Notes under the pieces: generated by a model
The model's input: only the letters and a program-made list of their open reading frames with translations
Databases searched by the model: none
Told to the model about the DNA's origin: nothing
Position numbers and translations under genes: made by a program
In this document: positions 1-64,000 of the stretch, in pieces
How the letters are laid out: every line of letters begins with the position of its first letter
Position numbering within the stretch: the stretch's first letter is position 1
Assembly (NCBI GenBank): GCA_030390025.1
Contig: CM059432.1
Location: forward strand, 67,830,001 to 67,894,000
Origin: Squalus acanthias
Taxonomy: Eukaryota
DNA length: 64,000 nucleotides
Direction of reading: 5' to 3'

Positions 1-127
1 CACGATTTCATCAAAATTGCGTGGAGGCAGAATGGAGGCGGGATCGGGTCCGCCCACCACTTTTCGCAATTTTAAACCCCCCACATGCCTCCAAACCCGC
101 CTCCACGGGTCTATGAAAATCCAGCCC
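1..127. mobile_element. Right end of a Harbinger-type MITE, truncated by the window edge
   Basis: Ends in AAAATCCAGCCC. The terminal ~120 bp closely match the right ends of the elements at 13653-14441 and 30412-31642. Confidence 0.75.
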
Positions 128-2159
128 ATTTTGTGTGACTGAAGTTGGGATGGATTTTCAGGGCAACATTTTGGGATCCTTGTATTGATTTTCTCTATAA
201 TTCCCTGAAGCCTCAATGCAAGTGCTTCCCAATATGCAAAATTAATGTTCTTTACATATCTGAAAATTTTCCTCCAAACAGAAGTGTACTAGTTCTTATT
301 TCTATTAATGTGCCTTTAAACGGGTATTCATAAACTTCCTCCATAATAATTCTCGTGAGAAATGGAACTCAAAGTTTTACCTTCAGTCATGTAATTTTTC
401 TCACCAAAATGCTAAACAGAACTGAGATTGGTTCAAATGGAAACTTTCTCACCATCTATTTTACATGGGATCATTTTTCTCCATTATTATGCCTTGTACA
501 TGATAACTTGAGTATCATTCAACTATGAGAAAATTCTGTTGCATTTGGCAAAAAAAGCCTAAAAAGTATTTTTCAGGTTACTCTAAAATATTGATGACCT
601 CTTTTCCCATAATCTATATTATAAAATATATAGAGAATATACTCCTGTGGATTATCTACTTTAAAATACGATGCAATTGGAAATCTTTTGCAGGTATTTT
701 TGTAGTTAGTAATCAGCCACATGGCATTCTCATGTGCATTTCCTTGGAGCCGCCTACTGTATGCTATTGAAAGCTAAATATCTCACTACACATAACCTGA
801 AACACTGATGTGTTTTATTCTTACTCTAAATATTTCAGATATTTACAATTCGTTCTATCTGTAGCTTTCTGAGTTTAGTACAAAAAATGGCTATCGTGAT
901 CATATATTAAATATGCATATATTATTTACAAATATTGTATTATAAGTGAACTTTAATTGCATCAGTACAACAATGTAATCCTTTGTTTTCAAAACAAAAT
1001 ATAATAATTTTTCTATGATGTGTTTCCTTAAAGTCATTTTACGTAAATTTAATTACTTGAGTTAATGAATTATTGTAAGATGTAGTTTGCAATTTCATTT
1101 TTTGCCTCAGTAATATCTTAGTACTGTGCATCAATGTGCAAAATGGAACAATTTTGAGAATTAAAAAATATTTTAAAACCTTTAGTGAAGTCGTTTCTCT
1201 GCTATTTTTAAGATCAGTGTAGAACATTTTTTACATATTCAACAATAAAAAAAGCTGCAGACCTTTTGAGACTATATACTGCATAGAACTAGCAATCCTG
1301 GTAATAGCAATAGCAGTAATATTAGATTGATAAATCTTTTCTTCTTAACTATAAAGTACTATCTCGTGTCACATCTTTTGGCAGAAGAAACAAGCTTCTA
1401 AATAGATTCCAGAGAATAATTAAGAACATTTTATTATTTTAAAACTAATCCATTCATAAAAATGATCACCCAAAATGCCTAAGTTTCATCTGGTGCCTTG
1501 GACTTTGCTTTTAGTCACTTTACATTAAATACTCAAATAGTAAAGAGGACACATATAAGGCCTGAGTAGGCTTATTTTTGTTGTTGAAAAATGGGCCTTT
1601 CCATGGAAAGTAATGAAGCACCAGTAAAATCACAGGAAAGAATGTTCTTGAAATGTGTGGTTCCATCAAAGGCTATTTTGTTAGCAGGAATGAAAAAAAA
1701 CCCACCAATCGTGGCACACCTGCCACAATGATCCTTTCCTGCTTCTCTAGCATCTAACGAGGCAGCATCTAATTAACCTATAAACAAGTCAGAGACATTT
1801 GTTAATCAGCTGTGGAGTGTGCATTAACAGTAGGAAATGGTTCGTATTTTACCAACCTGTCCCTGATAGCCACAGTGAAACCTGTTGTGGTCTATCACAA
1901 GGATATTTTCTGGAAGAAAAAGGCAGCCCCATATATGTAAACAAGCAGGCAAGTGTAGGAGCATGTGGCAGGAAGAGTAACCTCTGTGTCAAACACAAGA
2001 AGGAGCTTGGCAGAAATGAGAAGAAAGTTTCAAAACTAAAGTGGAGCACAAAGGTACAAACATACGAACAATGACAGACATGAAAAGACCCTCTGGTCCA
2101 TCCAGCCTGCCCCACACAATTGTGATGCCTTGTGCATCACAATATATACACTTCCCAAA

Positions 2160-2260
2160 TAAAAACAGAAAATGCTGGAAATACTCAGCAGGTCAGGCAG
2201 CATCTGTGGAGAGAGAAACTGAGTTAACGTTTCAGGTCGATGACCCTTCGTCAGAACAGC
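2160..2260 (-). mobile_element. Penelope-like element terminal fragment
   Basis: Nearly the same sequence as 12505-12600, which flanks a GIY-YIG ORF. Confidence 0.7.
2223..2257 (-). ncRNA. Minimal type I hammerhead ribozyme (Penelope type)
   Basis: Minus strand reads gtt-CTGACGA-agggtc atc gacct-GAAA-cgtt-aac: CUGANGA and GAAA core, stem II, short stem I. Confidence 0.75.
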
Positions 2261-3407
2261 AAAAACTCTACTGACAGAAGAATATTAAAAATAATTCAGC
2301 AAGTTCCTCAGCTGCCTTGGCGAGCAGGTGCTGCAAGTTGTGCACCTCGTTTGCCCTCTGCTCTTCTGGAGTTTAGTCCCCTTTCTCCTTTGTGATGTAA
2401 TTGCTAATGGTAACTACACACAGGTTCGCTGACAACAGAAAAATTATGTGTTCTATTTACTTGACTCACTGCTGTGGTTATATTTGGAAATGATCGATTT
2501 GTTATGTTTACTAATCTTAGGTCTGATTGGGAATAAGGTACTCAGCTTTCATTTGGACTCCGTTGATTAAAGTTGCACAGTTCTTAATAAATGACCATAA
2601 TTAGGCCGTAATGAGCAAAAATGGGCTTTTTTCTTATTCACTGTTAATGTTCAGTAATACGCTTTTGGAGGGGTAGGAGTCCTCATAGCAGCGATGCTCT
2701 TTGCATATTTAAATTGATCCAACATTGATTTCAGGCAGATGCAAGAGACACCTAAAATATGGCATCGGCCATGCCACCAACGCAAATCGGGTGCACAACC
2801 TCTCTTCCAGAAATTGGTATACGTTGCACCTGTTTTATGCCCAATTCTACCCCGTAGTCTGTTAGTGCTTTTTGTGTATGATTTTTTTGCTCCCGTTATT
2901 TTTTCCTAACATCAATGAAGACAGGAATGTCTGCCCCATAAACCAAACATTCCTGCCCCCTAAAGTAGCTTCAGACCCAGAATACATTTAGTTGAGCAGT
3001 GGCTAGAGTTTTATTCTTCTGCTGGTTGCAACCTAACAATGCTTGAAGCTGACAATGGGAAAGTGTTCCATTTTCCAGAACACCAACATTCACAAAACAT
3101 AAAAATAATGACACAAAGATACATAATTCAAATTCATATATTCATAATCTTCATATTCCTATTGATACAGATGATTTTTATACATCAGGGTAGAATTTCC
3201 TGCAAAGGCTGTGTGTAGTGACCTACGCCGTAAATTTTGCCGTTTTGCACACTGATCATGCCATTGCTAACTTACTCCAAAATGTCCTGGTTTTCTAATT
3301 AGAATGCACCGCAGCGCGCATGGCGCCAAATCAGAAGCAGTGCAATCAATGGCCAATGTATTGATCCCATAACGCTAACGGTGTGATTTCATTGTAACGG
3401 TGATATT

Positions 3408-4008
3408 GGCCTAGAAATTCACATGGCCGGCTTGCCGCGGGGGTAAGGATCGCGCGCGCTCTTACCCACCACGCCTGCCGTTGTGTTTTGGGCCCACAGG
3501 AACTTCGGGTCCTGGGCCTCTCCCAAGAGCCGGCGCGCAGTGCTTGCGTGTTCCAGGGGCGCAGTTAGTGCAATGCGACCCCTGGGATCACGTGGGCCAT
3601 GGAGAGCCAATGGCAGCAGACCATCTTTCATTCATAGATTTGACAGGAGACCTGTCAAATCTGTGAATTGAAATCGGCCCCAAAAAAACAGCTAAACATA
3701 AAATAAATTTTTAAAAACCATCACATTTATAAAATAACTATAGTTAAATAAATTAACCACTTTTTAAATTTTTGAAAAAATTAAAATTCTTTTTAAAAGT
3801 TATAAAAATAAACTTACCTTTCTTTAAAGTATCTAAAAAAGATAAACCTGTTGAAAAAAATTTAAAATTATACTTAATTAACCACTTACCTTGTTCAAAA
3901 GGGGTCTTACGCCTCCTTTTTATTGGCGTAGAATCTTCAATACTTCGGAAAGCAATACGGGTGAGTACTCAGTGCGTACTCACCCGGGAACGGACGAATT
4001 TTTGGGCC
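3408..4008. mobile_element. Harbinger/Tourist-like MITE
   Basis: TIRs GGCCTAGAAATTC / GAATTTTTGGGCC and 3-bp TSD ATT. A related inverted copy lies at 24356-25117. Confidence 0.8.
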
Positions 4009-5459
4009 ATTACTGCTGTACTCACTAGAAATGCTACAATAAAAAGAAGTCCTTTCACCAATACTATTATATACATACAACCTTTGCTGAGCCCCAGTAC
4101 AAACGCCATCAATCTGTAAAGCATTCAAATGCATAACTTATAATAATTGGGGTGTGTCAGTTTCACAATATAAAATAAGCATGTGAAAATGTAAAAATAT
4201 ATCAATTCTATTTAGATCTGTACGAAAACACAGATTTATATATAAAATTTACCATGATGTAGATATTGAAGGAATGACCCTTGATTATGGCTGGCACTGT
4301 TTCAATGTAGCATTAGAACATACATATACAAAGTTGTCTTTTGTCCCAAAAGCTTGTTAGAAGCATATGTCACTTCAGAGATATGTCACTTGTGCTCTGA
4401 AGCCTCAATAACAGGCTTTTCACTTCATGAAATAGATAATAAAGCATCTTACCTCTTATTTTCTGAACTGACAGCATTGACAAGCTGTATATTAAGTCAA
4501 TGTCATCATCATTAATTAATTTACGTTCCCATTTGCCCCTAACAGCAACTAGTTGTCATGTGTTTTTATTGAGTCTCAGCGTATTGTATTGATGCTTAAG
4601 TCAGTCTATGGTATAGAATAGCAACAATATTGTGGATAGGAATAAGAGAGGGTAGATAAAGAAATAACTATAATGTATGTGTGTATTAAAAAATAGATAA
4701 AATGTGACAAGGCCAACAATGCGTTTAATTTGATTTACCATATTTGCAGACACAACGGTGTCCCCTGCAACCCCCTCCCACACAAAAGCATCCAAAACTT
4801 GCCTGTACAGTATTTTCCTGTGACCTGGCATACATTTATCAATATATTCTTGTTTACCAGCACTGTGGTCTCTTAGATGATTTCTCTCTCATATCAGCTC
4901 ATACATATGTAAGACATGGTTTGTACTTGGTACAGTAATGTTCTTTTAACACTAATTGATTACAGAAATTAATTTGTTCTAACTACTTGATCAGATGGAA
5001 ATCCTGTCCCCATGCCCAAGAATTAGCACTTCTCTCTATAATATCTTTGCTAATTATCTGATAGCATGAGCAGCGAGAATTCTGCCTCTGTATGAATGAC
5101 AATAGTAGTGCTGGCCAAAACAGCATACGCAAGATACTTCACAGTGAGCTACAGGTCCATTTAGAGTGGTGTATGTGTAAATTGAACTGATGATGGATCC
5201 TTTAAACCCATAAATCACGTGGCTGCCAGGTCACCATTGCCAGTCTAAATGGCAGTGGAAAGAAAACAGGCGTTGATTAAGGAAATTTGCAATCACCGTT
5301 CATTTTAATGGAAGGCGGAACTGCGATAATTAACTTTTCAATGTTCCGCGAGATTGACGGCAGAGTGGCACAAAAGTTCCAGGAAATTATGGCGTGGCAT
5401 ATGTACTCCATCATTTTCATTTTCTTTTGTGCCGAAAAACATGTTCTACAACATAGATG

Positions 5460-5925
5460 TGCTCTGGAAATTCTCCCCCATCTGAAACTGTGCAGGAAGG
5501 AATGCATGGCCCGTATTTTCTGATGCCTACGGGTGTGTACGAGCTGTGTACACACCCGTAGGGACCTCGCAAGTGCCGGTTTCAGGCATGCGAAATGCAT
5601 GCGCTGAAAACCGGCATTTCCGATCTGTCAAGAATCCTCTTGACAGATCGCACACCTGCCCTGGAGAAGGGCCTCTGCGGGTGGAGAGTTCCGCTTTCTG
5701 CAGAACCTCCGCCCGCTGAAAACCTTTAAAAATCTTATGCCTGGTAAAAGCAGGTAATAGCGAACTGCATGCACCCCTGGGATACGTGGGCCCTGCTCAT
5801 TTCGTAGTGGAGAGGCCCAGGAGCGGAAATGTCCGGACCTCCGGAGCCCTCAGGTAAGGGCGTAGATTTTTTTCCAGATCGGAGGCCTCAGCACGCAGGA
5901 AGCCTCCGATTGGAAAATACGGGCC
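5460..5925. mobile_element. Probable Harbinger-type MITE
   Basis: GC/CpG-rich island in AT-rich DNA with degenerate TIR-like ends (GCTCTGGAAATTC ... GAAAATACGGGCC). Confidence 0.5.
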
Positions 5926-6357
5926 ATATATTTCCATGCGTAAATTTATATATCTACAGTACATGACATAGAGGTAACTGCAGCAATTAAGATGCAGATA
6001 AACTGGCAACTTATTATTACCATGTTTTGCAATATGCTATATATGAATTCAAAGCATACAAAAATAATGTTCATTCTCTACTTTTGATTTGTATTCCATA
6101 AACTTTTGTAAACAAATTCTAGTACAATTCTTTAAGCAACATTTTTTTTAAAGCTTCCTCAGATAATCCAAAGCCTAAAGTTTTATTTTCATAAATTAGA
6201 CTGTCATATTTATATATACGATTCATTTATATCCCAAACCATGGCTGATTTATTGTCTTGTCAGTGGATGATAATGAGAAGGAAGTGGTACAAGATGAGT
6301 TGGAGTGAGAAAAAAAACTGTCACTGTAAAATGCCATTTGTTCCAATGAAACATATT

Positions 6358-7102
6358 GGTCTGGAATTTGGGGTCAGCGGTGAAGCAAAGGCGTTCGCCG
6401 TTGGCCCCGAAGAAAGCTGCCCACAAAGATTTGCGATCTCTGTGGCAAGAAATTTGCCTTTTTCGACGCATAATGATTTCAGTGTAATATAATGGCGAAC
6501 CCGAGAGCGCTCTGCTGTGATGGCAACAAGCTGTCTAAGCAGCCAATCACAATGCAGAATTCCCACAGTTGCTTTTATCCCCACTTTTTAAAAATGTTAT
6601 AGAGAGCAAAACCAAGATTGGGGTTCTCACATGGGGATAGGGTAAACCTGAAATAAATATGAACGTTAAAAAAATATAAAATATAATTTTTTTTAAGTTT
6701 CTTAAAAATTGTAACTTTTATCATAATGGAGAAATTTGACAATCCACAAAATGAAAATTAGTTTTTCAGGGCCATAACATTTATTTAGCAGTCAAAACGC
6801 TGTTAAAACCCCAGTTACACCTAATCCAACAAGGCCTAACATTTAATAGGGTATTTAACAGCGATATTACCACGGAAAAGTGTTCGTCAGTTTCACTGAT
6901 TTCACTTATTACACTGATTGCCAGCTATGGGGGTGGGGGCACAGTATGGCCAGTGTCTGAGCAGTGAATGACTGACCGCAGCTTCAGAAATTCTGCATTT
7001 AGATGTGTATGCGGTACATCCTGAAGTTGCAGTCAGTTTCAAAGGGGTAGTAACGATGAACACTGTTAGTTCACCATTATTACCCACCGCAAATTCCGGG
7101 CC
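6358..7102. mobile_element. Harbinger-type MITE
   Basis: TIRs GGTCTGGAATTTG / CAAATTCCGGGCC, flanks ATT/ATA. Confidence 0.7.
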
Positions 7103-7829
7103 ATACATCCAACGTTTGAAAGAACCTGGTGGCTGACATTAAACATGCCCTTACTTTGACTTCAAAAATATAAAGAGACACATACGTTACAGGAATCATT
7201 GCACTCCATGTTCCCACCCCAAATGTGAACAAAATGCCATTCTCTTTGGTTACTCGTAACTTAAAGATAATATGTAAAGATTTCTTACTGAGGACCAAAA
7301 TGCAGGTCATAATCTTTGCTGTCTGAGCCACAGATTTGACTTTTTCCATTTGTGGCAATAACATCAGGGTGCCACTAGCTTTAGCTCTGCTGCTGACAGG
7401 GTAGCATCACTTCTTTAATGAATAGAAAATGTTGGTATATTGTTTAGGTCAGTTAAGTCCCAATTTTGAGATACATGCAAAAATGGGGTTGTGCTGATCC
7501 ATTGTGCAGGCATGCATCATCAGTAGCTCAGAGGCCAGGCCGGGCAAACATTTGTGCGCTAAAAATTGGATTGGACACAAAAACGGGCGCGGGGATCGCG
7601 ATGCGCAATCGGCCATCATCCGTTGAAAGGAATGCAGGCAGCATGCGACGTTCGTGCAGCCTGCTAATTACAATGATTGCAGTGTTCAGCCCAGCACTGA
7701 GTGGCTGAACGCTCAGCAGGGGGCCCAAGTTTGTGCGAGGCTAGCTCCAACTAAAGCTAGCCTCCAGCTCTTAAAGGCAGTCTGCACCTCTTAAAGGGGA
7801 GGTGCATTCTGCCTGCAGCAGCTCAAGGA

Positions 7830-9168
7830 AGTGATATCACTGCACTTAGAAAATCATAACATGATTAGGCAGAGTCAACATGGTTTTATGAAAGGAAAAT
7901 CATGTTTGACAAATTTATTAGAGATTTTTGAGGATGTAACTAGCAGGGTAGATAAAGTGGAACCAGTGGATGTAGTATATTTGGATTTCCAAAAAGCATT
8001 CAATAAGGTGCCACATAAAAGGTTATTACACAAGATTAGGGCTCATGGGGTTGGGAGTAATATAATAGCATGGATAGAGGATTAGTTAACGGACAGAAAA
8101 CAGAGAGTAGGGATAAACAAATCTTTTTCAGGTTGGCAGGCTGTAACTAGTGGGATGCCGCAAGGATCAGTGTTGGGGCCTCAGCTATTTACAATCTATA
8201 TTAATGACCTAGATGAAGAGACCGAGTGTAATGTATCCAAGTTTGCTGATGATACAAAGCTAGGTGGGACAGTAAGCTGTGAGGAGAACACAAAGAATCT
8301 GCAAAGGGACATAGATAGACTAAGTGAATGGGCAGTAAGATGGCAGATGGAGTATAATGTAAGGAAATGTGAGGTTATTGACTTTGGTAGGAAGAATAGA
8401 AAAACAGAATATTTTTTAAATGGTGAGAAACTTTCAAATGTTGGTGTTCAGAGAGATTTGGGTGTCCTCGTGCAAGAAACACAGAAAGCTAGCATGCAGG
8501 TACAGCAAGCAATAAGGAAGGCAAATGGCATGTTGGCCTTTATTGCAAGGGGGTTGGAGTATAAGACTAAGGAAGTCTTGCTACAATTGTACAGGACATT
8601 GGTGAGACCACACCTGGAGTACTGTGCACAGTTTTGGTCTCCTTATCTAAGGAAGGATATACTTGCCTTGGAGGCGGTGCAACAAAGGTTCACTAGATTG
8701 ATTCCTGGGATGAGAGGGCTGTCCTATGATGAGAGATTGTGTAGAATGGGCCTATACTCTCTGGAGTTTAGAAGAATGAGAGGTGATATTGAAACATACA
8801 ACATTTTGAAGGGGATTGACAGGGTAGATGCTGAGAGGTTATTTCCCCTGGCTGGAGTGTCTAGAACTAGGGGGCATAGTCTCAGGATAAGGGTAGGCCA
8901 TTTAAGACCAAGATGAGGAGGAATTTCTTCACTCAGAGGGTTGTTAATCTTTGGAATTCTCTGCCCCAGAGGGCTGTGAATGCTGAGTCTTTGAGTATAT
9001 TCAAGGCTGAGATAGATAGATTTTTGAACTCTAGGGGAATCAAGGGATATGGAGATCGAGCGGGAAAGTGGAGTTGATGTCGATGATCAGCCATGATCTT
9101 ATTAAATGGCGGAGCAGGCTCGAGGGGCCATATGGCCTACTCCTGGTCTTATTTCTTATGTACTTATG
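7830..9168 (+). mobile_element. CR1-type LINE, 5'-truncated (RT C-terminal half and 3' tail)
   Basis: YLDFQKAF, PQGSVLGP and KFADDTK motifs; tail ends TTCTTATGTACTTATG. Confidence 0.95.
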
Positions 9169-9212
9169 CAACTGGTTGTGAAGACAAGCGTCAGAAAGAG
9201 GAAGAGTAAATA

Positions 9213-12200
9213 ATGGCTCAACAGACCAGAGAAAGGGCTCCAAGATTCTCGGACGCAGCACTAGAGGCCTTAGTGCAGGGGATGGAGAGGAGGAGACAGG
9301 CTCTCTATCTGCAAGGGGCCAGGAGGCCGTCCTGGCACAAAATGTGAAGGCAATGGGAGTAGATAGCCGACGCAGTCAATGCCCCAAGGACATGGATGCA
9401 GTGCCGAAAGAAGTTCAATGACCTCACACGAGTGGTCAAGGTCAGTGAATGCATCTTCAAATGCCATCTCTCAGCAACTGCACCGCTAGCCTCACACTCT
9501 GCTCAATGCACCATACCCGCATCACTCACCTGCCAACAATCTATATCAATCATGTCTCAAACCTTACATTCATGGCTTCACCTCTCCCTCACACAGTTAC
9601 AACTGCAGCAAGCCTCACACCCACAGCTCACACCTTGCACACACTGCCAGCTATTCAACCATGACAGGCACATCACCCAAACACATTGCACAACACTCAC
9701 TGAAAAACTTCACTCTCCCTTGCAGGTCAAGGTGTCTAATAACTGCAGGCAGCAGCAGCTAACCGGCAGGGGATGGGCAAGCCTGCATATCCTTACCCAG
9801 CTGGAGGAGATGGTGCTCGACATTATTGGAGGGGGTGTCACTGAGGCTGTGACGAGCGGCGAGGCTGAAACCATTGAAGATGACAGTATGCTCATACCTA
9901 ATCTTCCTTCTCACATTCCATTTCCCCCTCATCTCACAATCTCTTCTCACTTACAAGCTGCTGATAGTATAAGCATGCACATTTTGCTTTCTCCCCTCCC
10001 CTCACCACAACCCTACCCTTGTGCCTTTCTCCTTTCAGATAGCCAAGAACTCCAACCTGGCTAGCCAGTGCAGGAAGAGCAACAGAAGAGTAATGGCGAA
10101 AAAGGGATAACGTCATTCAATCTCACACTCGCAGGCATTAGCTCAGATACTGACACTGCGTATACTTTAGAGGGTAGTATAGAGGCGGGATCTGCACGTA
10201 GAGAGTCACCGGGCACAAGTGGCCTGCAACCAGGGCAGGGAGAAAGAGTAGCCAGCTCCCCGGAGGGTGAGGTCACACATGAGTTCTGCTGCAGAGGACT
10301 CAGGTGAGGACTTTGATGGGGTAGCCTACAGAATATGGGTGATGGGCATGCACAAATAAATGCTTGGTGCATTGGCAGGCCTGCCAGAGAGCCTGTTGTC
10401 ACTGTCAAGGAGCATGGAGGATTTTGCACAGGGCTTTGCGCAGAGCTTGTGTGAAGGAATAAGCCATAAAACCTATTCAGAAAAATGCACCATTCTATGA
10501 AAGAATTATGGCCTTATTAAAACATGACAAACTGGGTTTGGAAATCTGGAAGCCTCAACAATCTAAAGCTGTGATAGCATTCTGGTTATAGAGATAAGAT
10601 AGTTGTTGACACTGAATCAATAACCTTATTGAAACAGAAGGTTAAACGCTCCTGATAGTCTGAATCTTTAGGAACAAACTATGGTTCACCCTGGTTAAGG
10701 TGTTCTAATTTACACTTCGTAAAGAGGCACAAACAGAAGGCCTTAGTAAAAATGACATTAAATAAAATGCACCTGCTGTTACACTGTTTTTTATGGTAAG
10801 CTCGGAACTCCTAGAGGAGAGACGCGATTCTTAATTACTACCAGCTGAGGTGACTAAGAATTGCATAGATCACCCTGGTTAAGGTGTTCTAATTTACACT
10901 TCGTAAAGAGGCACAAACAGAAGGCCTTAGTAAAAATGACATCAAATGAAATGCACCTGCTGTTACACCATTTTTTATGGTAAACTTGCTACCAGCTGAG
11001 GTGACAAAGAATTGCAGGGGTCAGCAGAAAAATGACTGGAGATAATTAGCTTACATCAGCAGAAAACCTTAAAGGAAATACCACTGAAAAAGGGTATAAA
11101 TATTGAACTCTCAAATGGGATAGTAGATTCGCTGTAAAGGGGCAAAGCGATTCTCAGGCTTCAGAGGCGGCTCTGTAAGTCTACAACTCTTTGTACCTCG
11201 GGGATCAAAGGTACTGTATTTGATTTTGGTGGATATCCTGAATAAACTTTAAGAACTGTAAAACTGTAGCGAAGTTAAGATTTGAGAGTAAGGATCTCTG
11301 ATAATAAGATTGTAAAGCTTTCTCTTTTTGGAACTGTTAATGTTGCGATTGACTCACCAATGGTAAATTACATGTCGGTTCTTTAATAAATCTATATATT
11401 TTTAGAATTGTCTCACATAATACTTCTGTATCAAACTCGCAAACTCAATCTCTGTACACTCTTTGGTGAGGAGTTGCAGAATTCTGGCGGAGTTTTCCGG
11501 ACCCTCATAATATCCGGAACATTACAGTCTAGCTAAACTTATTAAAAGTGCTATCTGGAGGACGGTAACATCTTCTGGTTGTTCCTTTCCTTTAGGGAGA
11601 GATAGTCTGGACCTTTAGAACCAATTAAGCGTCTTTAGGATTCGGCTACCTCAAACTTTAGTTGAAAGTGAACGTCTGAGGAATACGCCTGATCTGGGGT
11701 AGCCCTAAAGGGGCTAGGACTAGTAATTATCCCTTCACTTGGAGCCCATGATTTCCAGGATGGAAGTGATGGGCAACTCCATTAGCGCACTTGTGGACCC
11801 AATCATGATGCATGGTCTGATGGGCGATGTCTCAGCTTCCACAGCAGCACAAGCAGAAGCAACCCAATGTCTGGGTGCTGCAGTAGAAGCTCAGACTGCT
11901 GCCATCGTGGCTGGGTTTACCAGTGTTGAAAGGAGCTTGCAGGGTGTCACAGCAGTCCAGCAATCTGTCCTCCAATATATTATTAGGATTGCTGAGGCGC
12001 CGCCCCGGGGGAGTGGCAGTGGCTCCGTGGAGTATGAATCTGTAGTCCTCTCTCAGAATGACAGCAATCGTCCACTCTACCAATGCCCTAGCTGTTGCCT
12101 GTCAGCCAGCCAGCCCAGACTACTGCTGCTCATGCCGAGGTGGTGCAGTACGCTGCCGGGTCTTCTAGGCCCAGAACTGCTCGTGGTCATCCTGCAAGGC

Positions 12201-12340
12201 CATCTGCAATCTCCCTCACGGAAAGTCAGCAGCCTTCCACCAGCCATGCTGCAGCCTTTGGGGTAGCACTTCATAGGAGCACGAGGACAGGCAAATGAAC
12301 ATGGAAAGCTGGCACTAAGGGAAGGCACAAGGGTGATTAG
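9213..12340 (+). pseudogene. Harbinger Myb/SANT-like DNA-binding protein gene (spliced, disrupted, split by a solo LTR)
   Basis: MAQQTRERAPRFSDAALEALVQGMERRR...QCRKKFNDLTRVVK with internal stops and GT-AG introns. Homologous to 43386-45258. Confidence 0.75.
10450..11737 (+). mobile_element. Solo LTR (~1.29 kb)
   Basis: TG...CA ends (TGTGAAGG...CCTTCA) and 4-bp TSD CTTG. The empty site restores the host frame AQSLEPM. Contains an internal direct repeat, TATAAA near 11095 and AATAAA at 11241. Confidence 0.85.
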
Positions 12341-12499
12341 TTGACTTTGTTATGTAATATTGTATTGATTGATTTATAAATTTAGTTTGGAATGTTTTTC
12401 TGTGGTGTCTTTTATTTCGGTATTGTGGCCAAGAGGGCGCTGTGATGTTCCGTGACAGATGGATGGTAAGGTGGGGAAGTGTTGAGCAACAGGGATCTG

Positions 12500-14700
12500 G
12501 GATAAATACAGAAAATGCTGGAATTACTCAGCAGGTCAGGCAGCATCTGTACAGAGAGAAACAGAGTTAACATTTCAGGTCGATGACCTTTCATCAAAAC
12601 TGGAAAAAGTTACATATGTAACAGGTTTTAAGCAAGTACAGAGGTGGAGAAAGTGGGGTGGGGGGAAGAAAGAACAAAAGGGAAGGTCTGTGATCGGGTG
12701 GAAGGCAGGAGAGATTGAATGACAAAAGGTATGATTGTACAAAGCAAAAGGAGATGCTAATGGGACAAGTAAAGAAACAAAAGATGAGCCTAGAAGGGGT
12801 GTAAATGAGAATAGCAGAATCATCAACAGCTGCTATCTGGAAAAAATAGGGCCAGAGGTTATGGTCTAAAATTGTTGAACTCAATGTGGAGTCCAGAAGG
12901 CTGTAAAGTGCCTAATCGAAAGATGAGGTGCTGTTCTTCGAGCTTATGTTGAGCTTCACTGGTACAGTGCAGAAGGCCGAGGACAGAGAGATCAGAGTGG
13001 GAGTAGGGCAGAGAATTGAAGTGACAGGTGACCGGTAGCTCAGGGTCATGCTTGCGGACTGAATGGAGGTGTTCCGCAAAGTGGTCACCCAATCTGTATT
13101 TTGTCTCCCCCATGTAGAGGAGACCGCATCGTGAGCAGCGAATACTGTATACTAAATTGAAAGAAATACAAGTAAATCGCTGTTTCACCTGGAAGGAGTG
13201 TCTGGGGCCCTGGACGGTGGGAAGGGAGGAGGTAAAAGAGCAGGTATTGCATCTCCTGTGCTTGCATGGGAAGGTACCGTGGGAAGAGGAGGGGTTGTTG
13301 GGGGTGATTGAGGAGTGGACCAGGATGTCGCGAAGGGAATGGTCCCTTCGGATTGGTGAAAGAGGAGGGGAGGGGAAGATGTGGTGAGATAACGCTGCAG
13401 GTGGTGGAAATGGCGAAGGATGATCAGTTGAATGTGCAGGCTGGTGGGGTAGAAGGTGAGGACAAGGGGGACCCTATTGTAGTTCTGGGAGGGAGGAGAA
13501 GGGGTGAAAGCAGAAGTGCAGGAAATGGAACAGACAAGGTCGTAGACCGTGTCAACCATGATGGCGGGAAATCGTCGTTTGAGGAAAAAGGAAGACCTAG
13601 CGGAAGCATTGGTAAGGAAGGTGGCATCATCAGAACAGGTGTGATGGAGACTGGGCTGGATTTTGTCTTGGGGTCGGGTTGGGGTTGTGTCATCCGCATT
13701 TCGTGTTCCCCACCTGACTCCAAATTAATGTGGATGAATGATGCAATTTTCACTTAATTGGGCAATTGAGTTCGAGCATGTGGGAATCCATGAACTAATT
13801 AGTGGTTTCAGTCTGAAAGTCGCCTCTGATGATGTCATCATTGCTGCTGCATTGCAGGTCAGAGACTGCCTGCCTGGTCTCAGAGACTGCCTGGATGTTG
13901 GTGAGAGAGGATGTGCCTGGCTTTTGCTGTGAGTGGACCTGGGGGGAGAAGAAGAAGAAGAAGAAGAAGAAGAAGAAGAAGAAAGAGAGAGAGGGGGAGA
14001 GAGAGAAATATTTTTTTGCATGCAAGTCCTCTCACAGCAAAGGCCATACAGTCTCTGAAGACATTCAATGCAGCAGTAATACTACCTTCATCACATCTCC
14101 ATTGTAATAGTGGACCTGCAGCTGATAGTCAGCTATCCACTTGTGCTCCTGCCAGGTTTCACTGGAGTGTTTCACACCAGGCGTACTTCACGTCGGAAAA
14201 GGGTTAAACTAGCTAAAATGTTTCAAAATGGCATTACCGAGCCAATTTAGGGCTTGTTAAGGGCTTTAATGGCCTCTCCCGCCTCTTGGAGGCGGGACGG
14301 AGTCGGGAACCCCGCGACTGATTTTGTCAAAATTGCGTGGAGGCGGGATGGAGTCGGGATGGGGTCGGGACCCCCGACCCCGCAACTTTAACCCCCACAC
14401 GCCTCCAAACCCGACTCCACGGGTCATTCAAAATCCAGCCCACGGAAACTGGGAGAATGGAATAGATTCCTTACACAAAGCGGGGTGGGAGGAAATGTAG
14501 TGAAGGTAGCTGTGGAAGTTAGTGGGCTTATAGTGGATATTGGTTGATAGCTTATCCTCAGAAACGGAGACAGAGGAGTCGAGGAAGGGAAGGGAAGAGC
14601 TGGAGATGGACCACGTGAAGGCGAGGAATGGGTGGAAATTGGAAGCAAAGAAGAGGAATTTTTCCAGTTTGGGGCGAGAGCAGGAAACAGCACTGATATA
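12500..14700 (-). mobile_element. Penelope-like retroelement fragment (GIY-YIG endonuclease), interrupted by a MITE
   Basis: ORF 12859-13188 NLVYSIRCSRCGLLYMGET...EH...LEEQHLIFRLGTLQPSGL; degenerate hammerhead near 12565-12600. Confidence 0.85.
13653..14441. mobile_element. Harbinger-type MITE with internal (GAA)n tract
   Basis: Perfect 13-bp TIR GGGCTGGATTTTG / CAAAATCCAGCCC, flanks ACT/ACG. Confidence 0.85.
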
Positions 14701-15596
14701 ATCATCTGGGGTTTCATTCAGGGGAACTGGAGTCTGATGATGTGCTCAGGGATAGCCTGTGTGTGGAACATGGATGTGCAGGCTGACTCCTGCCTTCCTC
14801 CTCCTCCTTTTCCTCTTCCTGAGGTGGTCGCGAAACCTGTGGTGGCAAGGGCTGCGCCCTCATGATGGCCAAGTTGTGTAGGGTGCAGCAGACCACCATG
14901 AATTGGGACACCCAGCTCCGGTGAGCACTGGTGGCTCCTCCCAAGCGGTCAGGGCAGTGGAACCGTTATTTCAATATCCCGATGATTTGCTCGATGATGT
15001 TCCTCATGGCAGCATGACTGTCATTACATGAGTGCTGGGCACAAGTGGTGGGGTTGCGCAGGGGAGTCACCAGCCATGTTTAGAGCGGATAGACCTTGTC
15101 ACCGAGCAGCTGGCCTCAGGTTCGGCGTGGTGGCTGGAAGATTGTTGGTACAGCGGTCTGGCGCAGGAAAAATGCATCATGACTGCTGCCAGGTGAGTGG
15201 GCATTCAGCAGCATGATGCGCTGGGCGTGGACACTTACTAACTGCACATTAAGTAAGTTTGCGGTTACAGTACATCTCAGCATAAAGGTGCGGTGCCCGC
15301 AAATCCACGTGTGCAGTCGATGGCATCCTGCACCATGGCGAAGCCCATTATCCTGGCAAAGCCACTTGCATGCTTCTCGTGCTTCTCCCTGTTTAGAGAG
15401 AAGACAATGAAGTCCCCTCTCCTAGCGTATAGTGCCTATGTGACCTCACAGATGCAGCAATGGATGGTGAACTGTGAGATGTTTGCCTGTTCCAGCCTAG
15501 AAGGATCCATTGGCAAAAAAACTCAGGGCCACGGTCACCTTGAGGGTCATTAGCAGTGCTGTCGTCACCCTGCTCAGAGGCTGCAGGTCTGGTTCC

Positions 15597-18500
15597 AAGA
15601 ACATAAGGACATAAGAAATAGGAGCAGGAGTAGGCCATTCGGCCCCTCGAGCCTGCTCCGCCATTCAATAAGATCATGGCTGAAACATAGAAACATAGAA
15701 GATAGGAGCAGGAGTAGGCCATTCGGCCCCTCGAGCCTGTTCCGCCATTTAATGAGATCATGGCTGATCATCCAAATTCAGTACGCTGTCCCTGCTTTCT
15801 CCCCATATCCCTTGATCCCTTTAGCCTTAAGAAATATATCTAACTCCTTCTTTAATATATTTAATGACTTGGCCTCAACTGCCTTCTGTGGTAGAGAATT
15901 CCACAGGTTCACCACTCTCTGGGTGAAGAAATTCCTCCTCCTCTCAGTCCTAAATGGCTTACCCCTTATCCTTAGACTGTGACCCCTGGTTGTGGACTCC
16001 CCCGCCATCGGGAACATCCTTCCTGCATCTAGTCTGTCTAGTCCTGTTCGAATTTTATAGGTTTCAATGAGATCCCCTATCATTCTTCTAAACTCTAGCG
16101 AATATAAGCCTAATCAACCCAATCTCTCTTCATACGTCATTCCTGCCATCCCAGGTATCATTCTGGTGAATCTTCGCTGCACTCCCTCATGGCAAGAACA
16201 TCCTTCCTCAGATAAGGTGACCAAAACTGCACACAATACTCAAGGTGTGGTCTCACCAAGGCCCTGTACAACTGCAGCAAGACATCCATGCTCCTGTACT
16301 CGAATCCTTTCGCTATGAAGGCCAACATACCATTTGCCTTCTTAACCACCTGCTGCACCTGCATACTTACCTTCAGCGACTGGTGCACAAGGACACCCAG
16401 GTCTCGTTGCACTTCCCCTTTTCCCAATCTATTGCTGTTCAGATAATAATCTGTCTTCCTGTTTTTGCCACCAAAGTGGATAACCTCGCATTTATTCACA
16501 TTATACTGCATCTGCCATGCATCTGCCATGCATCTGCCCAATCACCCAACCTGTCCGAATCATACTGGAGTTTCTCTGCATCCTCCTCACAGCTCACACG
16601 CCCACCCAGCTTTGTGTCATCTGCAAACTTGGAGATATTACATCCAATTCCCTCGTCTAGATCATTAATATATATTGTGAATAGCTGGGGTCCCAGCACC
16701 GATCCCTGCGGTACCCCACTAGTCACTGCCTGCCACTCAGAAAAAGACCCATTTATTCCAACTCTTTGTTTCCTGTCTGCCAACCAGTTCTCTATCCAAG
16801 TCAGTACCTTACCCCCAATCCCATGTGCTTTAACTTTGCACGCTAATCTCTTATGCGGGACCTTATCGAAAGCCTTCTGAAAGTCCAAATACACCACATC
16901 CACTGGTTCTCCCTTATCTATTCTACCAGTTACATCCTCAAAGAATTCCAGTAGATTAGTCAAGCATGATTTACCTTTTGTAAATCCATATTGACTTTGT
17001 CCGATCCTGTCACTGTTTTCCAAGTGCTCTGCTATTACATCTTTTATAATGGACTCTAGCATTTTCCCCACTACCGATGTCAGGCTTACCGGTCTATAAT
17101 TCCCCGTTTTCTCTCTGCCACCTTTTTTAAATAGTGGGGTTACATTAGCTACCCTCCAATCCATGGGAACTGTCCCAGAGTCTATAGAATTTTGGAAGAT
17201 GACCAGCAATGCATCTACTATTTCTAGGGCCACTTCCTTAAGTACCCTAGGATGTAGATTATCAGGTCCTGGTGATTTATCGGCCTTCAATCCCGTCAAT
17301 TTCCCTAACACCATTTCCCTACAAATACTGATTTCATTCAATTCCTCCCTCTCATTAGACCCTATGTTCCCCGACATCTCTGGGAGGTTATTTGTGTCCT
17401 CTTTTGTGAAGACAGAACCAAAGTATGTATTTAATTGGTATGCCATTTCTTTGTTCCCCATTATAAATTCCCCTGATTCTGACTGCAAGGGACCTACGCT
17501 TGACTTCACCAATCTTTTTCTCTTCACATATCTATAGAAGCTTTTACAGTCAGTTTTTATGATCCCTGAAAGCTTACTCTCATACTCTATTTTCCCCCTC
17601 TTAATTAATCCCTTTGTCCTCCTTTGCTGAATCCTAAACTGCTCCCAATCCTCAGGTTTGCTGCTTTTTCTGGCCAATTTATATGTCCTCTCCTTAGATC
17701 TTATGCTATCCCTAATTTCCCCTGTTAGCCACGGTTGAGTCCCCTTTTTTGTTTTATTTTTATGCCAAACAGGGATGAACAAATTCTGTAGTTCATCTAT
17801 GCGATCTTTAAATGTTTGCCATTGCCTATCCACCGTCAACCCTTTAAGTAACACTCCCCAATCCATCCTAGCCAACTCGCGCCTCATACCATCATAGTTT
17901 CCTTTATTTAAATTCAGGACCCTAGTCTCTGAGTCAACTACTTCACTCTCCATCTTAATGAAGAATTCTATCATATTATGATCGCTCCTCCCCAAGGGGC
18001 CTTGCAGAACAAGATTGCTAATTAATCCTTTCTCATTACATAATACCCAGTCTAAGATGGCCTGATCTCTAGTTGGTCCCTCGACATATTGGTCCAGGAA
18101 ACCATCCCATATACACTCTAGGAATTCCTCCTCCACAGTATTGTTACTAATTTGGTTAGCCCAAACTATATGTATTTCGTCTACCTCAATTCCACTTTCC
18201 TGCACTATCCCCATATCCCTTGATTCCCTTAATATCCAAAAATCTATCGATCTCTGTCTTGAATATACTCAATGACTGAGCCTCCACAACCCTCTGGGGT
18301 AGAGAATTCCAAAGAATCACCACCCTCTGAGTAAAGAAATTTCTCCTCATCTCAGTCCTAAATGGCCGACTCCTTATTCTGAGACTGCAACCCCTGGTTC
18401 TAGACTCCCCAGCCAGGGGAAACATCCTCCTACACCTACCCTGTCAAGCCCTGTAAGAAATTTGTATGTTTCAATGAGATCACTTCTCATTCTTCTAAAC

Positions 18501-20215
18501 TCCAGAGAATATAGGCCTAGTCTACTCAATCTCTCCTCATAGGACAATCCCCCTATCCCAGGAATCAGTCTGGTGACCCTTTGTTGCACTCCCTCTATGG
18601 CAAGTATATCCTTCCTTAGGCAAGGAGATCAAAACTGTACACGATACTTCAGGTGTGGTCTCACCAGGGCCCTATATAATTGCAGTAAGACATCTTTACT
18701 CTTATACTCAAATCCTCTTTTGATAATGACCAACATACCATTTGCTTTCCTAATTGCTTGCTTTACCTGCATGTTAACTTTCAGTGATTCGTGTACAAGG
18801 ACACCCAGGTCCCTCTGAACACCAACATTGCTCAATCTCTCACCAATTAAAATATACGCTGATATTCGATTTTTCCTCCCAAAGTGGATAACTTCACATT
18901 TCTCCACATTATATTCCATTTGCCATGTTCTTGCCCACTCACTTAGCCTGTCTATATCCCCTTGAAGCCTCTTTGCATCATCCTCACAACCTATATTCCC
19001 ACCTAGCTTTGTATCATCAGCAAAGTTGGATATACATTTGGTTCCCTCATTCAAATTATTGATATAGAATGTGAATGGCTGAGGCCCAAGCACTGATCCT
19101 TGTGGTACCCCACTAGTTACAGCCTGCCAACCTGAAAATGACCCGTTTATTCCTACTCTCTGTTTTCTGTCCGTTAACCATTCCTCAATCCATGCTAGTA
19201 TATTATCCCCAATCCCATGAGCCCTAATTTTGTTTAATAACCTCTTCTGTGACACCTTATCGAATGCCTTCTGAAAATCCAAATAAACCACATCCAGGTT
19301 CCCCCTTATCTATTCTGCTAGTTACAACCTCAAAAAACTCTAACAGATTCGTCAAACATGATTTCCCTTTCTTAAATCCGTGTTGACTCTGTCCAATCCT
19401 ATTATTATTTTCTAAGTGCCCTTTTACCACGTCCTTAATAATAGATTCTAGCATTTTCCCTACTACTGATGTCAGGCTAACTGCTCTGTAGTTCCCCATT
19501 TTCTCTCTCCTTCCTTTCTTAAATAGTTAGGTTACATTTGCTACCTTACAATCTGCAGGAACCGTTCTAGAATCAATGGAATTTTGGAAGATGACAACCA
19601 ATGCATCCACTATCTCTATAGCCACCTCTTTCAAAACCCTAGGCTATAGGCCATTATGTCCAAGGGATTTATCGGCTTCAGTTCCATTAATTTCTCCAGT
19701 ACTATTTTTTTACTAATACTAATTTCTTTCAGTTCCTCATTCTCGCTAGACCCTTGGTTCTCTACTAATTCCGGAAGGTTTTTTGCCTCTTCTTCCGTGA
19801 AGACAGACACAAGTATTTGTTTAATTTCTCAGCCATTTCTTATTCCCCATTATAATTTCTCCTGTCTCAGCCTGTAAGGGACCCACATTTACTTTCGCTA
19901 ACCTTTTCCTTTTTACATACCTATAGAAGCTTTTACGATCTGTTTTAATGTCCCCGGCTAGTTTACTCTCATATTCTATTTTCCCTTTCTTTATCAATTT
20001 CTTGATTCTCCTTTGCTGAATTCTAAAATCCTCTCAATCCTCAGGCTTACTGCTCTTTTTGGCAACATTATAAGCCTCTTTCTTTGATCTAATACTATCT
20101 TTAACTTCTTTTGTTAGCCACGGGTGGACCACTTTTCCTGTGGGGTTTATGTGCCTTAAAGGAATGCATATTTGTTGTAAATGATGTATTAATTCTTTAA
20201 ATGCTAACCATTGCT
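15597..20215 (-). mobile_element. CR1-type LINE (outer copy; tail at 15597-15682, body at ~18177-20215)
   Basis: RT ORF fragments at 18186-19499. The 3' UTR is split by the inner CR1. Confidence 0.85.
15683..18176 (-). mobile_element. CR1-type LINE (inner copy), 5'-truncated
   Basis: 572-aa ORF 16496-18214 with RT motifs; own AAACATAG-repeat tail at 15683. Confidence 0.92.
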
Positions 20216-21182
20216 AATCTGTTCTGTGACCTCCTCCTTGGTGATGCAGAGCCACTGAATACACTGCTCCTGGCTTAGGCGCAGGTTGGAGAAGTGCTCC
20301 CTGAAGACCCTAGGTGGGTACAGACTCCTGCTGAGGGCCCTCCTCCCCCTCCTCCCTCTGTGAGCAACTTGTCTTCTTTGCTGTCTCTGCTCCATCTTCC
20401 TGTCATGCTGCAGCGCAAAGGGGACTGCAACTAGAGCGCCATGACTAGGAGTCAGTGGTGTACTCAGAGGCCTTCCAGTACCAGCCAACGCCTTCCCAGC
20501 GTCCAGCAGCACTCCCTGCACACTTTATCAACTTTTCAAATCTCTTCCATCAAACCAGTACTCCTACAAACGCTGCAAGAGCCAGTAGATAGCAATAAGC
20601 AACTAACCTGCAAGTTGGATGTATCCCTTTAAGTAGCATTGGTGGGGAGGTCCCTCATGCAGCTGTACACATGTTCAGCTGTGCATATTTAGGAGAGGGC
20701 ATTGAATAGAGCAGCGAGGTTGAAAATGGCTAGTCGTGCGTCAAATCAGCATTACACACTGTCTGAAGTCACAATCTGCCTACTCTGCCTACTACCGGCG
20801 CACGTACATACTGCCCACACTATCACCCTCACCAAGATGGCGTTTAGCGCAGGGCGCGCCGGAAGTGGGGCAGAAGTGAGGTGGACGCCATTGTTTCTTC
20901 AAAACTGGCCAAAACTTCCAGCGCTACAGAGCCGAATTTTGCGGCCTGTGATATAAAGCCCACCTCCTATTTTAAATAGACAACAACCACAGGTGAAGCT
21001 TGCACAGAGAATCTGGCTTATAGTACACCTGTTTGGCCAGCGCATCTGAGGCAGCAGCTCTAAAGGACCTCAGCTTATCATATAAAGATAAGTTGTGGTG
21101 GTCGAAAAAAGGATTGATTTTTTGCAATGATACAGCAGAGACATGTCGGCAACACTGCTCCCTTTGATGCTAAAGAGTTAGA

Positions 21183-21303
21183 AGCATATAGAAGCATAGA
21201 AGATAGGAGCAGGAGTAGGCCATTCGGCCCCTTGAGCCTGCTCCGCCATTCGATGAGATCATGGCTGATCATCCAAACTCAGTATCCTGTACCTGCCTTC
21301 TCC
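21183..21303 (-). mobile_element. CR1 3' tail fragment
   Basis: Matches the 3' ends at 15683-15800 and 48370-48498. Confidence 0.85.
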
Positions 21304-21657
21304 TGTGACAGGAGGTGCACCAAGGGAGTGTGACCCTATTGGGATGATGAGTACACTTCAGTAAAATCATAGATGGCTGCTTGGAGAGAGTTTGCTGAAT
21401 GAATCATTTCACCTACCCAGGTCAAATGTACTTGGGTACAAATGAGAAAGTAGTTTGATGAAAACTCTATTATATCATCCCATAATCTGTGTTGTTTGAA
21501 TGAAAAAAGACCGAACTTTTCAAGTCTTTCTTCGTATAAAGAATAAGAGGTGTGATAAAGGGCAGTTAGAAAGATTAACTGTAGTCGTCTGGCATTGTTC
21601 TCTGCACAGGCATTGTTCTCTGTCTATATATGCTGTGCCCATTTGTGTTTCTTCACT

Positions 21658-21694
21658 TCACCTGACGAAGGAGCAGCGCTCCGAAAGCTTGTGA
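21658..21694 (+). ncRNA. Minimal type I hammerhead ribozyme in a Penelope-like terminal fragment (~21610-21745)
   Basis: tcac-CTGACGA-aggagc agc gctcc-GAAA-gctt-gtga. Flanks match 50090-50225. Confidence 0.75.
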
Positions 21695-21779
21695 TTTCAA
21701 ATAAAGTTGTTGGACTATAACCTGGTGTTGTGCGACTTCTCACTTTCGTATAAAGAAGATAGGCCTGTTCTCCTATCTG

Positions 21780-22100
21780 CCATCCACCCAGTGCTTCTTC
21801 CCCTTCAAATAATACTGGCACCATGGGTTGCCACACAATGAAGGCACAATGGTTGTTTCTTGGGTAGCAGATACTGATCAGCTAAATGATGTTACTGTAA
21901 ACAGTAATTGAGTGGAAAGCCTTCCACTTCATAACCATGGGGTTGATATGAAGATGCCTGATTCCGATATGAGTACCATGTGCAACTGATCACACTCAAG
22001 GTAACCTTGCCACCTAATGAGAACTATGCACCTTGTCCAGATGATGCCACCTTTCCCCAGGAAAAATGGAAGTGCTGCCCTTTGCAAAGAAAATGCTTTC
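21780..22100 (-). pseudogene. Highly decayed Harbinger transposase fragment
   Basis: Minus strand gives GTHIGIR and KAFHSI, resembling the DGTHI and NRKGFHSIN motifs; frames are broken. Confidence 0.4.
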
Positions 22101-23129
22101 AGTTCCCTGATGCATGTGTTCTTTACAGACTGCAGGATGTGGCATATGTCTCCTGGGATTTCTTGGTAGGATGTAATAGCATGGAAGCTTCATACTATGG
22201 TAACCTTCCCTTCCTCAAATCACCCATCGTTATTAGATCTCTGAATGAGACTGGCAGTTAGTGCTGAATTATTAGGACAGTTTTGTCCTCACCATCTGTA
22301 CCATTAAGAATTGCATTAAGATGAGCTAAACATTTCAATTAGAACCCTTACTGTGAGCAAAGAGTCATCCATCAGTCCTAATTAGATTCAAATTCAGGTC
22401 TCAGAAATGAAAGGTTAGTATTCAAATCCGCTGCACTCGCAATAAAACATTCTTTTATTATCCATCAATTACGGGTACTTTCAGAAAAATAAAAAATGAT
22501 GCTGTACGTTTGAGGAAATATTACAGCACTTACAATGGGTTCCTAGCAAAACCTGCTGTTGAGATGGTTGACATCCTGAACTAAACTGCTCAACATTTCC
22601 ACCTTCTGGTGTAAAGGATGGGGCCACTAGTGAATACAATCAGTTTGTGAAGGGATTGCTTGAGTTTTATTTAATCTTCTGGCTGAAGTAATGAGTAATT
22701 CAAAAGCTGCAGAATAAACTGATGAGAGGACATTTGAAGGACTACTTGGTTGAGGAAAGAAATAATTTGTTTTCTGTGAAATAATTATCACATTGGCATA
22801 AACACTTTTCATTATACTCCAGACCTAATTAGATTTGGCTGCTCATCAAACCTAATCTGCAGAAGCTTTAAAATAACCGAATATATTCACACACAGTGGG
22901 GCATAAATTCAACATTGTTGAATGCGATTTATAGACATAAAACAGGGACAGCGATGACAAATTTACCAGATCAATGGCCTGCGCTGAATTTGCGCAATGT
23001 TTGGGCTGCTGCTAAATTGGCCAGGGCCTAATTTTAGGTGGCTGTGGCTGTGGCAGCTGCCTGAAATGAATGCAGGCCTCATTTCAATATGGAAATCAGG
23101 GTCCTACACCCATTTTACATCAACATATG

Positions 23130-25250
23130 AAAACATTAGACAGGAAAAGATCAGCTGCTCTATCTAGCCTGTCCCATTCACTTGTGATGCCTTAATGCAA
23201 AAGGTCAAGAGATTCCTTACCACTTAGGTGCCATGTAGTCACCTGGGAGAACCAAAATCCCAGATCAAAAACCCATACCAATTAGGGAATAAGATATGGA
23301 AAATTCCTCTCCAATCCTTCCAAGCAATAAAAGAGAGTCCAGGAAACTACATTGAACATGACTTATATTAATTGATACCTATCTCTTGTATGATACGATC
23401 TGTCCCCAGCCAGGAACTGGCACTTGAAGATACACAGTGAAGCATCAGTCACCACACAAGCCAGCAATTTGTTCCATAGACCTACTTATCTATGGGAAAG
23501 GAACAACTGCCTAACATCTAACCTATTCTTCTCATGTGTAATTAACACATATGACCCCATGTCCTACTCAACCTATAAAATTTAAATAATTGTCAGTGTG
23601 CACAAAATCTAGTCCTTTCATTATTTTATAGCCCTCAATCAAATCACCCTGAATCTATGCTTTTCTAAAGGATGTAGACCCAGCTCTTTAAGCCTATCTT
23701 GGTAGCTGAGATGTTTTGAACTGTAAATCATTCTTGTGGTCCTCCTCTGAACCTTTTCCAAAGCCTCAATATCACCCACCATGTGAGATGAGCAGAACTG
23801 GACACAGTATTTTAAATGAGGCCTAACCAAGGTCAAGTACAATGACAAAATAATATACGTTTTGATTTGTAATGGATAGTCCTGTGACTGCATCCCAGTA
23901 CCCCATTTGCTTTAGCTAAAGCTTTGCAGCATTGGTCATGAAATTTTAGAGAGTTATGAACTATGATACCAAGATCTGTTTCTTTCACCACATACGTCAG
24001 TTCTGTTCCTTGTAAGGTTTAAGTGTGTTTAGCTTTGGTCATGCCCACATGCATAACACTGCACTTCTCTAAGTTAATTACCATTTACCAAACATGGGCC
24101 CATTGCCCCTACACATCGAGATCTGCTTTCAGTTGTTCAGTCTCCTCCACAGTCCTAACACCGGTACAATTCTTCGTATTATCCGCAAACTTGAGGATCA
24201 TTCCCCCAACATCTTCATCTAAGTTATTAATATAGATAGCAAAGAGCAAATTCCCACTGTAGTAACATCCCACTCATTCCACAAGATTCTATCTTGTAGC
24301 GTAACCTATTGTGAGGTATCTTATTAAATACTTTCTAAAAATCCAGGTAGACAATGGCCCGAAAATTAGACCTAATACGCGAGAGTACGCACTGTGTACT
24401 CTCGCGTATTAGATCTCCAATTGCCGGTTTCCTGCATGCACTGCGCATGTGCGGGAAACTGGCACTTTGTGAATTCAAAAGGGGGCGGTTCCTAAGTGAA
24501 CCGCGTGCGCGCTACAGGCTGTGCGCACGCAGTGCACTTAGTTATTTTTTCAGCTTTGAACGCGCAGGTAAGTGGTGAAGATTTTACACATAAAGAAAGC
24601 AGGCGTAGGACCCCCTTTTAACAAGGTAAGTAGTTAATTAAGTGTTATTTTAAATTTTTTTCAACAGGTTTATCTTTTTTAGAGACTTTAAAGAAAGGTA
24701 GTTTATTTTTATAACTTTTAAAAAGATTTTAAATTTTTTCAAAATTTAATTTTTTGTTTAAAGTGGTTAATTTATTTAACTATACTTATTTTATTAATGT
24801 GATGGCTTTTTTTGAAATTTAATTGAGGTTTAGCTGTTCTTTTGGGGGGGTGTAGTATTCATAGCTTTGACAGGTCTTCCTGTCAAAACTATGAATGAAA
24901 GATGGTGTGCTGCCATTGGCTCTAACTGAATCACGTGATCCCAGAGCTCGCACGAACTAATTGCGTCTCTGGGTCACGCAAGCACTGCACGGTTCCAAGA
25001 GAGAGAGCCTTTCAAACTAAAGTTCATGTGGGCCCGGAGCAAAAAGGTAGGCGCGGAGTGCGATATCGCGGGGATTCCTTACCCCCGCGGGAACCCTCAC
25101 TGTTTAATTTCTGGGCCAATGTCTACCAGCCTGCCCTCATCCACCAACCTAGTGACTTATTCAAAAAATTCAATCAATTTAATAAGACATGAGCTTCTTT
25201 TCCAGAAGCCATATTGGGCTTCCCTGCTGACTCTTTCTTTGTCAAGGTGA
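23130..25250 (-). mobile_element. Old CR1-type LINE fragment interrupted by a MITE
   Basis: LYLTLVRPHLKYCVQF...LEKVQRR, KFADNTK, and DIVYLDF split by the MITE. Confidence 0.8.
24356..25117. mobile_element. Harbinger-type MITE (inverted relative of 3408-4008)
   Basis: TIRs GGCCCGAAAATT / AATTTCTGGGCC, TSD AAT. Confidence 0.85.
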
Positions 25251-26384
25251 TCATATGGAGCATCAGGTTCCATCCACCAAATTTATTTGCCCAGAGTGAA
25301 GCAGGTGCCGAGCCTGCTCCACTCAGCATTATCTGGTCTACTTGCAGTCTAACCAGCAGTCCTGAAAGGGACCATTGGAGGCCGCCACCAAAAATGTAAG
25401 TTCTTTTTCATACTTACCTTGATGTAGAGCCGGGAGGAGGAGGAGTGTTGTAGACCATTGCCAGCCCTCGCTTGGCTTCTCTCCTTTTCTTCCTTCCTGC
25501 TCTCAAGTTTTACCTGCGAACAAAGCAAGTGGCTCAAATTCCATCTGGCTACACTGTGCGTGACTGCCTATCTGAATTGCACTCCATCATAGAGTGCATG
25601 GCAAATCCAACTATGGAGGCCTTGGGTTCCAATCTCCAAATCTCCTCAGTTTCAACATTTGGGCAATCTGATGGAATGAACTATTACACAGGGTGTCACT
25701 GTCCTTGCGGCCCAAAGGTCTGCTCCCATGCAGATCCCTGGACTAGTTGAAAGAGTGTCTAGCGGCAGAGGCATAGCTGGAGTAGACATGTTGGGGGCTG
25801 CAAATTGTCAGAGTAGAAATCCTTGCAGTTCATGAAGGCAATGGAGTTATGTGCAGGAACTCATAGGGTTCAATGATGCTCTGTAATTATAAAGAACCCT
25901 GCCATCCAAAAGAAATGCAGTGTCCTCTTATTCTGCTATTTGTTGCCCATGGGGAATATGATGAAATTGTTTACCTCAGCAAACAACACATAAATCACCT
26001 GCTTGGTACATCTGCCAACTGATGATTGACTGATGTTGTTGATGTCCTCTGTGGCAGCTTGGAATGATCCAGAGTCTTAAACGTTCAGGGTTGCAGTAAA
26101 ATTGACAGTCAAGGCCAGAGCTGGGAGGTTGTCTGGAGGGCAGTTTCCAGGAGACGACACTACTTTGCCACTCCAACTCAAGTGAAGCACAGACTATCAA
26201 GTCAGTTTTCCTCAGATATGTCAAGATAAGCGTACTACTGCCTGCAGCTATCTGGGTAGCAGTGGCTGTGGGAACGTCTAATCTCACTTGTCTTGCATCC
26301 CTCCTTTTCTCCTTTCCTTCCTCCAACTAACATAAAAATAACAGGATTCTCATTGGATTGCCTCTGTTGTGAATTATAGGTAAG

Positions 26385-27278
26385 GGGGTAAAAATTCACT
26401 TGGTTGCGCCTCCCGTTAGCGCCTTAAGAGGGCGCTAATGGGGCACAAAGCCGCTAACGCCCGGGCGCAGCGATGTTTGCGCCGCTCGAGAACTTAACTT
26501 GAGATTGTGCGGCGGCGCTAAAACTTACCGCTGCGACCACCTGCACGCGCAGATTGTGACGTCATTCCATGGTGCAACGCCCTTGTGGTGCCCCGTAGCG
26601 GAAATTGAGTGGCGCCCCCTGCCTTACCGCCTGGCGCTTCCAACGACCAGAAGACTGGAACGCTATCAATCGCTGTGGGGCTGGGGGGGGGCGCTATTTA
26701 AAGGGGGCCTCTTCCTGTCTTTTATTGTTGGTGGCATTTTTGAACTACGCATTCTGAGAGAGAGAGGGAGAGACTTCTGGAGAGATTCAACGTTGTGTGA
26801 AGGAGTTTTGGGTACTGAGCAGCACTTTGCAGGTTCATTTTGATTTGCCATTCCTTGTATCGATTTAGCAGAGACTGTGGGAGCTGCACTCTGAGCTCTT
26901 TGCCTGGTACTTTCCATTGTTCTTTCCAGCACATTTGATGTGCAAGTCTCTCCAGGCCGAGATTCAAGGCAGCAATGAACAGGATGTGGATGGAAAGCAA
27001 GATTAACCATCCCCTTTAAGAACTGGCCCGTGCCATTGTGTGTGTGTTCCATTGCTGACTGACATTACATGAGCTTCGCCAGCGCTCCGAGTTAGCGCCT
27101 CACTGCTCGGCCTTTGCGCCTTAAGAGAGGTGTGCAGCGCCTGCTTTAGCGCTCCACTCACCTCCCGGGGCGGTAAAAGTGAAGTTTCCCGTCAGTGCCG
27201 ATAATTAGCGCCAGGCGCTAATATTTGCGTCCGGACGATATTTGCACCCCAAATGGGGCGCGACCTAATTTCTACCCC
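26385..27278. mobile_element. Internally deleted derivative of the 42309-45618 Harbinger element
   Basis: Both ends (~400 and ~350 bp) are highly similar to 42309-45618. TIRs GGGGTAAAAATT / AATTTCTACCCC. Retains only the start of the Myb ORF. Confidence 0.88.
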
Positions 27279-27403
27279 AATGAAACTAAATTATTTCAAT
27301 CAAAACTCTTGCCTTCAAATTCCAGCACTCAGAAATCACAGGTTATATTTTAAATGTTGGCTTCATGTCAGTGCCGAATAGTCCTTTCTGCAGGGCCCGG
27401 TTT

Positions 27404-27810
27404 AACATTTATTGCCCATCCTAATTGCCCTTGAGAAGGTGGTGGTGAGCCACCTTCTTAAACCGCTGCAGTCCGTGCAGTTTTTATGCAACTGAGTGGC
27501 TTGCTAGGCTATTTCAGAGGGCAGTTAAGAGTCAACCACATTGCTGTGGGTCTGGAGTCACATATAGGCCAGACCAGGTAAGGACAGCAGATTTCTTTCC
27601 CTAAAGGACATTAGTGAACCAGATGGGTTTTTACGACAATCCGATAGTTTCATAGTCACCATTACTGATACTAGCTTTTTAATTCCAGATTTATTTAATT
27701 AACTGAATTTAAATTCCCCAGCTGCCGTGGTGGGATTTAAACTCATGTCTCCGGATCATTAGTCCAGGCCTCTGGATTACTGGTCTAGTAACATAACCAC
27801 CAGGCTACTG
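27404..27810 (-). mobile_element. tRNA-headed SINE-like element with a LINE-derived tail
   Basis: Head matches 63364-63690 and tail matches the LINE 3' end at 34220-34290. Confidence 0.75.
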
Positions 27811-28862
27811 TATCTGCGTATCATTAACATTAATTTTAATATTGTACTGAAGCTCTCACCTTCAGTGAGAGCTTCATCCACCTACTATACATCCTCACCT
27901 CACATGGCGCATTATGGCTGGAGATCCAGCGATTGGGTTCTCAGCCCAATTTTCTGACCTCTCCCCCACTGACCATTTTGCACCATCACCACCAAAGGTA
28001 GCTTTCAGAAAACACACTTTGAAGTGCTTTGATCTAGACTATTTAGAAAAGGATGAAATAACCTGAACACTCACTTTTGTTTCCCTTGATTTTTTTTTGA
28101 CTCAGTCCAAGCTAATAACAGTTCTAATGTCAGATGAGCAAAAGCAGTGATCATGGACCTGATTGTTGCCTCTACCTAAATCAAAGGGGTCAGAAGGGGA
28201 CAATTATTACTATCTATTACCTTACAATCCCAACCCACTCCATAAATGAGTTTCCAAATCCAAAATCCTTTAGAGTTTAGATTCCCTGCACACAACAGTC
28301 TGGTTTATTATCCACAGGATATTCTTCCAGGTGTCAGTCTTGGCTCAGTGGTAGCATTCTTGCCTTTCAGTTAGAAGTTTGGTGAGTTCAAGAGGTGGTA
28401 AAAGAATGAAAACTATCACTGCAGTGAATCTAAATGCAAATGGTATCAGGAACAGAACTCTGGTGACACCTTGTGAGCATAAAAGGAATAGCATATTGGT
28501 GCAACAGTATTTATATGGTAATTATACTTTAACCTAAAAGTAAAAGGATATAGGAGCTGAAGTTCTTCTCTCATATGTTGTGGGAGTAGATACGCATGGT
28601 GCAAAGGGTGACAGAAAATTGGGGGCAGAGGCTATTTGCCACATTAGTGCCCCAAGCTTTCTGCTAGGCCTAGACTGAGGGAGAACATAAGCATAAGAAA
28701 TAAGAGCAGGAGTAGGCCATACGGCCCCTCGAGCCTGCTCCACCATTCAATAAGATCACGACTGATCATCGACCTCAACTCCACTTTCCTGCCCGATCTC
28801 CATATCCCTTGATTCCCTTAGAGTCCAAAAATCTATCTATCTCAGCCTTGAATATACTCAAA

Positions 28863-29706
28863 GGGCAGAATTTTCATTGACCCGTGGAGTCGGGTTTGGA
28901 GGAGTGTGGGGGGTTAAAATTGCAGATTCGGGGGTCCTGAACCCATACCGCCCCCAACCCGCCTCCATGCCAGTTTCCCAGGAGGCAGGTACCCGACCTG
29001 TGCTGGGACCCGCCTCCCCGAGGCGGGAAGGGGATTAGTGCCATTAAACTGCCTGTTAACAGGTAGTTAACAGGCAGTTTTTTGCCTAATCCCTATTTTT
29101 AGCCCTGAAGTGTGGACTTCCCGACAGGTCCGAACCACGCCGTTTTAGCGAGGCGGACCGTGGATCTGCAGGGGTTGGAGAGGTCGATATGTCCGGTGGG
29201 CAGGTGAGTGATGGGTGCATGTGTGCAGAGGTAAGTGTGTAAGGTAAGTGTAAAGTGTGGAAAAAAGTTTTACTTATCTTAACTTCCTCCTGCAGGTGTC
29301 AGCCCTTCAGGTCTCGGGAGTCAGAAATCTCACCAGCACAGAAAGCAGAATGGCCGTTGAGCTGTCAAAAGCTGCAGCCTCTGCTTTTTGTTCTGCAGAG
29401 ATCTCTAAATCAGTCTGAGAGCAAGGAATTAACTTAGAGGACAGATTGTCAGTGTTTGACAGCTTCAAGGAGCTGTCAAACGCTGATATTTCATCTGTCA
29501 AAAGCTCTTGACAGATGAAATGTCAATCTGTGATGTCACATGTTGCCGGGTGGCCCTTAATTGGCCTGCTGAGCCCGCTGGGCGGGATCAACAAGGTCAA
29601 TCAAGGGAAAATCCAGTGGGTTGGCCACAAGTTGATGGAGGCGGGACTACAACCCAAAAAGTGGGAATCCCGCCTCCATCACGTCCCCATTGACAAAATC
29701 CAGCCC
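28863..29706. mobile_element. Harbinger-type MITE
   Basis: TIRs GGGCAGAATTTT / AAAATCCAGCCC, TSD AAA. Removal restores the CR1. Confidence 0.85.
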
Positions 29707-30411
29707 AAAGACTCAGCATTCACAGCCCTCTGGGGCAGAGAATTCCAAAGATTCACAATCTTCTGAGTGAAGAAATTCCTCCTCATCTCAGTCTTAAATG
29801 GCCTACCCCTTATCCTGAGACTAAGTCCCCTAGTTCTAGACATTCCAGCCAGGGGAAACAACCTCTCAGCATCTATCCTGTCAATTCCCTTCAGAATCTT
29901 ATATGTTTCAATGAGATCACCTCTCATTCTTCTAAACCCCAGAGAGTATAGGCCCATTCTACACAATCTCTCATCATAGGACAGCCCTCTCATCCCAGGA
30001 ATCAATCCAGTGAATCTTTGTTGCACCGCCTCCAAGGCAAGTATATCCTTCCTTAGATAAGGAGACCAAAACTGTGCACAGTACTCCAGGTGTGGTCTCA
30101 CCAAGGCCCTGTACAATTGTAGCAAGACTTCCTTACTCTTATACTCCAACCCCCTTACAATAAAGGCCAACATGCCATTTGCCTTCCTTATTGCTTGCTG
30201 TACCTGCATGCGAGCTTTCTGTGTTTCTTGCACGAGGACACCCAAATCTCTCTGAACACCAACATTTGAAAGTTCCTCACCATTTAAAAAATATTCTGTT
30301 TTTCTATTAATCCTACCAAAGTGAATAACCACACATTTCCCTACATTATACTCCATCTGCCACCTTACTGCCCACTCACTTAGTCTATCTATATCCCTTT
30401 GCAGACTCTTT

Positions 30412-30912
30412 GGGCTGGATTTTGATACTGGGGCGGACTGGGGTCGTGTCATCCACTTTTCGGGCTAGATTTTGAATGACCCGTGGAGTCGGGTTTGGAG
30501 GCGTGTGGGGGGTTAAAGTTGCGGGGTCGGGGGTCCCGACCCCATCCCGACTCCATCCCGCCTCTACGCAATTTTGACAAAATCAGTCGCGGGGTTCCCG
30601 ACTCCGTCCCGCCTCCAAGAGACGGGAGAGGCCATTAAAGCCCTTAACAAGCCCTAAATTGGCTCTGTAATGCCATTTTGAAATGTTTCAGCTAGTTTAA
30701 CCCTTTTCCGACGTGAAGTACGCCTGATGTGAAACACTCCAGTGAAACCTGGCGGGAGCACAAGTGGATAGCTGACTATCAGTTGCAGGTCCACTATTAC
30801 AACGGAGATGTGATGAAGGTAGTAGTAGTACTAGGTGTGAAAGTCACCTGTGATGCTGCTGCATTGAATGTCTTCAGAGACTGCCTGGCCTTTGCTGTGA
30901 GAGGAGATGTCT

Positions 30913-30944
<32 letters not shown>

Positions 30945-31642
30945 GGATGCGGATGACACGACCCCAACCCGACCCCAAGACAAAATCCAGCCCTTCGTGT
31001 TATCCACCCGACTGCAATTGGATGTGGGAGATTGATGCGATTTTCACCTAATTGGGCAATTGAGTTCCAGCATGTGGGAACCCATGACCCAATTAGTGTT
31101 TTCAGTGTGAAAGTCGCCTCTGATAATGTCATCTCTGCTGCTGCATTGAAGTTCTGCAAAGACTGCCTGGCCTTTGCTGTGAGAGGACCTGGAGTCAAAA
31201 TGAGCAGCAGCAGCCCTAAGTCTGCTCCCAGATATTTTTGTACCACCACCACCACTCCCAGCTATTCTTCTTCTTCCTCCTCCTCCTCCTACTACTACTA
31301 CTATTACTATGACTACTACTACTACTACTACTACTATTGAAATGTGCTACCGGCAGGTTTCACATTTGTGGTTCAGAACAGGCGTGCTTCACGTAGAAAA
31401 ACAGTTAAAATCACAAAGGCCTTTCAAAATGGCATTATAGAGGCTGTTTAGTGCTTGTTAAGGGCCTTAACAGCCTATCCCGCCTCTTAGAGGCGGGACG
31501 GAGTCAGGACCAGCAGACACAATGTAATGAAAATTGCGTGGAGGCGGGATGGAGGCGGGCTTGTGCCCGCCTGCCAGTTTTTGCATTTTAACCCCCCACA
31601 CGCCTCCAAACCCACCTCCACGGGTAAATGAAAATTCTGCCC
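30412..31642. mobile_element. Harbinger-type MITE (outer) with (TAC)n tract
   Basis: TIRs GGGCTGGATTTT / AAAATTCTGCCC, TSD TTT. Removal restores the CR1. Confidence 0.85.
30462..30993. mobile_element. Harbinger-type MITE (inner, inverted, same family)
   Basis: TIRs GGGCTAGATTTTG / CAAAATCCAGCCC, TSD TTC. Reverse complement of parts of 13653-14441. Confidence 0.85.
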
Positions 31643-33864
31643 TTTGTGTTTTCCTCACAGCTTACTGTCCCATCTAGCTTTGCATCATCAGCAAACTTGG
31701 ATACATTACACTCGGTCCCTTCATCTAGGTCATTAATATAGATTGTAAATAACTGAGGCCCCAACACTGATCCTTGCAGCACCCCACTAGTTACAGCCTG
31801 CCAACCTGAAAAAGATCCGTTTATCCCTACTCTCTGCTTTCTGTCCGTTAACCAATCCTCTATCCATGCTACTATATTACCCCCAACCTCATAAGCCCTA
31901 ATCTTGTGTAATAAGCTTTTATGTGGCACCTTATCGAATGCCTTTTGGTAATCCAAATATATTACATCCACTGGTTCCCCTTTATCTACCCTACTAGTTA
32001 CATCCTCAAAAAACTCTAATAAATTTGTCAAACACGATTTCTCTTTCATAAAACCATGTTGACTCTGCCTAATCATGTTATGATTTTTTAAGTGCCCTGA
32101 TACCACTTCCTTAACAATGGATTCCAGCATTTTCCCGACGACTGATGTTAGGCTAACTGGCCTGTAGTTCCCTATTTTTTCTTTCCCTCCTTTCTTGAAT
32201 AGCGGTGGTACATTTGCGACCTTCCAATCCGCTGGGACAATTCTAGAATCTAGGGATTTATGGAAGATCAAAACCACTATCTCTTCAGCAACCTCTTTTA
32301 GAACCCTAGGATGTAGGCCGTTAGGGATTTGTCGGCGTTTAGTCCCATTATTTTCTCTAGTAATTTTTCTCTACTTATATTAATTACGTTAAGTTCCTCA
32401 ACCTCATTAGACCCTTGGTTCCCCATCATTTTTGGTATGCTTTTTGTGTCTTCTACTGTGAAGACAGATACAAAATATTTGTTTAATGTTTCTGCTATTA
32501 ACTTATCCAACATAATAATTTCTCCTGTCTCAGCCTCTAAGGGACCAACGTTTACTTTTGCTACTCTCTTCCTTGTTACATACTTGTAGAAGCTCTTACA
32601 ATCTGCTTTTATATTTCTTGCTAGTTTTCTCTCATATTCTATTTTTTCCCTTTTTATCATTTTTTTGGTCAACCTTTGCTGGTTTCTGAAACTCTCCCAA
32701 TCGTCAGGCTTACTATTATTCTTTGCAATATTATAAGCTTCTTCTTTCAATCTAATGCTATCCTTAACTTCTTTAGTTAGCCACGGTTGGATCACTTTTC
32801 CAGTGGAGTTTTTGTTTCTCAATGGAATGTATTTTCGTTGAGAAATACGAAATATTTCTTTAAATGCAAGCCACTGCTTATCTACCGCCATACCTTTTAA
32901 TCTATTTTTCCAATCTACTTTAGCCAACTCGCCCCTCATACCTCTGTAATTGCCTTTATTTAAGTTTTAAGACTCTAGTTTTGGACTTAGGCAAGTCACT
33001 CTCAAAATTAACGTGAAATTCTATCATATTATGATCACTCTGCCCCAGAGGATCCTTTACTATGAGATTGCTAATTAACCCTGTCTCATTACACAGTACA
33101 AGATCTAAAATAGCCTGTTCCCTGGTTGGTTCCATGACATATTGTTCTAGGAAACTGTCCCGAATGCATGCCATGAACTCGTCCTCCAGACTACCTTTGC
33201 CAAATTGATTTGTCCAGTCTATATGAAGATTATAGTCCCCAAGATTATTGCATTACCTTTATTGCAAGCTCCTACTATTTCTTGATTAATATTCTGTCCA
33301 ACAGTACAGCTACTGTTAGGGGGCCTGTATACTACTCCTACCAGTGTTTTCTGCCCCTTGTTATTCCTTATCTCCACCCATACTGATTCTACTTCCTGAT
33401 CTTCTGAGCCGAGATCCTTTCTCGCTACTGTCCTTATGTCATCCTTTATTATCAGGGCTACTCCCCCTCCTTTTCCATTCTGCCTGTCTTTTCTGTTATG
33501 CGAGCCTCATTTGGACACTAATGAGGATGCATTCGCCAATGTTCTTGCTGTACTAGAAGTTCTGATGAGTCATGCCATTGGTGTAATGTCTATGCTGTAC
33601 GCCTGTAAAACCTGGAGCACAGCAAACTCCAGGAAGCACACAGCCACTGGAAGTTCCCTGAAAGCTGCCCTTCTTGACCTTTAGCAGTCATGTAGGAGAC
33701 CTTTTTTTGAAAGCCTTTTTTTTATTTGCATTGCAAAATAGTTTATTTGGGACAGAATCTTTAATTTGTTCACTTTTTTGTTTGAAGTTAACACTTGTGC
33801 CTCCTTTTGGCTTAACCAAAGCACTTGGTGAATAGTATGGTCATTCCTTTGGAAATTCCTCTTA

Positions 33865-34060
33865 TCATAGAATCATTGAAATTTACAGCACAGAAGGAGG
33901 CCATTCAGCTCATCTTGTCTGTGCCGGCCGACAAAGAGCTATCCAGCCTAATCCCACTTTCCAGCACTTGGTCCGTATCCTTGTAGGTTACAGCACTTCA
34001 AGTGCACATCCAGGAAAATTTTAAATGTGATGAGGGTTTCTGCCTCTACCACCCTTTCAG
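33865..34060 (-). mobile_element. CR1-like 3' end fragment
   Basis: Similar to the 3' end at 38140-38340 (acagaaggaggccattcagc). Confidence 0.6.
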
Positions 34061-34179
34061 AAAGAGAGTTTAAAATTGGGTGTTAGTAAAGGAATTGACT
34101 GAGTAGTATTCCTTGTGGTTCATGATATCACTTCTATCTGTTGGAGCTCACAGGCCCATATTGGTGCTTTTAAAAAAAA

Positions 34180-37132
34180 AAATCATTTATGGGATGTGGG
34201 CATTGGTGGCAAGGCCAGAATTTATTGCCCATGCCTAATTGCCCTTGAGAAGGTGGTGGTGAGCCTCTTCTTGAACCGCTGCAGTCCGTGTGGTGAAGGT
34301 ACTCCCACAGTGCTGTTAGGTAGCGAGTTCCTGGATTTTGACCCAGCGACGATGAAGGATCGGCAATATACTTCTAAGTCAGGATGGTGTGTGACTTGGA
34401 GGGTAACTTGGAGGTGGTGGTGTTCCCATGCGCCTGCTGCCCTTGTCCCTCTAGGTGGAAGAGGTCGTGGGTTTGGGAGGTGCTGCTGAAGAAGCCTTGG
34501 CGAGTTGCTGCAGTGCATCTTGTAGTTGGTACAAACTGCAGCCACAGTACGTCGGTGGTGGAGGGAGTGAATGTTTCAGGTGGTGGATCGAGTGCCAATC
34601 AAGTGGGCGGCTTTGTCCTGGATGGTGTCGAGCTTCTTGAGTGTTGTTGGAGCTGCACTCATCCAGGCAAGTGGAGAGTATTCCATCACACTCCTGACTT
34701 GTGCCTTGTAGATGGTGGAAAGGCTTTGGGGAGTCAGGAGGGGAGACAGTCGCTGCAGAATACCCAGCCTCTGACCTGCTCTTGTTGCCACAGTATTTAT
34801 GTGGCTGTTCCAGTTAAGTTTCTGGTCAATGGTGACCCCCAGGATGTTGATGATGGGGGATTCGACGATGGTAATGCCATGTTGTTAGTGTCTTCATGGT
34901 AGAAGACACTAACAACATCCCAATAATGGATAATCAAGGGGCCACAGGGAGGGGGGAACTAAAGACAATCACTATCAATAAGGAAATAGTACTTGGTAAA
35001 ATAATGGGACTAAAAGATGACGAGTCCCCATGACCAGATGGCCTGCATCGCAGGGTCTTAAAAGAAGTGGCTGCAGAGATTGTGGGTGCATTGGTTGCAA
35101 CATACCAAAATTCCCTGGACTCTGGAGAGGTCCCAGCGGATTGGAAAACTGCAAATGTAGCATCCCTATTTAAGAAAGGAGGGAGACAGAAAGCAGGAAA
35201 CTAAAGACCAGTTAGCTTAACATCTGTCGTTGGGAAAATGCTGGAGTTCTTCATTAAGGAAGCAGTAGCAGAGCATTTGGAAAATCATGATGCAGTCAAG
35301 CAGAGTCAGCATGATTTTATGTTTAACAAATTTGCTGGAGCAGGGTGAACAAAGATGAACTAGTGGATGTGGTGTATTTGGATTTCCAGAAGGCATTCGA
35401 TAAGGTGCCACATAAAAGGTTACTGCATAAGATAAGAGCTCACGGAATTGGGGGTAATATATTAGCATGGATAGAGAATTGGCTAACTAACAGAAAGCAG
35501 AGAGTTGGGATAAATGGGTCATTTTCCAGTTGGCAAACGGTAACTAGTGGGGTGCCACAGGGATCGGTGCTGGGGCCTCAACTATTTACAATCTACATTA
35601 ATGACTTGGATGAAGGGACCGAGTATAATGTAGCCAAGTTTGCGGATGATACAAAGATGGGTGGGAAAGCAAGTTGTGCAGAGGACGCAAAGAACCTGCA
35701 AAGGGATATAGACAGGCTAAGTGAGTGGGCAAACATTTGGCAGATGGAGTATAATGTGGGAAAGTGCGAGGTTATACACATTGGCAGGAAAAATAAAAAA
35801 GCAAATTATTATTTAAATGGAGAGAGATTACAAAATGCTACAGTTCAGAGGGACCTGGGGGTCCTTGTGCATGAAACACAAAAAGTTAGCATGCAGTTAC
35901 AGCAAGTAATCAAAAAGGCAAATGGAATGCTGGCCTTTATTTCAAAGGGGTTGGAGTATAAAAGCAAGGAAGTCCTGCTACAACTGTACAGGGTATTGGT
36001 GAGTCCACACCTTGAGTACTGAGTACAGTTTTGGTCTCCTTATTTAAGGAAGAATATACTTGCATTGGAGGCAGTTCAGAGACGATTCACTAGGTTAATT
36101 CCAGAGATGAGGCGTTGACTTATGAGGAAAGTTTGAGCAGGCTGGGCCTATACTCATTGGAATTTAGAAGAATGAGACGTGATCTTATTGAAACATATAA
36201 GATACTGAGGGGGCTCGACAAGGCAGATGCAGAGAGGATGTTTCCCCTCGTGGGGAAATCTAGAACTTGGGGGCATAGTTTCAGAATAAAGGGTCGCCCT
36301 TTTAGGACTGAGATGAGGAGGAATTTCTTCTCTCAGAGGGTCGTAAATCTGTGGAATTCTCTGCTGTGGAGGCTGGGTCATTAAATACATTTAAGGTGGA
36401 GATAGACAGACTTTTGCAAGATAAGGGAGTGAAGGGTTATGGGGAGCGGGCGGGGAAGTGGCTTTGAGCCCAAGATCAGCCATGATCTTATTGAATGGCG
36501 GAGCAGGCTCGAGGGGCCAAGTGGCCTATTCCTGCTCCTATTTCTTAAGTTCTTATGTTCTTATTGAATGTCAAGGGGAGCTGGTTAGACTCTCGCTTGT
36601 TGGAGATAGTCATTGCCTGGCACTTCTGTGGCGCGACTGTTACCTGCCACTTATCAGCCCAAGTCTGAACGTCGTCCAGGTCTTGTTGCATGCGGGCATG
36701 GACTGTTTCATTATCTGAGGAGTTGTGAATGGCGCTGAACACTGTGCAGTCATCACCGAACATCCCCATTTCTGACCTTATGTTGGAGGGAACATCATTG
36801 ATGAAGCAGCTGAAGATGGTTGGGCCTAGGACACTGCCCTGAGGAACTCCTGCAGTGATGTCCTGAGGCTGTGATGATTGACCTTCAACCACCACAACCA
36901 TCTTCCTTTGTGCTAGGTATGACTCCAGCCAGTGGAGCGTTTTCCCCGATTCCCATTGACTTCAGTTGTACTTGGGCTCCTTGATGCTACACTCGGTGAA
37001 ATGCTGCCTTAATGTCAAGGGCAGTCACTCTCACCTCACCTCTGGAATTCAGCTCCTTTGTCCATGTTTTGACTAAGGCTGTAATGAGGTTGGGAGCCGA
37101 GTGGTCTTGCCGGAACCCAAACTGGGCATCAG
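34180..37132 (-). mobile_element. Second LINE family (CR1/L2-group RT), 3' part, interrupted by a CR1
   Basis: GVPQGSVLGPTIFSCFIND...FGDDCT at 36545-36901 and YKAQVRSVMEYSPLAW at 34576-34791. Confidence 0.85.
34905..36562 (+). mobile_element. CR1-type LINE, 5'-truncated
   Basis: ORF 35345-36022 with RT motifs; tail ends TTCTTATGTTCTTA. Confidence 0.93.
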
Positions 37133-37279
37133 TGTTAATGTTGTCCTGCAGCCTAAGCAAACCAGCAAGACAGTAAAAATAAAGGGAACATGCTTGCTGC
37201 TCTACGGGTGCCCTCAGTATTCATGGCAGGAAGTTCATGGACAGCATCAGTGGAGCAGTGGCCCAGCATTGCAAGTTTC

Positions 37280-37645
37280 CAACCACCAGCACAAGGTGGC
37301 TGCAGTTTGTACCATCTACAAGACGCAAGTCTTCTTTAACAGCCAGCAGCCAGCAACCTCTACCACCAAAAGGACAAGGCCAGCAGGCACATGGGAACAC
37401 CACCACCTCCAAGTTCCCTTCCAAGTTACACACCATCCTGACTTGGAAGTATATCGCCATTCCTTCTTCATCGCTGGGTCAAATTCCTAGAACTCCCTCC
37501 CTAACAGCACTGTGGGATTACCTTCACCACACGGACTGCAGTGGTTCAAGAAGGCGGCTCACCACCACCTTCTCAAGGGCAATTAGAGATGGGCAATAAA
37601 TGCTGGCCTTGCCAGCAATGCCCACATCCCATGAATGAATAAATA
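37280..37645 (+). mobile_element. 3' end of the second LINE family
   Basis: Reverse complement of ~34185-34550. Confidence 0.8.
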
Positions 37646-38139
37646 TAAAATATATATATTTCTAGTTCATTCCACTTCTTCTACAGGCGCTCCTGGGGCA
37701 TTAAGCCAAGGTAAGTGGCCCTAATATGTTGAAAACTATTAACTAGAAAATAGTTAGCTGATATAAAAGATCTTCAATGGGATAATACAGACATATAGAA
37801 AGTACAAAAGAATGAGGAAATACTGTGGAGGTGAAAAGAAGTCCACGTACAACAGAAGCACGAGAAGTAAAGAAACAATACAAAAAGAAACACAACAAAA
37901 GCTGTGGCCACAGCAGATGTGAAATTAAAATAGAAAGTGTCATTGAAACATGGATCTAATGAGAATAGAAAAAGAATTTCATATCATGGTCTTAACCCCC
38001 TGTCAGTACTGTGCTATAACGTTACAATTTCTGATCTGCTGTAGATAACCCCTCAGGTACAGTAATGTCAGGACTCCTCTAAATGGTTTGAGCATCGTAC
38101 TGTTGGGGAAGTTGACTTATACTGCACTATATCTACTTG

Positions 38140-38900
38140 TCATAGAGTCATAATGGCACAGAAGGAGGCCATTCAGCCCATCGAGTCCATGCCAGCTCTC
38201 TGTAGAGCAATCCAGACAGTCCCATTCCCCCGCTCTATCCCCGTAGCCCTGCAAGTTGATTTCCCTCAAGTGCCTATCCAGTCTCCCCTTGAAAACATTG
38301 AGTGTTCCGCTTCCACCACTTCCGTCGGCAGCAAGTTCCAGGTCCTCACCACTCGCTGTGTAAAAAAGTTTTTCCTCACGTCCCCCCTGTATCTCTTGCC
38401 CAAAACCTTAAATCTGTGTCCCCTAGTCCTTGTACCATCAAATAGTGGGAACAGCCTTTCCCCGTCTAGCCTATCCAAAGCCGTTATAATCTTGTACACC
38501 TCTATCAAATCACCCCTCAACCTCCTTTGCTCTAATGAAAACAAATCCAGCTTCTCCAACCTGTCCTTGTAGCTAAGATCCCCCATCCCCAGAACCATTA
38601 TGGTAAATCTCCTCTGCACCCTCTCAGAGTGCCTTCACATCCTTCCTAAAGTGTGGTGACCAGAACTGGACGCAATACTCCAGTTGTGGCCGAACCAGCG
38701 CTTTATAAAGGTTCAGCATAACTTCACTACTTTTGTACTCAATACCTCTATTTATGAAGCCCAAGATCCCATATGCTTTGCTAACCACTCTCTCAATATG
38801 CCCTGCCACCTTCAGGGACGTATGCACATTAACTTCCAGGTCTCTCTGTCCCTGCACATTCTTTAAAACTGTGCCATTAAGTGTATAGCACTTGCAAAAC
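38140..38900 (-). mobile_element. CR1-type LINE 3' fragment (different subfamily)
   Basis: LYKALVRPQLEYCVQFWSP and LEQRRLRGDLIEVYKI. Confidence 0.9.
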
Positions 38901-39624
38901 AAATTACGCCCCCACCGCCCGCCCCCGCCAATATCTTTCTTCGCACTATTCATTGAGAGAAGTAAAACTTGGTCTTGTTCAATGCAGAAATAATGCCTGC
39001 ATCAGCGGAGGGACTCTTTACCCTGTATTTCACCTGTACGTTGGAAGCTGTTTATTAAATGCAGTCAGAGAGCACTCACAGGCTGTTGCCAGGAAAAAGA
39101 TTTACTCACAAATGATACAGGTCCGTTAACATTTACTGCAAACCCGGACAGCTCACCCCTTGACACGGAGAGAGAACCAGCTCACCCACGTTTTTTGTCT
39201 TCACATCACGACGTTTTGTTTCCTATTGTGGTCTCTGTGCAGGATCAGTGCCACCTCAATGCTCTGAGTCAGGCAAGCTCAAGTCGAAGTATTTGAGTCA
39301 CTCTGTGCTCCTTACTGGGCATTGCTTTTAAAAACATTACCATTTCTATCTTTTAGAAGTTGATGATGTAATTGGAGGATAGTGCGCGTGAAGTGATGGG
39401 AGGTGACGGTGTTGCACAAGTGAAGGAGAGTGCGCAATTCACCAGTGGTGAGATCATAATCATGGTGCCACAACTCCTTTCACTAGAGGAACAGGGAAGG
39501 TGATCAACAGGCTCCTACAGCGTGCCCTATTTACACCAGTGGGTTTTCAAACTATTCTGTGTCTAAAATTTCCTGGAAATATTGGCTGGAAATTTTCTTG
39601 GAGCAACTCTTGCTCCCAGGGGCC

Positions 39625-40492
39625 CGCGGTAAATACTGGCACATTCCCGGGGACCCCCCAGTAAATACTGACACACTCCCAGGGACCCCCTGTAAATACT
39701 GACACACTCCCGGGGACCCCCCAGTAAATACTGACACACTCCCGGGGACCCCCCAGTAAATACTGACACACTCCCGGGGACCCCCCAGTAAATACTGACA
39801 CACTCCGGGGGACCTCTTGTAAATACTGACACACTCCCGGGGAGCCCCCTGTAAATACTGACACACTCCCGGCGACCCCCCAGTAAATACTGACACACTC
39901 ACGGGGACCCCTTGTAAATACTGACACACTCCCAGGGACCCCCCAGTAAATACTGACACACTCCCAGGGACCCCTTGTAAATACTGACACACTCCCAGGG
40001 ACCCCCCAGTAAATATTGACACACTCCCAGGGACCCCCCAGTAAATACTGACACACTCCCAGGGACCCCTTGTAAATACTGACACACTCCCAGGGGCCCC
40101 CTGTAAATACTGACACACTCCCGGGGACCCCCAGTAAATAATGACACACTCCCGGGGGCCCCCAGTAAATAATGACACTCTCCCGGGGACCTCCCAGTAA
40201 ATACAGACACACTCCCGAGCACCCCCTGTAAATACTGACACACTCCCATGAACCCCCTGCAAATATTGATACACTCCCAGGGACCCCCAGTAAATACTGA
40301 CACACTCTCAGGGACCCCCTGTAAATACAGACACACTCCTGGGGACCCCCTGTAAATACTGACATACTCCCAGGGACCCCCTGTAAATACTGACACAATC
40401 ACAGGGATCCCCTGTAAATACTGACACACTCCCAGGGACCCCCTGTATACACTGACACACTCCCAGAGACCACCTGTAAATATTGATACACA
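39625..40492. repeat. Minisatellite, 31-32 bp unit, about 27 copies
   Basis: Unit GTAAATACTGACACACTCCC(G/A)GGGACCCCC(C)(A/T), head to tail. Confidence 0.97.
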
Positions 40493-40882
40493 GTGTTGTA
40501 GCTGTTCCAGTACAGCTACAACACTGGCATCTATCCGACAATGTGGAAAACTGCCCAGGTAAGTCCTGTCCAGAAAAAGCAGGACAACTCCAACCCGGCC
40601 AATTCCCACCCCATCAGTCTACTCTCAATCATCAGCAAAGTGATGGAAGGTGTCATCGACAGTGCTATCAAGCAGCACTTACTCACCAATAACCTGCTCA
40701 CTGATGCCCAGTTTGGGTTCCACCAAGACCACTCGGCTCCCGACCTCATTACAGCCTTGGACGAAACATGGACATAGGAGCTGAATTCCAGAGGTGAGGT
40801 GAGAGTGACTGCCCTTGACATCAAGGCTGCATTTGACCAAGTGTGGCATCAAGAGCCCTAGTAAAACTGAAGTCAATGGGAA
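40493..40882 (+). mobile_element. RT fragment of the second LINE family
   Basis: WKTAQVSPVQKK...PISLLSIISKVME...QFGF...LDIKAAFD. Confidence 0.85.
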
Positions 40883-41171
40883 TAGAAACATAGAAACATA
40901 GAAAAATAGGAGCAGGAGTAGGAGAGGCCAGTGTCGGGAGTGGAGAGAGCAGCAGCACAGTGAGTATTTAAACTCACTTTCGCGGGCTTTTTTCCAGAGG
41001 CCAGTGTCAGGAGTGGAGAGAGCAGCAGAACAGTGAGTAGTTAAACTCACTTTCGTGGAGTTTTTACACAGGCCAGTGTCGGGAAAGGGCCCTTGAGTAT
41101 ATCATTTAATTGAAGTGAAATTGGTGGGATTCATTTAATATAATTTTAATTAATTAATTAAAGGGTAAGTC

Positions 41172-42121
41172 ATGGCAGGAGAGCTCCACCCTGTGATATG
41201 CTCCTCCTGCTATATGTGGGAAATCAGGGATGCTTCCTGTGTCCCTGACGACCATGTGTGTGGGAAGTGTATCCAGCTGCAGCTAATGATAGACCGCATT
41301 GCGGCGCTGGAGCTGCGGATGGATGCATATTGGAGCAGTCGCGAAGCTGAGAACATCGTGGATAGCACGTTTAGCGAGTTGGTCACACCGCAGGTAAAGG
41401 GTGTACAGGCAGGAAGTGAATGGGTGACCACCAGGCAGAGTAAGAGGTGCAGGCAGGTAGTTCAAGGGTCCCCTGTGGCCATCCCCCTCTCAAACAGATA
41501 TACCACTTTGGATACTGTTGGGGGGATGACTTATCAGGGGAAGGCAGCAGCAGCCAACTTCCTGGCACCATGGGTGGCTCTGCTGCACAGGCTGGGAGGA
41601 AAAAGTGTGGAAGAGCTATAGTGATAGGGGACTCAATTGTAAGGGGAATAGATAGGTGTTTCTGCGGCCGCAAATGAGACTCCAGGATGGTGTGTTGCCT
41701 CCCTGGTGCAAGGGTCAAGGATGTCTCGGAGCAGCTACAGAACATTTTAAAGGGGGAGGGCGAACAGCCAGTTGTCGTGGTGCACATAGGCATCAACGAT
41801 ATAGGTAAAAAACGGGAGGAGGTCATAAAAGCAGAATATAGGGAGTTAGGAGGTAAATTAAAAAATAGGACCTCAAAGGTAGTAATCTCAGGATTGCTAC
41901 CAGTGCCACGTGCTAGTCAGAGTAGAAATAGGAGGATATTTCAAATGAATACGTGGCTAGAGGAATGGTGCAAGGGGGAGGGATTCAAATTCCTTGGACA
42001 TTGGAACCGGTTCTGGGGAAGGTGGGACCAGTACAAACGGGACGGTCTGCACCTGGGCAGGGCCGGGAACAATGTCCTAGGAAGAGTGTTTGCTAGTGCT
42101 GCTGGGGAGGGTTTAAACTAA
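41172..42121 (+). pseudogene. CR1 ORF1: zinc finger/leucine zipper plus SGNH esterase (frameshift and stop)
   Basis: CSSC...CGKC followed by heptad leucines; IVIGDSIVRG, VHIGINDIG and DGLHL blocks. Confidence 0.88.
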
Positions 42122-42819
42122 AGTGGCCGGGGGTTGAGAACCTGAGCAGGGAGACAGAGGAAACGGAAACAAGGATAAAAGCAAAAGACAGGAAGGAGAA
42201 AAACAAAAGTAGAAGGCAAAGAACGCAACGGTTTAAATCAAACATGGTCACAGTAAATAATAATTCATATAGGTCTGAGAGCGTTAAAAAAACAAGCCTG
42301 AAGGCTTTGGGGTAAAAATTCAGTTGGTTGCGCCTCCCGTTAGTGCCTTAAGAGGGCGCTAATGGGGCGCAAAGCCGCTAGCGCCCGGGCGCAGCGATGT
42401 TTGCGCTGCTCGGGAACTTAACTAGACATTGTGCGGCGGCGCTAAACCTTACCACTGCGACCACCTGCGCGCGCAGATTGTGACGTCATTCCATGGTGCA
42501 ACGCCCTTGTGGCGCCCTGGAGCGGAAATTGAGTAGCGCCCCCTGCCTTACCGCCTGGCGCATCCAACGACCGGAAGACTGGAACGCTATCAATCGCTGT
42601 GGGGCTGGGGGGGGCGCTATTTAAAGGGGGCCTCTTCCTGTCTTTTTCTGTGGTTGACATTTTTGCACCACTCGTTCTGAGAGAGAGAGAGAGATTCGGA
42701 GAGAGAGAAAGAGAGACTTCTGCATTGAGTCAACGCTTTGTGAGGTAGTTTTGCCTACTGATCCTAACTTCGCTGCTACTTTGGTTGCTGTCCTTCACAA
42801 CTTTGCTTGCAAAGAGACT

Positions 42820-43073
42820 ATGGGGGCTGCACTGATTGGGGGCGTCGTCCTGCTCCAGCTGAATCGGAGGACACAGAGACGCAGAGAGAGAGTGGCAATG
42901 ATGGCCAGACCCAGCCAATGCCACCAGGCCTTGGAGCACCACCAGAGGAGGAGGAGGAAGAGGAGGAAGAGGACGAGGAGGATGATCATCAGCAGCACCA
43001 AGGCGGGAGGGCGGCCCACAATGGTGAAACTGCAAGGGCCGTCCGTCAACGGCTGATAGCAAGCCGCTTCTAG
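42820..43073 (+). pseudogene. Remnant of Harbinger transposase (N- and C-termini only)
   Basis: MGAALIGG...RRTQRRRER joined to an acidic tract and ARAVRQRLIASRF*; no DDE motifs. Confidence 0.55.
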
Positions 43074-43385
43074 GGCCCCTGCTGTGGAAATGGCTTCTGC
43101 CATTGCTAACAACATCAATGAACCCAGCACGCAACCCCTAAGCCGGCCAAGGCACCAATGATTCCAAACACGAAACATGTATATTTTGAATACAAAAACT
43201 TATTTATTTTACAAACTCTGTGTGTGTCATTTCCTCATGACAAACTCATAGAAATAAACACAAAAAAACAGTCATTAACATAACTGGTTCCCACAACCTG
43301 GAGATAATGTCCAAAACACTAGACAAAAGTTGGACCACGAACCTCGGCCTTTAATAAAAAAATGACCAGCATTTTGTCACACCTC

Positions 43386-45258
43386 CTACTTTTTGCCCTT
43401 CGAGGGTGATCTCCTTCCCTTGCGCACTTCCCCCCTTCTAATCCTACTGCTCCTCCGTAATGGGACCTCAGTGGCTGCAGCAAGGCTGGTGGAAGGCTGC
43501 TGATCTTTAGACCCTGACACTGCAGATGCCCCTGAAGGACGGCCTCGACCAGTTCTGGGCCTGGAGGGCCCGGCTGCAGACTGCACCAACTCTGCATGGG
43601 CGGCAGCAGTCTGTCCTACAGGCGGTGGCAAGTGCAGTGGAGAAGTGACAGTGTTGGCAGCAGGAATGCTGTCATCGTGAGAGAGGACAGCAACTCCCTG
43701 CTCGCCCGACACACTGGCACTCCCACGGGGCAGCACTTCAGCATCCGGAGCAATCTGCTGGAGCACAGATTGCTGGCCTGCTGCGGCGCGGTGACAGCCC
43801 CGGGGACATGTGAATGAACCATCGAGGTTGGCAGCAGTCAGTGCTCGCGTGGCCTCAATCTGAGTCTGCATGAGAGCAGTCAGAGATGGGATCACGGCAG
43901 TCAGTGACTGAATTGCAGCACTAAGTGTTAGTGTGGCATCCGCCTGTGCTACAGCGAAGTGCTCCACACTCCTTGCCAGTGACTCAATTCATTCGGGCAC
44001 CCTTCCCACTGCACCCATGAGCTCAGTGTGCATGCCCACCGCCTGGGTGTTCATTTCTGCGATCAGCTGCTCCTCCTCTGCGTCCATTGCAGTAGGAGTG
44101 TCTGGCATACTCTCCCTCTGGGGAGAAAGCCCCCGTTCTTCCCTACCCCCATGGTGTTGCTGCAGCCTGCTGGGTCCTGGAGCTTCACCCTCATCAGACC
44201 CATCCCCCTGCTCCCCTCCAGGGAAGGCGTGTTCCCAGTGTGGGCATGGGCTTCCTCGGAAGAGGGTGGCACTGATGCTCCGGCTTCCTCTTCCTCCTCG
44301 GCTGCAGCTTCACTCCCACTGGCAGCTTCAGGGCCCGTCTCCTCAGCTGATGAATCACCATCTGAAAGCAGGGAGGTACAAGAGTGGCTTTAGCGTGAGG
44401 ACCAGGGGGCAGTAAGGGAGGAATAAGTGCAGCGAGTTAGCAAGTTGGATTGAAAGTGTCAAAGGCTGGTGTTGTGAGGGACAAGTGGAAGGACAGAGGA
44501 CAAAAAGGTGATGACCTTACCATTGCTGTCCACAACGGGGTCGGCGTCTCCAGTGGCGACGGGACCGATCACCCGGCTTGCCACAATCCTGTGGACGCGC
44601 TCCTCAAGATCGCTGAGGGGTTGCAGCTGAGGCCGCCCTCCACCTGTCCGTTGCTGCTGTCTCCTATTATGCGCCAGCTTGGCCTGCAAGAAAAAGGACA
44701 GCATCTGAGTAAATATACAGCCATGGTCTTGCCTGATGTGCCTCCCATAGGTGAGTAGCCCTTACTGTATACAGCCATGGTCTTGCCTGATGTGCCTCCC
44801 ATAGGTGAATAGCCCTTACTGTATGCAGCCATGGTCTTGCCTGATGTGCCTCCCATAGGTGAATAGCCCTTACTGTATGAAAAGTGTGGAATGTGTGTGT
44901 GTGTTTCATGAAAGGGCCATAGGTGTTGGATGAGTGTTGTGCATTGGGGTTTCAAGACCCTCTGGCCATAGAGTGAGGTTGAGATGGAGGGATGGAGAGG
45001 TATTGAGAAAAAGCCACACACCCTGACGACCCGAGTGAGGTCGTTGAACTTTTTGCGGCATTGAACATGGGTCCTGGGCACCATGCTCCTGGAGGAGATG
45101 CTCTGAGCCACCTCCCTCCACACTCTTCTGTACTCGCATGGCAAAGGCCTCCTGCCACTCTCAGGGAAGAGTATACATCTTCTGCGCTCCACCGTGCCAA
45201 CCAGAGCATCCAAGGCCCGCTCGGTGAAGCGCTGAGCTCGTTCTCTCACCCTCTCCAT
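43386..45258 (-). pseudogene. Three-exon Harbinger Myb/SANT-like gene
   Basis: Exons 45258-45022, 44683-44521 and 44361-43386 with phase-compatible GT-AG introns. RAQRFTERALDALV...VWREVA...QCRKKFNDL. Exon 3 has one frameshift and one stop. Confidence 0.82.
44716..44877. repeat. 54-bp tandem repeat x3 in intron 1 of the Myb gene
   Basis: CAGCCATGGTCTTGCCTGATG recurs at 44718, 44772 and 44826. Confidence 0.95.
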
Positions 45259-45619
45259 CCTTGGCAGCAAAATGGATTCACAGGTCTCTCCAGGCCGAGA
45301 TTCAAGGCTGCAATGAGCAGGGTGTGGCTGGGGAGCAAGTTGCCCCCCCCCCGCTTTAAGAACTGGCCAGCGCCAGTGTGTATGTGTTCCCTCGCTAACT
45401 GGTAGCACCTGCGCTGCGCTTGCGCGCTGAGTTAGCACCTCACTGCTCGGCCTTTGCGCCTTAAGACAGGTGTGCAGCGCCTGATTTAGCGCTCCACTCA
45501 CCTCCCGGGGCAGTAAAAGTGAAGTTTCCAGTCAGTGGCGATAATTAGCGCCAGGCGCTAATATTTGTGTCCAGACGATATTTGCGCCCCAAACGGGGCG
45601 CGACCTAATTTTTCCCCCT

Positions 45620-48400
45620 TTGTGTCTTAATGCAAGGAGCATTCGGATCAAGGTGGATGAATTAGCTGCGCAAATAAAGGGAAATGAATACGATTTGATT
45701 GGGATTACAGAAACATGGCTCCAGGGTGGCCAAGGCTGGGAACTCAACATCCAGGGGTATTCAATATTTAGGAAAGATAGGCAAAAAAGAAAGGGAGGTG
45801 GGGTAGCATTGCTGGTTAAAGAGGGGATTAACACAATTGAAAAGAAGGATATTAGCTCTGATGATGCGGAATCTGTATGGGTAGAACTGAGAAATAACAA
45901 GGGGCAGAAAACGTTCGTGGGAGTGGTATATAGACGTCCAAACAGTAATACGGAGGTTGGGGATGGCATTAAAAAGGAAATTAGAGAAGCATGCAGTAAG
46001 GGCACAGCAGTTATCATGGGTGACTTTAATTTACATATAGATTGGGCTCACCAAATTAGTAAAAATACTGTGGAGGAGGAATTCCTAGAATGTTTACGGG
46101 ATGGTTTTCTGGAACAATATGTCGAGGAACCAACCAGAGATCAGGCCATCTTAGACTGGGTATTATGTAATGAGAAAGGATTAATTACCAATCTTGTTGT
46201 ATGAGGCCCCTTGGGTCAGAGTGATCATAATATGATAGAATTCTTCATTAGGATGGAGAGTGAAGCAGTTGAATCAGAGACTAGGGTCCTGAATTTAAAT
46301 AAAGGAAACTACGATGGTATGAGACGCGAATTGGGTAGGATTGATTGGGGAATGTCACTCAAAGGGTTGACGGTGGATAGGCAATGGCAAACATTCAAAG
46401 ACTGCATGGATGAACTACAGAATTTGTTCATCCCAGTGTGGCATAAGAATAAAACAAAAAGGGTGACTCAACCGTGGCTAACAAGGGAAATTAGGAATAG
46501 CATAAGATCCAAGGAGAGGGCATATAAATTGGCCAGAAAAAGCGGCAACCCTGAGGATTGGGAACAGTTTAGGATTCAACAAAGGAGGACAAAGGGATTA
46601 ATTAAGAAGGGGAAAATAGAAAATGAAAGTAAGCTTGCAAGGAACATAAAAACTGACTGTAAGAGCTTTTATAGATATGGGAAGAGAAAAAGATAAGTGA
46701 AATCAAGTGTAGGTCCCTTGCAGTCAGAAGCGGGGGAATTTATAATGGGGAACAAAGAAATGGCAGACCAATTAAATGCATATTTTGGTTCTGTCTTCAC
46801 AAAGGAGGACACAAATAACTTCCCAGAGATGTTGGAGAACATACAGTCTGATGAAAGGGAGGAACTGAAAGAAATCAGTATTCGCAGGGAAATGGTGTTA
46901 GGGAAATTGACGGGATTGAAGGCCGATAAATCCCCAGGGCCTGATAATCTACATCCTAGGGTACTTAAGGAAGTGGCCCTAGAAATAGTAGATGCATTGC
47001 TGATCATCTTCCAACATTCGATGGAATCTGGAACTGTACCCATGGATTGGAGGGTAGCTAATGTTACCCCACTATTCAAAAAGGGTGGTAGAGAGAAAGC
47101 GGGGAATTACATCGGTAGTGGGGAAAATGCTAGAGTCCATTATAAAGGATGTAATAGCTGAGCACTTGAAAAACAGTGACAGGATCGGACAAAGTCAACA
47201 TGGATTTACAAAAGGTAAATCGTGCATGACTAATCTACTGGAATTTTTTGAGGTTGTAACTGGGAAAATAGATAAGGGAGAATCAGTAGATGTGGTGTAT
47301 TTGGACTTTCAAAAGGCTTTCGATAAGGTCCCGCATAAGAGATTAGCATGTAAAGTTAAGGCACATGGGATTGGGGGCAAGGTATTGACTTGGATAGAGA
47401 ACTGGTTGGCGGACAGAAAGCAGAGAGTAGGAATTAATGGGTCTTTTTCCGAGTGGCAGGCAGTGACTAGTGGGGTACCGCAGGGATCGGTCCTTGGACC
47501 CCAGCTATTCACAATATACATTAATGATCTAGATAAGGGAACTAAATGTAATATCTCCAAGTTTGCAGATGACACAAAGCTGGGTGGGCGTCTGTGCTGC
47601 AAGGAGGATACTGAGAAACTCCAGGATGATCTGGACAGGTTGGGTGAGTGGGCAGAAGCGTGGCAGATGCAATATAACGTGGATAAATGCGAGGTTATCC
47701 ACTTTGGTGTCAAAAACAGAAAGGCAGAGTATTATCTGAATGGCAATAGATTGGGAGAAGGGGAAGTGCAACGAGACCTGGGTGTCCTTGTGCACCAGTC
47801 GCTGAAGGTAAGCATGCAGGTGCAGCAGGCGGTGAAGAAGGCAAATGGTATGTTGGCCTTCATAGCGAAAGGGTTTGAGTATAGAACAGGGATGTCCTGC
47901 TGCAGTTGTACAGGGCCTTGGTGAGACCACATCTTGAGTACTGTGTGCAGTTTTGTTCGCCTTATCTGAGGAAGGAGGTTCTTGCCATGGAAGGAGTTCA
48001 GCGAAGATTCACAAGGCTGATACTGGGATGGCAGGAATGACATATGAGGAGAGATTGGGTCGATTGGGCTTATACTCGCTGGAGTATAGAAGAATGAGAG
48101 GCGATCTCATCGAAACATATAAAATTCTGACAGGTCTGGACAAACTAGATGCAGGAAGAATGTTCCTGATGGTCGGAGAGTCCAGAACCAGGGGTCATAA
48201 TCTAAGGATAAGGGGTAAGCCATTTAGAACAGAAATGAGGAAGAATTTCTTCACCCAGTGAGTGGTGAACCTGTGGAATTCTCTACCACAGAAGGTAGTT
48301 GAGGCCAAGTCATTAAATATATTCAAGAATGAGTTAGATATATTTCTTAAAGCTAAAGGTATCAAGTGATATGGGGAGAAGGCAGGTACAGGGTACTGAG
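45620..48400 (+). pseudogene. CR1 ORF2 (APE endonuclease and reverse transcriptase), several stops and frameshifts
   Basis: LNARSI, GITETW, GDFN, SDHN, LDFQKAFD, PQGSVLGP and FADD motifs. Confidence 0.95.
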
Positions 48401-49013
48401 TTTGGATTATCAGCCATGATCTCATTGAATGGCGGAACAGGCTCGAGGGGCCGAATGGCCTACTCCTGCTCCTATCTCCTATGTTTCTATGTTTCTATGA
48501 TCCTCTATCTCAATACCATATTCCCACTCTCTCCCCTTACCCCTTGATGCCTTTTGTTTCTAGAAATCTATCTATCTCCTTCTTAAATATATTCAGTGAC
48601 TTGGCCTCCACAGCCTTCTGTGGTAGAGAATTCCATAGGTTCACCACCCTCTGAGTGAAGATATTTCTCCTCATCTCAGTCCTAAATGCCCTACCCCGTT
48701 TCCTGAAACTGTGACCCCTCGTTCTTGAACCCCCAGCCAGGGGAAACATCCTCCCTGCATCCAGTCTGTCTAGCCCTGTCAGAATTTTATACGTTTCAAT
48801 GAGATCCCCTCTCATTCTTCTAAACTCTAGTGAATACAGGCCTAGTCGACCCAATCTCTCCTCATACGACAGTCCTGCCTTCCCAGGAATCAGTCTGGTG
48901 AACCTTCGCTGCACTCCCTCTATGGCAAGTATATCCTTTCTTAGGTAAGGAGAACAAAACTGCACACAGTACTCCAGGTGTGGTCTCACCAAGGCCCTGT
49001 ATAACTGTAGTAA

Positions 49014-50225
49014 CTTGATGCTACCTACGGACACCTACGGACGCTGAAAAACGCCCTCGTAAGAACGGGATATGACGCTCGACTCATCGATCGACAGTTC
49101 TGACGGGCCACAGCGAAAAATCGCATAGACCTCCTCAGAAGGCAAACACGGGACACAACCAACAGGGTACCCTACGTCGTCCAGTATTTCCCCGGAGCGG
49201 AGAAACTACGCCATGTTCTTCGCAGCCTTCAACATGTCATCGATGACGACAAACACCTCGCTAAGGCCATCCCCACGCCTCCACTACTTGCCTTCAAACA
49301 GCCGCCTAACCTCAGAAGTACCATCGTTCGCAGCAAATTACCCAGCTTTCAGGATAACAGCGACCACGACACCACACAACCCTGCCATGGCAAACTCTGC
49401 AAGACATGCCAGATCATCAACACAGATACCACCATCACACGTGAGGACACTACCCACCAGGTACATGGTACATACTCATGTGACTCGGCCAACGTTGTCT
49501 ACCTCATACGTTGCAGGAAAGAATGCACCGCGGCATGGTACATCGGCGAGACCATGCAGACACTGAGACAACGTATGAACGAGCACCGCGCAACAATCGC
49601 CAGGCAGGATTGTTACCTCCCAGTCGGGGAACACTTCAGCAGTCAAGGACATTCAGCCTCGGATCTGCGGGTAAGCGTTCTCCAAGGCAACCTTAGAAAC
49701 ACACGACAACGCAAAATCATCGAGCAGAAACTGATAGCCAAGTTCCGCACTCATGAAGACGGTCTCAACCGGGATCTTGGGTTTATGTCACGATACATGA
49801 CGTGATCCGGACTCGAGTCATCGTTGGCTTGTTCACAGATGTGATTCCCAGTAAAAAAGTAAAAATTTTCCCAGTAAAAAAGTAAAAATTTTAAAGCTTT
49901 TCGTTTTACATACAGACGGCAGCTTTTGACACGTTAGAACCCCTGCGACTACACCTCATTGTCTCAGTTGTATCTTGCTATGTCTTTGATGTGGTACCTT
50001 CCTGGCTGACTTGATTAACTTTATCACACCTCGGCAGATAGTCAGGATGATTTAATTTAGTGGTCTGCAATTGTAAGGTACACATGCTTTGTTCTCTATC
50101 TATATATGCTTTGGCGATTCTGTATCTAATTTACTTCACCTGAGGAAGGAGCAATCGATAGCTCCGAAAGCTTGTGATTTCAAATAAAACTGTTGGACTA
50201 TAACCTGGTGTTGTGCGACCTCTCA
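49014..50225 (+). mobile_element. Penelope-like retroelement, 5'-truncated (GIY-YIG)
   Basis: NVVYLIRC...WYIGETMQTLRQRMNEH...GLNRDLG; 13-bp TSD ATAACTGTAGTAA at 49001-49013 and 50226-50238. Confidence 0.9.
50136..50177 (+). ncRNA. Minimal type I hammerhead ribozyme
   Basis: tcac-CTGAGGA-aggagc...gctcc-GAAA-gctt-gtga at the 3' end of the Penelope-like element. Confidence 0.75.
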
Positions 50226-52084
50226 ATAACTGTAGTAAGACATCCTTGCTCCTGTACTTAAATCCTCTTGCAATGAAGCCCAACATACCATTTGCCTTCC
50301 TAACTGCTTGCTGCACCTGCATGTTTGCTTTCAGTGACTGGTGTACAAGGACACCCAGGTCCCTTTGTACATCAACATTTCCCAATCTATCACCATTTAA
50401 ATAATACTCTGCCTTTCTGTTTTTCCTACCAAAGTGGATAACTTCACATTTATCCACGTTATACTGCATCTGCCATGTATTTGCCCACTCACTCAAATTG
50501 TCTAAATCGCTTTGAAGCCTCTTTGCACCCTCCTCACAACTCACAATCCCACCTAGTTTTGTGTCGTCAGCAAACTTGGAAATATTACATTTGGTTCCCT
50601 CATCCAAATCATTGATATATATTGTGAATAGCTGGGGCCCAAGCACTGATCCCTGCGGTACCCCACTAGTTACCACCTGCCACCCCGAAAAAGACCCATT
50701 TATTCCTACTCTCTGTTTCCTGTCTGTTAACCAATTTTCAATCCATGCCAGTATATTACCCCAATCCCATGTGCTTTAATTGTGCACACTAACCTCTTAT
50801 GTGGGACTTTATCAAAGGCCTTCTTAAAATCCAAATACACCACATCCACTACCATGTTGACTTTGTCTAATCCCGTTGATATTTTCTAAGTATCCTGTTA
50901 TCACATCCTTTATAATAGACTCTAGCATTTTCCCTACTACTGATTTTCGGCTTGGTAGTTCCCTGTTTTCTCTCTTCCTCCTTTTTTAAATAATGGGGTT
51001 GCATTTGCCACCCTCCAATCTGCAGGAACTGTTCCATAATCTATAGAATTTTGGAAGATGACAACCAATGCATCCACTATTTCCATGGCTACCTCTTTTA
51101 GTACTCTGGGATGCAGATTATCAGGCCCTGGGGATTTTTTGGCTTTTAGTCCCATTAATTTCTCCAGCACTATTTTTTTACTAATACTAATTTCCTTTAA
51201 TTCCTCCTTCTCACTAGACCCTTGGTTCCCTAGCATTTCTGGGAAGTTATTTGTGTCCTCTTCCATGAAGACAGAACCAAAGTATTTGTTTAACTGCTCT
51301 GCCATTTCCTTGTTCCCCATTATAAATTCTCCCGTTTCTGACTGTAAGGGATCTACATTTGTCTTCACTAATCTTTTTCTTTTTACATACTTGTAGAAGC
51401 TTTTACAGTCCACTTTTATGTTCCTTGCAAGTTTACTCTCATACTCTATTTTTCCCCTCTTAATCAATCTCTTGGTCCTTTTTTGTTGAATTCTAAACTG
51501 CTCCCAATCCTCAGGCTTGCTACTTTTTCTGACAACTTTATATGACTCCTCTTTGGATCTAATACTATCCTTAATTTCTTTTGTTAGCCATTGTTGGGCC
51601 GCTTTTCCTTTTGTGTTTTTGCGCCAGAAAGGAATGTATAACTGTTGCAATTCATGCATAAGTTCCTTAAATGTTAACCATTGCCTATCCACCGTCATGC
51701 CTTTTAATGAAGCTCCCCAACCTATCATCACCAACTCCCTCCTCATACCTTTGTAGTTTCCTTTGTTTAGATTTAGGACCCTAGTTTCAGATTGGATTAC
51801 TTCACTTTCCATCTTAATGAAGAATTCTATCATGTTATGGTCACTCTTCCCTAAAGGACCCTGCACAACAAGATTATTAATTAACTCCTTCTCATTGCAC
51901 AATACCCAATCTAGGATAGCCTGTTCCCTAGTTGGCTCCTCAATGTACTGGTCTAAAAAACCATCTCGTACACACTCCAGGAATTCATCCTCCACAGTAT
52001 TATTGCTAATTTGGTTTGGCCAGTCTATATGTAGATTAAAGTCACCCATGATTACCGTAGTACCCTTGTTACATGCATCTCTAA

Positions 52085-53500
52085 TGTAAAATTCGCAATT
52101 ATCGCGATTCGAAATAACAAGATAGAAGCAGATTTGTTTGATCAGTTTATTTAAACGAAATGCTGTCATGATATAAAGGACACAGAAGCCTGTAAAATGG
52201 CCACCGAGCATCGTGGCAGAAGCTTCCAGAATACAGTGGGCAGACAAGATAGCGTTCGAATAAACATTTCAGTATAAGATTGGATAATACTCGGCAAACA
52301 TTGATAAAGACAGGATGCAACCTGTTTGCATTTGTGACAATAGCAAAGATATAAGTGCTGGAATCGTTTTCCATGCACAAATAAGGACCATTGTACTGGG
52401 CAATCGAAGGCCCATCCAGATACATCAATACGCAAATTCCCCACGGCTCTACAATGAGAGAGCCATTCTCGGGTGATTAAGTCAGTATTCGAGGAGGCCC
52501 CAAAACCAGTCAGGGAGACTCCTAGCCGGTTCGACAATGGGGAAAACATTAACGGATAGTTGGCCAGTTTAAGGTGCTACCGAAACCCATTAAAGGAAAG
52601 AATCGCCCCATGCTGGGAGTTTTGTGCACCAGTATTACACAAATGACAAACATTAAGATTTGAGCGGGAGATAAGGGAACCCAGCACTATAACTATAGAA
52701 AACAAATGTCCATCGGTCTCTTGACTGTTTTATCTCGCTGATGACTGCTGAACTTTTATTCTCCTATTCTGATCCTCGGGTATCGCTCTGCTGGACGAGC
52801 AGCTTTTTGTTTTTCTCTGGATTCTGTTGACTATGTTGGGTGGAGCTCGAACGGAACGAGTCGCCTCGACGAAGGCCAGTGACCGGGTGCACCATCCCAC
52901 GAGTTGGTAAACGGTGTTTGGACACGAAGGCCCGAAGAAGACGAGACGAGATGAGAAGAAGAGGAGAAGAAGTGGTGTACAGAGACCCCTCCAAACACGT
53001 GACAGTCAGGTGCTGCAGCGAAACGAACCGAGTGCCTCGTTTAAAATTCTCCGAAGTATCACGAGTGGTGAGCATGTTTCCCGATCCTACAAATCTAGAC
53101 ATAGTGTAGGTATTGATAGGGGAGGGTGGTTTTATTAAGGATAAATATAATGTGTTCCCCTTTTTACAATGTGCCGTGCGTTCTTCATTACCATAGACCA
53201 AGCTTTATGAATGTATGTATACTTGTACTATCGTTAATTTGTGCCTATGACATGTACTTCATGATTTTGGACGTTATGCAATAAAGATTTCCATTTCGTA
53301 CTATTCAACCGGGTCTATTTGAGTTTTTCTCTGCATTACTGCTCTCGCACCTAAGTCCAGTGTTAGAACCGTAAGGGCGAGTGGGTCGAACCACTCACAA
53401 GTGCTTATTGCAACAAGGCTGGCCGGAGACCAGAGCAAGCAATAGTATTAGGCAACGAAGGCCTAACTCCGTACAAGCACCCCGTACCGAACCCCTTACA
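52085..53500 (+). repeat. 5' LTR
   Basis: Direct repeat of 59433-60848 with about 25 substitutions by manual count; AATAAA at 53280. Confidence 0.97.
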
Positions 53501-53504
53501 GAAA

Positions 53505-55286
53505 ATGGCGACCACGAAAGGAGGCTGGCAGCGAGAGAGTAATGTTTTAGACCCTGGTGTGAATAGGCGAAATGTGATGGATGAGAGGGTAGCCGACTAT
53601 GTGTTTGGGAAGGTGGATAAGTGACCTGCTGATGGATAAGCGTCTGCTAGACGCAGCCATCAAATGGACAGACAGTAAAGAGCATAAGAAGTCGGCAGAG
53701 AAAGCGGTCTGGCTGATGTGCTACAAGAAGCAAGTCCAACTTTCGGACCAGGTCATTGTGGCACAGGCAGCTCAGATCAGGGAATTGGGAGTTGAGATGG
53801 AGGAAAAGGTCACGGGAGGACAGAAACTCATCGCATCCTTGAATGCGTTACATCAGGAACGCCAGATAGTAGCCAACCACCATGAGGCTAAAATAGATTA
53901 CCTAGAGTGTCAGATCACGGAAGTGAAGTTAAACGAGGGTAGGATTAGAGAACGGTGTGCCCGCCAACTACCCAGATAAGAGCCCAAGAAGAAAGCTTGA
54001 AGGGAGTTAGGGCGGCATATAAGATGGCCCTCGAAGATAAGCATGAGGGAGCCGACCACAGTGTTTGCCAGAAGGAGATAGGGAACCTAAGAGAGGCCCT
54101 GAATAAGGCAAACGGCATGGTGTGCCTAATCAGCCCGTCAGCACACCAGCCACAGGTGGGTAGGGAATTCCCAAAATCCCTACCAGACAAAGCAGAGGAG
54201 GTATTTGCTACTGCACCCTCCGCGCCACCCAGCTATTCGGCAACCTGGGTAAGGAAGGAAGTGGTGGAAATAGAAGAGGAGGTCCCTGAGGTAGGACAAT
54301 CCCCAGAGGTAGTGTCGAAGCCGGGACCGTTGTGTCCGCTTACAGGTCACAAGAGGGGCCCGAACGGAGAAAATGGGGAGCACGGGGATGTCCTGAACCA
54401 GCTTGTGTTGCCTCACAGCTCACACCAGCTGAGAGCGATGATTAGTCATGTACAGAAGCTGTCTGAGTCAGACGACCCTTCCGTACACTTCAGGGAGGCA
54501 GAACAGACTGCAGCAATTAATGGCTGCGACGATGCGGAAAAGACTAAAATGTTGCTGTTCTCGTTAGATAGCTCGATCCTTCAGTGTCTCTCAGATGAGA
54601 GCAAGAGGGGAAATAATACCTATGAGAGGTTAAGGGATGAGGTCCTAGAAGTGTTGGGGGCGGACAACGAAGGTCCGTTCGTTAGATTGGGTCAGACAGT
54701 TGAGATGGAGGGAGAACCCCCGAAGGTTTTCGCCGACAGGCTGTGGCCAGTATACCAGCGTAGCTGCCCAGGTGCGCCAGCGCGCGCCTATTTGGACGGC
54801 GTCGGTTTAACTCATTGGCTCAGGTGTTTAGTAGCCAACAGTTTGCCAGCCGTCAGGGAGCAGGCCAAAGCGTGGTTTGATCCCACTAACCCCGCCACAA
54901 CAGTGGAGTCGGTCCTAAATCGACTCACGATAGGGTATCGGAACACTAGGAGCACGGGAGCGCGTCCCCTTAAGGGAAAGGTGCATGAGGCACGGCCCGC
55001 AGCCCCGGCTCAAAAGGAGTGGCATCAGGAGGGTAACTGCGCCCCGCAAGCCAGTGGTGCTTGTTACGGGTGCGGGAAGACAGGTCACTGGCGTAAGAAC
55101 TGTAGGAACCCCTGGAAGGACCCCAGGGATAAAAATCCCGCAGCCCGAACCCAAGCGCCTGTCTCTGAGAGAGGAGCTGGTGTGCCTATCCATCCCGATG
55201 CGATAGAATCAATGTTAGGAGCCATGCGGTCTCTCATGATTTCGCACGGGAAGGTAGCAACAGCCCCATACAACCCAGACTTCTGA
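53505..55286 (+). pseudogene. gag: Gag: coiled-coil N-terminus, capsid-like domain, CCHC zinc knuckle; two apparent frameshifts (~53615, ~53967)
   Basis: CYGCGKTGHWRKNC at 55062-55103 and an MHR-like segment EGEPPKVFADRL. Open pieces 53505-53624, 53599-53979 and 53955-55286. Confidence 0.85.
53506..53523 (+). promoter_or_regulatory. Primer-binding site, probably tRNA-Arg(TCG)
   Basis: TGGCGACCACGAAAGGAG versus the recalled vertebrate tRNA-Arg complement TGGCGACCACGAAGGGAC (16/18); 5 nt downstream of the LTR. Confidence 0.8.
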
Positions 55287-56366
55287 CTGGAACCGGTGCA
55301 GCCTGCCTACCTGTGTCCCCTTGAAAGACGCGCACAGGAGGGGGTCTCCTGTAAGGAGGCCAGGTTAAAAGAGCAGGCCTTACGGGAGGAGAACGCCCGT
55401 TTAATGGGGAAAGTAGACGGGCTAGAAGGGCAGCTTAGAGACATAAAAGCAGCCTACAGGGTAGCCAGGAGCAGGGAGTATGAGGATTTAAAACAGAATA
55501 GAAATCTGCAGCCTCCAGCAGGCGAGATTTCACAGAATGCACAAGCAGGGGCGGTGGCCTGTCTTAGGGGAGGGGCCAGACCTGCGAGTGGGGACTCTCA
55601 GCCCCAAGCAGGACAGCAGGGCACACAGACCGGTAAAGCAGCCTGTTTGAGGGGAGAGGACATTCTAGAAAAGTGTAGGATCTTTTCTTGGGGTTGGGAT
55701 TCCGATGAGGAAGAGCTCGAGGAGCTCGACCAAGATAGTGACCCGATCGGAGAGGTGCTGAGATCGGAGGACGAAAGGTTTGTCCTCGACTCAAGCTTAG
55801 GGGAAATAGGGATTGCGAGTGGAGATCCACACAGGGTGGAATCAGAAACTGCAGGTCCCGAGCCCAGGGGGACGGAGCTAGGGGAGACGGAGCCAGCGGC
55901 TGTGGTAGGACCACAGGTCGTGACAGTGGAAGTCTCGGAACCCGGTCCGTCAGCCTTGGAAGTCTTGCCCTTGGGGGAGGTAGGGATTGTGAGTGGAGGA
56001 CCACATACTGGGCCAAGTAGGGTGGTACCAGAAACTGCAAATCCCGAGTTCAGGGAGGCGGAGCCAGGGGAGACGGAGCCGGCGGCTGTGGTAGGACCGC
56101 AGGCCGTGACGGTGGAAGTCTCGGTACCCGGTCCGTCGGCCCTGGAAACCTTGTCCAATGTAGCCCTCCGTAGGTCAGGTCGGACACCCCAGCCCAGGAA
56201 GGCGTGGTCAAGTCCCCCGTACGCCCCCAGGCGTAAGTTCAAGGTCAAGGCAGCCCAGGGAGATCCCAGTCCCAGCGCAGCAGCGACAGGCTGCGGCAGA
56301 TCAAAGGAAGGGGTCAGTGCCCTCCCACCACTGGGAAAAGCTCGTGGCAGCCTTCGCAGAATTTAG
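55287..56366 (+). CDS. Unknown ORF in frame with gag after a single TGA (coiled coil, acidic tract, internal repeat, basic tail)
   Basis: 359 open codons directly after the gag stop; no protease, RT, RNase H or integrase catalytic motifs. Confidence 0.6.
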   Translation: MEPVQPAYLCPLERRAQEGVSCKEARLKEQALREENARLMGKVDGLEGQLRDIKAAYRVARSREYEDLKQNRNLQPPAGEISQNAQAGAVACLRGGARPASGDSQPQAGQQGTQTGKAACLRGEDILEKCRIFSWGWDSDEEELEELDQDSDPIGEVLRSEDERFVLDSSLGEIGIASGDPHRVESETAGPEPRGTELGETEPAAVVGPQVVTVEVSEPGPSALEVLPLGEVGIVSGGPHTGPSRVVPETANPEFREAEPGETEPAAVVGPQAVTVEVSVPGPSALETLSNVALRRSGRTPQPRKAWSSPPYAPRRKFKVKAAQGDPSPSAAATGCGRSKEGVSALPPLGKARGSLRRI

Positions 56367-56647
56367 GTAGGCCGCCCTGGGAACGGGCGGCGCTGTACAG
56401 TTTATAAGTTTAGGAGAAGTTTATAAGTTTAAGTTTATAGGTTTTAAATCAGGTTAAGTTTGTAGTTTAATTTTAACAGAAAATGGTATAAATGATGGGA
56501 GTTAGAGATAGGAATGGTTAAAGTCTATCCAGCATACATGTCGTTATACGTGAGATGAGGTCAAGGGACCCGCTCACCCTTCACAAAAACCAGAGACTCT
56601 TGGGAGGCTGGCTACATCATTTTATCTGATCACAGGAACCAGGAAAG

Positions 56648-58998
56648 ATGGAACGGATTCTGATAGGGCTCGCAGCGATCGGATATGGATTGGCCTATCA
56701 GGGCCTCACCAAGGATGTCGTTGTGTTTGGTTGCTCCGGGGACACGGCCCCCATCGCGACGGATGGGACCGGGAAGCGAAAGGCTGAGGAGACCGCCACC
56801 TATTTCCACAAGGGAAGGTGGCCGGGATGGCTGGGAACAAATTCAACGGAATACTCCAGTGCATCGGGATTTGCCTACAAAGAGACTTCTTTACTGTGCC
56901 CCAGAGTGAGGACCATTGCACCCAGACTCAGCGTCACCGTCGGCAAAAGGATTTGTTTGACATACAATGGGAAGGTCCCATTGAGCCGATGGTGGTGGTT
57001 ACGGAAGTTAAGCAAGAATATGAGAAATTTCTCGGTTGAGTGGGAGCGATTGGGTAACAAAACCCATCGGACAATTACGGGGACTAACGGACAATTGAAA
57101 GTCTGTTGGGACAAATGGTGGGAACCAGATGAGGGAATATATGTTTGTATGTGGGGATCGAAGTACGTTTGCCCCAAGGGTATATCCATATTTTTCGTAA
57201 ACCAGTGGCAGGATAACGGGAAAGGGATGAGGTGGGATGTCAGCACCAGGGGGTACGGAGCTCCATACTCCCCGATCCCGGTAAACGCCACTGAACTCAT
57301 CACGCGCCCACGCAAGGCCCCGCCCACGATTCCGGTGGTTTTGGCTCAGGAGGAAGGGTGCCCTAAAACCACTAAGGGGCCCGGGAATGGTTTGGTACTG
57401 GTCCCAACAGACCAGCTACTATTTGAAGGGGTACATTACGCGGTGGCCTCGGTAATTTTAAATCTCACCGAGGTGCGGTTGCCAGAGTGGTGCCCCAAAG
57501 AGACGGAACAATTGTACCAGGTCCTGTTGACAAACATGTTTAGACAATTCTACGAGTTTGATTTTGCAGAGATTGACAAAACATGCTTGTACACCACACC
57601 ACACGAAGTTTTGGGTCGGGTAGGGAGACAAAGGAGGGGCATTGTGAACGATATGTTCACCGCCTTTAATACAGGAACATCTGTGGTCAACGCTCTAGAC
57701 AACGTGGAGCTGCAGACCCAGATCAATGGTTTAAAAACACAATTAAAAAGCATCCTCACAAGCGAAAACAAGGTAGTAGGGTCTGAGTTACATGAGGACC
57801 AGGCCATGACGCTACACTTAAAGGAAATTATAGCAGAGCTGGAGAAGCATGCGAGAACGGTAAATGCCCTGATTAGGGAAGATCGGAATGCATCCGATCA
57901 AGCTGCGCAGAACGAGGTGTGCGTACTATACGGGGCGTTGTTACTGGGCGAGGGCCGCAGTAATTTGGAGGATTTAAAACAAGGTTTGGTCCCGTCCTGG
58001 ATAAGTAACAAACACCTGCAGACGCTCCACCCTTTTCAGAACGCATTAAGCCCGTGCCAGCTCAGGCTAGCCTCAGAGGCGTACCCTGTCCCCGTGGACT
58101 GCGGACGGTCAAACCATACCATCATGGGTATAGTATTACGTATGCCGGTTTTGGGCGACACAGCAAAGCCCGCCCCGGTGTATCGGGTAGAGAACATTGG
58201 TGTCATTCAGGGGGGAGCCCACATTCGCTATGCAGCGGTCCCACCTTACGTCATCCGCTGGGAGCAAACGATGACAGGTACCGATCTCTCAGGTTGTCGT
58301 GGCAGGGAGCACACATAATCCTGTGTCCCCAGCACTTGAATGCCTTTTTAACACCACAATGCGGGTTCAGAACGGCTGGCGCCAAGCCCATGAATTGCAC
58401 CATGGAGGCAATGACACAAGATCATGTGCCTCCACAGGTGGCATACATAGGGGGTGGAACATATTGCGTTACCACTGCAGCGCAACACTACCAGCATGGA
58501 AACCGCAGCCGGTGTCCGGTGAGTGACAGCAGTTTCTGTTTTAAACCCAGGGCTGAAGTTCAAGTGGCACAGCAGCGAATTGTCCCGATCCCTGAACCAT
58601 CCACTGTTCATCTAACAGTAAAAGAGAATTTCACCGACTTGCAGCGATTCGTTGCGCATTTCGGATACATCATTCCCCCTCTCCCTGAACACCTCACCAA
58701 GCTTTTGAAAGCCGTCGCGGTATCGCGAAAACATTTTTACACCCTAGAACAAAAGACTGTCGAGATAGGGACAGAAATTCTAGACATAGTAATCCCACCG
58801 TGGTGGGACCTGTTCACCAATATTGAAGTGCCTTCATGGATCAGAATAGCCTCCCACATTTTAGTTGTGTGCCAAGCAATAATTGTAGTGTACCTATTGG
58901 TCGTGCACTGCAAGAGAGGCAAGCGCCTCACAAAGCAGGAGAACACAGGAGAGTGGAGAGAACGTTACGTGCACGTGCACGAGGAAAGCGCCGCGTAA
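56648..58998 (+). pseudogene. env: Envelope / class I fusion glycoprotein (F-protein-like), one frameshift at ~58312
   Basis: Signal peptide, NxS/T sites, furin site RQRR (57626-57637), fusion-peptide-like segment and heptad repeat, Cys-rich region, C-terminal TM helix and short basic tail. Confidence 0.88.
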
Positions 58999-59420
58999 AC
59001 GGCCAGGATGACGCCGCTCCATTTTACCATGTGTGTTCTTGTAATTGATTGTTAGTTATGAAGATATGTAACCAAGTTGGGAACTTTGTATTTTAAAAGA
59101 GTTGTTTTTGATTATTTTTAACTTTTGTATTTTTAAAATGGTTGTTTGATTATTTTTTCCTTGCATAATAAAATACATATACAGGTGGTGCGAGAGGCAT
59201 CGGCCTATTGCACCTGGAAGACGTATACGCGATGTAAGTTTAAAAGGCAATACTGCCTACGGTTTTGTCCAAGTTTAAACAATGTATTTTTCTCTGGGAA
59301 ATGAGGACGGCATGGAGACCATAGATAGTTTAAGTTCAGGGAGTGTTTGGATGTGGAGAATCGGGATAATTTTGCTCACCACCACTTTTAATTGATACGA
59401 TAAGCGGAGTTATTCGCATC

Positions 59421-59432
59421 AACAGGAGGGAC
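59421..59432 (+). promoter_or_regulatory. Polypurine tract
   Basis: AACAGGAGGGAC directly before the 3' LTR. Confidence 0.75.
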
Positions 59433-60848
59433 TGTAAGATTCGCAATTATCGCGATTCAAAATAACAAGATAGAAGCAGATTCGTTTGATCAGTTTATTT
59501 AAACGAAATGCTGTCATGATATAAAGGACACAGAAGCCTGTAAAATGGCCGCCGAGCATCGTGGCAGAAGCTTCCAGAATACAGTGGGCAGACAAGATGG
59601 CGTTCGAATAAACATTTCAGTATAAGATTGGATAATACTCGGCAAACATTGATAAAGACAGGATGCAACCTGTTTGCATTTGTGACAATAGCAAAGATAT
59701 AAGTGCTGGAATCGTTTTCCATGCACAAGTAAGGACCATTGTACTGGGCAATCGAAGGCCCATCCAGATACATCAATACGCAAATTCCCCACGGCTCTAC
59801 AATGAGAGAGCCATTCTCGGGTGATTAAGTCAGTATTCGAGGAGGCCCCAAAACCAGTCAGGGAGATTCCTAGCTGGTTCGACAATGGGGAAAACATTAA
59901 CGGATAGTTGGCCAGTTTAAGGTGCTACCGAAACCCATTAAAGGAAAGAATCGCCCCATGCTGGGAGTTTTGTGCACCAGTATTACACAAATGACAAACA
60001 TTAAGATTTGAGCGGGAGATAAGGGAACCCAGCACTATAACTATAGAAAACAAATGTCCATCGGTCTCTTGACTGTTTTATCTCGCTGATGACTGCTGAA
60101 CTTTTATTCTCCTATTCTGATCCTCGGGTATCGCTCTGCTGGACGAGCAGCTTTTTGTTTTTCTCTGGACTCTGTTGACTATGTTGGGTGGAGCTCGAAC
60201 GGAACGAGTCGCCTCGACGAAGGCCAGTGACCGGGTGCACCATCCCGAGAGTCGGTAAACGGTGTTTGGACCCGAAGGCCTGAAGAAGACGAGACGAGAC
60301 GAGAAGAAGAGGAGAAGAAGTGATGTACAGAGACCCCTCCAAACACGTGACAGTCAGGTGCTGCAGCGAAACGAACCGAGTGCCTCGTTTAAAATTCTCC
60401 AAAGTATCACAAGTGGTGAGCATGTTTCCCGATCCTACAAATCTAGACGTAGTGTAGGTATTGATAGGGGAGGGTGGTTTTATTAAGGATAAATATAATG
60501 TGTTCCCCTTTTTACAATGTGCCGTGCGTTCTTCATTACCATAGACCAAGCTTTATGAATGTATGTATACTTGTACTATCGTTAATTTGTGCCTATGACA
60601 TGTACTTCATGATTTTGGATGTTATGCAATAAAGATTTCCATTTCGTACTATTCAACCGGGTCTATTTGAGTTTTTCTCTGCATTACTGCTCTCGCACCT
60701 AAGTCCAGTGTTAGAACCGTAAGGGCGAGTGGGTCGAACCACTCACAAGTGCTTATTGCAACAAGGCTGGCAGGAGACCAGTGCAAGCAATAGTATTAGG
60801 CAACGAAGGCCTAACCCCGTACAAGCACCCTGAACCGAACCCCTTACA
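59433..60848 (+). repeat. 3' LTR
   Basis: TGTAAG...CTTACA followed by TSD CTAA. Confidence 0.97.
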
Positions 60849-61457
60849 CTAATTTCCTGTTTGATGTCGTCCCCTACATTACCACTACTGTTTGGAGGCC
60901 TATAGACAACTCCCACTAATGTTTCCTGCCCCTTGGTGCTTCTTAGCTCCACCCAGACTGATTCTACATCTTGATTTTCTGAGCCAATATCCTTTCTCAC
61001 TATTGCTCTGATTTCATCCTTTACTAACAACGCCACTCCACCTACTTTTCCTTTTTGCCTGTCCTTCCTAAATATCGAATATCCTTGGATATTCAACTCC
61101 CAGCCTTGGTCACCCTGCAGCCATGTCTCCGTAATCGCAATTATATCGTATCCATTTACATCTATTTGCGCTGTTAATTCTTCTACCTTATTACGAATGC
61201 TTCGTGCCTGATAGAAAAACCCGGGAGAGTAACAATACATTAATACCCTTGTGATCCAAACTGGATATGCTTGTCTTTTGAAAGTGTACTTTATTAATTA
61301 CCCCAAAATGGACCAAGCAAACATTTGGTGAGACAAGGCCAGATATGAATCATTAAGATGCTTTAACTCACAGTAAAGTGAACATACAGAACAGCTGTTT
61401 TGGCCAGGCTCACTCAATTCAATCTGTGCAATTTATTTTTGTGTATTAATACAAATC

Positions 61458-61780
61458 CTTCTTCGGCAGCACCTCCCAAACCCGCGACCTCTACCACCTA
61501 GATGGACAAGGGCAGCAGGCGCATGGGAACACCACCACCTCCAAGTTACCCTCGAAGTCACACACCATCCTGACTTGGAAGTATATCGCTGTTCCTTCAT
61601 CGTCGCTGGGTCAAAAGGCTGGAGCTCCCTACCTAACAGCACTGTGGGAGTACCTTCAGCACACGGACGGCAGCGGTTGAAGAAGACGGCTCACCACCTC
61701 CTTCTCAAGGGCAACTAGGGATGGGCAATAAATGCTGGCCTTGCCAGCGACGCCCACATCACAGGAACAAATTTAAAAAA
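61458..61780 (+). mobile_element. 3' end of the second LINE family
   Basis: Matches 37340-37640. Confidence 0.8.
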
Positions 61781-62213
61781 TGCAAAAAAATAAAAAACAC
61801 ACCATGCTAGCACATGTCAGTGGGTCTTCTTATTTAAACAACATGGCTTCTAACTATCCTTCAGCATTTCTAACCTCTTCATCTCAACAAAAGTGTTCAC
61901 AGCTTTTCCTTTAATAAATCTAACAGCCCTTACACCCTTCCTGTTTGAAGCACTCTCTTTCTGTCTGAGGGTCTGTCTCTCTCTGCCAATCTTTCAGTTT
62001 CTGTTTTATCTTTTGCTGTTCAAAGTCAGACAGGGACTGACAACTAACAAATTACTTATTGGTTAGATTATGGGGAAAGAGACCCTATTTAGCATATTAA
62101 CCAGCTTTTAAAGAAAATGCAAGACTACACTTCTCTGAAGTAATCCAACTTTAAAAGTAATCTTTTTCAAATCCTTTATGTGGAAAAATGGCCAAAGAAA
62201 TCCTGAACTGTAC

Positions 62214-63058
62214 GGGCTGGATTTTACCAGCCCTGAGGAGGCGGGTTTGGAGGTGGGACTGCTGGGAAAGTCAAAAAGAATGGGAGCAGGTCCCGAACCC
62301 GCTCCCAACCCGGCTCCAACCAGTCTTCCCGGGAGTCGGGTCCCCGATTTGCACAGGGACCCAACTCCTAGCGGCGGGAAGAGAATTATATTCACTTAAC
62401 TGCCTGTTAACAGGCTTTTCCCAATTTTTCGACTGCTGCTGTGGGCTTCCCGACGTCGGGGAACCCCGCCAGGGTAAGTGAGGCGTGCCGTGGGTCTGTT
62501 GTTATGTTGGTGTTTGGATGACAGCTGCAGAAGTGGTGTGAAAGATGCAATGGGACAATGGTTAATATCAGAGGTAAGGAAATGTTGTGAAAGTAATTTT
62601 TAATGTGGTTAAATGTTTCTGCAGGTGACAAGCTGTGAAGTGTTTGTGTAGTCTCATCTCATCGGGAGAAGTGACAGATGGCTTCTGCAATCTCAGCTGC
62701 AACTGCCATCTGTTTTATCCTAAGGAGAGAGTAATTGGAGAGCCTGGTTTCAAGGGCCCACCTGTGTACAGTGATTGTCAGTGTTTGACAGCACCTCAAT
62801 GCTGTCAAACACTGACAATTCATCTGTCAAACAAGAGTGGTACATATGCCTTTAAGAAAACTGGCAGATGAAGCATCATCAACTGACGTCATCTGACACC
62901 GGCTTTCCCTTAATTGGCCCGCGAACCCGCAGGGCGGGCTTAACAAGGCCAATCAGGGCAAAATAGTGTCTGTTCGTCAGACGTCGCTGGGGGCGGGACT
63001 AGAACCCGGAAGGCAGCAGTCCTGCCCCCAACTCGTCTCGGTATGTAAAATCTAGCCC
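62214..63058. mobile_element. Harbinger-type MITE
   Basis: TIRs GGGCTGGATTTTAC / GTAAAATCTAGCCC; layout resembles 28863-29706. Confidence 0.8.
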
Positions 63059-63059
63059 G

Positions 63060-63320
63060 TAGTGTGGGAGAATAAATGAGCAGATGCTGCATCTCTTGCG
63101 TTTGCATCAGAAGGTACGAGGGAAGGACAGCTGGAAGTAGGGTTGGTGAAAGAATCAACAAGACAATCAACAAGAGATCAGCTCCTCTGAAAGGTGAGAG
63201 GGGAGGGGGAAATATGCTTAGTTATGGAATTGTTTTGTAGGTAATGGAAATGGCTGAAGATGACATGGCAAATGCAAAGTCTGGTCAATGGAAGGTGAGG
63301 ACAAGGGGTATGTTGTTGTT
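63060..63320 (-). mobile_element. Decayed Penelope-like fragment
   Basis: Resembles 13210-13480. Confidence 0.5.
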
Positions 63321-63363
63321 ATAGTAGTAGTAATTGTATCAGTAGCTGTAATAATACAGGTAT

Positions 63364-64000
63364 GGTAGCATAGTGGTTATGTTACTGCACTAGTAATCCA
63401 GAGGCCTGGCCTAATAATCCGAAGACGTGAGTTCAAACTCCACCATGGCAGCTGGGGAATTTAAATTCAGTTAATGAAATAAATCTGGAATAAAAAGCTA
63501 GTATCAGTAATGGTGACCACAAAACTACCAGATTATCGTAAAAACCCATCTGGTTCACTAATGTCCTTTAGGAAAGAAAATCTGCTGCCCTTACCTGGTC
63601 TGGCCTATATGTAACTCCAAACCCACAGCAATGTGGTTGACTCTTGACTGCCCTCTAAAATGTCCGAGCAAGCCATTCAGTTGTAACAAACCACTACAAG
63701 AAACAATAATAAGAATAAAACCAGACGGATCGACCGGCTTCAGACACAACAACAGCACACGTGGCCCACTCGACCCTGCAAAATCCTCCTCACTTGCATT
63801 TGGGGACTTGTGCCAAAATTGTGAGAGCTGTCCCACAGACTAGTCAAGCAACAACCTGACATAGTCATACTCACAGAATCCTCCCTCTCTGCCAATCCAC
63901 AGTGGTGTATAGTCATCAACATGGCATCAGGTCAAACATGGGCAAGGAAACCTCCTGCTGATTACCATCTACCGCCCTCCCTCAGCTGATGAATCAGTAC
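63364..64000 (+). mobile_element. tRNA-like head followed by the start of a LINE APE endonuclease
   Basis: Box A-like TAGCATAGTGG and box B-like GAGTTCAAA, then ILLTCIWGLVPKL*ELSHRLVKQQPDIVILTES. Confidence 0.7.

Follow-up and report, generated by a model that had tools for sequence, protein, structure and literature searches.

The provirus at positions 52,085–60,848 of the window, the 64,000-nt stretch of the Squalus acanthias genome analyzed here, is most likely (a probability of roughly 80%) the defective partner of a basal endogenous retrovirus (ERV) of SnRV-like grade, a genome that would be co-packaged with pol-bearing helper genomes and copied by their enzymes, and whose cassette would have moved between helper backbones. 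From codon 12 to the integrase tail, pol is replaced by an in-frame cassette derived from gag; the genomes carrying this cassette are numerous and separately integrated, and have gag, env, and LTR ends in common with pol-bearing proviruses. Each ingredient of this arrangement has precedent, and its structure and recombination system are well supported.

Layout of the provirus and its middle reading frame

The two LTRs, with TGTAA…TTACA termini and CTAA at both flanks, differ by 25 mismatches, of which 20 are transitions (98.2% identity, K2P distance of 0.018). The primer binding site starts 5 nt past the LTR, is overlapped by the first gag ATG (53505), and matches the 3′ end of a tRNA-Arg(TCG) gene from the same genome plus CCA at 16 of 18 bases (18 of 18 in sister copies). 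The LTRs, target site duplication, primer binding site, and polypurine tract of the initial annotation were thus confirmed (Table 1), the last as no more than a short purine run. The provirus lies in a single LINE-like ORF on the minus strand, which we take to be CR1-type from its endonuclease motifs and whose reading frame runs on across the empty site. With the two substitution rates quoted in PMC4422223, the LTR distance gives an insertion age of about 4 to 41 million years, which is uncertain owing to the spread between these rates.

Table 1. Features of the provirus, in coordinates of the window
Feature	Position	Strand	Remarks
Left target site duplication	52081–52084	+	CTAA
5′ LTR	52085–53500	+	1416 bp
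Candidate TATA, 5′ LTR	53146	+	motif only
Candidate poly(A) signal, 5′ LTR	53280	+	motif only
gag	53505–55286	+	coiled coil, capsid-like region, one CCHC knuckle; ends UGA-CUG
Primer binding site	53506–53523	+	tRNA-Arg(TCG)
pol codons 1–12	55287–55322	+	in frame behind the gag stop
pol-replacing cassette	55323–55570	+	~83 codons; shortened fragment of divergent gag (coiled coil to capsid start)
Integrase C-terminal tail of pol	55571–56366	+	acidic, Pro/Gly-rich, basic end; without SH3-like domain
env	56648–58998	+	predicted class I fusion protein, paramyxo/pneumovirus F fold; RQRR cleavage motif; one TM
Polypurine tract	59424–59431	+	short
3′ LTR	59433–60848	+	1416 bp
Right target site duplication	60849–60852	+	CTAA

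The description of the provirus as structurally complete holds for its layout and fails for its coding capacity, given that gag is broken into three frames (53505–53624, 53593–53979, and 53949–55286) and env into two (56630–58318 and 58009–58998); the window copy is worn, with both genes frameshifted. The zf-CCHC match in Gag fell under the Pfam cut-off (E 0.0014), and a model of the capsid region, folded from a single sequence, was of too low quality for use (pLDDT 42). An Atlas feature search placed Gag with gag-type clusters at 0.93–0.95, which we regard as a lead, and returned nothing for the cassette.

The 359-codon ORF between gag and env is a chimera of a pol start, a gag fragment, and an integrase tail, rather than a new gene. 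When the whole Pol of a helper (1507 aa) was compared with the window by tblastn, only residues 1–16 and 1206–1507 matched, and protease, reverse transcriptase (RT), RNase H, and the integrase core were absent from the provirus. The initial annotation, which had seen none of these enzymes, was right about the catalytic parts; its "no integrase" is true for the catalytic core only, since 12 pol codons and the integrase tail remain. Off-frame LPQG words in the provirus interior were dismissed as chance. In all four element types read, CUA or CUG comes directly after the in-frame UGA that precedes the pol start; this is the type II context for readthrough found in alphaviruses (PMC13517186), suggesting a leaky-type stop with putative readthrough.

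From the coiled coil to a GMVC motif, the long cassette form and the element's own Gag can be aligned with few gaps, with scores of 116 and 138 that none of 2000 shuffles reached in either case, although the coiled-coil make-up helps such scores. There is no nucleotide match between the cassette and the element's own gag, and this combination points to a divergent gag as its source. The donor gag was not found: among the long-form genome matches listed, only one lies in a frame of Gag length (879 aa). Neither was a homologue of the cassette found among database proteins of 197–629 aa, nor any match in Rfam. We considered the B-type matches (see below) as cassette donors and rejected them, B being a second pol-less subfamily. 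The window cassette is 46 codons shorter than the long form, and other versions are marked by another deletion, by a duplication of 23 codons, or by an integrase junction that lies earlier, with the frame kept in all; at least 227 scored genome matches correspond to the window form and at least 150 to the long form.

Pol-less copies, helpers, and backbone exchange

The pol-less genomes are a family with many separate insertions, as was proposed at the outset for a non-autonomous element that keeps gag and env. When the genome was searched with the interior, 17 of the 29 scored matches listed (the window locus included) were collinear over the whole of it, and the other 16 full-interior matches were 93–96% identical to the window; such genome counts are lower bounds and include haplotig duplicates. 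The ends were examined at 12 loci, 11 of them distinct, as L002 and L003 have identical flanks. Matching and mutually different 4-bp duplications (CTAA, AATA, ATAG, GTGG, and TGCT) were present at five of the six distinct loci with both ends readable, while the flanks of L007 do not match. Two further loci (L006 and L008) are tandem proviruses, and three with unreadable ends (L004, L009, and L010) were left out of the duplication count.

Among 29 other best gag matches, 28 continue into the cassette and one into protease. A list of 116 gag matches includes 42 whose C-terminus is of the pol-less kind; these adjoin a cassette match and none of them a pol match, while six with the helper C-terminus adjoin pol and none the cassette. 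The remaining 68 adjoin neither, among the cassette and pol matches listed; of these we read 15, in which the long type was followed by the cassette (11/11) and the short type by pol (4/4). Contigs of four runs, which we guess to be RNA runs and which come from two studies and bear two organism labels, cover all 30 bins, the cassette included; this speaks to presence only.

The helper predicted by the initial annotation was found in the same genome. At the helper locus, which has its own target duplication, protease, RT, tether, RNase H, and integrase are encoded, and nucleotide identity to the window is 95.8% over gag and 95.7% over the tail and env; at least 88 scored matches to its pol occur in the genome, at 96–100%. 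A second backbone (B), 74–81% identical to the window, is present both with and without pol: of 141 scored matches listed, the frame is 382/393 aa long for 54 and at least 1000 aa long for 76 (one match of each frame class was read). The pol-less B genome is 97.9% and 96.2% identical to helper B on the two sides. A third backbone, at 87–91%, carries the long form of the cassette.

The contrast between cassette and flanks is sharp. Positions 55290–55577 of the window are 81–97% like pol-less B and no closer than background to either helper (72% over the pol-start codons), whereas the flanks of this segment are 92–100% like helper A. Synonymous divergence (dS) between A and B, from one copy each, is 0.08 in the cassette, as against 0.81 in gag, 0.40–0.53 in env, and 0.49 in the tail. 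A gag tree was built from 49 copies, 38 without pol and 11 with it (L063 skipped); in this tree, pol status changes nine times compared to 10.2 for shuffled labels, with 92 of 500 shuffles as low. In a linkage test of 36 versus 10 A-type copies, both alleles were present in both pol classes at 83 of 104 variable gag sites; the r2 between gag variant and pol status is 0.01–0.05, and up to 0.43 only beside the junction (last 150 nt). Recurrent CpG changes may raise the four-allele count but cannot mask linkage. These comparisons show the pol-less family recombining freely with the helpers instead of forming a separate lineage. Since the cassette occurs in two backbones and pol status does not track gag variants, pol and the cassette act like allelic variants within a single recombining population. 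Both this recombination and the chimeric middle ORF had been missed in the initial annotation.

In the explanation we favor, pol-less RNA would be packaged together with helper RNA and would depend on helper Pol for its copying and integration. Switches of template to the left and right of the cassette would shift it among helper backbones, and gag and env would thereby be continually renewed from the helper pool. We infer these steps strongly, while the cassette may be translated and functional.

Selection on the cassette and its possible roles

Among 29 copies, the cassette variants present in at least two comprise 13 silent and 11 replacement changes (pN/pS of 0.24, Fisher p of 0.0004). In the tail, the corresponding ratio is 0.77 (p of 0.41), and with tail ratios of about 0.75–0.85 amino-acid constraint was not seen there. 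Shared variants give a pN/pS of 0.21 for gag, a value biased by the choice of 18 of the 29 copies by Gag similarity, and of 0.11–0.19 for env in 11 copies chosen by DNA similarity. As gag and env recombine with the helpers, their purifying selection may be helper-inherited, and the cassette signal alone is specific to the pol-less genomes. All three shared indel events in the middle ORF leave the frame intact; of the 12 private indels, 9 shift it, and no shared stop was present among the compared copies. In-frame junctions can, however, also result when a template switch joins two sequences at matching codon positions. Protein constraint is also countered by the one A–B pair of cassettes, which differs by 12 replacement and 4 silent changes (ratio of 0.84).

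We tentatively consider a further reading, on balance improbable, in which the two genome types form a bipartite population, co-packaged and sharing an F-type envelope, with pol on one and a selected, translated Gag-derived module on the other. If so, the module would spread like an allele over the subfamilies and either favor its own genome or add a structural protein.

It is unlikely that the cassette is instead kept as an RNA element (for packaging, dimerization, or a readthrough structure), with its frame incidental and no useful protein made. Such a role would fit the very low cassette dS between A and B, the unconstrained tail, and a stem that copies without pol can form after the UGA (z of −1.6, −1.6, and −3.0). 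The corresponding helper stems are not significant (z of −0.9 and 0.0), the shared changes in the cassette are mainly silent, and the cassette has tolerated 46-codon deletions, the 23-codon duplication, and a shift of its 3′ junction, in frame every time.

A mutualistic division of labor, in which pol-less genomes would supply the helper with extra Gag and Env, has been argued for pol-less Athila elements (PMC2410132) and seems doubtful here. Full gag and env are retained in three backbones, and private env changes are also replacement-poor (pN/pS of 0.30–0.37 in the same 11 copies), as mutualism would have it, but free recombination with the helpers accounts for intact gag and env without any helper benefit.

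Classification, comparable systems, and the envelope

The helper Pol has PF17919/PF17917 followed by PF00075, i.e., a tether and second RNase H, which are common to all retroviruses. Its identity over RT and tether is about 50% with the Pols of frog and coelacanth, 37% with SnRV, and 35–36% with loki-motif RTs. RT trees with rows for class I, SnRV, frog and coelacanth Pols, loki-motif RTs, and gypsy, of which the first large one was a quick tree, put the helper with the retroviruses but not within class I; it lies next to SnRV (P0070, identified via its RT in the supplement) and the frog and coelacanth Pols, with which it forms a grade rather than a clade. Coverage was too short in two rows (P0151 and P0160), which were left out. 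SnRV-like traits present in the element include in-frame gag-pol with putative stop readthrough and TGT…ACA ends; its target duplications are 4 bp, compared to the 5 bp given for ERV-L and XtERV-S.

The initial annotation had suggested a lokiretrovirus or an env-bearing Ty3/gypsy element, which we now consider very unlikely. The F-like Env, the coiled-coil Gag, the tether with RNase H, and the NYNRIN-like database names of relatives (names alone being no test) are in keeping with it. However, two full and one partial loki-motif RTs (L096–L098, the last with a stop inside RT and used as a partial row) group apart from the helper (98/99), a helper plus loki grouping is rejected (AU p of 0.017), and all 24 loki RTs in the PMC7947760 supplement carry PFG where the helper has LPQG. 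Gypsy elements, without a second RNase H, form a 100/100 clade that excludes the helper. The exact loki-motif pattern is absent from the source genome, a weak negative, and the text to supplementary Fig. S1 of PMC7947760 reports no lokiretrovirus in six chondrichthyan genomes, while SnRV-like ERVs are known from the elephant shark (PMC4422223, PMC4977317). Given the RT tree, the AU rejection, this survey, and the elephant shark ERVs, the element is best called a basal retrovirus of probable SnRV-like grade. Weakest of all, a one-off post-insertion deletion of pol at the window locus is refuted, because dozens of loci whose duplications differ have the identical junction and foreign cassette.

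In mammals, a defective ERV partner has usually lost env or all coding capacity. The shark family keeps both structural genes and has, in the place of pol, a coding module, conserved in frame, which has moved between helper backbones. Cattle ERVK[2-1-LTR] C/D, recKoRV, and MusD/ETn likewise have a central segment swapped for an older retroelement piece, and the flanks of the cattle C/D pair recombine with competent copies, with linkage only near the boundary; intact gag, pro, pol, and env are all absent from the cattle D-type, whereas the shark insert is in frame, is constrained at the protein level, and has crossed backbones about 20–25% apart (PMC10924933). The mouse IAP I-delta-1 is also non-autonomous, and its deletion leaves an in-frame Gag-Pol remnant with reported cis action, but this is a plain deletion including part of gag in an env-less betaretrovirus, without a foreign cassette (PMC6466679). 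Pol-less Athila elements similarly have an LTR-gag-env-LTR layout, ORFs under purifying selection, and recombination with pol-bearing families, but are plant Ty3/gypsy elements whose pol-less families are separate, unlike the one gag pool of the shark forms (PMC2410132).

SnRV and SnRV-like ERVs, among them CmiERV lineage I of the elephant shark, have an LPQG-type RT and common motifs (PMC4422223, PMC4977317), and SnRV also has gag-pol readthrough, albeit via UAG (PMC13517186), and a basic-ended tail past the SH3-like domain of integrase; at 37% over RT and tether, SnRV is less like the helper than the frog and coelacanth Pols are, and the two do not form one clade in the RT trees. Lokiretroviruses have an F-like Env and a coiled-coil Gag, but a different RT clade (PMC7947760). 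The zebrafish BHIKHARI element is also non-autonomous, with Bik-2 stated to have gag only and neither pol nor env (10.1101/2024.03.25.586437). In the open-licence literature, we found no vertebrate ERV with whole gag and env and a coding cassette replacing pol, nor the shark family itself, for which Repbase, Dfam, or preprint supplements might contain a match; the layout is not treated in the available portions of 10.1101/2023.10.17.562709, 10.1101/2023.10.26.564294, PMC10435555, PMC12193657, and PMC8278194. RT-based ERV surveys would overlook a pol-less family entirely, and this one offers a large natural data set on defective genomes parasitizing or cooperating with a retrovirus.

The Env was recognized by fold alone, with neither Pfam nor a PDB profile search identifying it. 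A model of an open frame from a related copy (26-row alignment, pLDDT of 71.5) matched the F proteins of hPIV3, RSV, henipavirus, and NDV in Foldseek, with E-values to 1.5e-11 (hPIV3 F), and nine F entries with Z of 10–11 and a high rmsd from conformation. This agrees with the F-type Env of the initial annotation, and a paramyxovirus F-like fold is predicted. Such an Env is not diagnostic of a lokiretrovirus, as foamy Env (Z of 8.1) and, among predicted viral structures, walleye epsilonretrovirus Envs also match the model; with an F-fold Env on a basal retrovirus that is not loki, this feature would be unfit for calling lokiretroviruses in sharks. In keeping with a probable host among cartilaginous fish, the nearest named relatives of the Env are from sawshark and skate (62–79%), followed by those of other sharks and frogs.

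LTR variation, primer binding and tandem copies

Comparison of the window provirus with other loci of its pol-less family (L002-L012) shows an LTR that is strongly variable over its 5′ two thirds (76-95%) and ~94% alike in the 3′ third, with lengths of ~1380-1680 nt. In one member, L010, the two LTRs are unlike each other (82%), which suggests LTR swapping. The PBS sequence also differs in blocks among copies, as would be expected if priming involved different tRNA-Arg isodecoders. In the window, the first gag ATG overlaps the PBS, such that the gag frame starts there. The pol-less proviruses also occur in tandem arrays (G000:C3:64285928-64318256; period ~6.4 kb on C3), and two family loci (L006 and L008) are head-to-tail pairs with one LTR in common.

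Coordinates of features in the window
Feature	Window position	Comment
Inverted repeat	48023-48886	378 nt, 80% complementary; upstream of provirus
Variable LTR part	52085-52970	5′ two thirds
PBS/first gag ATG	53505-53523	overlapping
ORF2 motifs	55300-55650	
Pol tail	55571-56366	~265 aa; also L046
Env N-terminal region	56648-57400	~240 residues

Pol tail, candidate cleavage motifs and Env

The Pol tail lying C-terminal to the integrase SH3-like domain may be a cleaved accessory product; it is acidic, rich in Pro and Gly, and basic at its end. Frog relatives lack such a tail after this domain, whereas that of SnRV is shorter than in the shark element. Similar short motifs (xxAVAC, xKAAC, xAYLC and GMVC), repeated at Gag/Pol domain borders and within ORF2, the middle ORF, are candidate protease cleavage sites. 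N-terminal to its F-like part, Env bears a further region; one Env relative is named "Ig-like domain-containing", and a weak V-set match was noted in one relative.

Neighboring repeats and metagenome contigs

The inverted repeat is probably two host repeats in opposite orientations. Fish-type lokiretrovirus RTs were present on three metagenome-collection contigs (L096-L098), which are probably host DNA.

Follow-up and report, generated by a model that had tools for sequence, protein, structure and literature searches.

Why does a provirus without pol keep a long open reading frame directly behind, and in register with, the stop codon of its gag gene? The window, i.e. the whole stretch of 64,000 nucleotides analysed, is animal DNA in which fragments of CR1-like LINEs are abundant. 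The frame in question, here termed ORF X, sits inside a single provirus of ~8.8 kb (52085-60848) with the following features:

52081..52084, + strand: target-site duplication, left copy (CTAA), interrupting a CR1-like LINE whose frames lie on either flank
52085..53500, + strand: 5' LTR of 1416 bp, TG...CA, with one donor-like site at 53371
53506..53523, + strand: primer-binding site; the ATG that opens gag at 53505 overlaps it
53505..55286, + strand: gag with N-terminal coiled coil, capsid and one CCHC knuckle; two breaks in the 5' part in this copy
55284..55289, + strand: gag stop with the codon behind it (UGA CUG), putative junction for readthrough and a family-level feature
55287..56366, + strand: ORF X, open in the gag frame over 359 codons, as a whole without database homologue
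55300..55337, + strand: pyrimidine-rich stretch and possible splice acceptor (AG 55327, CAG 55337), also within a modest hairpin
55350..55484, + strand: residues 22-66 of X, homologous by profile score to the distal coiled coil of Gag
55404..55406, + strand: sole in-frame ATG of ORF X, codon 40
55833..55970 and 56019..56156, + strand: a pair of repeat units of 138 nt, both in frame and sharing 86% identity, within the central part of X, which is acidic and rich in Pro/Glu/Val
56160..56363, + strand: basic low-complexity tail of ORF X
56610..56635, + strand: likely env splice acceptor, CAG ending at 56635 (rank 7 of 537)
56648..58998, + strand: env with RQRR cleavage motif and a weak Ig-like N-terminal domain; one break in this copy
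59422..59432, + strand: polypurine tract
59433..60848, + strand: 3' LTR of 1416 bp, 25 mismatches against the 5' LTR
60849..60852, + strand: target-site duplication, right copy (CTAA)

The two LTRs are 98.2% identical (25 mismatches over 1416 bp) and, judged by this identity, the provirus copy is young. Its primer-binding site is of what we take to be the tRNA-Arg type. Of the set of gag, pol and env between LTRs, pol is absent, while gag, env and the LTRs are present; motifs of protease, reverse transcriptase and integrase were found in none of the three forward frames of the provirus. The motif RRS.R, presumably a mark of the Pol tail, occurs five times across these frames. About 452 codons separate the RQRR motif of env from the stop of the gene, a length that would suit a fusion subunit. 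Relatives of Env at 68-76% identity exist in a skate and a sawshark, so that the host is in all likelihood a cartilaginous fish. Sequence searches comparing Env with the F proteins of Mononegavirales (PF00523) and with F structures in the PDB gave no match. Judged by eye, its GP..G..L motif matches the N-termini of lokiretrovirus Env proteins.

The gag frame from 53949 to 55286 closes with TTC TGA (TGA at 55284-55286), followed by CTG GAA. A TGA followed by CT[AG] occurs at one of the 78 TGA trinucleotides of the internal region, namely at the gag stop; the expectation from base composition is 2.4%. A search of 1.8 billion representatives with Gag returned 25 matches, and the best near-full-length ones were P0001 (619 amino acids, 49% identity) and P0003 (628 amino acids, 36% identity). 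Their C-termini lie 68 (P0001) and 64 (P0003) residues from the CCHC box, compared to 60 in the Gag studied here. Because these relatives terminate at the same place, we regard the gag stop as the normal end of Gag in the lineage. A Gag model predicted from 19 aligned sequences (pLDDT 69.9) has the MLV capsid 6hwx as its best fold match (E 2.3e-4); a model from one sequence was discarded at a pLDDT of 38. The N-terminal coiled coil is present in the model as well as in the Gag relatives.

Behind the stop, the gag frame is free of stop codons from 55287 to 56366, in full agreement with the original prediction, which had read TTC TGA CTG GAA followed by 359 open codons. The remaining two forward frames carry 20 and 14 stops across ORF X, and in none of 5000 dinucleotide shuffles of ORF X was the frame free of stops (mean of 12.6 stops, longest run of 255). 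The prediction had also stated that the frame lacks an early ATG. This applies to the first 39 codons, all open, and not to codon 40, where an in-frame ATG (55404) encodes the only methionine of ORF X. With U at -3 and G at +4, it might serve as the start of a product of 320 codons. The prediction was also correct in seeing X intact in this copy, next to two breaks in the 5' part of gag and one in env near 58300. Note that three breaks in the ~4.1 kb of gag plus env predict ~0.8 breaks in 1.08 kb, with a chance of ~46% of finding none, and the unbroken frame in this copy alone is therefore weak evidence. Stronger support for a kept X frame comes from other copies.

Parts of the element were found in 20 runs under seven organism labels. 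The contigs of four of these runs (X1, X12, X14 and X11; three organism labels) were compared over 53150-57000 at 80% likeness. All 30 bins of this region were covered in all four runs; the contigs are many and distinct, and their depth is no copy number. Among the 40 best-supported of the 687 difference rows from the four runs, none concerned 55284-55289. Differences at 55295 and 55297 were listed in all four runs with contigs that reach 20-47 letters to either side and hence past the stop. Changes private to the copy in the window, e.g., at 55330, show at ~100% in the difference rows. The gag stop is a feature of the family and not of this copy alone, although minor variants of it may occur among the lower-ranking rows.

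The same holds for the frame that follows. Among the indels listed, X has five length variants whose size is completely known, and each of them is divisible by three: -3 in four runs, -6 in run X14 and probably also in X12, +39 in runs X12 and X14, +69 within the X coiled coil in runs X1 and X11, and -171 in run X12 (one contig, depth under 5). In the LTRs and intergenic parts this was the case for one of the 11 indels listed (Fisher p 0.0014 versus X, the two counts being drawn from different tables). A further 35 indel rows lie beyond those listed. Three joints with unknown letters between them were left out of the count for X. One of 234 nt is in frame, one of 287 nt does not keep the frame (one contig, depth 5), and one of 253 nt removes the X stop (run X1, low depth). 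On one contig of run X11, which bears another organism label, X terminates at an unchanged position on another stop codon. In the rows listed, the stop and the downstream frame are conserved among relatives, and the expectation that X is kept open and in frame in other copies proved justified. This evidence for frame conservation across runs is new here, together with the UGA CUA junctions of lokiretroviruses described further below.

As a whole, ORF X had no protein relative among 8000 candidates; a Pfam search gave no family below E 0.1, and an Atlas search gave only matches under 0.9. A different picture emerged for its first part. Residues 14-67 match the coiled coil of the Gag relatives P0003 (E 2e-4), P0021, P0002, P0001 and P0011, and X is in register with these coiled coils at one motif. 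When shuffled sequences were used as a pairwise control for five Gag relatives versus X, the score was reached 0-3 times per 1000; in pairwise alignment with P0003, reversed X scores 71 and X itself 70. A profile was built from seven Gag coiled-coil stretches, the segments being picked after the BLAST matches were known. On this profile, X residues 22-66 obtain 23.7 bits and reversed X 4.7, and none of 2000 shuffles reached the score of X (maxima of 9.4 and 12.6). Other coiled coils reached at most 10.1 bits. Of three Gag homologues kept out of the profile, two obtained 26.6 and 31.1 bits and the third, P0017, -5.4 with composition correction. Profile similarity thus shows that the Gag coiled coil is present a second time in the element, at the start of ORF X. 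The rest of X is acidic, with two 138-nt repeat units that differ at 11 non-synonymous versus 5 synonymous codons, and then passes into a basic tail. The original prediction described X as a low-complexity extension that had replaced Pol. No Pol motif is indeed left, but X is more than a low-complexity extension, because residues 22-66 correspond to a Gag-type coiled coil.

We also considered a recent self-duplication of gag as the source of the coiled coil in X. At the DNA level the likeness of X to the gag gene of this copy is at chance (170 of 500 shuffles were equally good), leaving such a duplication unsupported. As its DNA is no closer to the element's own gag than chance, the coiled-coil piece is probably old or derived from a relative.

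In our preferred reading, to which we assign a probability of about 0.52, the element has inherited a junction for gag-pol readthrough and uses it today to make small amounts of a Gag-X fusion, which acts in cis. It would have derived, as a non-autonomous gag-X-env form, from a family of lokiretrovirus-like proviruses in cartilaginous fishes. Its ancestor, to go by the lokiretrovirus junctions, would have made Gag-Pol via readthrough of a UGA-CU stop. The enzyme domains have been lost, no Pol motif being left, and their slot is now occupied by an in-frame chimera: a short leader, the second Gag coiled coil seen with the profile, and a tail that is long and disordered. Ribosomes that pass UGA CUG at a low rate would give rise to a minor Gag-X protein, which might enter the Gag shell through its Gag part plus the extra coiled coil. 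By analogy with IAP 1Δ1, it may favour the element's own RNA when enzymes are borrowed from helper relatives. Selection for Gag-X would keep the frame open while length and sequence drift. Descent of the site from a junction used for gag-pol readthrough is very likely in our estimate; that UGA CUG is still read through is a somewhat bolder statement, which we nonetheless consider probable. Retroviral stop-codon readthrough normally rations enzymes. An enzyme-less lineage that keeps the leaky stop together with an open frame would be re-using a recoding signal, be it for a new minor capsid-associated protein or for the shielding of RNA from decay. The original prediction had also drawn attention to folding of the RNA downstream of the stop, and here this stretch did not stand out. 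The fold of the 120 nt from the gag stop has a z of -1.18, and that of 55295-55435 a z of -1.66, both ordinary for this element. Windows starting 20-40 nt past the stop reach z about -3 (40 shuffles), and the best 100-nt window near the stop ranks 9 of 146 across the element.

In principle, the conserved frame can also be explained without any function of the peptide: low-level readthrough may protect the long gag RNA from nonsense-mediated decay, X being filler. Readthrough of 1-5% can inhibit decay, dependent on the length of the downstream frame, as described in the cited part of PMC5360307. Retention of the X frame while length and residues drift would be in line with such a role. However, ~3 kb of env region still lie behind the X stop, so that the gain in RNA protection may be small, and the Gag coiled coil at the front of X is left unexplained. 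We consider RNA protection as the sole reason for the open frame unlikely.

Foamy viruses make Pol from spliced RNA. In a comparable manner, X could be an accessory gene of its own, with an RNA spliced to an acceptor at 55327 or 55337 and translation beginning at ATG 55404, its in-frame position being merely inherited. Ranked by upstream pyrimidines, the AG at 55327 takes second place among 537 AGs, above the env acceptor at rank 7, while the CAG at 55337 ranks 75. The UGA CUG stop context resembles what we take to be the branch-point motif consensus, and the in-frame ATG with its G at +4 follows downstream. The pyrimidine-rich acceptor candidate together with this ATG therefore allows a route to X other than readthrough. 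However, the best acceptor AG is an AAG, and the ATG not only has U at -3 but sits inside residues 22-66, so that the coiled coil would be cut. On this view, inheritance alone would have to account for the in-frame position, for 39 codons that are open ahead of the ATG and for the UGA-CU context. Among the 11 contig joints listed for two runs guessed to be RNA, none was GT..AG; the env splice was equally missing, and the joints are thus uninformative on splicing and expression. Taken on its own merits, an independent spliced gene appears rather improbable.

Should X have no function at all, it would be a remnant of a founder in-frame rearrangement in a young family, with the frame persisting by descent under little or no selection. 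The youth of the copy (LTRs 98.2% identical) is compatible with this, and the triplet-periodic repeats may favour in-frame slippage. Amino-acid constraint on X was not evident from the differences listed among contigs. Of these, 7 of 14 are synonymous versus 33% expected, which is no significant excess (p 0.15); in gag, 8 of the 18 listed are synonymous (p 0.17). A mere remnant is nevertheless difficult to reconcile with contigs that span X without gaps in spite of up to 37 differences per 242 nt and with length changes that, in all five sized cases listed, keep the frame under three organism labels. We regard persistence by descent as quite improbable. Finally, a nonsense change private to this copy, which would have interrupted one long gag-X frame, would match the other private breaks in the copy but is extremely improbable, as the Gag relatives P0001 and P0003 terminate at the corresponding position and no near-100% row like that for 55330 marks the stop among the 40 best-supported of 687 difference rows.

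The closest described lineage is that of the lokiretroviruses, reported by Wang and Han (PMC7947760) with a host list that, in the part cited, does not include cartilaginous fishes. Our element resembles them in its LTR-gag-(pol)-env layout, in the coiled coil ahead of an MLV-like capsid, in an env with an RXKR-type cleavage site and, by eye, GP..G..L, and in a gag that ends on UGA CU and is followed by a frame in register with it. Unlike the lokiretroviruses as far as described in these parts of the publication, it is pol-less, has a CCHC knuckle, uses the hexamer UGA CUG and carries an extra Ig-like head on env. The kinship proposed here rests on the Gag layout and the by-eye Env motifs, which would make the element a pol-less derivative at most.

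In the supplement of the same paper, pol is entered 24 times. Ten entries carry the label of a fused gag-pol and the other 14 that of a separate pol; eight of these 14 were inspected, one of them starting at pol (PMC7947760). In all seven junctions visible there (Bsp, Pyo, Ofa, Sau, Dcl, Lro and Cne), UGA CUA stands at the end of the gag frame, and in six of the seven, counted by eye, the annotated pol lies in the gag frame without a stop (PMC7947760). For Bsp, a conserved pol leader is found in the gag frame, yet the annotated ORF is given in another, and Cne has no annotated gag in the part inspected (PMC7947760). Pol ends in only short tails after the integrase in 21 of 23 entries (PMC7947760, supplement). 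These published in-frame UGA CUA junctions would add a retroviral lineage to type II readthrough, with readthrough in lokiretroviruses predicted from the junctions themselves. Readthrough, stop codon and frameshift are not mentioned in the main text of PMC7947760 as far as consulted, the term 'loki' is absent from the portion used of a 2026 review of animal-virus readthrough (PMC13517186), and a full-text search, which covered few subscription papers, found no paper coupling lokiretroviruses with readthrough. Searches of metagenome and viral contigs gave no relative of the element; longer Gag fusions were likewise sought and not encountered, a result of little evidential weight. A far-reaching proposition, which we put forward as speculative and rather doubtful, is that lokiretroviruses and their cartilaginous-fish relatives constitute a large unreported group with type II UGA-CU Gag-Pol. 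A pol-less satellite of this group would re-use the signal to dose Gag-X, with its second coiled coil and disordered tail, at Pol-like stoichiometry, take the Gag-Pol slot in helper-made particles and thereby bias packaging to its own RNA.

Among characterized readthrough systems, the junction is best compared with the type II motif, defined as UGACUA or UGACGG with an alphavirus range of UGACUD/UGACGV; UGACUG is listed for Trocara virus (PMC13517186, parts cited). The stop and next codon of our element, UGACUG, fit the UGACUD range but not the canonical UGACUA/UGACGG. In contrast to the alphavirus cases covered there, no extended stem-loop stands out downstream, and the frame that follows does not encode a polymerase.

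The original prediction had set the leaky UGA-C context beside the in-frame gag-stop-pol readthrough of gamma- and epsilonretroviruses, and this analogy did not hold. According to the sections of the review used here, gag-pol readthrough in these viruses occurs at UAG, with a pseudoknot in MoMLV, while three fish or frog relatives have UGA followed by AGA, CGA or AGU (PMC13517186). All of these sites, including those of the UGA relatives, lead into protease. Our gag shares with them the in-frame stop behind a zinc knuckle and differs in having UGA as its stop and no protease motif behind it. The gamma/epsilon analogy is wrong because UAG and not UGA-C is used in these genera. The notion of a retained readthrough-type junction survives in another form, as UGA-CU gag/pol junctions are present in the lokiretroviruses.

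With regard to the loss of pol, mouse IAP 1Δ1 offers a parallel. Its gag and pol are fused by a deletion with no stop to be read through, env is absent, and the fusion acts in cis and has been linked to high copy success (PMC6466679, part cited). Like IAP 1Δ1, our element is non-autonomous and belongs to a multi-copy lineage in which loss of pol has left a novel in-frame fusion frame; unlike IAP 1Δ1, it retains both the gag stop and env. The zebrafish element BHIKHARI Bik-1 is a recently active pol-less relative of lokiretroviruses (bioRxiv 10.1101/2024.03.25.586437). Its Gag of 617 amino acids with an N-terminal coiled coil resembles the Gag relatives of our element (619 amino acids for P0001, 628 for P0003). 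In contrast to our element, Bik-1 has a single ORF and no env, and no post-stop frame is described in the part of that report consulted. The gag stop and the open frame behind it are real and conserved, and the provirus belongs to a known kind, that of helper-dependent proviruses with a novel in-frame fusion frame.

The gag ATG of the provirus (53505) overlaps with the primer-binding site (53506-53523) 5 nt behind the LTR, and it lies in the frame shared by the 3' part of gag and by ORF X, the 359-codon frame behind the gag stop. Copies of the provirus differ in length in and behind this ORF. Other copies, from sequencing runs X1 and X11, carry a 69-nt in-frame tandem duplication at 55371-55438, in the coiled-coil part of X, and a short AT-rich tandem array of AGTTTATA units shortly 3' of the X stop (56399-56445) also varies in length between copies.

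The N-terminal part of env bears an Ig-like signature (56900-57170). Pfam Ig_3 was matched in the relative P0029 (E 0.0027), and matches of the env profile to CRTAM were weak (E 0.3). In the gene models of the relatives P0031, P0032, P0012, P0021 and P0009, pieces of this env or gag are spliced to host genes (Niban-like, zinc-finger) or to each other; both kinds of fusion probably reflect misannotation, the family being present in many copies.

Further elements reside in the window. We take the frames with a 'CRKKFNDL' motif to encode putative Myb/SANT-like proteins of Harbinger-type transposons, and two others to resemble GIY-YIG endonuclease tails of putative Penelope-like elements:
9363-10064: frame with 'CRKKFNDL'
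12859-13473: GIY-YIG-like frame
39550-40620: minisatellite with a 31-32-nt repeat unit, whose minus strand contains long open frames
43386-43988: frame with 'CRKKFNDL'
44569-45531: frame with 'CRKKFNDL'
49104-49805: GIY-YIG-like frame

The gag/pol junctions of lokiretroviruses, on which the accessible portion of the main text of PMC7947760 does not comment, read UGA CUA in all seven elements visible in its supplement (counted by eye). For the Ofa, Sau and Cne lokiretroviruses, the junction continues as UGACUAGGC, which is also the human OPRL1 motif according to a review of animal-virus readthrough (PMC13517186).
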